This document shows, piece after piece, positions 1 to 49,251 of a stretch of 49,251 nt of DNA (its first letter is position 1; each line of letters starts with the position of its first letter). The position numbers were made by a program, and so were the translations under genes. This stretch comes from a virus (Duplodnaviria > Caudoviricetes). The notes beneath the pieces were generated by a model. That model saw only the letters and a program-made list of their open reading frames with translations, was not told the DNA's origin and made no database searches. Where the stretch lies: the IMG/VR virus record IMGVR_UViG_3300010219_000069, positions 1-49,251 of that record; one strand, 5' to 3'.

Positions 1-723
1 ATGAAAGTCGAGTATGACAATCTGACCCCCCTTTACGATCAGGTCAAACGCTCGCTGCTCGGGGATCTCAAGACCGGCCGCTATCCCACGGGCACCTACC
101 TCCCGTCGGAAACTGAACTCTGCGCGCATTATGCCGTCAGCCGGATCACTCTGCGCCGGGCCGTCAGCGAACTCTGCTCCGAGGGTTACCTGAGGAAGGT
201 TCATGGCCGAGGAACGCTTGTCCTGAAGCCGAAGCTGAAACAGACCCTCGTGTCCCTCGGCGGCTTCACCGAGTCTCTCGCGAGTCTCGGCCACGAAGTG
301 CGCTACACAGTGCTGGACAGCGGAGTCCGTCCTGAGCTGGAGAGCGTCAAGGAGCTGCTCGAAGCAAAGCCGGCAGACCGGATCATGGCGATTCGGCGGC
401 TGCTCATAGTCGACGGCCACCCACTTACCCTCGAGAGCCTTTATTTCCTGCAGGATCGCTATGGGTTGGTATCGGAGTCTGTAACGCAGGGCGGCTCGTT
501 TTACGAAGCTCTCAGAACGCACTACAACGAGCAGCCAACCGGAGCCGAGCGCACCATCAATGTTGGTTTCCCCTCGGCCGCGGAATGCGAGCTCCTCGCC
601 TGCACGGCCTCGGAGCCTGTCTATCGCATCGAGAAACTGGTTCTCGGCAGGAAGAGACGTCCGATCTCGTTCTCGATTATCGTCACACCGGCCGAGCGAG
701 TCACATACTCCATCAATGTCTGA
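1..723 (+). CDS. GntR/HutC-family transcriptional regulator (wHTH + UTRA domain), host gene
   Basis: N-terminal PLYDQVK...LPSETELCAHYAVSRITLRRAVSEL...GRGTLV GntR helix-turn-helix; C-terminal UTRA-like region. Confidence 0.92.
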   Translation: MKVEYDNLTPLYDQVKRSLLGDLKTGRYPTGTYLPSETELCAHYAVSRITLRRAVSELCSEGYLRKVHGRGTLVLKPKLKQTLVSLGGFTESLASLGHEVRYTVLDSGVRPELESVKELLEAKPADRIMAIRRLLIVDGHPLTLESLYFLQDRYGLVSESVTQGGSFYEALRTHYNEQPTGAERTINVGFPSAAECELLACTASEPVYRIEKLVLGRKRRPISFSIIVTPAERVTYSINV

Positions 724-869
724 CAAGAGCGCCGATGCCACCCTTAATCACAGGCGCCGTGTTGACGGCATTGGCACTTGTCGCATTGCTTGCCCTGACC
801 GCATTCCCGGCCAGCCGGTTGGATTCGCACACCAGGGCCATCGTCTCATCGAAGGCCTGCTTGGTCTGC

Positions 870-1301
870 ACATCGACACGCAACGGGGCAGACAATCGAC
901 TTTCTGCTTTCGCCCAAGTGCGGGATGCCGCGGCCGCCTGACAGTTCTTCCGCAAGGCACTGGAGCAGCCGCATACGGTCAATCCACGGACGATCACGGT
1001 CGACAAGAATGCGGCCTACCCAATCGCGACAAAAGCCATGAAAAGGGAGGGGACGCTATGGCGCTTCGCCAAACTCAGGCAGGTGAATTTTTTGAATAAC
1101 ATGGTCGAGCAGGATCACCGGCGCATCAAGCATCTGGTCCGGCCAGGGATGGGCTTCAAGAACTTCATGTCTGCCTCCCAGACGATTGCCGGGTACGAGA
1201 CTATGGCGATGATCCGCAAGGGACAGGTCGTCAGTGGATCAGCAGATCACATGGACGCTCAGCGCGACTTCATTGCAGACCTGTTCGGCGCAACCGCGTA
1301 A
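870..1301 (+). pseudogene. IS6-family transposase remnant (C-terminal DDE region, interrupted)
   Basis: Fragments GQTIDFLL, FFRKALEQPH...PRTITVDKNAAYP and LNNMVEQDHRRIK...GMGFK match IS6 DDE motifs; frameshift and in-frame TGA near 939; 5' part missing, start approximate. Confidence 0.88.
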
Positions 1302-1340
1302 CGTGCGTCCTGGGCGGACTTTCGCATGACTTACGCCAGG

Positions 1341-1354
1341 AGTTGCAACGAACC
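1341..1354. repeat. Degenerate right terminal inverted repeat of IS6 remnant
   Basis: AGTTGCAACGAACC resembles the IS6 end TTGCAACAGAACC, 40 bp after the transposase stop. Confidence 0.6.
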
Positions 1355-1416
1355 GCAATAACCGATGAAGGACTGTCAACGACAGTTCTCATGCTAGGCT
1401 AAGTTCTTGAGAATAT

Positions 1417-1461
1417 TGGTGGGTGTGCAAGGATTCGAACCTTGGACCCGCTGATTAAGAG
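1417..1461 (-). tRNA. 3' half of tRNA-Lys(CTT); prophage att core (not a complete tRNA)
   Basis: Reverse complement CTCTTAATCAGCGGGTCCAAGGTTCGAATCCTTGCACACCCACCA = anticodon loop, T-arm (GGTTCGAATCC), acceptor 3' strand and CCA; similarity stops at the anticodon loop. Confidence 0.92.
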
Positions 1462-1473
1462 ACACCTCTTATC

Positions 1474-1555
1474 GCTGTAAGATCAACAACTTGAATGTAA
1501 ACCGACGCCAAAACAGGGCACGGAAATTCAATGACTTACAGCAGAAATGTAAAAC
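1474..1555. repeat. Putative integrase arm-type / Xis binding sites
   Basis: GCTGTAAG (1474) and CTTACAGC (1535) are inverted; TGTAAA(A)C at 1496 and 1548 recurs at 49236 (TGTAAAAC) and 49247 (TGTAA) at the other prophage end. Confidence 0.5.
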
Positions 1556-1601
1556 GAAAATCGACCTTTCTTCCCGCCCCTCTCGCTATCGGGAGGATGG
1601 G

Positions 1602-2078
1602 ATGAGGCGCTACGCACAGGACACCTCCGTCTCCACGGACAAGAGCATCTCCGAGATCCGCAACACTGTCCTCCGCTATGGTGCCTCCGAGTTCATGCAC
1701 GCCGAGGGCGAGGCCCAGGCTGTCATCATGTTCTCGATGCACGACCGCCGCGTGATGTTCCGGGTCAACATGCCCGATCCGAAGAGCAAGGCGTTCACCC
1801 ATACGCCCGGGCAAGGGAAGCTCAGGACGAAAGAGGCGGCCCATCAGGCATGGGAACAAGCCTGCCGCGCACGGTGGCGCTCCTTGGCCCTCGTGGTGAA
1901 GGCCAAGCTGGAGGCCGTGGCCTCAGGCATTACCGAGTTCGAAACGGAGTTCCTCGGCAACATCGTCATGCCGGGCACGAGCGTTACGGTCGGCGAGTTC
2001 GTGAAAGAGGACCTGAGGCTCGCTTACGAGGTCGGCCACATGGTCCCGCTTCTACCGCCACCCGGGGGCCGCGCATGA
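1602..2078 (+). CDS. Phage hypothetical protein
   Basis: GGAGG RBS before ATG 1602; resembles a recurrent phage protein (RYAxxTxVS...RWRSLALVVKAKLEAV). Confidence 0.75.
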   Translation: MRRYAQDTSVSTDKSISEIRNTVLRYGASEFMHAEGEAQAVIMFSMHDRRVMFRVNMPDPKSKAFTHTPGQGKLRTKEAAHQAWEQACRARWRSLALVVKAKLEAVASGITEFETEFLGNIVMPGTSVTVGEFVKEDLRLAYEVGHMVPLLPPPGGRA

Positions 2079-2260
2079 ATACCCCTTCTCTGCCCATCCC
2101 TGCTCTGGAAGGGGGGATGAAGGAAGCAGTGTTGCACAAATGATACTAGAAAACACAAAAAGCGCGGCAGCGAATACCACGCTTGAATGTTCTCAGATTG
2201 TTCTTTACTGTCGCCGGTTGAGCTGTTGGCGCAGCTCACAACAGAAAAGGTGTATATCAA

Positions 2261-2680
2261 ATGTATATGGGGCAGTTAGCACTACACAGTAGGTCGGATC
2301 AAGAGGCAAAATTTGCCCAGATCTTCGAGTGGCAGGGGATGTCAGGGGAATGGTACCCTCATTCGATCCTGCCCTTCAGCAGATATCCTTACATGTTCGG
2401 TCGAGCGAACTACGTGTTCGTGCGGCGGGATCCATGGGGATCGGTGACGCCGATTTATATCGGCCAGACCACGGACCTACAGAGCCGAATGCGAGAGCAC
2501 GAGAAGTTCGATGCGGCGTTGAGACTTGGAGCAAATGAACTTCACGTTCATTCGCTAGCCAGAACGGTCGCGGAGCTTTTTCAGATCGAAACTGATCTGC
2601 GCAACGGGCATGCGACGCTCATCAATGAACAGCCCTCAAAGCTCGGGGATCTCCTAGCGAGCCGCCTGAGAAGCCTCTAA
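2261..2680 (+). CDS. Small GIY-YIG nuclease-superfamily protein
   Basis: ANYVFVRR...PIYIGQTTDLQSRMREH...IETDL pattern; preceded by an AT-rich intergenic region. Confidence 0.7.
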   Translation: MYMGQLALHSRSDQEAKFAQIFEWQGMSGEWYPHSILPFSRYPYMFGRANYVFVRRDPWGSVTPIYIGQTTDLQSRMREHEKFDAALRLGANELHVHSLARTVAELFQIETDLRNGHATLINEQPSKLGDLLASRLRSL

Positions 2681-2756
2681 GACGCGAGGCGGGCTACACC
2701 TCACTGGCGTGGCCCGCCTCAACCCTCTCTTCACCCTTCCCTGCCATACCCATGGC

Positions 2757-3023
2757 ATGACCTATTCCCGCGACACCACCGCCATCTCCGAGCTCACCGG
2801 CCAGCCTGTCAGCACCTGGTCCGAAGAATGGCGGATCGAGACTGAAGCCAGGGCCATCCTGAAGATGTCGAAGGAGCAGAGGGACGCCTTCTTCTACGGC
2901 CGGAAGGACCAGGACGGGAAAACCATCGATCGCGGCGTGATCGGGATCCGAGGGCCAAAGGCGGTCGAGGAGCTGAAGGCTTATTGCGATCGGCTCCTTG
3001 AGGCCCGCGCCCGGAGAAACTGA
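2757..3023 (+). CDS. Phage hypothetical protein
   Basis: ORF 2709-3023 with likely start MTYSRD; stop overlaps the next ATG (TGATG). Confidence 0.6.
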   Translation: MTYSRDTTAISELTGQPVSTWSEEWRIETEARAILKMSKEQRDAFFYGRKDQDGKTIDRGVIGIRGPKAVEELKAYCDRLLEARARRN

Positions 3024-3205
3024 TGGAATACGATACTCACGCGGCCTACGTCGCCGCCACCCGCCGGACACGGCGACGGGCTCTCTTCATCCTGGCTATG
3101 GCAGTGATCGGCGCCCTCCTCGGACTGGCCTGGAGAATGCAGGCTCATGCCGAAACGGTCGATGGCAGCCGGTTCATGATCATCGACGGTGACACGGTCG
3201 ATTAG
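3023..3205 (+). pseudogene. Truncated thermonuclease (SNase)-like gene: signal/TM segment plus IIDGDT only
   Basis: Hydrophobic leader then ...IIDGDTVD-stop; (V/I)IDGDT is the first SNase motif; stop overlaps the convergent gene. Confidence 0.6.
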
Positions 3206-3429
3206 CTGTGCATCTTGAGATGAAAATGCGTTCGGTCGCCGACCACGAGCTCCGCCATGTCGTCGATCCGGTCGATGATGGCTTGGGCAATGTGGTAGTC
3301 CGGCGAACCTAAGGGGATCCGGGCGCGGGTCAGCTTATTCCGTACCTCTCCAAGAGCCCTCATTAGGTCCGGCCCCTCGACTTTGCGAAAGAGATCCAAC
3401 GGCAACTCCTGAGATCGGCGACGACTCAT
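3202..3429 (-). CDS. Small hypothetical protein, probably SOS-regulated
   Basis: MSRRRSQELP...HFHLKMHS; GGGGA RBS; LexA box just upstream. Confidence 0.7.
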   Translation of the reverse strand: MSRRRSQELPLDLFRKVEGPDLMRALGEVRNKLTRARIPLGSPDYHIAQAIIDRIDDMAELVVGDRTHFHLKMHS

Positions 3430-3446
3430 GGCATGTCCCCAAATGA

Positions 3447-3461
3447 GAACACATGAAGAAC
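3447..3461 (-). promoter_or_regulatory. Alphaproteobacterial LexA (SOS) box
   Basis: GAAC-acatgaa-GAAC, i.e. GTTC-N7-GTTC on the minus strand, 17 bp upstream of ATG 3429. Confidence 0.8.
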
Positions 3462-3637
3462 ATGCGCCTTGGCCGAGAGTCAAATCGTGCCAGTGTTACA
3501 TGTGGATAGCGGGGAAATTCACAGGCCGGAAACACGAAAGCCCCGCCCATCCACAGGGACAGGCGAGGCCTTTTGTTCAAGTGATGTGCCGCATCTCCCG
3601 ATCGGCGAGATAGAGTCGGTAAGCTTGGTGGCAACAA

Positions 3638-4396
3638 TTAAGCCGCCAGGCGCCGGGCCAAAACCCGCTCCAAGAAGGCGCGGAAATATTCGGCGGCCAC
3701 CGGCTCAAAGGCTTGATTGTAGTGGTTGGAATCCTTGAGGGCCTTAAGCTGTCCATGCCCTTCGATCAGAGGGCGGGTCGAGAGGAAGGGAATGCCTTCA
3801 CGGAGTTCAAGGCCCGCCAAAGTATTCGTGATCTTATCCCGCCCCGAGACAGGCTTCCCTTCATCGGTCAGGGCATAGAGATGATCCACCGTGGCGACGG
3901 GCGCGGCGCATGCCCTTGCGATCTGTTTCAAGCCCTGAAGAATATGCGGCGCAGAGACGGCAGATACCTTCAGGCTTTGAAGCGGATGCCCGACCGGCCA
4001 TAAAACCCCCGCCCCGTTCGTTGCAGCTTTCGGGTCAAGGCCAAGCCTGTACGCCTCGTTCCATAGCTTCGGATGGTGGAGATAAAACCCTGAGGCGGTG
4101 TAATCCCGCAGCAGCGAAACTTCGACTAGAACCAGATCAAGATTGCTGAGGTCGAACAGGCCCCTCAAGGTAGGGGCTTCACTCACTGGCGGGGCATCCA
4201 GAAAAGGCCTTAGGCTGGAAGGAACATCAACCTCCCCTGTCAGGATCCGAACGTATTGGAGCCCTTCGTTAACGGAGTGGGTAAACCAGCCGGGCTCCCG
4301 TGCATTCACGAGGTGAATGGCCCCCTGTTCCGCAAGAATGCGCAAGGGGCGGACGATCCGGCAGCTACCAACGGCGAGAACACGAGGTTTTGTCAT
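3638..4396 (-). CDS. Hypothetical protein, possibly SGNH/GDSL-like esterase
   Basis: N-terminal VLAVGSC (block I-like) and C-terminal DSNH (DxxH); fold is inferred. Confidence 0.5.
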   Translation of the reverse strand: MTKPRVLAVGSCRIVRPLRILAEQGAIHLVNAREPGWFTHSVNEGLQYVRILTGEVDVPSSLRPFLDAPPVSEAPTLRGLFDLSNLDLVLVEVSLLRDYTASGFYLHHPKLWNEAYRLGLDPKAATNGAGVLWPVGHPLQSLKVSAVSAPHILQGLKQIARACAAPVATVDHLYALTDEGKPVSGRDKITNTLAGLELREGIPFLSTRPLIEGHGQLKALKDSNHYNQAFEPVAAEYFRAFLERVLARRLAA

Positions 4397-4465
4397 TTCC
4401 TATTGCATGACATGGCTTCAGGAGGCGAGCAAGCCTACTCCGCCAAAGAGGAGGCAGATGCCGTC

Positions 4466-4789
4466 TCACCGCCCGCGCATCTGATCCAGCATTCGGCCAA
4501 GCAAGTGCTCGATCCGCTGGTTGCTCTCCTTGATGGCAATCAAGGTATAGAGCATCTCTGTATCGTGTTCCCGATGTTCCCGGGCAACACGATTGGCCTC
4601 CCGCAGCGTGTCCGTCATCCGCTCGATCGCGGCACCGTCTGCCGCGGTCACGCTCGGCACGACAACGTCTTTGCCTTTCTCGGGGAGGTTTTTGAACATG
4701 CCCCGGAGCCATGCCCATGTGGCAGCGAGGAAGGCGAGAATGGAAAGGACGACCTGCGCCCAAGGCGGTAGAGCTTCCAGCCCCTGCAT
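4466..4789 (-). CDS. Lysis-region membrane protein (1 TM + coiled coil)
   Basis: N-terminal hydrophobic helix; follows the lysis genes in the same operon. Confidence 0.65.
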   Translation of the reverse strand: MQGLEALPPWAQVVLSILAFLAATWAWLRGMFKNLPEKGKDVVVPSVTAADGAAIERMTDTLREANRVAREHREHDTEMLYTLIAIKESNQRIEHLLGRMLDQMRGR

Positions 4790-4795
4790 CGGCTC

Positions 4796-5230
4796 TTACC
4801 CCTCTGAAGCTTGCGCGATCCGGTAGTCCCTGGCAGCGCGATAGGTGGCATAGATGTCGAGCATGAGCAGCCAGGGGTAGACCGCCAAGCCCGTGGAGGC
4901 GTTGCCCGAGGCCATGAAGCCCAGGCTGATCTGGAGCCAGAAGAAACACGACAGGAAAGCCAGTGCCGACCGGATGTGATAGGTCGGCTTCCAGATGCCG
5001 TTGATGGTCAGAGCCATGAGCCTCACCAGCCCGGCGAACAGGCAGAACCAGCCCCATACGTCTTCCGAGGCGATCCGGGCCAGCCCGCCATAGGATGGGC
5101 TGCTCTGGAAGGTTGCCTCAGGCCGCAGGAGCATGAGCCCCCACGACGCGAGAATGGCGGCCAGCGTCCATTCAGGAGCGCGGCTCGGGAAGGTCTGAGT
5201 GAAGTGCAAGATCATCTTGCGGTGGGGCAT
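4796..5230 (-). CDS. Lysis-region 4-TM membrane protein
   Basis: Four hydrophobic segments; tightly coupled to the upstream holin-like gene. Confidence 0.7.
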   Translation of the reverse strand: MPHRKMILHFTQTFPSRAPEWTLAAILASWGLMLLRPEATFQSSPSYGGLARIASEDVWGWFCLFAGLVRLMALTINGIWKPTYHIRSALAFLSCFFWLQISLGFMASGNASTGLAVYPWLLMLDIYATYRAARDYRIAQASEG

Positions 5231-5232
5231 GG

Positions 5233-5787
5233 TCAGGCCCCCGACTTCTTCTCGATGACCTTCGGCACGACCATCTCAGCAATGGCCCGCACGGAGTCGC
5301 CGGCGCGCTTCGATCCGGCCGACGAACCAAGCCAATACTGCACGACCGTGCCAAAGGCAGGAATGAGCGCGCCGAAGAGCACATTGAGGAGCTGCGCCTG
5401 CTGCGGCGGCAGATCGACCGGCTGGACGAACAGCAGCCCCATCACGAGGAAGAAGCCGACGACCACGATCACCGAGATCACGGGCGCGCCCCAGGCGATG
5501 GCTGAGCCCTGCTGCGCCAGTTCGATCGTCTGGCGCCTGGCGCTCTGGACATCCTCGACGGCAAGGCGCGCCTCCTCGAGCTGGATCTTGGCCTGCTCCA
5601 CGAAGGCCTGAGCCAGCTGCGGGTTGGCCTGGATCTGGATCTGGGCCTTCTGCGGGTCATCCGTCCCGAAGACGATCTTGGCGGCGTCCGCCACCTTCCC
5701 CGCCGCGGCGCCGGCCTTAGCGCCCCCGAAGATCCCGATCAGGTCAGGGGCATACTGCAAGAGCAATCCGATGATGGGAGGCATCAC
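5233..5787 (-). CDS. Holin-like protein (GTA/3TM-holin type)
   Basis: DVQSARR...two TM helices...YWLGSSAGS motif; directly after the endolysin. Confidence 0.7.
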   Translation of the reverse strand: MMPPIIGLLLQYAPDLIGIFGGAKAGAAAGKVADAAKIVFGTDDPQKAQIQIQANPQLAQAFVEQAKIQLEEARLAVEDVQSARRQTIELAQQGSAIAWGAPVISVIVVVGFFLVMGLLFVQPVDLPPQQAQLLNVLFGALIPAFGTVVQYWLGSSAGSKRAGDSVRAIAEMVVPKVIEKKSGA

Positions 5788-6542
5788 GCTTTCCTTCCGA
5801 ACAGGGCCTCAAGGACATTCTTGAGGGAGGCATAGAAAAACCCGCCTGATGAGGCGGGCTGGGGGATGGGGGCCGGTGTGGGCTCGATGTCGGGTGGCGG
5901 TGGGATGGGGGCATCTGCCACGAGCTCAGGTCCATCAGGAGCGGACGGGATGTCTTCCCCTAGGACCGCCTTCATTTCCTTCGTGATGTCGATGCGGCGA
6001 GCGCTGGACCAATCCGGCGTGCTCTTGGCGGTCAGGCGGGTGTATTCGACCACGATCCCGTTGTTGGACCATTTGCCATCAAAGAACAGCTCGCACTCTT
6101 TGGTGCGGCGGGTGATGATCGAAGCAGGCTTGTTGTACCAGAGAAAAGCCGCGCGAGCGCCTTGGATATCCCCCTCTTTCCAGCGCCTCACCCAGGTCGC
6201 AGTCTTGATGTCGCCTGTGTTCCAGTGGAACGACAGTGCCGCCGTGAACTGCGCCTTGGTCAGAGGGTGCCCCTTGAAAGCCTCCAGCACCTCCTTGGCG
6301 TACTTCTGAAGTGCCCAGGCATAGACGGCAAGGCAATGCTCAAGGGGCTGGGGCTTGCCGATATACCGCTCGACGTTGTGACCGCTGGCGTTGGTGATCC
6401 CGACTGACCACGTCCACACGCCTTGGCTGTCCTTATAGGCTTGGCGGATGACGGCCTCGTGGGAGGCAATCTCAAGCGCGACGTCGCTATCGACTGTGGT
6501 CCATCCAGCAGGCAGCGCCCTCCCGAATGTATCGGTAGTCAT
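5784..6542 (-). CDS. Endolysin, GH24 (T4-like) lysozyme with Pro-rich linker and amphipathic C-tail
   Basis: HEAVIRQAYKDSQGVWT matches E-X8-D-X5-T; QFTAALSFHWNTG and RRTKECELF motifs. Confidence 0.88.
   Translation of the reverse strand: MTTDTFGRALPAGWTTVDSDVALEIASHEAVIRQAYKDSQGVWTWSVGITNASGHNVERYIGKPQPLEHCLAVYAWALQKYAKEVLEAFKGHPLTKAQFTAALSFHWNTGDIKTATWVRRWKEGDIQGARAAFLWYNKPASIITRRTKECELFFDGKWSNNGIVVEYTRLTAKSTPDWSSARRIDITKEMKAVLGEDIPSAPDGPELVADAPIPPPPDIEPTPAPIPQPASSGGFFYASLKNVLEALFGRKA
5836..5858 (-). terminator. Intrinsic terminator-like hairpin inside the endolysin 3' end
   Basis: Minus strand CCCGCCT-CATC-AGGCGGG-TTTTT. Confidence 0.5.
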
Positions 6543-6669
6543 GGGAATCCTCGTGGGGTGGAAGGAAGATCAGTTTTCAGGATGCCCGGGGGGTGACGTT
6601 GCGTCAGGGCCCGGCATGTGCGACTAACGGCATAAACAAAAGCCCGCCAACGCACCGACCTATGCCACT

Positions 6670-7779
6670 GTGACCCGCGACCACCCCCCCGAACCGGCTT
6701 TGCATCTGCCAGCGCTTGACGGACTTCGCTTCCTCGCGTTTCTGCTGGTCCTGATCCATCACACCCCGACCCTGACAACATCCGCCGTTCTGGTGCGTCT
6801 CAAGGCCTACGGGTGGGTTGGAGTCGAGCTGTTCTTCGTGATCTCGGCTTTCCTGTTCTTCCACCTGTTGCGGGCGGAGTATGGTAAGACAGGAACGGTG
6901 AAAATCGCGCATTTCTACATCCGGCGTATTCTGCGGATCTACCCGCTCATGGTCGCTTTCACGCTCGCGATGTTTTTAATTTATTCCCGAATGGATGCCC
7001 CGGCTGTGGGGCGGCTTCTCGGAGTGGCTTTATTCTCTGACAACCTGATATCGTGGTTCAAGCAATACAATCACATCATCCCATTTAGCGGCCATCTCTG
7101 GACGCTCTCATTCGAGTTCCAGGTCTACTTGACCATCCCGCTTGCGTTCATCGCCCTCAAGCGCTTCGGCACGCCCCGGTTCCTGCAAGGGATAGCGGCG
7201 CTAGCTCTGTTCGGGCTGTTGTTGCGTCTTAGTTTCAGCCTCTTGAAAGCCCCGCATCCTATTATCTGGGTCACGCCCTTTCTCAGGCCTGACTCCATTC
7301 TCCTCGGCATCCTATTGGCGCTCGGGGTCTTCGCGCGACTTCCGTTGCCGACAACAGGAGCGTGCTTCCTGGCCGCGACGGCTGCCTTTTCCACAGCGCC
7401 GCTGATCACATCAGGAACGCTTGGTGCCATGATCGGCTATCCGCTGGCAGCCGTTGCTTGCGCATCGCTGCTTCAGTTGGTTTTGACGTGGCATTCGGCA
7501 AAGACGCTTTTTTCATGGGCGCCGCTTCGTTTCCTGGGCACTATCTCGTTCGGGCTCTACGTCTTCCATCCGTTGTGCATCCGCCTTGCCACGAAGTGGC
7601 TCTCCAAAATCGGGCTCGCGACACAGCCAGCCACTGACCCACTTGACTGGAGCATCTTGTTCGGATCGTCCCTAGCCCTTACCGCAGCCATGGCCACAGT
7701 GAGCTACTTCTGCCTTGAGCGTCCCTTCCTCCGGATCAAGGATCGCTTTACCATCGTGAGGGGACGACCTGGCAACTAG
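6670..7779 (+). CDS. Acyltransferase-3 (OafA/YrhL-like) membrane O-acyltransferase; lysogenic-conversion moron
   Basis: LDGLRFLA...H, GVELFFVIS, FYIRRILRIYP, HLWTLSFEFQ, LGTISFGLYVFH and SYFCLERP motifs; opposite strand to the late operon. Confidence 0.93.
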   Translation: MTRDHPPEPALHLPALDGLRFLAFLLVLIHHTPTLTTSAVLVRLKAYGWVGVELFFVISAFLFFHLLRAEYGKTGTVKIAHFYIRRILRIYPLMVAFTLAMFLIYSRMDAPAVGRLLGVALFSDNLISWFKQYNHIIPFSGHLWTLSFEFQVYLTIPLAFIALKRFGTPRFLQGIAALALFGLLLRLSFSLLKAPHPIIWVTPFLRPDSILLGILLALGVFARLPLPTTGACFLAATAAFSTAPLITSGTLGAMIGYPLAAVACASLLQLVLTWHSAKTLFSWAPLRFLGTISFGLYVFHPLCIRLATKWLSKIGLATQPATDPLDWSILFGSSLALTAAMATVSYFCLERPFLRIKDRFTIVRGRPGN

Positions 7780-8084
7780 AGCGCGGGAAGCAGTTCATCT
7801 GATCGCGCCTGCCCGAAAGCGTTGTCAAACGCGGCTTTCAACGTCGGATAATCAGGATCATCTGTTGAGATGTAGGTCGTCTTCTGGACAAGCCATTTGA
7901 ATCGAGGTTCAGCGGCCTGCACAGCGGCATCAAACGCAGCCGCCTCTTCATTAGTCATGGACCTTATCAAGTCACCCCACTCGATGCGTTTGGGTTCTGG
8001 CCGTAAAGACGGAATTGGGTCCAACTCACCCAGATCGACTTCAACGATTTTCCCATCTCTCCAAATGCTAGCTTTTGTGGTCAT
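7776..8084 (-). CDS. Small protein after tail fibre (fibre chaperone-like by position)
   Basis: Start MTTKAS overlaps the fibre stop (TAATG); GGAGG RBS. Confidence 0.65.
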   Translation of the reverse strand: MTTKASIWRDGKIVEVDLGELDPIPSLRPEPKRIEWGDLIRSMTNEEAAAFDAAVQAAEPRFKWLVQKTTYISTDDPDYPTLKAAFDNAFGQARSDELLPAL

Positions 8085-9526
8085 TAGAACCCCTCCACGA
8101 GCAACGTCGTTCCAGCAGCAAACGCGCTGCTGCCTGTTAAGAGCAGTCGGATTTTTTGCAGGCGCCCAAGGGCAGAACCATACCATCCCGCTCCCCAGAA
8201 CTGGCTCATGCCAGTGCCACCAAGGAAGAAGTTCGTCGAATACGCGCGCAGCGTCACGGACTTTGTGGCGGACCCAATATCAAAGACGGCCTCAAAGTTG
8301 GTATCGATACCGTCGAATTCATTCTCCAAAGCCAGCACAAAAAACGTGTCCGCCTGCTGACCGAAACCTGACATGGTAGTACCATTTCTTAGCGTTTGGG
8401 CCCGCGAATAACTACCGGCCGCGCTCTGAAACGTCGTTCCGTCCAAGCTGATCCGAGCACATAAGGCTGTCTGAGCCCCTGACCCAGCTGTGGTTGGGTC
8501 CATGACACCAGTGATCTTGACGAACCGATTGACCTGCGCAGGGACCGTGATGTCAATGGCGCTAACAGGCGTCGAGATCTGAATGGATTGAATTGGCTTC
8601 CAGAGTAGCCCGAGCGTACCCCGTACAGTGGCGGCATCTTGGTCATCGAGGAAGGTCTCCGCGAACGCTGAGATTCCGAGATCTGTCTTGAGTTGCGCCT
8701 GGGTGATATCAACTGGATCACCGGTACCTGTCCCAGGCCGTCGCCCTTTGTACGTCCCCGCCGCCATATCCGCGAGCAGCGTGTTGTCGACGCTGTTGGC
8801 GCTGACTGCAGGGCCGGCGGGGCCGCGCTCGTCTGTCGCCTGCGATATGTCCGTCGTGTAGCCGGTCGGCCCCACATAGGTATTCGCCGGGACCGCAGGC
8901 TTGGTTCCAGTCCCGCCGACATAGTCAACGAGCTGCTTCACGCGGCGCACGCCGTCGGCGACGATCGCGTACACAGGCGACCAGCCCTTGTCGCCCTGAG
9001 GGCCCGGCACGGTGCTGTCGGCGCCCGTTGCCCCGCGGATATCTGTCGCCGCGGCGATGTCCGACACAATGCCGGTCGGGCCGAGATAGCCGCCTGTCGC
9101 CGGTTTCGTGCCGAACCCGCCAACCCAATCGACGATCTGCAGAACCCGCCGCTCACCGTCTGGGACCGGCACCGGGACTGGCGCCCAGCCGTTCGGTCCC
9201 GTCGCGGGCATGTCGCGAACGCGCGTCAGATATTCCGACACCCGGATGGCATAGAAGCGCGGGTCGATGTGATTGGCCCAGCGAACCATGAAGTACGGTA
9301 CATTTGGCAAGTTCGGCCCGGCCCAGGGCTTGGCAAGCCTCACCTGATTGACGGCCAGAACCTCCTTGATCACCGCCATGCCGGCCGTGCCGTCCTGCGG
9401 GAACACGAAGTCGAAGGGCAGCACGGCCGGATCCCAGGCGACCAGATCGCCAGTGGCGATATCCGAGCCGTTGGTCAGCGTGATCGTGCCGTCGCTGTAG
9501 AAGAAATACGAGGGGTCGAGAGCCAT
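8084..9526 (-). CDS. Tail fibre / receptor-binding protein
   Basis: N-terminal YSDGTITLTNGS anchor, duplicated DG(E/V)RRV..GTKPA module, collagen-like GPQGDKG, AETFLDDQDAATVRGTLGL motif. Confidence 0.8.
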   Translation of the reverse strand: MALDPSYFFYSDGTITLTNGSDIATGDLVAWDPAVLPFDFVFPQDGTAGMAVIKEVLAVNQVRLAKPWAGPNLPNVPYFMVRWANHIDPRFYAIRVSEYLTRVRDMPATGPNGWAPVPVPVPDGERRVLQIVDWVGGFGTKPATGGYLGPTGIVSDIAAATDIRGATGADSTVPGPQGDKGWSPVYAIVADGVRRVKQLVDYVGGTGTKPAVPANTYVGPTGYTTDISQATDERGPAGPAVSANSVDNTLLADMAAGTYKGRRPGTGTGDPVDITQAQLKTDLGISAFAETFLDDQDAATVRGTLGLLWKPIQSIQISTPVSAIDITVPAQVNRFVKITGVMDPTTAGSGAQTALCARISLDGTTFQSAAGSYSRAQTLRNGTTMSGFGQQADTFFVLALENEFDGIDTNFEAVFDIGSATKSVTLRAYSTNFFLGGTGMSQFWGAGWYGSALGRLQKIRLLLTGSSAFAAGTTLLVEGF

Positions 9527-9586
9527 GAAACATCTCCCGGCCAAGAGGACTTGGCCGATGGTGGCGGACTTGGATTGTGAGTGAGA

Positions 9587-9934
9587 TCAGCGGGTCAGGC
9601 TGATGCCGTTGTCGGCAAGGATCTGGCGGATCTTCTGAGGGGTAAGCGCCTTGCGGACCTTCTGCTTCAAGGCGATGCGGGTGTCTTCCGTTTCCTCGTC
9701 GGCTTCGGCGAGAGCAAGGATCTGCCGGGCAATCTCATCCGCCTTGATATGCTTGCGCTGGGCCTCCCGGCTGAGCATGGCGGAATGCTCCCCGGCCAGG
9801 TGGCGCCGAGCCTCAAAGACCTTGCGGGTATAGAGCGCCATGCGCTGCCGCACCGGCTCGAAGTGCCGGTCGATGGCCTGCTCTGCCATGGCGCGGAGCT
9901 CATCCTCGGAAGGGCCGATCTCGAGACGCGCCAT
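9587..9934 (-). CDS. Tail-region hypothetical protein
   Basis: Coupled ORF in the tail operon. Confidence 0.65.
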   Translation of the reverse strand: MARLEIGPSEDELRAMAEQAIDRHFEPVRQRMALYTRKVFEARRHLAGEHSAMLSREAQRKHIKADEIARQILALAEADEETEDTRIALKQKVRKALTPQKIRQILADNGISLTR

Positions 9935-9935
9935 T

Positions 9936-10352
9936 TCAATTCTCCACTGTCGCCACTTCCAGGTGGATCGTGACAGGCTGATAGGGGAACGGATCGAAGC
10001 TGACCGTGTAGATGCCCGCCATGCGTAGGACGAGTTCCAGTTCCTCGCCGTCGGCTTCGACCGTCTGGCCTCCTTCAGGACCGGTCACGTCCACTTTGAC
10101 GCCGGCGGGGATGCCGCCAATGACCGTCACCTTGTCGCTGCCTTCCTGCTTCTCGCTCACGGTATAATCGAGCAGCGGCCGGACGGTCGGCACGCCTTCC
10201 GGGAAATACCAGAACTCAGGCCCGAAGGGCGGGATGTCCCAGGCGTGGCCGTCCTGATCCTTCCGGATCCGCTCAAGTGTCTCCGGGTCGGCTGGATAGC
10301 GATGATCAAGATGGCCGAGATAGCGGCCTTCGTTGTCCGTGTAGAGGATCAT
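9936..10352 (-). CDS. Tail-region hypothetical protein
   Basis: Coupled ORF; C-terminal beta-rich GIYTVSFDPFPY. Confidence 0.65.
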   Translation of the reverse strand: MILYTDNEGRYLGHLDHRYPADPETLERIRKDQDGHAWDIPPFGPEFWYFPEGVPTVRPLLDYTVSEKQEGSDKVTVIGGIPAGVKVDVTGPEGGQTVEADGEELELVLRMAGIYTVSFDPFPYQPVTIHLEVATVEN

Positions 10353-10865
10353 TCAGAACTCCAGAGCAGCCCACCGCACGCGGATGGGGTTGTACGAGTA
10401 GTTCACCAGAGAAATCGTGCTGGAATTCCATCGGATTCCCCATCCGCAGCTTTGCGTATCACCAGCGCTGTCGTCGCCCGAATAGAGCCACGGCGTGACC
10501 CATTGGTTTCTGAGGGCTTCCAGATTGAATACATTCCCTCCAGGGGATCCATCGCCGATATCGGGGTTTTGCTCGCTGTACCACCACATGCCCTCGTAAC
10601 TGCCGGGATTAACGACATCGAGAGGAAGGGCCACGCCAATGCAAAGTGATGGGCTTGCGCCATGGGCGAGAGCAAGCACCGTTGGATCATGCGGAGACGG
10701 TGCCTTGTTGACGGTAGCCAGCCCCGTTGCCGCAATGCGTGTCGGGATGTTGTCGGCGTCGAAGACCAGGTTATCCAGGTCAGCCGTCGTGGCATCGAAA
10801 CCGGGCTGAGACACGCGAAAGCGAAAGGTGCTTCCATCCCGCCCGAGGATGATACGTCGCGCCAT
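10353..10865 (-). CDS. Minor tail protein, paralogue 3
   Basis: MARRIILG...SQPGFDATT N-terminus shared with the two upstream genes. Confidence 0.7.
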   Translation of the reverse strand: MARRIILGRDGSTFRFRVSQPGFDATTADLDNLVFDADNIPTRIAATGLATVNKAPSPHDPTVLALAHGASPSLCIGVALPLDVVNPGSYEGMWWYSEQNPDIGDGSPGGNVFNLEALRNQWVTPWLYSGDDSAGDTQSCGWGIRWNSSTISLVNYSYNPIRVRWAALEF

Positions 10866-10869
10866 GCCT

Positions 10870-11250
10870 TCAGTTCTCCGTTTTCATTACGGCGAACCAT
10901 CGGGCCGTGGTACCGGCCGCTGGATAATTATTGTTGTAGGAGTCATAGATTGCTCTGACATAGAAACCCGATGCGTCCGCATCGGTGCTGACCGCCGTCT
11001 GTGTCGGATAATTTGTGAGAGGGCCGCAGAAGACCAGCGGAACAGACGGATAGGTGGTTGAGAATGCCACCCGTTGCGCGCTGCCGCCGCTCGGCACGAC
11101 GACCGTGCCCGACTCCAGCACCATGCCGGCACGGCTCGCCATGCTGAAGGCAAGCTGCGCCTCCGTCGCGGTCAAGGCGTCGAAGCCGGCCTTCGAGATC
11201 CAGAGTCCGAAGGCAGATCCGCGCTGCCCCAGCACCATTCGCCGCGCCAT
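10870..11250 (-). CDS. Minor tail protein, paralogue 2
   Basis: MARRMVLG...SKAGFDALT. Confidence 0.7.
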   Translation of the reverse strand: MARRMVLGQRGSAFGLWISKAGFDALTATEAQLAFSMASRAGMVLESGTVVVPSGGSAQRVAFSTTYPSVPLVFCGPLTNYPTQTAVSTDADASGFYVRAIYDSYNNNYPAAGTTARWFAVMKTEN

Positions 11251-11252
11251 GC

Positions 11253-11684
11253 TCAGTCCTGCGACAATGTATAGAACAGGAACCTATCACCCGCAGGCAA
11301 TGTGAAGTCGGCCCAAAATATTACCTGGATCGCTCGAACTCGATTTGGCTGAACGACGAGGCAATAAGGTGTCCCGAACCAAACGCCATTACCGCCCCCC
11401 TTCACTGGCAGATACTCATAATTATTAAAGATGACACGCCCGCCGCGCTTGAGGGCATAGAGCGTGGGCGGCGGATAATCGAAGGTCTGCCCGAAGCTCA
11501 CCCACGTGTCCAGGCTCGAACAGATCCCGGCCGCACCGACCTTTGCCTTGGCCGTGGCCTGCGCCGAGAACGAGATCACGCGCGGATTATTGATGTCGCC
11601 GGTCAGGGCATCGAAGCCCGCCCTGGACATTCGGACATCATAGGAACCATCGTTCATTCGCCCCATGACGACACGTCGCGCCAT
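11253..11684 (-). CDS. Minor tail protein, paralogue 1
   Basis: MARRVVMG...SRAGFDALT. Confidence 0.7.
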   Translation of the reverse strand: MARRVVMGRMNDGSYDVRMSRAGFDALTGDINNPRVISFSAQATAKAKVGAAGICSSLDTWVSFGQTFDYPPPTLYALKRGGRVIFNNYEYLPVKGGGNGVWFGTPYCLVVQPNRVRAIQVIFWADFTLPAGDRFLFYTLSQD

Positions 11685-11687
11685 GGC

Positions 11688-14600
11688 TCAGCCCCAGATC
11701 TCGATGCGGCGGTTCGGTCCGTCGAGACGGAAGCCGCCTGCCGTGGTCACATCTCTTGACGAAGACACCGTGCCGATATTGGCGCTGATGGCGGAAAGGG
11801 CCTCGACATTGATCTGGGTCGCATTGATGGAGCCGTCTGCGATGAAGTCGCCGCGCATGGTCACACGCGCTACACCGTTGCGGGTACTGACGGCAAACAC
11901 GGCCTCTTCTCCAAAGCCTGCGCCGGGAGCGCCGATGAGAAAGTCATCGACGGCAATCTTCAACTCGCTCTGGAAGCCGCCTGGACCAATCGCCCCGACG
12001 AGTTGCAGGCCTGCGAAGTAGCCGCCGCTGTCGATCACGACATTCCAGGCGCCGATAAGCTGGCCCGTCACATTGGCGACCGCCGTGAAACGCTCCCCGA
12101 CCGTGATCCCGTTGCCGTCGAACTCGGCCACCACATCGGTGCCGAAGATCGCAAGCGCCTTGTCCGCGGTGACTTGGACTTCGGCAACCTGTTTGATGGC
12201 GGCCCTGCCGAGATCCGTGGCCTCTTCGGCCACAAGCCTACCCTCCCCGGCCAAGTCCGCGATCTGATCGAGGATGTCGAGGCTGTCGAGCTTCCGGGCC
12301 AGATCCGGAATGAAGTCATCCGCCTGGACCTTCATGATCAGGAAGTCATTGCTCAGCACCAGCGTGGGGGCATTCACAATCACCACACTGAAGGCCCCGG
12401 TCACGTTGGCGGACGTGATGCCCGCCACACGCAGCCAGACGGTCTTGGCGCTCGCGACGATGGCCTCGAAAGTCGTCCTGTCGCCTTCATAGGCTCTCAC
12501 CCAGGTCGCGCCGCCGTCATAGGACACATCCGCGATATAGCTCACGGCGCCCTTGGCCGGCTGCCAGCCGGCCTGCAGGATCAGGTTCGTTCCTCGCTGG
12601 TAGACCGTGGCGGCCAGCGTCGTCACCACCGGGATCGAGGACGAGAACACGTCCGGGATGTCCGGCAGCGGCTCGAAGCCGGTTTCGGTCACATCGTAGA
12701 CCGCCGGATCGTCCACGACGCCACTCAGGGCGATGTGTTCGCCGTCGGTATCGGGCGTGCCCTCGGTGATCAGCACCCGGAAGGTGCGCGGCTGTCCCGG
12801 CGAGAAGGCGGCTGTCGGCAGATCGGCCAGGTCGGACCGCGCCACCGCATCGGCCAGGTTCATGCCCTGTCGCGTGGCCTCGGCCGCCATGTCGCCAGCA
12901 TTGACGATGGCGATACGGTCCGACGCGCCGCGGGTGACGCGCACCGGGCCCCAGGGCTGCCCGTCCCGGCGCCGGACCTCCACGTAATGATTGGCCGCCG
13001 TCTCGTCCCAGTCGAGGTCGTGATCGAAGGTGATCTGGCGCGTGGCGTCATCATAGGCGACGACCTCGGCCGACTGCCCCCAGGTTTCCGGCTCCTCGCA
13101 GGACAGGACGACAAGATCGCCGCGCTTGAGAAGACGGCCTTCCGCCCGCGCCGTCCATGAGACGGTGGCACGTCGCAGGGCATTCTCGCCCGCCATGAAC
13201 CGTACCAGCCCCACAGCCTGCGCGCGCTTGGACACACCTGGGAGCTGCACGCGGGCCGGTTTTGCCAGCGTCGTTCCGGTCGGAGCCGAGGACACCTCGG
13301 CCAGCCTGAACGTGGTCTCATCAATGTATTCGCCCACGATGCCGTCGGCGATATCGTCGTCCGCCAGCGTGTAGTCGATGGTGAGCGAGTCCTTCACGAT
13401 GTCATAGTCCGTGAACATCATGCGCGGAATGCCGCGGGGCTCGTCACGCACGATGGTCAGACGGTCGCCCACCGGCGCCGGCATGGCCCGGCCCGCCTTC
13501 AGGATCGTCTCAAGCGCGTCATCCAGCGTCTGCGGTTCCTTGAAGGTGTGGTCGAAGGTATGGCCCAGCGATGCCCAGAGCTGATCATAGGCAACGAAGC
13601 TCTGGAAATCGACCTGATCGAGCGGCAGGCCTGCGCCGTAATCGGCATTGCGCCACATGTCGAGGGCCGCCCAGGCGATCGAGCGGGAGGCCTGCTCCAC
13701 GAAGGCAGAGCCGTTCCAGACCGGGATCTTGCGGGTCGCGACCACGCCGACCTGGCCGTTCATGATGCCCTGCAGGGCTTCGCTGGCCTTGGCGCGGATC
13801 GCGATCGTGGTGACGCGCGGGAAGGAGTTCGGACCGTCGATCTGCGCGCGCAGGGCGGACCAGACGATCTGATCGCTCCCGCCCAGACGCGGATCCTGCG
13901 GCTGGTCGTTGATCGGGGTCGTCGTCCGCCGCGCCCGCACCTCGAAACGCCCGTTCGGGATGTCGATGCGCTCGGTGATGCGGATCTGCGACTGCTTGGC
14001 GTAGGTGTAGTTCTTGGACCAAGCGGTAGACCATGGCCCGGTCGGAGCGCCGGCGGCGTTGACAGGACGGGTCTGGACCTCCACGCCCACCGTCACCGCC
14101 CTGACCTCTCCCTTCCATGACCAGAAGCAGCCGGACGGGAAGATGAAGTCGACCAGAAGGGACAGGGCCTCCGTGCCGGCGGCATTCGCGGTAAAGCCGG
14201 AGGTGAAGTTGGTGGTCAGCTCGATGCCGGAGACCTCGGAGGCCGTGACCACGTTGACCGGAAACAGCGTGACCTTCTCACCAGGGTCGCAGATCTGGAT
14301 CCTGATGCCAGGGAACGACGGATTGTAGCCGCCGCTCTTGGTCCAGATCCGGGTGTCCGCGATGCGCAGCTCCTCGACATCCGCCTTCCCGCATGTCAGG
14401 CACAGGAGGGCGTATTCGGTCATGTTGTCGCCGTCGTACTCGCTGTATTTCGGAGCGACGAAGTCGGGGAAGGACAGCGTACGGCCATAGAGGACCGGGA
14501 TCGGCTGGAGTGGGCGGGCCTGGTTGCCGCCGAAGCCGAAGGAGTAGAGCTCGTCCTTCTCGGCGGTCTGGCCGCCTGCCTTGGGCTTGAGGAAATGGCT

Positions 14601-15035
14601 GATCGCCATCGCGCCGCCGGCGATGAGCAGCGAGGAGCCGATCGAGGCGGCCGTGCCGGTCAGGCCGATCGCGCCCATGGCCCACGGCGCGAGCGCGGTG
14701 AGGGCCACCATGGCGACGATGGCGCCGATGCTCTTGGCCGTAGAGCCGCCGTTGCCGCCCATGCCGCCGAGGGGGCGGGAGAGGAACACCACATTGTCGT
14801 TGGCCGCCAGCCGATGGGTCGCCCATTCGGTGCGGGAGTAATAGACCCCATTGACCTTGCAGACCGTCGGCAGGTCGAACCGCCAGCCGGTCTCCGCGAG
14901 GACCTGCTCGATGGTCGGCCTGCGCTTCCTCGTCTTGTGCTCGGCAATGGGGAGCACGAGCCCGCTCTCAGGCAGGCGAACGTCGTCGCGCTCCGGGTCG
15001 AAGACCAGGAGGTTATGCTTGATGGCGAGTTTCAT
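11688..15035 (-). CDS. Tail tip / host-specificity protein (TipJ-like, with fused gpI-like N-terminus)
   Basis: 1115 aa; NQARPLQPIPVLYG motif, FN3-like region, C-terminal DUF1983-like FIADGSINATQI; follows NlpC/P60. Confidence 0.85.
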   Translation of the reverse strand: MKLAIKHNLLVFDPERDDVRLPESGLVLPIAEHKTRKRRPTIEQVLAETGWRFDLPTVCKVNGVYYSRTEWATHRLAANDNVVFLSRPLGGMGGNGGSTAKSIGAIVAMVALTALAPWAMGAIGLTGTAASIGSSLLIAGGAMAISHFLKPKAGGQTAEKDELYSFGFGGNQARPLQPIPVLYGRTLSFPDFVAPKYSEYDGDNMTEYALLCLTCGKADVEELRIADTRIWTKSGGYNPSFPGIRIQICDPGEKVTLFPVNVVTASEVSGIELTTNFTSGFTANAAGTEALSLLVDFIFPSGCFWSWKGEVRAVTVGVEVQTRPVNAAGAPTGPWSTAWSKNYTYAKQSQIRITERIDIPNGRFEVRARRTTTPINDQPQDPRLGGSDQIVWSALRAQIDGPNSFPRVTTIAIRAKASEALQGIMNGQVGVVATRKIPVWNGSAFVEQASRSIAWAALDMWRNADYGAGLPLDQVDFQSFVAYDQLWASLGHTFDHTFKEPQTLDDALETILKAGRAMPAPVGDRLTIVRDEPRGIPRMMFTDYDIVKDSLTIDYTLADDDIADGIVGEYIDETTFRLAEVSSAPTGTTLAKPARVQLPGVSKRAQAVGLVRFMAGENALRRATVSWTARAEGRLLKRGDLVVLSCEEPETWGQSAEVVAYDDATRQITFDHDLDWDETAANHYVEVRRRDGQPWGPVRVTRGASDRIAIVNAGDMAAEATRQGMNLADAVARSDLADLPTAAFSPGQPRTFRVLITEGTPDTDGEHIALSGVVDDPAVYDVTETGFEPLPDIPDVFSSSIPVVTTLAATVYQRGTNLILQAGWQPAKGAVSYIADVSYDGGATWVRAYEGDRTTFEAIVASAKTVWLRVAGITSANVTGAFSVVIVNAPTLVLSNDFLIMKVQADDFIPDLARKLDSLDILDQIADLAGEGRLVAEEATDLGRAAIKQVAEVQVTADKALAIFGTDVVAEFDGNGITVGERFTAVANVTGQLIGAWNVVIDSGGYFAGLQLVGAIGPGGFQSELKIAVDDFLIGAPGAGFGEEAVFAVSTRNGVARVTMRGDFIADGSINATQINVEALSAISANIGTVSSSRDVTTAGGFRLDGPNRRIEIWG

Positions 15036-15038
15036 GGA

Positions 15039-15461
15039 TCAGGATTTGCGGCGGAAGAACCGAAGGAAGTTGAAGCCGGACGCGCGAAGAGCGGGGATGT
15101 CGTCCACGACCACGCCAGCGACCTTGTCGATGTGAATCACCGCGGGGGCCGTCGCGGGAATGATGTAGGTGCCGAGATGAAAGTCGCGCTTGGCGACGTT
15201 CCCCATCAGCACGAGGTCGAGTTCACGTGCCTCAGCTTCCGTCACCTCGTCCCACGCCTGCCGCTCGGGATGCGAGAGCATGGCTTCTGCCTGGGCCCGG
15301 GTCGTCGGCTCGGCAAAGGCCACATCCGGCATCTGAACCCCGGCAAGCTCCATCTGGATATGACGGGCGAGTCCGTAACAATCATAGGCGTCAGGACCGC
15401 GCGCCCCGATCTTGTAGGGCTTACGGATGAGGCTTTCGAGGAAGGCGAGACGATCCATCAC
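15039..15461 (-). CDS. NlpC/P60 tail-assembly protein (gpK-like)
   Basis: PYKIGARGPDAYDCYGL...FHLGTY...IH catalytic motifs. Confidence 0.88.
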   Translation of the reverse strand: MMDRLAFLESLIRKPYKIGARGPDAYDCYGLARHIQMELAGVQMPDVAFAEPTTRAQAEAMLSHPERQAWDEVTEAEARELDLVLMGNVAKRDFHLGTYIIPATAPAVIHIDKVAGVVVDDIPALRASGFNFLRFFRRKS

Positions 15462-15994
15462 GACACCGCCAGCAGGCTCGGGAACCTCTGCATGTCATAG
15501 ACCTCGCGCATCACGCGCATGTTCTGCGGACGGGCGATGGCGAGCTGCCCTTCAAGCTGCCGGCTGGTCCGCTTCACGTTGCGCAGGATCAGCTTGTAAG
15601 GCCCCTGCCCGACCGTGTTCGGATCGCTCGCCAGATAGCCGCGGAAGATCGCCTGAATGGGCGTGTTCAGTTTCACGGCCTCGCTGAGATACCGGGAGGC
15701 CTCCCGGTTCACGTTGTCGAGCCGGATGGTCGCCTCGGCGCCGAGCTGCCCGATGCGAGGATAGTCGATCTCGAAGGGAATGGCCTTGAACGGGACGATC
15801 GTGCCGCCGCCCACCGGGGCGCCGTCCTCGAGGCGGAAGTTCATATCGACGGTGTTGCGGACGGCGCGAATGGGTGCCGGCTGCCCGCCCTCGACAAAGA
15901 CCGGATGGATGAGCTCGATCGTGATGAGCATGACCTCATCCTTGGGCGCTGAGGCGGCGGCCTCTGCCCAGGCTTGCGTTGCGGAGATCGGCAT
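15458..15994 (-). CDS. DUF1833-like minor tail protein
   Basis: TIELIHP...IPFEIDYP...IRLDNV...RGYLASD...RFPSL pattern and position. Confidence 0.78.
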   Translation of the reverse strand: MPISATQAWAEAAASAPKDEVMLITIELIHPVFVEGGQPAPIRAVRNTVDMNFRLEDGAPVGGGTIVPFKAIPFEIDYPRIGQLGAEATIRLDNVNREASRYLSEAVKLNTPIQAIFRGYLASDPNTVGQGPYKLILRNVKRTSRQLEGQLAIARPQNMRVMREVYDMQRFPSLLAVS

Positions 15995-16372
15995 TTAGAG
16001 ACCCTGGACCTTCAGAACCATGGTGACGAGCGTGCGTCCGACACCGGCCTCGCTCTCGCTGATGCCTGCGAGGCCATCGTCGATCTGCACCGTGCGCTCG
16101 ACATAGGTCTGAGTTGGCGCGTTCCACACCGGCATGGTGAATTCCGCCGTTCCGGCGCCGAGGTCGTTCATGACAAAGGCACGGAAGATGCCAAGTTGCT
16201 CGGCGGTGAAGTCCCGAGACCAGTTCATGGTCGTGATGTTCACCGTGAACTGCCGACGCATCCGGATCTTGCCCGATTGCATCTCGGACTTGAGCGGAGC
16301 GGAACCCATCTGCGGGATCTGGTATCCATCCCGCAGGGATTGGTAGGGGAGTCCGGCTGGCCATGTCGGCAT
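15995..16372 (-). CDS. Distal/minor tail protein
   Basis: MPTWPAGLP...SEMQSGKIRMRRQFT; directly after the tape measure gene. Confidence 0.7.
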   Translation of the reverse strand: MPTWPAGLPYQSLRDGYQIPQMGSAPLKSEMQSGKIRMRRQFTVNITTMNWSRDFTAEQLGIFRAFVMNDLGAGTAEFTMPVWNAPTQTYVERTVQIDDGLAGISESEAGVGRTLVTMVLKVQGL

Positions 16373-18666
16373 CAGCGGCCTCCCATCCGGTTACGCTGGA
16401 GGTGCTTCAGTGCACCTCCCGTTTTGCTGCCGTTCAACAGAGCATTGGCGACCAGATCATCGATCTGGACCTGAAGGCTCGGCCCGTTCGGGCCATCCTG
16501 TTTCGTCGCTGTCACCTGCGCTGAACTGTTGTTGTTGATGATCACCTGCATGGGCGTATTGGTGTTAGCTGCTGGGCCGCCCTGCATGGTGACAGGGATC
16601 GACCGTCCATCCGGCAGCGGCACATAGGCCTCCGGCATGCGGCCCTCACCGAAGAGCGCCACCTGCGGCGTCCGTGCGATGCCGCCGCTGGCGTACTTGT
16701 TCAGCGGGGCGAGGCCATATTCGGTCATGATGCCGCCGTTAGCGAGCGCAGGACCGAGCGGCTGGAAGAGGCTCTTCATCCCGCCGAACAGGGCCCCGAA
16801 GATCCCGCCGGGTGCTCCATTCTGGCCTTGGAGCCCAAAGAGACCGGCAAGCGGCCCCTGCCCCATCAACGCCGCCTGCAAGGCCGCATTGGCGATGCTC
16901 TTGGCGATGTTGTTGAACACGTCCTCGACGCTCTTGCCCTCGATGAAAAGGTCGGAGAGGGCGTCGGTCGCCATGTCGCCGAAATACTGCTGTGCCTCGT
17001 TGAGAGCTTCCTGCTGTTTGCGCACCGCCTCCAACTGCTCGACAGAGGCCCTGCGTGCTTCGACTTCGGCGTCGATGGCTCGTTGCATATCGTCCGAGAT
17101 ATCGAGCCCGCGCTTCTTGGCCGCCGTTTCCAGTTCGATCCGGAGTCGCGCAGCCTCAAGTTCGCCACCGTACTGCCCATAGAGACGGGTTTCCTCCTCG
17201 ATCTGCTTGGTACGGCCCTGCGCGGTGGTGAGAGCGCGCTGGAACGCATCTTCGTCCGCTTGTGCCCCGCGTGCTGCGCGGCGCGCGTCCGCCTCGGCCT
17301 TGCGGCGGGCTTCCTCATCCTGCTTTTCCTTCTCGCGTTGTCTGGCACGTTCTTGAGCTGCCAGGGTCTCCTGGTCGACAGCCTCCAGCATGTCCGGCGT
17401 CACGATAGGATCGCTCAGACCTTTCCTGCGCAGTTCCGCAACACGTTCAAAATCAGAGAGCTTGGGCAAGCCGATCTTGGAAAGCTCACTCATGGCGGCG
17501 CTGAACTCTCTAACGGCACCGATATTGCCGCTCGCAGCCCCGCCGAGAATATCAAGTCCCTTGGCGGCCTCCTTGACTTTCTGCCCCAATTTGTCGGCGC
17601 TATCCGAGGCCATCAGAAGCTCACGGCCCGCCGCCTGGATATTGGCATTATCACGGAAGCGGTTCATCAATTCGGCGATTGCATCTCGGTAGCCCTCGAT
17701 ATCCGGCTTACCCTGGCGCAACTGCTCCTGGAACCGCGCGATGATGTCGGTGAACGCAGAAAACCTCGACGACTCGACAACACTGCGCGAGAAGGCTTGC
17801 AACTCAGCGCCTGTTTGAGGATCGATGCCCATGGATACACCCGGCATCGACTTCACAAGGCTTTCCGCCGCTTTCTTCATCTCGTCTTGGAGTTGATTCA
17901 TGTTGGCGCGTAGCTGCGCCTCGATGACCTTCAGACTCTTGCTGGCGTAATCGTCCACACCTTTAGCGGCCTCTCCATATGCGCCTTTCAGGTCGCGGAT
18001 GATGTCAGCATGGGCCTTCAGCTTGTCGTCAAGGGTCTGGACCTCAGAACCGGCTCCGCTGATATACTGGAGCAAGGCACCGCCGGCCGCGATAGCCCCG
18101 ATCGTCACCAGATTGACAGGGCTGATCAGCGACATAAAGGCCCCGCCCAAAGCCTTCACCGCGCCGCGGGCGCCGCCTGGCGCATCCCCGAGCACCTGAG
18201 AAATCTGCGTGCCTTGCTGAACCGCGATCTGGAGCGGGTTCGTGCCAGCCGCCAACTGTACGGCGATATCATTGAACTGCGCGGCAAGGTTGCCGGTCTG
18301 GCTGAGCAGGTTGTTATTGGCAGCCGCCACCGTGCCAAAGCGAGCCCGCAATTTCTCCAGCGATGCCGCATACTGATCGGCATCAATCTTGCCCTGGCTG
18401 AAGGCCCGGTCAAGGATCTGCTGCCCCCGCGCCATCTGCTGCTGAGCGCGGAAGGCAGGGTCGATCTGTGCAGCAAGGCGCTCGAAAGCCCTGCCAACGT
18501 CCAATTGCCGGCGCGTCGCTGTGTCCGTGACCTTCGCCGCTTCCTCGCTGGCCTGCCCTACCTTGGCATGAGCGTCGGCAACCCGGTTCAGGTCCGACGT
18601 GACCTTATCGAGGCCATCGGAGACCCCGCGCACGGTCACGGTATCAATGGTGTTCGTCGCTGCCAT
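16372..18666 (-). CDS. Tail tape measure protein
   Basis: 764 aa, Ala-rich helical; NLAAQFNDIAVQLAAGTNPLQIAVQQGTQI and ASGGI...FGEGRMPEAYVPL motifs. Confidence 0.92.
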   Translation of the reverse strand: MAATNTIDTVTVRGVSDGLDKVTSDLNRVADAHAKVGQASEEAAKVTDTATRRQLDVGRAFERLAAQIDPAFRAQQQMARGQQILDRAFSQGKIDADQYAASLEKLRARFGTVAAANNNLLSQTGNLAAQFNDIAVQLAAGTNPLQIAVQQGTQISQVLGDAPGGARGAVKALGGAFMSLISPVNLVTIGAIAAGGALLQYISGAGSEVQTLDDKLKAHADIIRDLKGAYGEAAKGVDDYASKSLKVIEAQLRANMNQLQDEMKKAAESLVKSMPGVSMGIDPQTGAELQAFSRSVVESSRFSAFTDIIARFQEQLRQGKPDIEGYRDAIAELMNRFRDNANIQAAGRELLMASDSADKLGQKVKEAAKGLDILGGAASGNIGAVREFSAAMSELSKIGLPKLSDFERVAELRRKGLSDPIVTPDMLEAVDQETLAAQERARQREKEKQDEEARRKAEADARRAARGAQADEDAFQRALTTAQGRTKQIEEETRLYGQYGGELEAARLRIELETAAKKRGLDISDDMQRAIDAEVEARRASVEQLEAVRKQQEALNEAQQYFGDMATDALSDLFIEGKSVEDVFNNIAKSIANAALQAALMGQGPLAGLFGLQGQNGAPGGIFGALFGGMKSLFQPLGPALANGGIMTEYGLAPLNKYASGGIARTPQVALFGEGRMPEAYVPLPDGRSIPVTMQGGPAANTNTPMQVIINNNSSAQVTATKQDGPNGPSLQVQIDDLVANALLNGSKTGGALKHLQRNRMGGR

Positions 18667-18673
18667 GTGGAAC

Positions 18674-19024
18674 CTATGGGCGGGGTTTGCGCTTCGCCAG
18701 CTCGGTCATGTACGAGCCGTCCATGCTGCGGATGAGGAAGAAGAACCGCTCGAACTCGTCGGGATCGGTGATCCCGTAGCGAGCGGCATAACGGTCGACG
18801 GCGGTGAAGGGGATGGGGCCTGCGGCCCCGAAGCCGAGCGGGCGGTCATTGTTGAGGTCCCAGAACGCCCGCCAGACGAAGAGGAGATGCGGCGCGACCT
18901 CCGGCCGGTCGGCAATCGATTGCGCCAGGTCCTCGCCCCGCTCGGCGGCCACTTCCTGAAGCCAGTCGGATATTCCGCTCTGCCCCCAGGACAGCCGCCA
19001 CAGCAGGGCGTCTGTCAGTTTTTT
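18674..19024 (-). CDS. Tail assembly chaperone gpT-like segment (via -1 frameshift)
   Basis: Open -1 frame from the slippery site (KKLTDALLW...WRAFWDL...GPIPF) to just before the tape measure gene. Confidence 0.8.
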   Translation of the reverse strand, partial: KKLTDALLWRLSWGQSGISDWLQEVAAERGEDLAQSIADRPEVAPHLLFVWRAFWDLNNDRPLGFGAAGPIPFTAVDRYAARYGITDPDEFERFFFLIRSMDGSYMTELAKRKPRP

Positions 19025-19425
19025 GCGTCTTCCTCGATGCCAAGAGCGCCCTCGTCGGCAACGATGCTGGCAGCCCAGGCCACCGCATCGCGGAACCGGC
19101 GCCACTTCGGATTGAGAAGCAGCTCCTTGGCCAGGTCCTTCGAGTAAGGCGTTTGCTGCCCATTGATCATAACGCCGTCCCAATCGAGAAGAACCGTCTC
19201 GAGGAGGCACGTCGCGGTGATGCGGTCGAGATCTTCCGGATCGATCTTGCCGCCCTGCTTCCTGGCGCGCGGAAGGGCGTCGATGAGGCGGGCCTGCAGC
19301 TTGCGGTAATCGGCATTGCCGACGCCGCGCACCTTCAGGCGCAGATCGCCCATCTCCGGGATATGATCGACCCAGGCCCCCTGCTCGAACCGCGTGGCAT
19401 CGATCGCGATATCATTCAGCTCCAT
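19015..19425 (-). CDS. Tail assembly chaperone gpG-like
   Basis: GAWV...LKVRG...LLDWDGV...PYS; between the tail tube and tape measure genes. Confidence 0.82.
   Translation of the reverse strand: MELNDIAIDATRFEQGAWVDHIPEMGDLRLKVRGVGNADYRKLQARLIDALPRARKQGGKIDPEDLDRITATCLLETVLLDWDGVMINGQQTPYSKDLAKELLLNPKWRRFRDAVAWAASIVADEGALGIEEDAKN
19018..19024 (-). other. -1 ribosomal frameshift slippery heptamer A AAA AAC
   Basis: Minus strand GCA AAA AAC TGA at the end of the gpG-like gene. Confidence 0.82.
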
Positions 19426-19630
19426 TGTGAGCGTCCTTCTTTGCCGTGGCCTTCGGCCCGGTCTTGCTGGTTTCCTTGGCGAGGCCCTTTTCGATCAAGA
19501 TGTCGGCATACGCATCCGACACCTCCACGACCTCACCCTTGACGAAGCTGACCTTCTTCGAGGCCGGATAGCCGTCGAAGGTGTCGGTGATCTCTATGGT
19601 CCGCACGTGGCCCTCCTTATGCGACGGCAC
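19412..19630 (-). CDS. Small hypothetical virion protein
   Basis: KGEVVEVSDAYADILIEKGLAK; true start possibly the internal GTG. Confidence 0.6.
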   Translation of the reverse strand: MPSHKEGHVRTIEITDTFDGYPASKKVSFVKGEVVEVSDAYADILIEKGLAKETSKTGPKATAKKDAHNGAE

Positions 19631-20546
19631 GGGTGATCTTCATGCTGCACTGTTCGACGGGATCGTAGACGGCGCGGAGCGGCATGCTCACGATCACGTC
19701 GTCGCTCTGGCCGCCTGCGCGCACCTCGCCGTTTCCGAAGATGACCTTCGGGAGCAGGAAGGTGTATTTCGATCCGGAGGCGAGGCCGAGCGTGAACGAA
19801 ATCGAGCCGGAGCCGTGATCGAGCACCTTCTGATAAAGGTCGTTCGACTGGAAATAGGTCTCGATGGTGCCCGTCACGTCGCACATGCCCTCCCCGAGCT
19901 CGTCGGAGTAGACATTGCCGACCAAGGGTCGGTTGCGGAGATTGTTGGCAATCTGCAAATTCAGGGTGCGGGTCGGAGGGTTGGCGCCCAGGCCCGTCAC
20001 GGCAAGGTTCGCCACGCTGGCCGAAGAGGACATGACCGGGGTGGAGGCCGGAGCGGCATAAGTCGCACCCGTCACCGCGGCGTCGTCCAGTTCCTCGCGG
20101 ACGCCCATCAGGTCCATGGTGCCGGTCACGATCTGGCGCGAAGCGATGTCGAAGCTGATGGAGTTGACCATTACGCCCATAAAGCGGCGGTAGTTCTCCA
20201 CGCCGCCGACCGTGAGCGTCTCCTCGAAGGTGAGGCTGTGACGGGTCGTGCCGTTCTTGAGCACGTTCGTGGCCCAATTGTTGAACAGGGCCGCCGCCAG
20301 GATGTCGTCGAAGCTGCCGTAGGAGAACTCAAACGGGTAAGAGCCCGTCACGTCCATGCCGGTCAGGATCTCGTCGCGGATATTGCGGTCCGCCTGGACC
20401 TCCTGCGAGGTCGCGGTCGACTTGTTCGTCCGCAGGCCGCCGCCGGTGGTGCGGAGCGTCTTGAACGACGGGGTTGCGGGCGTCTGCCCGTAAACGGTCT
20501 CCGCGACATAAGCGACGCGGCGGCTGGCGCCAGTAGCGTAGGCCAT
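19617..20546 (-). CDS. Major tail tube protein
   Basis: AYVAETVYGQTP...LRTTG...LKNGT..HSLTFE; position after the tail terminator. Confidence 0.85.
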   Translation of the reverse strand: MAYATGASRRVAYVAETVYGQTPATPSFKTLRTTGGGLRTNKSTATSQEVQADRNIRDEILTGMDVTGSYPFEFSYGSFDDILAAALFNNWATNVLKNGTTRHSLTFEETLTVGGVENYRRFMGVMVNSISFDIASRQIVTGTMDLMGVREELDDAAVTGATYAAPASTPVMSSSASVANLAVTGLGANPPTRTLNLQIANNLRNRPLVGNVYSDELGEGMCDVTGTIETYFQSNDLYQKVLDHGSGSISFTLGLASGSKYTFLLPKVIFGNGEVRAGGQSDDVIVSMPLRAVYDPVEQCSMKITRAVA

Positions 20547-20577
20547 TGGTCAGGTCTCCTGCGATGGAAGGGAAAGG

Positions 20578-20988
20578 TCAGCCGATGCGGTCGAACTGGT
20601 AAGGGACGGCGACCGAAAGCTGGAAGTAGTTGCCAGTGTCGTTGCTGTCGTCGATGGCCGGCGGGGAAGGCGCGAAGGTCTCGACGCCGTCGAAGTGCTT
20701 GCCGCGGAACAGGGCGCGCAGCTCATCGGCCCATTGCAGGCCTTTGGTCACGCCGTCGCCGCGCTCCACGTTGATGACGAGCCGGAAGACACCTTCCTCC
20801 CGCCACACGTTCGCACCAGGCGAGCCAACCGAGATCTGCTCCTCGTTCGCCACCGGATACTGCACGGCGATGAAGGCCGAGCCATCCGCAGGGGTGCTCT
20901 CGTTCAGGTTCACCCCGACGAGCGGGGCTTTGTTCCAGTTGGCCGCAAGACGGGCGGCGACCGCATTCACGACGGCTTCGCTGGCCAT
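20578..20988 (-). CDS. Tail terminator-like protein
   Basis: REEGVFRLVINV..G.G...ADELRALFRG pattern; position. Confidence 0.72.
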   Translation of the reverse strand: MASEAVVNAVAARLAANWNKAPLVGVNLNESTPADGSAFIAVQYPVANEEQISVGSPGANVWREEGVFRLVINVERGDGVTKGLQWADELRALFRGKHFDGVETFAPSPPAIDDSNDTGNYFQLSVAVPYQFDRIG

Positions 20989-20995
20989 GGTCGTC

Positions 20996-21619
20996 CTAGA
21001 GTGTAATCACGATAGCAGGCGTGCGGTTCTCGCGATCCGTCTCGCGCCGCTGCTTGGGAGTGCCCTCGGTCGATGCCAAAGGCGTCCGGTAAGTGAACCG
21101 AATGTTCGCCATGTTGCCGAACCGCTTCTTGGCGAGAGCCGCCACCGCCTGGAACACGCCATCGGGGGCCTGGTCAGATAGGCCGCGCTCGATCTTCCGG
21201 GCATAGGGCTGCGTATTGAGGAACACGTACTCCTGCGCCGGCGGCACATTCGCACCCGGCTCCACCTCGACGCCATCGGCAAAGAAGGCGAAGGAGCGCT
21301 GATACTCACCGGTCAGAACCGGGGCATGGATGACGAGCTGCTCGCCGATCCAAGCGAAGAGATCGTCCAGAAGCTCGAAGTCGAAGACGATCACGCCATC
21401 CGGCTTGACCGACTCCAGCGGGGCGCCCTCGCGGCGGTCCACGAAGGTCTGATGCGGCGGCACCCGGCCGAGCGCCCGCCGGTTGACCTCCTGTGCCTCG
21501 GCAAGCCTCTCCCGCGCGTGAGCCGCGAGGCGAGCACTGCGGGCCTGCGGCGAGAGCGACCGCTGCATGATCAACTCGATGTTGCGGTTGATTGGGGTGA
21601 TCCTCGTGCGAACGGCCAT
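20996..21619 (-). CDS. Neck protein (HK97 gp10-like)
   Basis: APVLTGEYQRS...NTQPYARKIERGLSDQAPDGV. Confidence 0.72.
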   Translation of the reverse strand: MAVRTRITPINRNIELIMQRSLSPQARSARLAAHARERLAEAQEVNRRALGRVPPHQTFVDRREGAPLESVKPDGVIVFDFELLDDLFAWIGEQLVIHAPVLTGEYQRSFAFFADGVEVEPGANVPPAQEYVFLNTQPYARKIERGLSDQAPDGVFQAVAALAKKRFGNMANIRFTYRTPLASTEGTPKQRRETDRENRTPAIVITL

Positions 21620-21957
21620 CAGCCTCTCACCTGAAGCTCAATCCGGACCAGAACATCATCCATCCGGCGCGGCATCACCACCTCGACTGATCGCACCTTG
21701 CCGTCAAAGGTTAGCCAGTCGCCGCGCCTGATGTCTCCCGGCCATCCCGCAGCAGCCAGAAGACGCGGAGAAAGGATCACCTGACTGTCGCCCTGTATGA
21801 TCCCACCGACCAGTTCATCCGGCTTGTAGCCCCGCACATGGGCCTTCACGGTCGCCATGGCGGTCGGCGCGCTGGTCGTGCCACGACGCAAGATCACCGT
21901 TTGACCGTTCTTGCGGATTCCATGATCCAGTGAAGCGATGGCTTGACGCGGGGTCAT
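21619..21957 (-). CDS. Head-closure / head-tail adaptor
   Basis: VRGYKPDELVGGIIQGD...ELQVRG; start MTPRQ. Confidence 0.7.
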   Translation of the reverse strand: MTPRQAIASLDHGIRKNGQTVILRRGTTSAPTAMATVKAHVRGYKPDELVGGIIQGDSQVILSPRLLAAAGWPGDIRRGDWLTFDGKVRSVEVVMPRRMDDVLVRIELQVRG

Positions 21958-21958
21958 G

Positions 21959-22564
21959 TTAGGCCACCGTAGGCATGACGAAGGCGGCAAGAAGCCGCTC
22001 GGCCTCGGGATGGTTCAGATAAGAGGACTGTCCAGGCATCCAGTAATCGGTTCGACCGATCCCCTCGACGCTCTCGCTCTTCACGAGAATATCGCGTTGG
22101 CGGTTCCCCAGGATCGTCGCCGCCACCAGAGCCGTTGCCCGTTCCACATTGACAGGAAGGTTGCGGTTCTCCTGCCCTGGCAAGAGGTATCCCGCCGTAT
22201 AGACAACCTCGACTGGCCCCGTCGTCTCCCTGCCGTAACGGGCGCGGGAGCGCAGAATGCCGGCGCCCTTGTCGAGCCCGTAGCCGCTCTCGGCCAAAGT
22301 CGCGCCGTTGACGGTCTCAACGGCTACGACCGGGGTGCGCGTCAGGATGACTGTGCCATTCGACGCATCGTAGAATTCTTCCCTCACGGTTTCCCGTGCG
22401 AATACACGGTTACAATGCCTCTCGACCATGCCAGAGGCCTGATCAATCAGGGCATCAATCACGGCGTCGCCCAATCCCTCAGCGGCGGGGCCTGCTTCGG
22501 CCCGAACGGCTTCTCGGGTGGTCAAACGGGTCGCCGTCGCGGGCGTCACAACTTCAAGCGCCAT
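21959..22564 (-). CDS. Head-tail connector (gp6-like)
   Basis: LIDQASGMVERHCNRVF...VVYTAGY...LP...SESVEG. Confidence 0.78.
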   Translation of the reverse strand: MALEVVTPATATRLTTREAVRAEAGPAAEGLGDAVIDALIDQASGMVERHCNRVFARETVREEFYDASNGTVILTRTPVVAVETVNGATLAESGYGLDKGAGILRSRARYGRETTGPVEVVYTAGYLLPGQENRNLPVNVERATALVAATILGNRQRDILVKSESVEGIGRTDYWMPGQSSYLNHPEAERLLAAFVMPTVA

Positions 22565-22565
22565 G

Positions 22566-23414
22566 TCAAATCGCCTTTGCCGGAGTACCCACACGCACCG
22601 GCTCGACGGGCTTGGCTTCCTTCACCACGCCGTCGCGGCCATCTCGGCCTTTCTTGACGGAAAGGCGCCAGTCGCCGCCCTCCCCTGGCTTCGATGAGGT
22701 GTCCTTCTGGGCGATCCAGAACGAGCCGCCCCAGGTCACGCCATCGCCGGCCACGTAAGTCTTTCCCTCGCTGAAGATGCCGCGATCGATCACCACCGGA
22801 AGCGTGAACGCGAATTCCTTGACCCGCTCGCCTTTGGTGAATTTCAGGGTGACGGTCTTCTCGCCATCATAGGAGGCATCGAGATCGTCAAAGCCGAAGC
22901 CGTCCGCGCCGTCCTTCCCAGGAGCGCCGTCCTTGCCGACCACAGGCCCAAGATTGCGGGTCTCTCCGTTCGTCAGGGTCACGACAAGCTCACCAGCCCG
23001 ATCGATGATAGCACCTGCGAGGCCAACTCCGTCCTTGCCGTCCTTCGGGGTCGGCAATTCCTTGACGCGCTTCTCAACCTCGGAGGCGATCAGCGGAGTG
23101 ACATCCTCGACCGTGACGCTCTTGCCGTCCTGCGGAGCCGGGATGGCCGCAACCGCCTTCTGGACCTCTTCGGCGACCATGGCCGGGATATCGGGAAGCG
23201 CCGGCAGTTCGATTGCCTCGACGGCGTTCTTCAGCCCTGTGACCTCTTCAGCGATGATCTGGCGGACCTCGCCAAGATCGGCGTCCTTGCCGTCGCGAGG
23301 CGTCGGCAGAGCGTCGAAGCGCTTCTCTAACGCCTCCATCCGGCTCAGGATTGGGGCCAGTTGGCCCTTGACGATTTCGGCAAGCTCCTGGCCGAAAGTC
23401 TTAGCGTCGATCAT
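22566..23414 (-). CDS. Post-portal protein with GKDG collagen-like repeats
   Basis: Repeated P(R/K/Q)DGK(D/S); C-terminal YVAGDGVTWGGSFWIA...DWRLSVKKGRDG. Confidence 0.7.
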   Translation of the reverse strand: MIDAKTFGQELAEIVKGQLAPILSRMEALEKRFDALPTPRDGKDADLGEVRQIIAEEVTGLKNAVEAIELPALPDIPAMVAEEVQKAVAAIPAPQDGKSVTVEDVTPLIASEVEKRVKELPTPKDGKDGVGLAGAIIDRAGELVVTLTNGETRNLGPVVGKDGAPGKDGADGFGFDDLDASYDGEKTVTLKFTKGERVKEFAFTLPVVIDRGIFSEGKTYVAGDGVTWGGSFWIAQKDTSSKPGEGGDWRLSVKKGRDGRDGVVKEAKPVEPVRVGTPAKAI

Positions 23415-24778
23415 GCCGCAAGCCTCTTTTGAAATGCCAGAGCCGCCTCTGCGAAGAATGCCCGCTCTTCGGCCTCCTGCCGTGCGGCATTGCCTCCTTC
23501 GGAGCCTTCGCGCAGAGCAGCTGGCGCCGTCCCAAAAGGATCGGCCTGCGCATCTCGCTTCGCGAGGGCCTCGAGGCTATAATTCTGCTGTTGGAGATAT
23601 GGGCTGTCGCCGCCCGCAACCGGCTTAAGGTCGATCTTCTTGCGGGCCTCATTGGGAGCCATCACGGCTGCGCCAACGGCCTCCTTGAGGACAGACATCT
23701 GAGTGACGCTATCCATCCGCAGGAGGTTGTCGACATCGAATTCCGTGCCGATGTTCTCGCCCATGCCGAGGCCTTCATCAAGGCAGAGTTCGATGGCCTC
23801 GATAAGCACCTGAAGGCATTGCGAATAATACTCGATGTTCAACGCCTGGACGTTGTTGTAGGTCGGCATCTGCCCTACGCCGATCTTGTACGGCGGGACG
23901 TGATAGGTCGAGCAGACGACCTCGGCGGACCACTTCAGCTGTTCGATGAGCTGAGAGTCGACGGCCTTCGCCTTCATGGCCTCGTATTTCAGGCCGTCGC
24001 CGAGCACGGCAACCTTACCGGAATTCTTGCCCGAATAGTTCTGCTCCCAGTGCTCCTTGAGGCGTTTGGCAGTGTCATCGCTGATCTTTTCCGGCGCGGT
24101 GAGAATGCCGCTTGGCTGCGCGCCGTTCTGGAAGAATAGCGTGCTGTCGTTCTGGATGGCGAGGCCATGGGTGGCTGCAAGCCCCCCTGCGAAGATGGGC
24201 GAGAGTCCGACCAGAGGGTGGAAGAAGCAGTTGAAGCGGTCGTGAATGACCTCCCGGGCCGGCACGGTCACGCTCTCAGGAAGCCCGCTCAGATTGTCCG
24301 TGTTGAGCTGGTAGAACACGCTGCCGTCCTCCGCCACAAGCGGCGTGACGAGGGTCCAGTCCAAGACATAGAGACGCTGAACAACGCTTCTGCCGTCCCT
24401 CTGCTTCAGAATAAGCGCATTGCCCCTCTGAAGTTTGGAGAGGACCCAGCTCTCAATGAATTGCATCCGGTTCTGGAAGTGGTTCGGCTTGCGCAGGACG
24501 GGCGAATAGGCCGGATTGGTCGTCTCGGCCCAGATGCCATCAGCATCCTTCTGGACGAGCTTGATCCGGAGCTTCGCGATGTCCGAGGCAATGAGAGTTC
24601 GGCAGGCGAAGTCGGCATGGTTCGACAGAACGGAATCATAGCGGATCTCGACGTTCTTCTGCCAAGCGCCTGCGAACGACTCCAGAATGCGCCACCAGCC
24701 GCGATTTTGAGCGACAGGCGATAGCGCCTTCTCTTCCGCCGCTCCTGCGCGGGTGATGTTGAGGCCGAAAAGGCGCAT
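23411..24778 (-). CDS. Portal protein, HK97 family
   Basis: LRKPN, IHDR...GLSPI, FFQNGAQPSGIL, VPPYKIG and PNEARK motifs. Confidence 0.95.
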   Translation of the reverse strand: MRLFGLNITRAGAAEEKALSPVAQNRGWWRILESFAGAWQKNVEIRYDSVLSNHADFACRTLIASDIAKLRIKLVQKDADGIWAETTNPAYSPVLRKPNHFQNRMQFIESWVLSKLQRGNALILKQRDGRSVVQRLYVLDWTLVTPLVAEDGSVFYQLNTDNLSGLPESVTVPAREVIHDRFNCFFHPLVGLSPIFAGGLAATHGLAIQNDSTLFFQNGAQPSGILTAPEKISDDTAKRLKEHWEQNYSGKNSGKVAVLGDGLKYEAMKAKAVDSQLIEQLKWSAEVVCSTYHVPPYKIGVGQMPTYNNVQALNIEYYSQCLQVLIEAIELCLDEGLGMGENIGTEFDVDNLLRMDSVTQMSVLKEAVGAAVMAPNEARKKIDLKPVAGGDSPYLQQQNYSLEALAKRDAQADPFGTAPAALREGSEGGNAARQEAEERAFFAEAALAFQKRLAA

Positions 24779-24781
24779 GGA

Positions 24782-25081
24782 TCAAGCCTTCGCTTCTGCG
24801 ATCTTCGCCCTGAGCGTCTCGGCATCCCAGCCTGCGAAAGGCTTCTTGCCGATGACTTCCTGATACTGCTTACGCAGGGCCGCCCTGTCCTCACCCGCTC
24901 CAGCCGTCTGAGGCGCTTTGTCCTGAGGAGCAAACCTCGGCGGCTTCGTGGCATTCTTCTTCATCGGCGCGGTATCGTCCGCCACCATGTCAGCGCGCTC
25001 ATAGCCGAGCTTGGAAAGCACACGGGCATAGCGAGGATCCCGGGCTTGAATCGCCCGCGTCATATAGGATGACTTCTTCAT
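24782..25081 (-). CDS. Hypothetical head-region protein
   Basis: LRKQYQEVIGKKPFAGWDAETLRAKIAE helical C-terminus; GGAGG RBS. Confidence 0.7.
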   Translation of the reverse strand: MKKSSYMTRAIQARDPRYARVLSKLGYERADMVADDTAPMKKNATKPPRFAPQDKAPQTAGAGEDRAALRKQYQEVIGKKPFAGWDAETLRAKIAEAKA

Positions 25082-25148
25082 GGCAGCCTCCTCCTGAGGG
25101 AACCGGCCCCGCGGACGGGACCGGCCGTTTCAATGAGACACACGAGCC

Positions 25149-27113
25149 TTAGGGAGTGACGACAGGATCACCCCAGGTGATGTTGTCCATCCACGCGACT
25201 GCGCTGGCACGGCGGCGGGCCCAGTTCATCGTGCGCTCGGCACGGAACGCCACGCTGTTGGTCTGGAACATGGAGACGACCGTCGTTTCGACCGGATCTG
25301 CCGCGCCAGAGTCCTGCGTCGGGTTGTCGACCATCTCGAGCGAGGCTTCCGTCGACATGGCAATATCGACGCCACCTTCATCGGCCAGGTAGATGTCCTC
25401 CGCATTCACGAGCGCCACATAATCGGTCAGGTAGTTCGACACGATGACGGGAAGCTCGAAGAACGTGCCGCCCTGCATGGTGATGCCGGGGAATTCCCGC
25501 TGACCGAGCGGGTTCAGCATCATCATGAGGCGCAGGGCGTAGGTGGCGGACATGATCCAGACGCCGGACTGCAGCGGGTTGTTCGCCGCCACAAAGGCGC
25601 CGATGAGGGCCTGCACGTCCTCACGAACGGCATCCGCACCGGTGGCCGTGCTGTTCGTGACCGCCGTCACCCCATTGAGGATCGAGGCCGGCCGCACGTT
25701 CGGAACCGCGGCGGAGGCAGGGTCGATGAAGGACAGATCAGAGCGTTTGGCGATGGCCTTAGCCAGGGAGTTCCGCAGGAGAACGTCCGACGACGGTGAG
25801 CTGTCGCGGATGAGCTCCATTGTCTGCACGGCAATAGTCGCGATCTTGAGAGGGCTGATCTCGTTCCGGCCGACCGTGAACTTGGTCAGGGGCTTGCCCT
25901 TGCCCTCACCAACCCACTGAGCATCGGTCTCCGAGGTCTCGGAGATGAGGGGCACCCGGAACGGCACGCGAGTCAGCGCTGGGATATTGCCGGTACCGAA
26001 GCGGCCGACAATCGTCATCGGCCGGAGGAACTCCACGAAGTCAGCAAAGCCGCCTTCGTTGCCGATCAGCGCATCCGTATTGGCCGTCGTCATGGCGGAG
26101 ACGGCAGCTTTAACGATATCGACCAGATCCGGATCGGCCTTGCCGTAGATGCCTTCAGCAACACGGTCGATCGGCTGATGGGTCTTGGTGGAGATCGCCA
26201 GGCACTTCGCATAGCGAGCGAAGCGGATGCCCTTCTCGGGTGCGGGCTTGGCGAGCGACACGCCAGAGCGAATGGCCGCGCCCTCTTCTGAGGACTTGAT
26301 CTGGTTGTGCACCACCGGCTTCGCGGAGAGAGCTTGAGCCTTCTCCAGAGCACGGAGGCGCTTCAGGTCGCCGTCGATGGCCGCGACCTCCTGTTCGAGA
26401 GTGTCGAACTCTTCCTGCTCGGCCGTATCGGTCGAACGGCCTTCATCGATGGACTTCTGCATGACCTCGGCCATGCGGGCGGACTTGGCCTGACGCGAGG
26501 CCTCCAGTGCCGCGATCTGTTCAGCAATGGTCTTCATTGCATTCCCTTTCTTCGGGTCGAGATTGATGGACTTGATGGTTTTTCCCGAAGCGCCGGGACG
26601 TGCAGGCCGATCATCTGCCTTGGGCTCCTTGCCGGTCGCGGCGAGCAATGGGGCATCGATCGACTTGATAGTGGAAATCACCGCGTCGGCATTGGCCGGC
26701 ACGGAGACGAGGGACAGCTCGAGCACCTCGGTTTCCGTGAAGCGGATGCCGCCGCCGTCGAGAAAGGCGTATTCGAGAGCGCGGAAGCCGATGGAGACGG
26801 CGCGGACGAGACCGGCCTTGATCTCGCCCCAGGCGGTCTCCACGCGGTCGCGCAGCGGGCCAGGCTCTTCAATCTTCGGAAGGCGAGCCTCGAAGGTGAT
26901 GCCGTCCTTGGTGGGTCTGTCGAAGGTGACGGTGCCGACAGGACGACTGTGATCGTGCTGGTGCAGAAGTGGCATCGGGTTCTTGAACTGGACGCCCAAG
27001 GGTTCCACGATGTCCCCGACCCGGTCAGGATTGGGTGTGGTCGCCACGCCGCGGATAACACGCTGCTCCTCCTCAACAGCTTTGATGTTGAGGACCGAAT
27101 ACATCCGGTTCAT
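25149..27113 (-). CDS. HK97-type prohead protease-major capsid fusion
   Basis: N-terminal U35 protease (DRVGDIV, LLHQHD, VSIGF, ELSLVSVPAN) fused to capsid (AQWVGEG..KP, SMFQTNSVAFRAER). Confidence 0.93.
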   Translation of the reverse strand: MNRMYSVLNIKAVEEEQRVIRGVATTPNPDRVGDIVEPLGVQFKNPMPLLHQHDHSRPVGTVTFDRPTKDGITFEARLPKIEEPGPLRDRVETAWGEIKAGLVRAVSIGFRALEYAFLDGGGIRFTETEVLELSLVSVPANADAVISTIKSIDAPLLAATGKEPKADDRPARPGASGKTIKSINLDPKKGNAMKTIAEQIAALEASRQAKSARMAEVMQKSIDEGRSTDTAEQEEFDTLEQEVAAIDGDLKRLRALEKAQALSAKPVVHNQIKSSEEGAAIRSGVSLAKPAPEKGIRFARYAKCLAISTKTHQPIDRVAEGIYGKADPDLVDIVKAAVSAMTTANTDALIGNEGGFADFVEFLRPMTIVGRFGTGNIPALTRVPFRVPLISETSETDAQWVGEGKGKPLTKFTVGRNEISPLKIATIAVQTMELIRDSSPSSDVLLRNSLAKAIAKRSDLSFIDPASAAVPNVRPASILNGVTAVTNSTATGADAVREDVQALIGAFVAANNPLQSGVWIMSATYALRLMMMLNPLGQREFPGITMQGGTFFELPVIVSNYLTDYVALVNAEDIYLADEGGVDIAMSTEASLEMVDNPTQDSGAADPVETTVVSMFQTNSVAFRAERTMNWARRRASAVAWMDNITWGDPVVTP

Positions 27114-27127
27114 CTGGTAGTTCCTTC

Positions 27128-28798
27128 TCAGCCCAGAATGAGCATCTGGAATTCGGGCTTGCGCACCGGCTCAGGGTTCTTGCTCATCAGAGCCACCGCG
27201 TTGAAAGTCGCCATCAGCGGGTCGATTTTGGCCGAGCCCGCCACCTGTTTCGTGATCGTGATGGCGTTGCCCTTGGGCTCCACCTTCGCATTGCCGACAG
27301 CCCAGGCCATGAGGCGCTGACCGCAATGTGTCAGATCCCCGCTCGCTAGTTTCACCTCGGTCGTCTTGATAGCGCCCTGCAGCTGGTAGCCCTGCGAGAC
27401 ACCCACAACACGGTCCTGTCCCTCGATGCCCTCGGCGGCCATCGCGTCCACGATCATGCCAACGCCCATGGGGTCTAGGCCAACCGTCGCGAGCTTGCCG
27501 GTATCATTGATCGCGGCCACCCGGCTCGCCACATCGGCGAAAGCATTGCGCATGTCGTCAACGACGGTCAGGTCCTTGTCCCTCTCGAAGTCCCGCAGGA
27601 GCGGCGCCGTATCCTTCCGGCGTTCCAGAACCATCTCGTGAGCCCAGGCGTGGGACCAATGCAGCCATTCCCGCGTCACGGCATCCCGGCCGATGACGGA
27701 CATAGCCAGAAGGTCGTCGAGGCCGCCGCCGTCGATGCCGACCGTCACCACCTCAGACCGTTCAAGCAGTTCCTCGAGCGTCAGGTCCGGATTCCCCTGC
27801 CCTTCCCAATAATCCGCCCCGATCCACCGGTCTGAGCGGAGCGAAAGCCCGATCTCGACATTCAGATGTTTGGACAGGAAGCCCCGCAGGGACTCCTCGC
27901 CGGTCTGCGCGGCCTTGTCGAACTCTCGCTCGAGAAACTCCGCATCGACCGAGGCCCCCAAGTTGGGGTTCGTGACGTAGAAGTTCGCCTTGTCTTTGTG
28001 CGATCCGGCGTCAAGCATCCCCTTCGGAAACTCGTACAGAACGGGCAGGAACCGCTTGTCCTTGATCAGCCCGTCGCGCACGCCGCGCGCATAGTTCAAT
28101 TTCTGCCGGAACACGCCCGCCGGCGGATCATCCGATTGCGTCGTGGCATAGATCACGAAGCCTTCAGGACGGGATGCCAGGCCGCCGATGGCCTCGCGCA
28201 GCATGTTCTCCGCATTCGCCCGCTTGCCGAAGAGCCAGAGCTCGTCAATCAGGGTGCCGATCGCCTTCTTGCCCGAAACCGTATCACTGTCGGCCGCCAC
28301 GACCTTCAGAGTCGCCTTCGTCTGCCGGTGCGTGATCGTCCGGATATGCTCCTGCACGTGCAGGAGGTCATTCAACTCCGCGTCGGCCCGGATCATGTCG
28401 CGGGCGGGGAAGAAGCTGTTGTTCGCGACCTCGATGGTCGGCGCGATGATCTGGAACTCGCCGCTCGAGCGCCAGTTGCGGAGGAGCGCCGTCATCATGA
28501 TGCCGGAAGCCCCTGTCGACTTGGCGTTCTTCTTGCTGATCAGCAGGAAGTATTCCGTGATCAGCCGGCGCCCGGTCTCCGCGTCATAGGATCCGAAGAT
28601 CGCCGCCACGAAATCCTTGAGCCATGGCATCGCCGCCTCGCCCATCGTCGGGCTGCCAGGCGCATCCACGATCCGAAGCTGGTTGAATACGCCGAGAGCC
28701 GCCTCAGCCTCCGCCGGGAACAGCGGGGCGAACGGGATCAGGCTCTCACGATTGACGATCCTCCTCTCCCAATCCGGGCAGGCAGTGGTCCACTCCAT
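27128..28798 (-). CDS. terL: Terminase large subunit
   Basis: ISKKNAKST Walker A, LIDELW Walker B, GIDGGGLDD and KIDPLMA nuclease motifs. Confidence 0.95.
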   Translation of the reverse strand: MEWTTACPDWERRIVNRESLIPFAPLFPAEAEAALGVFNQLRIVDAPGSPTMGEAAMPWLKDFVAAIFGSYDAETGRRLITEYFLLISKKNAKSTGASGIMMTALLRNWRSSGEFQIIAPTIEVANNSFFPARDMIRADAELNDLLHVQEHIRTITHRQTKATLKVVAADSDTVSGKKAIGTLIDELWLFGKRANAENMLREAIGGLASRPEGFVIYATTQSDDPPAGVFRQKLNYARGVRDGLIKDKRFLPVLYEFPKGMLDAGSHKDKANFYVTNPNLGASVDAEFLEREFDKAAQTGEESLRGFLSKHLNVEIGLSLRSDRWIGADYWEGQGNPDLTLEELLERSEVVTVGIDGGGLDDLLAMSVIGRDAVTREWLHWSHAWAHEMVLERRKDTAPLLRDFERDKDLTVVDDMRNAFADVASRVAAINDTGKLATVGLDPMGVGMIVDAMAAEGIEGQDRVVGVSQGYQLQGAIKTTEVKLASGDLTHCGQRLMAWAVGNAKVEPKGNAITITKQVAGSAKIDPLMATFNAVALMSKNPEPVRKPEFQMLILG

Positions 28799-28801
28799 GG
28801 G

Positions 28802-29350
28802 CTATCGATTGTCCACAACGAGCTTCGGCGGGGCCGGGGGCGCGAACTTGCCCTTGGCGGCCTCCTTGGCAGCATCTTCTCGCTGTTCCTTCTTGCCCTT
28901 TTCACCCTCGGTCTCTTTGAGAGCACCGAGGGCCTGGGCGATCGTCTTCAGGGTCATCGAGCGGGCCGGCAGGCTCACGGCACGCATCATAGCCGTGCGG
29001 CGCCGGGTGTTGCTGTCGTCTGCGGTCTCGTCCTCGATCAGGTCCTCGATCTCACCGATGTGAGCAGTCGTGGCATCCAGCTCATCGAGCAGGCGTAAAG
29101 CCAGGTCCCGCCCGATCTTGAGAGGATCGGTCTCCCGTACTTGCGAACCACCTCCAGCCGGGCGGATGGGCGGCAGAATGGTCGCCAAAGGTTGGTGCGC
29201 AGCCTTCTTTTCGGTGCGCACCCAGCCTTCAGCGGCCGCCTTCTTCCGAATGGCCGACTCCGAAACACCGAATTTCTTGGCAATCTGGCGATTTGAAAGG
29301 GATCCGGCGCGATAGGCAGCCTCGATCTCCTCCCAGTTTTTCTTGCTCAT
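28802..29350 (-). CDS. Terminase small subunit (putative)
   Basis: N-terminal HTH (WEEIEAAYRAG...IAKKFGVSESAIRK); C-terminal GKKEQ...KFAPPAPP; directly upstream of terL. Confidence 0.8.
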   Translation of the reverse strand: MSKKNWEEIEAAYRAGSLSNRQIAKKFGVSESAIRKKAAAEGWVRTEKKAAHQPLATILPPIRPAGGGSQVRETDPLKIGRDLALRLLDELDATTAHIGEIEDLIEDETADDSNTRRRTAMMRAVSLPARSMTLKTIAQALGALKETEGEKGKKEQREDAAKEAAKGKFAPPAPPKLVVDNR

Positions 29351-29379
29351 AATCCCACCGCGCACGTGAAAGTGCGCAC

Positions 29380-29470
29380 CTCAAACGATCCAGAGGGGAA
29401 AAATTCTGCGCGTGCGCCCCCGGCCGGTAATCCCCCCATCGGGCGCTCTGAACTTTGCCTACCCCCCCCG
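29380..29470. other. Probable cos / packaging region
   Basis: Between HNH and terS, with G/C runs (minus strand GGGGGGGGTAGG...GCGCAGAATTTTT) typical of HK97-like 3'-cos phages; cut site not determinable. Confidence 0.5.
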
Positions 29471-29471
29471 G

Positions 29472-29837
29472 TCATCGAGCGAGGCGCTTGGCCCTCTCGG
29501 CTGCCGTCTTGGTGTTGTGGCAGGGCAGACACATCAGCTTGATGTTGCCTCGATCGAAGGGAGCGCCACCGTCCTTCAGTTCCTTGATGTGGTCGCCGAT
29601 GATGCGGAGCGCCTTACCCTTGTCGTCATGGGATCTGCCGCACTCCTCGCAGGCGTTGCCTCTCTCTCGCTTGATGGCAGCGACCAGACCGCGCCACGCT
29701 GGGGAGGTGTAGATCTCGTCCGGTGTCTTCGGCGGGAGCTTGGCTACCCTCATGTCGAGAGGGGCAAGCGTGGGGCCGATGGTCTTGAGCGGGGCTCGTT
29801 CCCTTGGCCTGTGCTTGTAGTCTAGGGGCTTGGGCAT
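29472..29837 (-). CDS. HNH endonuclease, packaging-associated (gp74-like)
   Basis: CEECG...DHIKEL..GG...N...C..CH..KT; adjacent to terS. Confidence 0.88.
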   Translation of the reverse strand: MPKPLDYKHRPRERAPLKTIGPTLAPLDMRVAKLPPKTPDEIYTSPAWRGLVAAIKRERGNACEECGRSHDDKGKALRIIGDHIKELKDGGAPFDRGNIKLMCLPCHNTKTAAERAKRLAR

Positions 29838-30083
29838 TCAGGCCTGCGGGCTTGGCCACATAAAGGGTTCATCCGATCGGGCTCGCCGCCATCGGGTCTC
29901 TTTGATCCACCAACCGGGCGAATAGGCTGCGCCGGGTGGGCGGGTGTCCACCTCTCGCTCTTCCTCCACCTCCATGATGAGGCGACCGAAGAACCATGTA
30001 GAGCGAACGCGCCACCTGCCTGTTGCTTTCCAGAGGCGGGCTAGATCAGGGTGTCTCGGCACAGGCGGTTTCTCAGTAGGCAT
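29838..30083 (-). CDS. Hypothetical protein
   Basis: Coupled ORF directly upstream of the HNH gene. Confidence 0.5.
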   Translation of the reverse strand: MPTEKPPVPRHPDLARLWKATGRWRVRSTWFFGRLIMEVEEEREVDTRPPGAAYSPGWWIKETRWRRARSDEPFMWPSPQA

Positions 30084-30203
30084 GTCAGGCCAGGTGAATG
30101 TCTCGGGCGATGATGAGCATCTGATCCCGCAGCATCTCTGAACGCTGAAGTTCCTCGGTATTTTCCCGAAGTGTTAGCCTCAGGAAGCGATAGAGCAGTT
30201 CCA

Positions 30204-30698
30204 TCACGCAGCCCTTGCAAACTCACCGAAGTAGGTCTGAGCAGCGGCGACATATGCCTCATGGGCTTGCCGCTCTGTAGGGAAGCAGCCAATATGGATC
30301 AAGCGGCCGTCCACCCGGATCTTGGCAACGTACCAACCGTCCTTGCGTCGAAGATAGGCGCCCTTCAGGCCCTGCCGCATTCCCTTACGGTTCCGGCAGT
30401 TGTCCTTGTGTGATGCCTCGCGCAGGTTCGCGATCCTGTTATTGAGCGGGTTTCCGTCGATGTGGTCGACATATTCACGCGGCCACTCACCGTAGGTCAT
30501 GAACCAAGCCACGCGATGGGCGCCGTATGCTTTACCGCCAATCCGGATGTAGGCATGTCCGTTCTGAGGGTTCGGGCATCCTGCTCGGCTACCGGCCGGG
30601 ATGTTATAGGCAGGGCTTACCTTCCACGTGAACTCACCCGTCTCCGGGTCATAGCTCAGCACATCGTGGAGGTTGTCCAACGTTGCTCTGACAATCAC
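30204..30698 (-). CDS. HNH homing endonuclease with AP2-like C-terminal domain
   Basis: YDPETGEFTW, AHRVAW..GEWP..VDHIDGNPLNNRIANLR, WYVAKI..G...IG.F.T...AHEAY; start uncertain. Confidence 0.88.
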   Translation of the reverse strand: MIVRATLDNLHDVLSYDPETGEFTWKVSPAYNIPAGSRAGCPNPQNGHAYIRIGGKAYGAHRVAWFMTYGEWPREYVDHIDGNPLNNRIANLREASHKDNCRNRKGMRQGLKGAYLRRKDGWYVAKIRVDGRLIHIGCFPTERQAHEAYVAAAQTYFGEFARAA

Positions 30699-30848
30699 TG
30701 GTTCTCTCTCAGGGAGAGGGTGAGGAAGCGGCGAAGGGTGTCCATGGGGCACTGTGGATAGCGCGGAGTAGTGTGGATTGCGGTACGTGGGCTTTGTTTC
30801 TCACCAGCCTTCTGGGAGGATGTTCCTGCCAATTAGAAGGAGAATCGA

Positions 30849-31055
30849 ATGGCAAGAAACCCAGCGCAGCATATTCTGGATGCCGAGGCCGCTATTGCTC
30901 AACGAAAGAAGCAAATTGCTGGTGAAGCCGAAGATAAGCGCCAGCCGATCGCGATTGAGGCTATAGCGGACGAACTCACAATGCTCCGTGCCGAGATCAA
31001 ATACCTCCGTGAAGCCATGGCTGTGATTGCCGCCTCTTTGGCTCATCGCCGGTAG
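30849..31055 (+). CDS. Small coiled-coil hypothetical protein
   Basis: AGGAG RBS; antisense to the late operon. Confidence 0.55.
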   Translation: MARNPAQHILDAEAAIAQRKKQIAGEAEDKRQPIAIEAIADELTMLRAEIKYLREAMAVIAASLAHRR

Positions 31056-31218
31056 CAGGTACTACCTCAACAGCCCCAGCCTCTCGGCCATGCTCTCTTC
31101 CACGTAGAGGTTGGGGCGTATCTCGACCATGAGACAGCCGTCATCTCGGATGTGGCGCTTGCGAAATCTTGTCTTTGGCATAGGCTTGGCGGGATCGGAC
31201 AATTGATCCGTTCGAAAT

Positions 31219-31452
31219 TTGGGGCAATCAAACGTGTTCTTGACCATTTATCGGGTCGCTTACATCGCGATTACGCTAGCGATTGTGATCACTGATTATC
31301 GTAAAGACGGCGATCTATTCAGAGCGGCGTACTTCTTCGTGCTCATCGCGGTGGGAATGGAAGCCTTCCACTGGGTGCTTCAACTCAGAAGCTGGGCTCG
31401 CGTCCGGATGAATGAGTGGCGTAAATCTCGCACGCGGCAGGCAAAGCAGTAG
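31219..31452 (+). CDS. Small 2-TM membrane protein
   Basis: Two hydrophobic segments; followed by a hairpin; start uncertain. Confidence 0.45.
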   Translation: MGQSNVFLTIYRVAYIAITLAIVITDYRKDGDLFRAAYFFVLIAVGMEAFHWVLQLRSWARVRMNEWRKSRTRQAKQ

Positions 31453-31481
31453 AAAGCCCCGCGCGATCATCTCGCCGGGGC
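31453..31481 (-). terminator. Terminator-like hairpin closing the late leader
   Basis: Minus strand GCCCCG...CGGGGC-TTTCT. Confidence 0.5.
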
Positions 31482-31609
31482 AAATTTCTTGCAGGCTTCG
31501 CACTCTGAGGGACAGCGGCCGTGGCTCCATCCCTCTCACGCGGTCGTAGCTCAAAGCCCAATCGGGCGAGCACACTGCACCACAAGAATATGTGAAGGTA
31601 TAACTAGCA

Positions 31610-32230
31610 TCAGGCAGCTAGGGTTTCAAGCTTCTCGAAGACGTTTGTCAACAAGAGCTTCTCGCCTTCCACAAGACCTGAGTGGATCGCCGGAAAATGG
31701 CCGAGGACTTCGCCCTTATACCAGAGGGCGGCGACGAGATTGCCCCGCAACTTGTCGGCAAACCGTTGGAGTTGCTTCACACTGAACGGGCCCATGACGC
31801 GATAGAAGGGGCGATCCCGAACCATACGGGCGTCATAGACGACCTCCCTTCCCTCCTCGTCCCTGGCAGTGAACGGCTGATCGCCAGCAACGACCCGGTC
31901 GTGATAGGCCCAAAGCTCCTGATGGCCGCATTTGCCGGGATCGACACCGACGAAGAGATAGCCTGCCGCCGGACGCTTACCGACCTCGTACACTCTGCCG
32001 CGCCGCCTTACGAGGTCCGGCTCTACCGGCCTATAGGTGACAAATCCGGCTTGCTCTAAGCCTTGCTGCACCTTTGCTTCAGCCTGGGAGTTGACGCGCA
32101 CGACGTACCATTTGCGGCTCTCGTCAATGACGACCTTGAGGCGTTCCAGGCGGATGAAGTGCGTGGGCGTCACCTTCGGCGTCTCAAGCCGATGGCGGGT
32201 GTGCTTCTTGCGGCGGTTCTTCTTAGCCAT
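31610..32230 (-). CDS. NusG-family (NGN domain) antiterminator at the Q position
   Basis: KWYVVRVNSQAEAKV...L...GF..YRP...PAAGYLFV NGN signature; last gene before the late operon. Confidence 0.82.
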   Translation of the reverse strand: MAKKNRRKKHTRHRLETPKVTPTHFIRLERLKVVIDESRKWYVVRVNSQAEAKVQQGLEQAGFVTYRPVEPDLVRRRGRVYEVGKRPAAGYLFVGVDPGKCGHQELWAYHDRVVAGDQPFTARDEEGREVVYDARMVRDRPFYRVMGPFSVKQLQRFADKLRGNLVAALWYKGEVLGHFPAIHSGLVEGEKLLLTNVFEKLETLAA

Positions 32231-32297
32231 GTGCGGGGGCTCTCACTGGTTAAGGGTTAGCGGGGATCGGCAGACAGCTGGAAGCGGGGGAGATTGG

Positions 32298-32627
32298 TCA
32301 TGCTGCCTTCCGTTGAATGTGGGCGAGAAGTTCAGACGGCGTGCATCCGCGATAGCGCTTGCAGATGCGGAAGACGTGTGCGCGGGAGATGCCGAGGCGC
32401 TCTTTGATGGTCGCCGCCGTAAGCCCCTGCTCGAGGAGCTTGATCACCTTCGCATGATCGTGCTCGGCACGACGGCCGGGCTTCGCCTGGACTGTGACGC
32501 CCCTCGTGTACCTGACCGCCGTGCTGCGGCTGATGTCGAACTCGGCTTCCAAATCGGTCAGGGACTTGCCGGCCCATTTCGCGGCCCTGATCTCGGCCGC
32601 GATTTCATGAGGTGCGCGATAGGTCAT
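32298..32627 (-). CDS. Double-HTH DNA-binding protein
   Basis: GKSLTDLEAEFDISRSTA and GLTAATIKERLGISRAHVFR. Confidence 0.72.
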   Translation of the reverse strand: MTYRAPHEIAAEIRAAKWAGKSLTDLEAEFDISRSTAVRYTRGVTVQAKPGRRAEHDHAKVIKLLEQGLTAATIKERLGISRAHVFRICKRYRGCTPSELLAHIQRKAA

Positions 32628-32869
32628 GCCGCCCTTCCCCTCTTCATCACTTCGATGATCTTCGCGAGGCCGGCGCCGATCGTGACGGGCGTCTTGGCCT
32701 CTTCCTTCAGGCGTTCCAGAAGCTGGAAGGGTGTCTCCTTCGGCTTGGCGGCTTCCCGGGTGTTCATCTCTGGCCTCACAACCTCTTCCCAGAACCGGAC
32801 AGCGCGGGCGCGCTGCTCCGGGGTGGCCTCGTCATTCAGCGGCGGCATTCTCGGCCTCCTGCAGCTCAC
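32624..32869 (-). CDS. Hypothetical protein
   Basis: Coupled ORF ending in RAA; start uncertain. Confidence 0.5.
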   Translation of the reverse strand: MSCRRPRMPPLNDEATPEQRARAVRFWEEVVRPEMNTREAAKPKETPFQLLERLKEEAKTPVTIGAGLAKIIEVMKRGRAA

Positions 32870-33614
32870 GTAGCCCCGCGAGGATCCCCTTGCCTGGGCT
32901 CTTCAGGATCCGCTCTTTGCGGGCTTGCTCCTCGGGGGTTTCCGCCTGGCGCTTCGGCTTGCCGGGGCCGCGGTCTTCGGGGCTCGCGGTTTCAGCAATG
33001 CGCCGCGTCAGCTCTTCCAGGCGCTTGCGGCGCTCGGCCATCTCCGCTTCGCTCGGCGGCTGGTAGCCCTCAGCGTCGAGAACCAGCTGCAGACCGGCCC
33101 TCTGGCCCATGGCGGCCATCGTCAGGTTTTTCGCGCAATCGTGCAGGACGCGCTCGGGCGGCGGGAAGGAGGCGTCATGCTCGCGGCCGATCTCGCCCTT
33201 GAGCCAGCGGGCGTAGGCCTCGCGGACGGCCCAGGCCGGGAAGTCGCGCAGTACGATCCGGTAGCCCTCCATGCGGGCGCGCATCATGTCGTCGTCCTGG
33301 CGGGCCGTGGCATATCGGACGATGATGGCGCCGATGGTCGCGTCGATGTCCTTGACCGGACCCGGCTGCACCATCAAGTCGAGTTCTGCGACCCTACGCT
33401 CGATAAACGCCCGCTGCGTCTGGTTCGGCATCGATGAAGCCGGAAGCGTGACGACCTTTCGGCCATGCGTCCCGATCCGGTACGCGTCGTTCTTCCTCAG
33501 GTCCATGCACTTCTGGTTCAGCGTCATAGCCCATGAGGGCAGCGACTCGAGCCGCGGTGCCTTCGGGTCGAGCGGCGGGATAGGTTCGACCGTTGCGAGC
33601 TGGTTGCTGGGCAT
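32832..33614 (-). CDS. Replication-associated protein (P/loader position)
   Basis: Y...LRDFPAWAV..A..RW......FPP pattern; GAGGA RBS; follows the initiator. Confidence 0.6.
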   Translation of the reverse strand: MPSNQLATVEPIPPLDPKAPRLESLPSWAMTLNQKCMDLRKNDAYRIGTHGRKVVTLPASSMPNQTQRAFIERRVAELDLMVQPGPVKDIDATIGAIIVRYATARQDDDMMRARMEGYRIVLRDFPAWAVREAYARWLKGEIGREHDASFPPPERVLHDCAKNLTMAAMGQRAGLQLVLDAEGYQPPSEAEMAERRKRLEELTRRIAETASPEDRGPGKPKRQAETPEEQARKERILKSPGKGILAGLRELQEAENAAAE

Positions 33615-34206
33615 TTTTCGTTCCTCGGGAGTTGAGCATCACGCTCCGGGCGTAGCTGAAGGGGTCGCGGGTTCCGGCATGCAGGGCAGCGTCGATGCCC
33701 TGCTTCACGACATCGGGCGGATGGTCTTTCAGCGCCTTGCCGATCCATTTGCCCACGGCTTCCTCGGACCGCCCCGACAGGTCTGCCAGGGCAGCCTTCG
33801 AGTTCCAGATCTGGTCGTTGATCGAAACTTCCGGTGCGCTGCCGGCAGGCTGCGCCGATGCGTCAGCATCGGAACTGGTGGGAGGTAAGGAGGGGGTTTG
33901 AGTTATATCTTTGGGGGAACCATCGGAGGGAGGGACACTGTTACCGTGCTGTGACTGCAACGTGCCTGTAACGTTACCGTCACGTGACATGATGGCATCA
34001 TCAGCAATGACACCCTTCTTCTTCTGGCGGCTTCTGGCCGTGCGCTCGCGCTGGTTCTGCTTGCGAGCTTTCTCCTCGGCTTCCTTCTCGGCTCGCATTG
34101 TCTCATAGGCCACGCGCTGGCTGTCGAAGGCCTCGACAGCGATCTTGATCATCTCAGGCGTTGCGCCTGCTTCGACCAGACGGGATACGAGCTCAGCAAC
34201 AGTCAT
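33394..34206 (-). CDS. Putative replication initiator (O position) carrying internal iterons
   Basis: LVEAGATPE...RERTARSR, low-complexity VT-rich linker, C-terminal IGKALK...DPFSY domain. Confidence 0.65.
   Translation of the reverse strand: MTVAELVSRLVEAGATPEMIKIAVEAFDSQRVAYETMRAEKEAEEKARKQNQRERTARSRQKKKGVIADDAIMSRDGNVTGTLQSQHGNSVPPSDGSPKDITQTPSLPPTSSDADASAQPAGSAPEVSINDQIWNSKAALADLSGRSEEAVGKWIGKALKDHPPDVVKQGIDAALHAGTRDPFSYARSVMLNSRGTKNAQQPARNGRTYPAARPEGTAARVAALMGYDAEPEVHGPEEERRVPDRDAWPKGRHASGFIDAEPDAAGVYRA
33897..33992. repeat. Putative phage origin: five degenerate 11-bp repeats plus AT-rich patch
   Basis: 33938 ctgttaccgtg/ctgtgactgca/acgtgcctgta/acgttaccgtc/acgtgacatga; TTTGAGTTATATCTTT at 33897. 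Confidence 0.55.
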
Positions 34207-34466
34207 GCTGCACCTCGCTTGCTGGCGATGAATGCCCGCACGTCCTCTTCGTTGGCCTTCAACCAGCGGAGGGTTTCAACGGCAGCCTCAAGGGCCGGCT
34301 GAGAGCGGAGCGTGTTGAGACGATCCAGCTCAATCGTCTCGCGCTCGGCAGGCTTCAGACGGTCACTCATCAACCGGCGCTCGGAGGCTTCCAAGAAGCT
34401 ACGGCGCGAGAGCATGTGGCAGGCGAGAGCGCTGATCTGGGCGTCGAGAGAGGGACGGTCGCTCAT
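34203..34466 (-). CDS. Hypothetical protein
   Basis: MSDRPSLDAQI...LEAAVETLRWL; coupled. Confidence 0.65.
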   Translation of the reverse strand: MSDRPSLDAQISALACHMLSRRSFLEASERRLMSDRLKPAERETIELDRLNTLRSQPALEAAVETLRWLKANEEDVRAFIASKRGAA

Positions 34467-35056
34467 TGGTGCTCCCTCCAATCGAACCAGCGGATTTGCG
34501 GAGGGCCGTCGTGGCGGCGGTCCCAGACAAACCAGGCAAAGGCAATTGCTGAACTCGCTTGCGCGCCATCCCAGCCGTCGCGATGCATCATCGGCAGACG
34601 GCCAGAGGAGACATGAACGCGAGCAAGCGGGGTGGATTCGAACCAGGGGCGACGCGCCGTGCCTTCGAGAAACGAGAGCCGCAACAGCATGGCGACGTAG
34701 GGCGAGAAGCTGAGAGCCCGGTCGACGAACTGCTGGGCCAGCTTGAAAGGCGGATTGGTGACGACGCCATTGACACCTGGCGGAACGGCGAAGGGCATGA
34801 GGAAATCCACGCCGCTTTCACTGTCTGGGCAGCCTCGCGCGACAAGATCGGACGCGTGTACGCTATAACCGGCCTCTCGGAACGGAAGCACGATGGCTCC
34901 GTCGCCGCAGGCTGGCTCCCAGATGCGCTTGGGCAGGTAAGGCGCCTCTACGGCCAGCAGAGCGTCCACTGCTTGCCGGGGCGAGGCATAGAAATCATCT
35001 TTGCGGTCTACGAGAGAGTGCCGCTTTTCACGGCCTGCGATTCCGGTCCCCATCAC
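34463..35056 (-). CDS. Short orphan amino-DNA methyltransferase-like protein
   Basis: DDFYASP, IWEPACGDG (motif I) and VVTNPPF (motif IV). Confidence 0.8.
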   Translation of the reverse strand: MMGTGIAGREKRHSLVDRKDDFYASPRQAVDALLAVEAPYLPKRIWEPACGDGAIVLPFREAGYSVHASDLVARGCPDSESGVDFLMPFAVPPGVNGVVTNPPFKLAQQFVDRALSFSPYVAMLLRLSFLEGTARRPWFESTPLARVHVSSGRLPMMHRDGWDGAQASSAIAFAWFVWDRRHDGPPQIRWFDWREHQ

Positions 35057-35511
35057 CGCACCTCCGTGAACTTCACGCGCAAGCAGCCCCAGCCGTTCAG
35101 GGTCTCGACGGCATCCTTGAAGGTGTCCACGACTGCATGGGGGATGCCATTCTTGCGGCAGAAGGCGGCGAAGGCTTCCTGATCGTCGTTCAGCCCCTCG
35201 CCTGCCCGCTTGAGCTCCAGCGCATGGAAGAGGCCCTGAGGAGACACCAGCTGGAAATCAGGCCAGCCCGCCTTGAGACCCATCCGCTTGAGCTTGGCTC
35301 CGGTCTTGTCATCCCGCAGCTCGCCGGCTGGAAAATGGGTGTAGCGCCAATCGGCATGGCAGAAGTCCTTGAGGAACTTCGCGACCGAGAAGTGCAGCGC
35401 GATCTCTTTCCGGGCCGGGATCTGGTCGGCCGTGACCACCTTGCCCGTGAACAGAGGCAGGCGCGGCTTGGGAGCCTTACTCGTGCGCGTGCACGTGCGA
35501 GGGGCTGCCAT
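35053..35511 (-). CDS. VRR-NUC domain nuclease / resolvase
   Basis: LKRMGLKAGWPD...LELKR...L.DDQ. Confidence 0.85.
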   Translation of the reverse strand: MAAPRTCTRTSKAPKPRLPLFTGKVVTADQIPARKEIALHFSVAKFLKDFCHADWRYTHFPAGELRDDKTGAKLKRMGLKAGWPDFQLVSPQGLFHALELKRAGEGLNDDQEAFAAFCRKNGIPHAVVDTFKDAVETLNGWGCLRVKFTEVR

Positions 35512-35771
35512 CAGATCATCCCCAGCGCTTGCATGTAGGTTCCGAGGATGGCGTCCTCTTCCTGGCGCTCAGCTACGTCCTTGCGGCGGATCGCAACGAT
35601 CTTCTTGATCGCCCTGGTATCAAAGCCGCAGCCCTTGGCCTCGGCATAGATATCGCGCTTGTCGCCGTTCAGGCCCTTGATCTCTTCCTCGACGCGCTCG
35701 ATGCGCTCCACGAAGGCACGGAGTTGATCGGCGGCAACGGACTCGGTGTTGAATGCTTGATCGTCCATCAC
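35511..35771 (-). CDS. gapR: GapR-like nucleoid-associated protein (DUF2312/UPF0335)
   Basis: [17 protein letters not shown]......[11 protein letters not shown]......IVAIR.......EE..IL..Y..ALG. Confidence 0.9.
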
Positions 35772-36070
35772 GCGGCAGCCTTTCCGGTCTTGAGGGTGCG
35801 GGAGACGGCAGAGGGAGCGCAGCCGAGACGGCGGGCGATGGCGCGAACGCCGAGGCCCTGATCGGCCAGTTCCTTGCAGACGTTGAAGGCGATCTTCTTT
35901 TTCGGGCCGCGCTTGAGAGGGCCGAAGGGAAGCTGAATCCCCTTGGTGTATTCATGCGCCCTGCCCCGGCTGACCTTCGCCAGAGCCACGACCTCGCTAA
36001 TGCTGTGGCCTGCGGCTCGGAGGGCTTTGGCGGTCGCGATCTTCTCGTCAGGGAGACGGCGGGCCATCAC
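35768..36070 (-). CDS. Double-HTH protein
   Basis: [15 protein letters not shown] and [20 protein letters not shown]. Confidence 0.7.
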
Positions 36071-36573
36071 GCAGCCCCCCGGATTTTGGTGACGTTCTTG
36101 CGGAGGGCTTCGATCTTGGTCAGCGCCGCCATCTCCGCCGCTGCTGCCGCCTCCCGAAGCTCGCGCGCTTCCTTGGCGATCCGGGTCAGCTCCGCATCCG
36201 TCAGATCGTTGTCGGCGATCCCCTCGGCAATTGCCTGGATGGCCTGACCGCTCTCGCTCGCCAGCGAGGACAGGTGAGCAACGAGGCTGGCGTCAGAGCC
36301 GATCTTGCCCTTCTCGACAACCACGCAGCCGGTCTGTTCAGCCAGGTACTCAAGTGCCGACAAGGCGCCGAAATGAGCCGAGAGACGCGCCACGCGGGCG
36401 AAGCTCATCTCAACCGGATTGTCGGGGTCGACCTGCTTGTACAGCGTGAACTTGGTGACGTTCTCGAAATCGGCGGCGGCCTCGTAGCCGTTCTTGCCGA
36501 CCTTTTTCTCGATCTCGCCCATCAGGGCGTCGAGGGCCTCATAAATGCTTCCTGGGGCGTGGCGCTTAGCCAT
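36067..36573 (-). CDS. CII-like regulatory protein
   Basis: Position after cro; TLYKQVDPD...LASESG...IA..IAD..LT..E pattern. Confidence 0.62.
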   Translation of the reverse strand: MAKRHAPGSIYEALDALMGEIEKKVGKNGYEAAADFENVTKFTLYKQVDPDNPVEMSFARVARLSAHFGALSALEYLAEQTGCVVVEKGKIGSDASLVAHLSSLASESGQAIQAIAEGIADNDLTDAELTRIAKEARELREAAAAAEMAALTKIEALRKNVTKIRGAA

Positions 36574-36667
36574 GTCAATTTGATCCTAGCGATTGCCAAT
36601 GACGCTTGCCCTGCCCGCTGCGATAACCGGAGCTGTAGACAGGGGGCTGGAGCGATGGGCGGGGGAG

Positions 36668-36716
36668 AAAAAAGCGCGGTCGACCGCAGGGAACGGTTGC
36701 ACTTGGTCGCCCGCGC
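36668..36716 (-). terminator. tR1-like terminator
   Basis: Minus strand GCGCGGGCGACC...GGTCGACCGCGC-TTTTTT. Confidence 0.55.
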
Positions 36717-36842
36717 AGGTGGCATCGGCGGGGGGCGTTGTGCCGATGCGGGAGGAACGAGCGAGGCCAATCATGGATTCGCCTTCCCGTAGGAATTCAG
36801 GGACAATGATCTGGTCAAACGTCGCGCAATAAGGAGGAACCC

Positions 36843-37160
36843 ATGCGCCGCACGAAGGGCCCAGAACGCTACCTGAAGCTTCCGCCGCTCCAGCCAGAGC
36901 AGCAGGCCATGGTGATCGGCAACCTCGGGCTTGCTCTCAAGGCGATGGCCAGGAAGTACATCGAGACGCTGGGTGATGGCCGCGTCCACGAGTTTGAGCA
37001 GTTCCGAGATGAGATGATCAATGCGTTCAAGAACGCTGATTTTGCCGGGGCGCCGATCCAGATGGAGGCTGCTGTTGTCGAGGCTACCATTGCAGTAATT
37101 CAGGGGGTCATGCCGGTCATCAACCGATACAACGGCGGTCTCGACAGTGAGAGTGAATGA
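36843..37160 (+). CDS. Hypothetical protein, antisense between cro and cII
   Basis: TAAGGAGG RBS; 105 aa. Confidence 0.7.
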   Translation: MRRTKGPERYLKLPPLQPEQQAMVIGNLGLALKAMARKYIETLGDGRVHEFEQFRDEMINAFKNADFAGAPIQMEAAVVEATIAVIQGVMPVINRYNGGLDSESE

Positions 37161-37290
37161 CCCGTCAGCATTCTGAGACACGCGGGGGGCGCGGATATCC
37201 ATCACTTCGCCCTCCGGACAAGGACGTAGCCGTCATGGGTGAGGAACCAGAGATGACCGAGAGCACAGAGGCGGTAACGAGCCCGACGCA

Positions 37291-37509
37291 TCACGCGGCC
37301 TCGTCACGAGGCGTCGCGACAGGCACAAAATCGTTCGCCGTGACTTTGCCGTCTGTCAGCTTCGATATGAGCAGAAGCATTCTGGGACGAGGCATCCTCA
37401 CACCGAAGCGCCACTTCCGGACCGCCTCAGCCGAGAACGCGCCTTCACTTTTACGGGCGAATGCCTCGTCATCGAGATCGTGTGCTTTGAGATAAGCTGA
37501 GAGTTTCAT
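37291..37509 (-). CDS. Cro-like repressor
   Basis: MKLSAYL...FA......AVRKW..G.R.PR.......I...T.GKVTANDF; divergent from cI. Confidence 0.85.
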   Translation of the reverse strand: MKLSAYLKAHDLDDEAFARKSEGAFSAEAVRKWRFGVRMPRPRMLLLISKLTDGKVTANDFVPVATPRDEAA

Positions 37510-37516
37510 GACCCGC

Positions 37517-37596
37517 ATTGTGCCCATAATGGGCGGATCAGTCAACAAGTTTTGTGCCCACATTGGGAGCTATACGCCCGTTCCCATTCTGGGCAC
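37517..37596. promoter_or_regulatory. OR: three 17-bp operators (GTGCCCA-N3-TGGGCAC consensus) and pR
   Basis: 37520 gtgcccataatgggcgg; 37554 gtgcccacattgggagc; 37580 gttcccattctgggcac; minus strand TTGACT-N17-CACAAT. Confidence 0.85.
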
Positions 37597-37606
37597 GTTT
37601 CCCGTC

Positions 37607-38176
37607 ATGAGAAACAACTTGAAATCTCTGCGCAAAAAACTGGGATGGTCCCAGGAACTGGCAGCAGAGCGCATGGGCACAACTCGCAACCAGTACGCTA
37701 AGCTGGAAGGTGGAACGCGTCGGCTGTCCGATGTCTGGATCGCCCGTGCCGCCGCAGCTTTCGGTGTGGATGCGGGCGAGCTTGTTTCAAGCCGTCGAGA
37801 AACAGTACCCCTCGTAGGCTATGTCGGCGCCGGGTCTCTTGCCCATTACTTCGGCGAAGGCGATGGCGAGATTGATGAAGTCGACGCCCCAGAGAACGCC
37901 ACAGAGGAGACCGTTGGGGTCGAGATCCGGGGCGATTCCCTTGGCGTCGCCTTCGACCGCTGGATTGCCTACTATGACGACGTCCGTAGAGCCCCTACCC
38001 CTGACATGCTGGGCAAGCTCTGTGTAGTTGGGCTTCACGATGGGCGCGTCCTGATCAAGAAACTCGAGAAGGGCCAACTCCCTAAACACTACAACCTGAT
38101 TTCCCAGGATCCCCCGATATACGACGCGGAAGTGGAGTGGGCGGCCGTCGTCAAGTCGATGATGCCAAGGGGCTAG
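37607..38176 (+). CDS. CI-like repressor (XRE HTH + S24 peptidase)
   Basis: LKSLRKKLGWSQELAAERMG HTH; VGAG cleavage site; RGDS serine and IKK lysine. Confidence 0.92.
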   Translation: MRNNLKSLRKKLGWSQELAAERMGTTRNQYAKLEGGTRRLSDVWIARAAAAFGVDAGELVSSRRETVPLVGYVGAGSLAHYFGEGDGEIDEVDAPENATEETVGVEIRGDSLGVAFDRWIAYYDDVRRAPTPDMLGKLCVVGLHDGRVLIKKLEKGQLPKHYNLISQDPPIYDAEVEWAAVVKSMMPRG

Positions 38177-38311
38177 CCCTCACGTGCGTGCAGGGATAGC
38201 ACTCCGGAAATCGTAATTATGTATCTTTTCTCGAAAGCCACGCTTTCCAAAACTGTGGCCAAATGGTAAGAAACTCCTGCCTGTTAACCGCCGTTAACTC
38301 GCCAACGAACC

Positions 38312-38554
38312 ATGCGGATTACCATGCCTATCAAGATGAAACACCGCGATATGAGGCGTACTGCTGCAAGAATTGCAGGCGGTTTTGTGCATGGCATCGT
38401 CCAAATGGCGGCATTCGGCCAAGCTAGCGCAATCGAGCGATTCCCGTCCTCCCATTCCGCTACGGCGGCTCTAAGGAGCGACTGGAGGCGGTTGGGTGGT
38501 GATATGCAGCGCGCGATCGAAAAAGAAGAACAGCGTGTCAAAACAGAGGCGTAA
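38312..38554 (+). CDS. Hypothetical protein, partner of the DUF2335 gene
   Basis: ALRSDWRRLGGDMQRAI; overlaps the next gene; start uncertain. Confidence 0.6.
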   Translation: MRITMPIKMKHRDMRRTAARIAGGFVHGIVQMAAFGQASAIERFPSSHSATAALRSDWRRLGGDMQRAIEKEEQRVKTEA

Positions 38555-38945
38555 TTCGCCATCCCAAAGGGTACAGCAGAATGATCGGGGCATGGCTCGC
38601 CTCGAAATGCAGCAGATCCAGCAGCATTGGAGCGGCCCTCTACCTCCGCCCGAGACTCTGGCCGCTTTCGATCAGATTGTCCCAGGCGGGGCCGCTCGGA
38701 TCTTCGACCAGTTCGAAAAAGAAGCGGATCACCGGCGCGCGCTGGAAGCTCAGCAGGCTCAGTTTGTCGTCCGAGATACTCTAATAGGCCAAATACTTGC
38801 CGGCGCCTTTGCCGTTGGCGGCCTCGGCGTGGCTGCATTTGCAGTCTATATGAATGCCCAGTGGGCAGCTGCGCTGATCGGCGGCGGGGTGCTAGTTCCT
38901 ATTGTATATGCGTTTCTGCGCCAAACATGGAATGGCCCCAAATAA
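38535..38945 (+). CDS. DUF2335-family membrane protein
   Basis: WSGPLPPPETL..FDQIVPGGAARIF...EKEADHR plus two C-terminal TM helices; start GTG 38535 or ATG 38592. Confidence 0.82.
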   Translation: MSKQRRNSPSQRVQQNDRGMARLEMQQIQQHWSGPLPPPETLAAFDQIVPGGAARIFDQFEKEADHRRALEAQQAQFVVRDTLIGQILAGAFAVGGLGVAAFAVYMNAQWAAALIGGGVLVPIVYAFLRQTWNGPK

Positions 38946-39050
38946 GTGCGACCAAGATGAGGGGTTGTTTGGCCAAGCTGAAACGCCTCAGCCCTTTACC
39001 CGTTGAGATCTAGAAGGCTGACCGACTCCAATCCTTGGCCTTCGACCAGG

Positions 39051-39093
39051 AGGCCTCCTCACCCATTGACAACGGCGGGTGGGGAGGCCTTTT
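39051..39093 (+). terminator. Intrinsic terminator between convergent genes
   Basis: AGGCCTCCTCACCC...GGGTGGGGAGGCCT-TTT. Confidence 0.7.
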
Positions 39094-39095
39094 CG

Positions 39096-39389
39096 TTAGT
39101 TCAACGACTTTGGCGGCTCGGGTTCTGCGATACTAATCAGCCCGATCTCGCCTCGCACTACGTACTGCGGCTGCCAGCCTTCCAACTCTAAGGCTCGAAT
39201 GGCTATGCTATTTGGGTTCGTGATCCCTTCCCTGACCGCTTGCCGAATCCTGATGGCGTAGAGCGCGTCCTCTATGAAGGTCATGTCCCTGCCGGCGTCT
39301 CGGTAGGCGCCATTGATCAGGAACATGGCAATCTGCTCAGGCTCCAGTTTGGCTTCCCTGACTGCATATTGGTCTTCGTCCTCGTCCAT
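39096..39389 (-). CDS. Hypothetical protein (second gene of SOS-box operon)
   Basis: GAGGG RBS; 9 bp after the upstream gene. Confidence 0.6.
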   Translation of the reverse strand: MDEDEDQYAVREAKLEPEQIAMFLINGAYRDAGRDMTFIEDALYAIRIRQAVREGITNPNSIAIRALELEGWQPQYVVRGEIGLISIAEPEPPKSLN

Positions 39390-39398
39390 TTTCCGCCC

Positions 39399-39638
39399 TC
39401 ACTCAACAATGCTTGGCACCTGGCCGAACTTCGCCAGGATCTTCGCGTCTTCGTATTCTCCAAGGTCGGGATCCCCCGAGCGGGAGAACACAATCACGCC
39501 TGCTTTCATCTCAGCTAAACGCCTTCCCATTCGAACAGCCTCATCCTTTCCTCTGGCCTCGATGGCCTCCTCAGCTAAAAGCCCGCGCGGCGCCTCAACG
39601 AATGGCAGCACGACGTAGTAGGTTAGGCGCAAGATCAT
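39399..39638 (-). CDS. Small hypothetical protein, probably SOS-regulated
   Basis: YYVVLPF...A.R..RRLA..KAGVIVFSRSGDPDLGEY.D..IL..FG.VP; AAGGAG RBS (start may be TTG 39632). Confidence 0.75.
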   Translation of the reverse strand: MILRLTYYVVLPFVEAPRGLLAEEAIEARGKDEAVRMGRRLAEMKAGVIVFSRSGDPDLGEYEDAKILAKFGQVPSIVE

Positions 39639-39666
39639 CTCCTTCCTGCATGAGTACCCATTATGA

Positions 39667-39681
39667 GAACAAATGCAGAAC
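39667..39681 (-). promoter_or_regulatory. Alphaproteobacterial LexA (SOS) box
   Basis: GAAC-aaatgca-GAAC, with the same ATGAGAACA context as the box at 3447. Confidence 0.8.
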
Positions 39682-39736
39682 GCATGAGTCAACCCGCCGC
39701 ATGCACGTAGGGGCTGTGGAAATAACGGAAAACTTT

Positions 39737-39813
39737 TGGGCACACATTTAAGAAGAGAGGCGCCATTTGTGCCCACATTGGGCTTGACACACGGCACCCA
39801 TATTGGGCACATT
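39737..39813 (+). promoter_or_regulatory. OL operators and pL promoter
   Basis: 39769 gtgcccacattgggctt; 39794 gcacccatattgggcac; half-site TGGGCAC at 39737; TTGACA(39784)-N18-CACATT. Confidence 0.82.
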
Positions 39814-39843
39814 AAGCTCATCACCTCACCGGAGATGAGCCCC

Positions 39844-39954
39844 ATGCAGACCCTCCCCACCTTCACTCTTGAAACCGTCCGCGACGGCTTTGCCTGCCTG
39901 TTCGTGATCGGCGTCGTCTATCTCGCCTGTGCGGCTCTCGGTGGGGGCTACTGA
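39844..39954 (+). CDS. Small hydrophobic peptide, first pL gene
   Basis: GGAG RBS; MQTLP...FVIGVVYLACAALGG. Confidence 0.5.
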   Translation: MQTLPTFTLETVRDGFACLFVIGVVYLACAALGGGY

Positions 39955-39955
39955 G

Positions 39956-40378
39956 ATGGGTGCATACGACGTTATCAACCCTAGCGATCCGTACACCTTC
40001 GAGGCTCCCGATCTAGAAATCGCCGCCGCTGCGATCTTCTTAGTTGGTGGCGGGCATTATGCGGCTGAACCCTTCGAGAAGGGCCAAGATCGCGTTCCGA
40101 TCTTTCTCTTTGGCGGCTCCGACGAATGGGCCAAGGAGAAGTTCGGGGCGGATCTTGAAACGTGGTTCAACCGATTGAAGGCTACCCGCCTGCCAGAGAT
40201 TTGCGCGGCGCTTGAGAGCTTTCTCTATGGCGGAAGGTTGGCTCGTGAGGATTGGCAGGGCCGCTCCATTGAAGAGCGCGCGGCCTACAACGAGCGGCAC
40301 CGCACTTCCATGAACAATATCGGCAAGCGGGCATTCTCGATTGCCGCAAGCCTCCGCTCAGAGAAGGAGGCCGCCTAA
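39956..40378 (+). CDS. Phage hypothetical protein
   Basis: YDVINPSDPYTF...RTSMNNIG.RA; coupled. Confidence 0.7.
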   Translation: MGAYDVINPSDPYTFEAPDLEIAAAAIFLVGGGHYAAEPFEKGQDRVPIFLFGGSDEWAKEKFGADLETWFNRLKATRLPEICAALESFLYGGRLAREDWQGRSIEERAAYNERHRTSMNNIGKRAFSIAASLRSEKEAA

Positions 40379-40599
40379 TGCGCCAGCGCACCATCAATTT
40401 CAATGCCGCCCTGCGCGACATGCGCCGCTACCGCTCCCCTGAGCAGATGCTCATCCGAGAGATGCTGGCGAGCCTGAAGAAGCTACGGCACCAGATCGTC
40501 TACGACCCGTCTGAGCAGGATCTCACTCGCTCTGAGTTCGATGAGATGCTCTCGCGCGCTGATGTCGCGATCAGAAAAGCTGAGGCGTCCAATGTCTAA
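40378..40599 (+). CDS. Hypothetical protein
   Basis: AGGAGG RBS; TAATG overlap. Confidence 0.6.
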   Translation: MRQRTINFNAALRDMRRYRSPEQMLIREMLASLKKLRHQIVYDPSEQDLTRSEFDEMLSRADVAIRKAEASNV

Positions 40600-40861
40600 C
40601 GTTGTCCCTTTCCCTGTTCGTCTTCGCACCGCGTGGGATGCGACAGGCGGCATCCAAGAGGCCAAGGCACAGGCCCAGGCTGACGAGATCCAGGCTCTTC
40701 TGTCCAAGGTGCTCGACTCCTGCCCTGCATGCGGCGGCATCGGGCACTTCGTTCATAAGCATCCGGTCTCCGGCACAATTGCCCATTCCCCCTGCCCTTG
40801 CGGCGGGACGGATGAGGACCGGATCGACTTGAACGATTTCGACTTCAACGGAGCTGCGTGA
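40592..40861 (+). CDS. Small Zn-finger-like protein
   Basis: MSNVVPFP; CPACGG...CPC. Confidence 0.6.
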   Translation: MSNVVPFPVRLRTAWDATGGIQEAKAQAQADEIQALLSKVLDSCPACGGIGHFVHKHPVSGTIAHSPCPCGGTDEDRIDLNDFDFNGAA

Positions 40862-41235
40862 TGGGCACCTACAACACCCTTATGGGCTCCATCGTCCTGC
40901 TGATCGTGTTGGCTGCTGCTGTTCGTGGCCTCGTTGATGTCCTCTGGCCTGTGAAGGTGCGGTGATGAGCTTCAAAAGCCCTGACTGCCGCGCCTTCTCT
41001 CGCAAGGCTCACAACCTCGCGATGCTCTTCGTGGCGGCCGTCACCCTCGCAGCCCTTGGCGTCCTGCTTCATTCGCTCTGGGTACTGCGTCCATGAAGCC
41101 TGTCGTCATCACTCCCCGCTGGCGAGGCCCTGAAACCAAGCGGATCGCCCGCCGCAAGATCGAAACAACTTCCCGGCTCTGCAAGGAGCTGGGCCTTCCG
41201 AAACCACTCCTGAAACTGCCGAAGGACAAAGCCTG

Positions 41236-41493
41236 ATGCAATCGTTCAACCATCTCGCCTTCGGCGCCGCCGTCACCAGCATCAAGCGCGATGCCGATAA
41301 GCTGGCCCGCGATGCCCACATGGCCCGCGTTTATGCGAAGGACACGGCCGAGAGCATAGGCCAGGCCGATTACGATCTGCTCTATGCCGCTCAATGCCTT
41401 GAGCTTGCCGCTCGCGATCTGCGGCTGACCCACGCCAAGGTGCAGCAGCTCCGCGCTGATCAATCCAATCCCGTTCTTATCGCTGCGGAGTAA
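41236..41493 (+). CDS. Hypothetical protein
   Basis: AAGGA RBS; ends LIAAE like many alphaproteobacterial phage ORFs. Confidence 0.6.
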   Translation: MQSFNHLAFGAAVTSIKRDADKLARDAHMARVYAKDTAESIGQADYDLLYAAQCLELAARDLRLTHAKVQQLRADQSNPVLIAAE

Positions 41494-41499
41494 GCACGC

Positions 41500-42228
41500 A
41501 TGACCGCCGCTATTGCCACCATTGGCCACAACAACCCGCCTGAGCCCACTCCATTCGAGAGGGCAGAGGCGCAGATTATCGCCCTGTTTGACGAGGCCAA
41601 GAACTGGCTCGATGGCGAAGGCATCACGTCCCAGGCGCAGGCCGACGACGTGTCCAAACTGCTGGATATGATCCGCAAAGCCAAGAAGGCTGCCGACGAG
41701 GCACGGGCTGAAGAAAAGCGCCCGTACGACGAGGCCGCGAAGGAGGTTCAGGAGCGTTATAAGCCCCTCCTGACCCGTTGCGACCTAGCAGCTGATGCCG
41801 CCAAGAAGGCACTGGCGCCATACCTCGCGAAGATCGAAGCCGAGAAGCGGGCCAAGGCTGAAGCCGCTCGCCGCGAAGCTGAGGAGAAGGCACGTGCCGC
41901 ACAGGAAGCCATCCGTGCGGCGGCTCTGACCGACCTTGCCGCTCGCGAGAAGGCCGAAGCCCTCATTCAGGATGCCAAGAAGGCCGACGCTGCCGCGAAG
42001 CGCGCCGAGAACGACAAGGCGCACGCCAAGGGCGGGAGCCGGGCTGTCGGTCTGCGGACGACGTACCGGCCCGTAATGACGGACGGTCGCGAAGCAGCAC
42101 GGCACTACTGGATCGAGCGCCGCGCCGACGTGGAGGCATTCTTCCTCTCGCTCGCAGAGAAGGACGTGAACGCCGGAAAGAGATCCATCCCGGGCTTTGA
42201 AATCATCGAAGAGAAGGTGGCCGTCTGA
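41500..42228 (+). CDS. Coiled-coil recombination-module protein
   Basis: IGHNNPP start, Ala/Glu/Lys coiled coil, C-terminal IPGFEIIEE. Confidence 0.7.
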   Translation: MTAAIATIGHNNPPEPTPFERAEAQIIALFDEAKNWLDGEGITSQAQADDVSKLLDMIRKAKKAADEARAEEKRPYDEAAKEVQERYKPLLTRCDLAADAAKKALAPYLAKIEAEKRAKAEAARREAEEKARAAQEAIRAAALTDLAAREKAEALIQDAKKADAAAKRAENDKAHAKGGSRAVGLRTTYRPVMTDGREAARHYWIERRADVEAFFLSLAEKDVNAGKRSIPGFEIIEEKVAV

Positions 42229-42890
42229 TGAACCCCGCTGACAAGAAGATTGCTGAGGTTCTGGCGAAGTTCGATGAGCCGATGGCCGGCAATGTCTGGC
42301 GCGTTCAGGGCACGGCGGTGATCTACCACAAGACGCTCGAGCGGATCGCTGCATCCGCCAAGATCGCCTTTGACGAGCCGAAGATCATTCGCGCCGAACG
42401 CGATGAGGCGGTCATTCAGGTGACCGGCCGCATGGGAGACCGGGTTGAGTGGTCCATTGGCGAGGCACTGATCGGCGTCAACTACCGCGTTTCCGGCAAG
42501 CAGGCAGCCTATGTGTACGCTATGGCTGAGAAGCGCGCCAAGGATCGGGTGATCCTCAAACTCATCGAGCTTTCTGGCGACGTGTATTCGGAAGAGGAAG
42601 CAGACGAGTTCAAACAGGGCCGGCCGGGCAATGGCGAGGAGCAGCCCCAACAGGAACGGCAGCCGGCCAATGATCGACCTGTAGACCCGAACTCATCGGC
42701 CGGCATCGAAGCTGACATCAAGGCGAAGATCGACAAGGCCAAGACCATCAATGCCGTCACGGATTTGATGCTCCATGCCGACACGCAGAAGTCCCTCGCC
42801 TATTTGGCTGAAGGCATCCGTGACCAGATCCGAGACTATGCCAAGCAGCGTCTCGTTGCCCTTGGCTGGCCGACGAAGCAGGCAGGTTGA
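42228..42890 (+). CDS. Candidate single-strand annealing protein
   Basis: SIGEA...YVYAMAEKRAKDRVILKL...VYSEEEADEF; position in the recombination module. Confidence 0.5.
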   Translation: MNPADKKIAEVLAKFDEPMAGNVWRVQGTAVIYHKTLERIAASAKIAFDEPKIIRAERDEAVIQVTGRMGDRVEWSIGEALIGVNYRVSGKQAAYVYAMAEKRAKDRVILKLIELSGDVYSEEEADEFKQGRPGNGEEQPQQERQPANDRPVDPNSSAGIEADIKAKIDKAKTINAVTDLMLHADTQKSLAYLAEGIRDQIRDYAKQRLVALGWPTKQAG

Positions 42891-43342
42891 CCATGAGCGA
42901 CCTCGACGCACGTTCCTTCGTCAAGCGCCAAGGCAGGCTCGTTCCGGCCGATATCATGGCTGACGAGCTGCTCGGCGGCATCCCTGAGGGCCGCGAGGTG
43001 CTGGTCAGCATCCGGCGCCCTCGAAACCCAAAGCATCATCGACTGCTCTTCGCCCTGCTCCGGAAGGTGCGGGACAACAGTGACCAATGGGACAGTGACC
43101 AGGCGCTCCTTGATGATCTGAAACTCGCCACGGGGCTCTTCGAGACACGGGTCAACCTCGTGACTAAGAAGGCCTACGCAGTCCCTGGATCCATCAGCTT
43201 CGCCAGCATGAGCCAAGATCAGTTCCGCGTGTGGTTCGATCAGGTGCTTGTGGTGCTGGCGACGAACGTCCTCGGCTGCATGACGGAGGAACTGAGAGCT
43301 GAAATCATGGAGATGGTTGAGCCGTCGCGGAGGGTCGCATGA
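42887..43342 (+). CDS. DUF1367 / NinB-like protein
   Basis: RPRNPKHHRLLFALL...PGSISFASMSQDQF. Confidence 0.78.
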   Translation: MTMSDLDARSFVKRQGRLVPADIMADELLGGIPEGREVLVSIRRPRNPKHHRLLFALLRKVRDNSDQWDSDQALLDDLKLATGLFETRVNLVTKKAYAVPGSISFASMSQDQFRVWFDQVLVVLATNVLGCMTEELRAEIMEMVEPSRRVA

Positions 43343-43716
43343 CAGAAGATGTCGGCACCACTCCCCGCAAGCCGCTCACACCTACCCAGCGCCTGAAGCT
43401 CTTCGAGGCATTCCAGGGTCGCTGCGTCCTCTGCGATCGCAAGATCGAGGCAGGCGAGCCGTGGATTGACGAGCACCTTCGCGCCCTCGGTCTCGGCGGG
43501 ACGAACGCAGCAGAGAACCGCGGCCCGGCTCACAAGGCCTGCGCTGATCTGAAGACCCACGGCAAGGACGGCGACCTTGCGCGGATTGCCAAGGCCAAGC
43601 GCGTGAAGATGCGCCATCTGGGCATCCGGCAGCGCAAAGGCCCGCCAATCCCCGGCAGCAAGGACTCGCCATGGAAGCGGAAGATGGATGGCACGCTTGA
43701 GCGGAGGTCGAAGTGA
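43339..43716 (+). CDS. HNH endonuclease (early region)
   Basis: GRCVLC...W..EH...L.LGG....N..PAH..C...KT; WKRKMDG tail. Confidence 0.8.
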   Translation: MTEDVGTTPRKPLTPTQRLKLFEAFQGRCVLCDRKIEAGEPWIDEHLRALGLGGTNAAENRGPAHKACADLKTHGKDGDLARIAKAKRVKMRHLGIRQRKGPPIPGSKDSPWKRKMDGTLERRSK

Positions 43717-43834
43717 TCTGCTCGAGCCAAAAAGAAAGGCCGCAACAACGCCGCGACCTTAGCCCCAAGTCTCGTTCTTTGATGTCGAGACGAACCCCTT
43801 ACCGGTCCGCCGAAATTGACTGTGCCTCGACATG

Positions 43835-43850
43835 GTTAACGAAGCGTTAA
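43835..43850. promoter_or_regulatory. CtrA-binding consensus
   Basis: GTTAA-cgaagcg-TTAA, i.e. TTAA-N7-TTAAC on the minus strand; intergenic, upstream of ATG 43885. Confidence 0.6.
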
Positions 43851-43884
43851 TGCCCCCTTTATCGCCAAGCCTCGTGAGGACCAG

Positions 43885-44559
43885 ATGAGCACCGAACTTG
43901 TGAAACTCGCAGCCGACCTGGAAAGTCTACAAGAGATGGTCCGGCAGTCCGGTAACAGCCACGAAGAGACCGCAGCCCTTGAACAACTCCACCGGAAGTT
44001 AACGCAGAACCTCGACACGATCATCTCCGCTCTTCAGGCATCTGGCGAGATGAGAACGGGCGGCGACGTTGTTCTCGGGACAATCACCGAACTAGATTTT
44101 GATGACGACGAGGGCACGCTTGTCACATTCAGGGTTCCGGCAGAGACAAGATGGCACGTCGGGCAATACGCAATCTCTGCCGCTTCCGCCATTCAGGCCC
44201 AGGGACAGACGGATATGGTGAGGGTGCCGAATGATGTAGCTCGCCTGGTCGTAGCAGCTCGTGTCGTTGCGTATCAAAGTCAAGGTCCAGAGGCTCTAGC
44301 AGCGCTAGACAAAGCCGCAGAGGCATTCGCTTCGCGCGTTCCCTGGGATGATGAGCCCACCGAAGAGGAGCAGGGCCCTCAGAGTGAAGAGATGGTCCTG
44401 ACGGTTGGCGAGGCTACAGACGAGATGCGTCGTGCCGGTATGGAAGAATGGGACAGGCGAATGAAAAGCGGGTCCATCTCATGGTTCGCCATGATGGGCC
44501 ATTTATACCGCGCCATGATCGCCGCCGCCCCTACAGCCGTTCAAAGGGAGGCGGAGTGA
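43885..44559 (+). CDS. Mosaic phage hypothetical protein
   Basis: GAGGA RBS; C-terminal ATDEM..AG...YRAMIAAAP module common in phage early genes. Confidence 0.7.
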   Translation: MSTELVKLAADLESLQEMVRQSGNSHEETAALEQLHRKLTQNLDTIISALQASGEMRTGGDVVLGTITELDFDDDEGTLVTFRVPAETRWHVGQYAISAASAIQAQGQTDMVRVPNDVARLVVAARVVAYQSQGPEALAALDKAAEAFASRVPWDDEPTEEEQGPQSEEMVLTVGEATDEMRRAGMEEWDRRMKSGSISWFAMMGHLYRAMIAAAPTAVQREAE

Positions 44560-44834
44560 TGTCTAAACGCATCGTAGAAGTCACATTCAACGTTGAAGTT
44601 GAGATGGACGACAGCAAGTTCACGCCGGAGTTCATGGAGGAGTTCCGCGAAACCTTCTTCCGGTTTGAGACACTCGACGAGCACGCAGAGCACTTGGCTT
44701 GGCTCGCTGTCCGTGAGCGTCTTGATGAGAACTTCACCGAAGGATACGGCCCGTTGAACGACATGGGCATCAAAGTCACCGTCCGCGACGATGTATTGAC
44801 GGTTGGCGTCGTAGAGACGGAGTCCACCCCATGA
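44559..44834 (+). CDS. Acidic hypothetical protein
   Basis: MSKRIVEV...FTPEFMEEF...EGYG; coupled. Confidence 0.7.
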   Translation: MSKRIVEVTFNVEVEMDDSKFTPEFMEEFRETFFRFETLDEHAEHLAWLAVRERLDENFTEGYGPLNDMGIKVTVRDDVLTVGVVETESTP

Positions 44835-46621
44835 CACACTCCAAGGACTTTGGCGAGAAGAGGAGGGCGGAAGAGGGATATGTGCCCTCCGTCGCTTCTG
44901 ACGAAGCTCCTCGGGAAAGCTCAATGGCAGGCGAGGCCAGTCGCTATGTCGCGCCGCCTAATCTGCCGCGCGTCCCGATCCGCTTCATGCGCCCGGTCGG
45001 CGATACCTTCAAGGATATGCAGCGCCACGCCCAACAAAGCGAACTCTACAAGATCGGGGACGCGATCCTAGTGTGGGTCAACGAGGGCGACTTCTGGATG
45101 AATTTCCCGGTCGAGTTCCCGCAGCCTAGCGTCAGCGATGAGCAGCCGAAGGCCGAAGACCCGAAGGGTCTGAGTGGCGAAGCCATGCCAGCGCGGTCGG
45201 CGTCAGCCGAGACGCCCTCCTCCCCCGCACCCGACAGCGGAGAGGTGGAGAAGCTGATTGAGGGCTTCCAGGCCTGGATGACAATTGAGGAGGCAGAGTT
45301 CGCTAAGAATAATCTGCGCTCCGCCCTCGCCTCATACCAGAAGAAGGTCGAGGAACAGGCAGAGCGCATCAAGGAATTGGAAGACCTATTTGACCTCCGT
45401 CACGAGGCGGATATGCGAGCCATTAAGGAGTGGCAGGAAGTCACAGGCCAGACGCTTACATGGCCTGATCATGCCGACTTGTGCGTGTTCCTCATGACCG
45501 CGCTCTCGCTTGAAGCGCAAAACAAGGAAGCCGCCGAGAAGAGGGTCGAGGAACTGACGGCAGAGCGGGATGAGGCGGATCACGTTCTCAATGAGGAGCG
45601 CGAGCGGAACCTCGCGAATGTCAAAACGTGGGTGGCGCAGCTTCAAGCAGGTAGCGACACCATCGCATCCCTCACCACCCGCCTCGATAGCATGAAGAAG
45701 GCGCTGAAATCCGCCTTGTATTGGGGCGACCGCATTCGCACCGTTCAGAAGAACCTTGGTCAGATCGCACATGAAGCAGCTTCATACGCTCACTGCGACG
45801 ACCCCAGCGCATGGCGAGACATGAAGTACATTCACGAACTGGCGACAGAAGCCAACGATGAACTGGAGGCTCTTAGCGTCAGCGATGTCCGCCGCGAAGC
45901 GGGCGAGACCGTAGGGCTCGATCCGAAGGACGACAGCGCGGTGCCCGCAGGGCAGACGCCCTCTCCCCCTCCCGCCTCCGAAGGGGATGAGGTGGAGGGG
46001 GTGATTGCCCGCCTGAAACTCAATGCCGCGAACACGTATGCCAGGATTAAGCCGCAAGGCTTCACCGGCACGATCGAAGATACGACAGACTGGCAAGCCG
46101 CCACTCTCCTCACCCGCCTCAAGCAGGAGCGGGACGACTATGAGAGGCTTTTCGCTGAGATCCATCAGATGCGGGATCATTGGCAGGACGAAGCACTGCG
46201 AGCGCATGAACGCGCCGAAGCCCTCCAGGCCGAGGGAGAGAAGCTGCGGAATGAGCTTGATGCTCTCGCGTCCAGCCACCGCGATTTAGGCCGCCGTCTT
46301 GCAGACATGGGTGAGGAGAACACCGCCCTCCAGGCCGAGAATGAGAGGCTGAAGGAGGAGATACGTCGTCACGAACGTGGCGAGGATGAAGGGTATCAAA
46401 CAGCCCTCCAAGAAATCGCCACCCTCACCGCTCGCCTCGATAGCATGACGAAGGCGCTGGAGCCGTTCAAGCGGCAAGCAGATGAGTGGGATGTGCACGA
46501 CTGGATGCATGATGATGTCCAGATTGTCTGCACCTTGGCTGCTGGTCAGCCGACACACATCACAGCAGGCGATTTCCGCCGTGCCCGCGCCGCCCTCAAT
46601 CCCAAGGGAGAGAGCAAGTGA
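44831..46621 (+). CDS. Large mosaic coiled-coil early protein (Ead/Ea22-like position) with internal repeats
   Basis: 596 aa; repeated IA(S/T)LT(T/A)RLDSM(K/T)KAL and ALQAE; two embedded hairpin elements; ends FRRARAAL. Confidence 0.7.
   Translation: MTHSKDFGEKRRAEEGYVPSVASDEAPRESSMAGEASRYVAPPNLPRVPIRFMRPVGDTFKDMQRHAQQSELYKIGDAILVWVNEGDFWMNFPVEFPQPSVSDEQPKAEDPKGLSGEAMPARSASAETPSSPAPDSGEVEKLIEGFQAWMTIEEAEFAKNNLRSALASYQKKVEEQAERIKELEDLFDLRHEADMRAIKEWQEVTGQTLTWPDHADLCVFLMTALSLEAQNKEAAEKRVEELTAERDEADHVLNEERERNLANVKTWVAQLQAGSDTIASLTTRLDSMKKALKSALYWGDRIRTVQKNLGQIAHEAASYAHCDDPSAWRDMKYIHELATEANDELEALSVSDVRREAGETVGLDPKDDSAVPAGQTPSPPPASEGDEVEGVIARLKLNAANTYARIKPQGFTGTIEDTTDWQAATLLTRLKQERDDYERLFAEIHQMRDHWQDEALRAHERAEALQAEGEKLRNELDALASSHRDLGRRLADMGEENTALQAENERLKEEIRRHERGEDEGYQTALQEIATLTARLDSMTKALEPFKRQADEWDVHDWMHDDVQIVCTLAAGQPTHITAGDFRRARAALNPKGESK
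45127..45219 (+). repeat. Four-hairpin structured element, copy 1
   Basis: TAGCGTCAGCGATG..gccGAAggc..gacccGAAgggtc..tggcGAAgcca..CAGCGCGGT cggcGTCAgccg AGACGCCCTC. Confidence 0.8.
45874..45963 (+). repeat. Four-hairpin structured element, copy 2
   Basis: TAGCGTCAGCGATG..ccgcGAAgcgg..cgagaccGTAgggctcg..tccGAAgga..CAGCGCGGT gcccGCAgggc AGACGCCCTC. Confidence 0.8.
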
Positions 46622-46752
46622 GCATCATCGCAGGACTGCTTTCAGCCATTCTCGTGGCGCTCATCTGGATCTTGTATGCGCTGGTGCGCCTCGAAAGGGC
46701 CATCACCGAAGCATCCCGCGCCGCCCTCCAACCGACAAAGGCCGAGCCATGA
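46618..46752 (+). CDS. Small membrane peptide (44 aa)
   Basis: GTG start overlaps the upstream stop; IIAGLLSAILVALIWILYALV; stop overlaps the next ATG. Confidence 0.5.
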   Translation: MSIIAGLLSAILVALIWILYALVRLERAITEASRAALQPTKAEP

Positions 46753-47195
46753 GCAAGCTGCTGGACCTCAAGCAACAGATCGAGACGGCGGATAAGGGGG
46801 CGCAGGAACTGGATGAGCGCATTCATGCGGCCCTGCGTTCCGATGACAACTGGTGGCAGTGCATCGTCAAAGGTCGAGCCTTGGTGGCCGAGGGCAAGGA
46901 CGAGGCTGTCATTGAGGATGAACGCGGCAACCGCATGATGGCCGGTAGCTGGGCTCGCGGATGCTGCGTGCCTGCATACACCGCCTCCCTCGATGCTGCC
47001 CTCGCACTCGTAGAGAGGCTACTGCCGGGGTGGCTGCCTTATGTTGAAAAACTGAGGGATGATCGCTGGTTCGCGGGCATCAGGGTCGATGAAACAGCAT
47101 ACGTCGGGTCTCGTTCGGCATTCGCCGCCACACCCGCCCTCGCCCTTCTCTCCGCTCTTCTCTCAGCCCTCACCGCTAAGGAGCAGGGGAAATGA
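46749..47195 (+). CDS. Phage hypothetical protein
   Basis: ELDERI...PAYTASLDAALALVERLLPGW...ATPALALLSALL pattern. Confidence 0.72.
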   Translation: MSKLLDLKQQIETADKGAQELDERIHAALRSDDNWWQCIVKGRALVAEGKDEAVIEDERGNRMMAGSWARGCCVPAYTASLDAALALVERLLPGWLPYVEKLRDDRWFAGIRVDETAYVGSRSAFAATPALALLSALLSALTAKEQGK

Positions 47196-47974
47196 GTGTG
47201 GCATCGTTTGCAACCGAAGCCGAACTCTGCGCCGTTTTCATCGAGGCCGCGACGAAGGACGGCACTTGGAAGGCCTATCCGGAGACGGCAGGCTTCGATA
47301 TCCTCTTGGTCCGGAATGATAGCGTCCAGATCGGGATCGAAGCCAAACTGACCCTGAACGCGAAGGTGCTGGCCCAGATCCTCCCCGATCACATCAGCTA
47401 TTCCTATGCCGCCACCGGGCCTGACTACCGAGCTGTTCTGGTTCCAGATGGCAAAGATGGGGCGCTCCGCTCTGTCTGTGCCGCGCTCGGCATTACAGTG
47501 ATCACTTGCAGGCACGGCACACTTGAGCACTGGTGGTCTCGCTTCCAGCCCTATCTTCCGCATGGCCGATACGAGACGAGCGACTGGCACGAATGGGCGC
47601 CGATGAGCCGGTGCGAACTGCCCGACTATGTGCCGGATGTTTCTGCTGGCGTTGCTGCGCCTGTCGCGTTGTCCCTGTGGAAGGTCAGAGCGATCAAACT
47701 CGCGATCATCCTTGAAGAACGCCCGGTGACGAGGGCTGATTTCAAAGCCCTGGGATTGTCGCCTTCGCGGTGGACCGATCCCTGGACAGGATGGCTGCGG
47801 AAAACCGATCAGGGCTATGTCGCCGGCCCCCACATGCCTGACTTCAGGGCCCAACATCCTAGAAACTACGAAGAGATCAAGGCTGACAAGGATCAGTGGA
47901 TGCCGAAAGCTGTACCGCTTCCGGTGCAGCTCCCGCTACAGCCCGCTTCTCTTCCTCTTGGACAGGGGGAATAG
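47192..47974 (+). CDS. Hypothetical protein with PD-(D/E)xK-like motif
   Basis: YPETAGFDILLV....IGIEAKL. Confidence 0.6.
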   Translation: MSVASFATEAELCAVFIEAATKDGTWKAYPETAGFDILLVRNDSVQIGIEAKLTLNAKVLAQILPDHISYSYAATGPDYRAVLVPDGKDGALRSVCAALGITVITCRHGTLEHWWSRFQPYLPHGRYETSDWHEWAPMSRCELPDYVPDVSAGVAAPVALSLWKVRAIKLAIILEERPVTRADFKALGLSPSRWTDPWTGWLRKTDQGYVAGPHMPDFRAQHPRNYEEIKADKDQWMPKAVPLPVQLPLQPASLPLGQGE

Positions 47975-47975
47975 A

Positions 47976-48224
47976 ATGGGACAGGCTGAGCGTTCCCGAT
48001 TGCTCACTCGTGAAGAAGCCGCGGCTCACTGTAAGCTGAGCCCGTCAGGCTTCTCAAGGTGGGTAGCCCAAGGGAGGCTGCCCAAGCCCCTCCCCGGCAC
48101 GCGCCGCTGGGACGCAAGGGCTATCGACCGGGCACTGGACAGGCTTTCCGGCTTATCCGACTCTGAGGCGGGACAAAGCGCCTATGAGCGGTGGAGGGCC
48201 GGCCGGAATGCGCGTCATGCTTAA
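47976..48224 (+). CDS. Excisionase (AlpA/MerR-type HTH)
   Basis: LLTREEAAAHCKLS...F..WV..GRLPKP...RRWD; overlaps the integrase start. Confidence 0.8.
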   Translation: MGQAERSRLLTREEAAAHCKLSPSGFSRWVAQGRLPKPLPGTRRWDARAIDRALDRLSGLSDSEAGQSAYERWRAGRNARHA

Positions 48225-49251
48225 AGGGGTTCATCGGGTGCCGCGGAAGCTCGCGGACGGCACCAGGACAACCTATTACTATGCCTGGAGAGGCGGACCA
48301 CGGCTCCGCGGAGAGCCCGGCAGCCCCGAGTTCATCGAGAGCTATCAGGAAGCCCACCGCGGGCGCAAAACCGCCTCTGACGGCACCCTGCACCAGCTCG
48401 TGACGGAGTTCCGCGGCAGCAGCGAGTACAAGGGGCTCTCCGAGCACTCCAAGCGGGCCTATCAGACCTATCTGAACCTGATCGACGCCGAATTCGGGGA
48501 TCTCCCGCTTGAGGCTCTGACGGCGCCCGAGATCCGCGGCGATTTCAAGGCCTGGCGCGACGGCATGGCCGATACGCCGCGGAAAGCAGATTACGCCTGG
48601 ACGGTTCTCGCTCGCGTCCTATCGGTCGCCAAGGACCGCGGACGGATTACCGTCAATCCATGCGAGCGCGGCGGGCGGCTCTACAAGGCGGAACGGGCTG
48701 AAAAGCTCTGGACTGCGGAGCACATCACGCGGTTCATGGATGTCGCGTCGGAGGAACTGCAACTGGCTCTCGTGCTGGCCCTCTGGACGGGACAGAGGCA
48801 GGGCGACCTCCTGCGGCTCCCCTGGTCAGCCTATGACGGCAAAACGATCAAGGTGAAGCAGTCGAAGACCGGTCGCCGTGTCGTGATCCCTGTCGGCCCC
48901 ACGCTGCGCGATCATCTCACCGCGGCGAAGCGCCGAGCCATTACGATCCTCACCAACACCGAGGGCAACACATGGACCTCGGACGGCTTCAGGGCGTCAT
49001 GGGGCAAGGCATGCGAGCGGGCGGAGATTGATGACGTGACCTTCCACGATATCCGCGGCTCCGCGGTGACCCGCTTGGCTCTGGCGGGAGCCAGCGTACC
49101 TGAGATTGCGTCTCTGACGGGGCATTCGTTGAAGGATGTCGAGGTCATCTTGGACACCCATTATTTGGGCCGCGATGTGAAACTTGCAGAGGCCGCGATG
49201 AGAAAACGCGAGAGGAAGGAAAAGCGAACGAAGTCTGTAAAACAAGTGTAA
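48208..49251 (+). CDS. int: Tyrosine integrase
   Basis: TGQRQGDL (R), QSKT (K), FHDIR (HxxR), TGH and HYL (Y) catalytic residues. Confidence 0.96.
   Translation: MRVMLKGVHRVPRKLADGTRTTYYYAWRGGPRLRGEPGSPEFIESYQEAHRGRKTASDGTLHQLVTEFRGSSEYKGLSEHSKRAYQTYLNLIDAEFGDLPLEALTAPEIRGDFKAWRDGMADTPRKADYAWTVLARVLSVAKDRGRITVNPCERGGRLYKAERAEKLWTAEHITRFMDVASEELQLALVLALWTGQRQGDLLRLPWSAYDGKTIKVKQSKTGRRVVIPVGPTLRDHLTAAKRRAITILTNTEGNTWTSDGFRASWGKACERAEIDDVTFHDIRGSAVTRLALAGASVPEIASLTGHSLKDVEVILDTHYLGRDVKLAEAAMRKRERKEKRTKSVKQV

Follow-up and report, generated by a model that had tools for sequence, protein, structure and literature searches.

A duplicated element in a lambdoid provirus is one of a widespread family, apparently not described before, of predicted branched DNA folds that are candidate single-strand initiation signals

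The stretch of DNA analysed here (the window; positions 1 to 49,251 of IMG/VR record IMGVR_UViG_3300010219_000069, 49,251 nucleotides) is a provirus that is about 90% complete and has a lambdoid layout, running from the repressor through the early operon to the integrase. The features around the element under study are as follows.

41500..43716, plus strand: genes for recombination, farther upstream in the early operon (exonuclease, NinB-like and HNH; PHROGs)
44831..46621, plus strand: mosaic ORF of 596 amino acids whose frame stays open across type C and both copies of the element
44882..44959, minus strand: type C, a distinct conserved hairpin element (nhmmer), back-to-back with copy 1 across a gap of about 168 nt
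45127..45217, plus strand: element copy 1 (sequence, DNA fold, 76 bits with covariance model R1), made up of an outer stem (P1), an inner stem (P2) and its extension, a four-way junction with P3a, P3b and P3c, hairpin P4 and a conserved CGCCC at the 3' end
45219..45260, plus strand: C-rich/G-rich block (repeat D10) after copy 1, found again after copy 2 (45966-46007, 71% identical)
45662..45706, plus strand: repeated block (repeat D5) with its partner at 46415-46459 (89% identical, spacing 753 bp)
45874..45961, plus strand: element copy 2, with the architecture of copy 1 and different stems (DNA fold, 75 bits with model R1)
48184..49251, plus strand: integrase, the last gene of the early operon

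The ORF at 44831-46621 includes a stretch of about 750 bp that is repeated in tandem. It matched no protein family except for weak coiled-coil matches, its N-terminal 88 amino acids are weakly similar to Caulobacter phage proteins, and comparison of the gene with annotated phages (blastn and tblastn) gave no match over the element. Elsewhere in the window, a NusG-family gene (PF02357, E = 4e-8; 31610-32230, minus strand), likely a late antiterminator, is the last gene of the replication operon, and a GapR-like gene lies at 35511-35771.

An earlier note on this DNA, made from the sequence alone, described the two copies as lying 747 bp apart in one frame of an early gene, with three shared linkers and with four hairpins whose stems differ between the copies yet still pair. 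All of this was seen in the sequence, where the gene is this ORF and the distance equals 249 codons, as were the seven C-GNA-G loops and the one C-GTCA-G loop that it had counted. The closure of the element by GCGTC and GACGC was present in the DNA fold of both copies (z = -3.35 and -1.69); however, the single multi-way junction proposed with it was not, because an inner stem (GCG/CGC with its extension) had been overlooked, and this stem gives the element two junctions, one three-way and one four-way. Three or more C-GN(N)A-G mini-hairpins per 80 nt occur at only two places on both strands of the 49 kb window, and these are the two copies. The strong matches of model R1 in the window were likewise confined to the copies (76 and 75 bits, both copies being part of its training set), and the next best match scored 15.6 bits. 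The 13-mer linker by itself was not significant at two mismatches, and the significance of the element therefore comes from its fold and its homologues.

The two repeats are members of a widespread and apparently undescribed family of branched elements of about 88 bases. A first, loose pattern built on the linkers gave 121 loci, none of which was judged real. Tighter patterns gave eight real loci among 32, and 27 real loci among another 32; the other five (L158, L168, L171, L173 and L181) were set aside as chance matches, and two of the 27 were weak (L155 and L163, 29.9 bits) and were excluded from the counts of instances, orientations, frames and flanks. A related element on the opposite strand in L153 supplied a further pattern, which gave 115 viral loci and at least 123 bacterial genome loci; among the 80 bacterial genome loci listed, most were from Alphaproteobacteria and some from Pseudomonas. 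A structural descriptor in the form of a regular expression was dropped as too unspecific. From 96 non-redundant copies, 60 were picked for their complete ends and aligned with MAFFT, and model R1 was built from the alignment. Matches to R1 numbered 190 in 100 loci, 104 in 87 loci and 58 in 26 loci, with 310 distinct sequences. Thus homologues with covarying stems, for which the earlier note had proposed a covariance-model search, were found. They comprise no fewer than 310 distinct sequences that share a single predicted fold and come from tailed phages, from small phages with single-stranded DNA and, in conjugative plasmids such as F, from the region that is transferred first. Its statement that the element is not a named family was also borne out, since no covariance model of Rfam 15 came near its gathering score over any element, and the open-access literature searched held no description of the two-junction structure. 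In genome loci from Hyphomonadaceae, Rhodoplanes and Hyphomicrobium (L301-L380), several copies lie beside defence and toxin-antitoxin genes (SIR2, Cap4, OLD, Shedu, BrnT and RelE), and extra bases are common in the P3b and P4 loops of these copies.

In the consensus fold, the outer 5-bp stem P1, the 3-bp stem P2 and hairpin P4 meet in a three-way junction. P2 is extended by an A-G mismatch, an invariant T-A pair, a bulge or a tandem G-A pair, and a closing pair, from which P3a, P3b and P3c emerge with practically no unpaired bases to form a Holliday-like four-way junction. The element has a G+C content of about 70%, its core bases are near-invariant, and 185 of 276 copies have CGCCC as their 3' end. 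In the alignment of 60 copies, which was made independently of structure, 90.2% of 1732 cells were paired, with 324 two-sided changes; part of P3a had been set by the search pattern. None of 500 shuffles reached 90.2%, and slid controls gave 32-42%. In a second set of 58 matches, whose alignment was fitted to the model and which overlaps earlier contigs, 93.7% of the cells were paired.

The pairs and loops point to DNA rather than RNA as the folding strand. Among 7774 pair cells, 7282 were Watson-Crick, 81 G-T, 55 A-C and 210 G-A. With the pattern-fixed hairpin left out of the loop counts, there were 451 GNA triloops (46 in shuffles), 103 GNYA loops (18.5 in shuffles) and 150 GNRA loops (26 in shuffles), the last two being equally enriched, and four UUCG loops. 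Since G-T is nearly as rare as A-C, G-A is favoured and GNA triloops are enriched 10-fold, the fold is DNA-like. According to the accessible text of PMC13037366, mini-hairpins of the GNA type are far stabler as DNA, are nuclease-resistant and bind SSB poorly, and are present at the G4 origin, RSF1010 ssiA and the N4 promoters. At least 80% of the consensus pairs were recovered in 99 of 276 copies folded as DNA, in 5 of 276 folded as RNA and in 19 of 276 folded as the reverse-complement DNA, so that in this computational test the fold was specific to one DNA strand. With DNA parameters the two window copies fell into one shared fold, and with RNA parameters their folds differed. These results support the cis-acting single-stranded DNA device suggested in the earlier note and argue against the put-like RNA antiterminator of the early transcript that it listed among its candidates. 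Both window copies are in the sense orientation relative to the early operon, as such an antiterminator would be, but the family has no G-U preference, 41 of 85 copies within ORFs are antisense, and the phage has its NusG-family gene elsewhere; an antiterminator is hardly credible, and we rejected it because there is no conserved RNA fold on the transcribed strand.

The encoded peptide is incidental. The 85 copies within ORFs are 44 sense and 41 antisense and are read in several frames, 89 of 174 copies at phage loci lie outside the ORFs called by a crude gene caller, and the copies of L138 and L145 straddle a stop/start junction. A function at the peptide level was rejected on these observations, which, together with the covariation, uphold the view that the structure of the nucleic acid is what selection maintains.

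Of 122 pairs of adjacent copies in viral loci, 103 are on opposite strands and 19 are on the same strand, these being counts over related phages that are not independent. Seventy pairs are back-to-back, 66 of them spaced by 127-834 bp, and one locus (L224) has up to seven copies within 6 kb. The window copies, which are same-strand neighbours, have the minority arrangement, and no minus-strand copy of the family was found in the window with R1. Type C occupies the position at which related phages have a minus-strand family copy. Its six homologues found with nhmmer (two in L125, and one each in L130, L151, L153 and L179) are all back-to-back with a family copy; one of its hairpins covaries, and it has no R1 match. 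The minus-strand partner in the window appears to have been replaced by the unrelated type C. The window type C has no Rfam match, and type C may be an alternative signal or an antisense RNA. Among 30 loci chosen as single-copy, eight (L190, L195, L204, L225, L234, L237, L250 and L255) have the element 50-250 nt upstream of terS and on the terS strand. Two further single-copy loci (L191 and L192) have it on the coding strand upstream of terL, making 10 of 30 in total, which suggests a role at genome ends in packaging or end duplication. DNA methyltransferase genes recur inside or beside the pairs of elements (L153:1635-2483; L199, L242, L257 and L172), and their ORFs often read through an antisense copy. 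In L123 (1099-1926), adjacent small genes end with a repeated boundary sequence, which is a separate repeat system of module exchange.

Two other readings, which the earlier note had also raised, are now minor rivals. The first is a folded recombination site resembling attC, or a hotspot, that exchanges small gene modules among early phage operons. The copies flank variable cargo of 127-834 bp, many ORFs run from one copy to the next, and the window ORF is a tandem mosaic beside recombination genes and the integrase. However, paired copies are unlike in sequence, microviruses carry just one copy and none of their annotated genes is a recombinase, and no dedicated recombinase recurs among 146 neighbours at genome loci and 213 at phage loci; we regard this reading as improbable. 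The second is a selfish miniature mobile element of the REP or MITE kind that is tolerated in genes since the frames stay open. Its many copies in unrelated insertion contexts, the in-frame read-through in both orientations and the several copies per alphaproteobacterial contig are what such an element would show, whereas the strict strand rules in plasmids and microviruses, the regular alternation in phages and the lack of a recurrent transposase among the scanned neighbours make it a very remote prospect.

All seven Microviridae with the element have one copy in the sequence examined (loci L424, L425, L487, L220, L246, L263/L264 and L461, the last being weak and L246 and L461 being partial sequences), and all seven copies are on the gene strand, which we take to be the virion strand. 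A blastn search of 50,697 phage records matched three microviruses and no more. A further candidate, L488, was rejected as a microvirus because it has no VP1 or VP4 match, and it resembles a fragment of an integrative and conjugative element (ICE). In KT264808, the copy lies directly 3' of the major capsid gene; the minus-strand origins of phiX174 and G4 likewise follow the capsid gene, as described in the accessible part of PMC9865509.

When a copy of the plasmid type was compared together with its flanks, 1384 plasmids matched, including 1267 conjugative ones, although many of these matches were mostly to the flank. Model R1 found two copies each in F and R100, three each in R46 and pWW0, and five within 23 kb of pSX6. 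All 15 share a strand with the template of the ssb, ard, ccg or DUF932 genes of the leading region; in the accessible part of PMC11541004, the template strand of leading-region genes is the first-transferred strand. In bacterial genome loci, where 146 neighbours were scanned, the element is upstream and on the template strand in six of six cases of ardC and three of three of DUF736. With these placements in plasmids and ICEs, the earlier limitation of the device to the non-template strand is not supported. The plasmid copies thus probably lie on the transferred strand, as the microvirus copies probably lie on the virion strand, and these are what we take to be the exposed strands in the two systems. 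In F, both copies terminate the duplicated Frpo repeats, lying 3' of Frpo on the strand of Frpo, and one of them is about 93 nt past the 3' end of the ssiD sequence published in the supplement of PMC11541004 (in its accessible part). Just 5' of the copies of IncN and Pseudomonas plasmids there is a 12-mer that phiX174 has in its F-G intergenic region, at a near-fixed distance from the element (L428, L429, L489, L491, L492, L362, L336 and L315); this 12-mer does not adjoin the phage copies.

The position upstream of the ardC, ssb and ccg operons on the template strand, and within both Frpo repeats of F, could also mean that the element helps early transcription from single-stranded DNA, as a loading site or enhancer for RNA polymerase at promoters of the Frpo or CUP type. 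Against this, the element is about 70% G+C, its consensus lacks any sequence resembling a -10 or -35 box, and it lies outside ssiD; moreover, the copies of microviruses and those that precede terS occupy the coding strand and so cannot template those genes. We consider a transcriptional helper quite unlikely.

The plasmids differ in whether they encode a primase of their own. A Toprim primase domain was present in seven of 14 conjugative plasmids (R64, ColIb-P9, pOXA-48, R751, R27, pRA1 and pCAR1). Strong copies occur in none of these seven and in five of the seven primase-less plasmids (F, R100, R46, pWW0 and pTiC58, the last with 34 bits; Fisher P = 0.010), in a set of plasmids that were hand-picked and are partly related, with four added as a blind test, and in which the contrast is confounded with the MOBF relaxase type. 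Of the other two primase-less plasmids, R388 has two weak copies and R721 has none. The primase-encoding IncP plasmid R751 has a weak, divergent match (22.7 bits; L477, R751 14830-14938), which lies just past the 3' end of trfA and probably near oriV. The provirus itself has no PF13362 Toprim match.

Priming of single-stranded DNA is described in the accessible part of PMC4595007 as taking three routes, namely by host RNA polymerase, by a primase or primosome of the host that acts at a cis site, and by a plasmid primase; host-recruiting sites and plasmid primases are alternatives there. An element that lies on the exposed strand and is absent where a primase is encoded fits the cis site. The factor common to the virion strand of microviruses, the transferred strand in conjugation and the intermediates of phage replication, recombination or packaging is exposed single-stranded DNA that needs copying. 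A single-strand initiation signal of a new type is the most likely identity of the element, and we put the probability that it is a host-primed signal for complementary-strand synthesis at about 0.6; among the candidates of the earlier note, a priming signal is thus the one that best explains the results.

The fold would form once the strand is exposed, that is, on the virion strand of microviruses, on the transferred strand during conjugation and, in double-stranded DNA phages, on strands displaced or resected in replication, recombination and packaging. The mini-hairpins would keep the element folded against SSB, and a host priming complex could then load at the folded element. By elimination, a PriA-type loader that reads the branched structure is the most likely one, a guess based on the lack of promoter boxes, of CTG enrichment and of a DnaA box. 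In detail, no -10/-35-like sequence is found in the element consensus, the primase trinucleotide CTG shows no 3' enrichment (31 of 255 copies have it on that side of the element and 50 of 255 on the other), and none of 255 copies has a DnaA box, whereas the A-site of the ABC-primosome is defined by a DnaA box in its stem. In temperate phages, the back-to-back pairs on opposite strands would prime both strands, with two new chains that cross; the chains primed at ssiA and ssiB of RSF1010 cross each other. Several results speak against priming. The published ssiD fragment with priming activity excludes the element of F, which is about 93 nt outside, and the ssiD assay therefore did not need the element. 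R1 has no match in phiX174, G4, ColE1 or the ssiD and ssiE sites of F. Up to seven copies per 6 kb also seem to exceed the apparent need for priming. Nor do the small number of microviruses matched with blastn and the minority, same-strand arrangement of the window copies favour this reading.

The same placements could be explained by a shield or roadblock, in which the fold keeps off SSB or RecA, halts the progress of exonucleases, helicases or polymerase, or acts as a decoy for defences that sense junctions, and which in plasmids could delay conversion of an adjacent single-stranded DNA promoter. The element lies 3' of Frpo on the same strand, the alternating orientation in phages would protect both strands, the eight terS loci have it near the terminase gene and on the terS strand, and mini-hairpins are nuclease-resistant and poor binders of SSB (PMC13037366, accessible text). 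On the other hand, circular microvirus DNA lacks ends and would gain nothing from a block to copying, and a junction geometry that is fixed, with core bases that hardly vary, implies a specific reader. A shield also does not predict the absence from primase-encoding plasmids, and we consider it unlikely, though it is the least unlikely of the rivals.

As a candidate initiation signal, the element would work like the phiX174 primosome assembly site, the G4 origin, Frpo and the A-site; judging from sequence features, each of those tested being absent, it is not a member of these families. It resembles the PriA-dependent assembly site of phiX174 and ColE1 in being a structured cis-site of single-stranded DNA in an intergenic region of microviruses, after the capsid gene in one case (KT264808), and in having the F-G 12-mer beside some plasmid copies, but it is GC-rich with two junctions and R1 does not match phiX174 or ColE1. 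The DnaG-dependent origin of G4, alpha3 and St-1 also carries several GNA/GNNA mini-hairpins on the virion strand (PMC13037366, accessible text); unlike that origin, the element has its hairpins nested in junctions and has no 3' CTG enrichment, and R1 does not match G4. With Frpo/ssiD of F and ssi1-3 of ColIb-P9 it shares the strand, and in F and R100 both belong to one duplicated repeat. However, the element is about 93 nt outside the ssiD sequence and lacks promoter boxes, and ColIb-P9 has Frpo homologues and no element; identity with Frpo/ssiD or ssiE was ruled out because R1 has no match at those sites and the element is outside ssiD. RSF1010 has two signals on complementary strands, ssiA and ssiB, of which ssiA has a CCGAAGG mini-hairpin (PMC8567376, accessible part), but these are single hairpins of 40 nt read by RepB' of the plasmid itself, a comparison made by description only. 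With regard to the IncN CUP elements (pKM101/R46), R1 matches lie in repeated intergenic blocks upstream of ccg, which are probably the CUP repeats, although CUP is described in the accessible part of PMC6289460 as an ArdK-bound regulatory sequence. Integron attC sites and the DUF1874 motif are, like the element, folded-single-strand candidates that flank ORFs (PMC5737381, accessible part). However, an attC site is a simple hairpin, the element has no integron integrase nearby, neighbouring copies are mostly in opposite orientation, and the element has no Rfam match.

The element is real, widespread and DNA-structured. More tentatively, and with clearly less than even odds in our judgement, this branched fold of single-stranded DNA with its Holliday-like junction may be a start signal common to single-stranded DNA phages, tailed phages, ICEs and F, IncN and IncP-9 plasmids, which recruits the host priming machine by an undescribed route, serving as the in vivo second-strand site in primase-less conjugative plasmids and, when paired, as a hidden two-strand origin inside phage genes. 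In the accessible parts of PMC7690428 and PMC9865509, respectively, in vivo priming from Frpo is presented as undemonstrated and the minus-strand origins of the studied microviruses as uncertain. The family offers a precise candidate of 88 nt, with pairs defined by covariation, in workhorse systems such as F and R46, and the question of where copying starts is now within reach of classical M13 assays and assays in live cells. The element would be a rare natural multi-junction structure of single-stranded DNA, more complex than attC hairpins, and read-through of a DNA device would explain why many early proteins of phages contain 'linker' peptides of low complexity.
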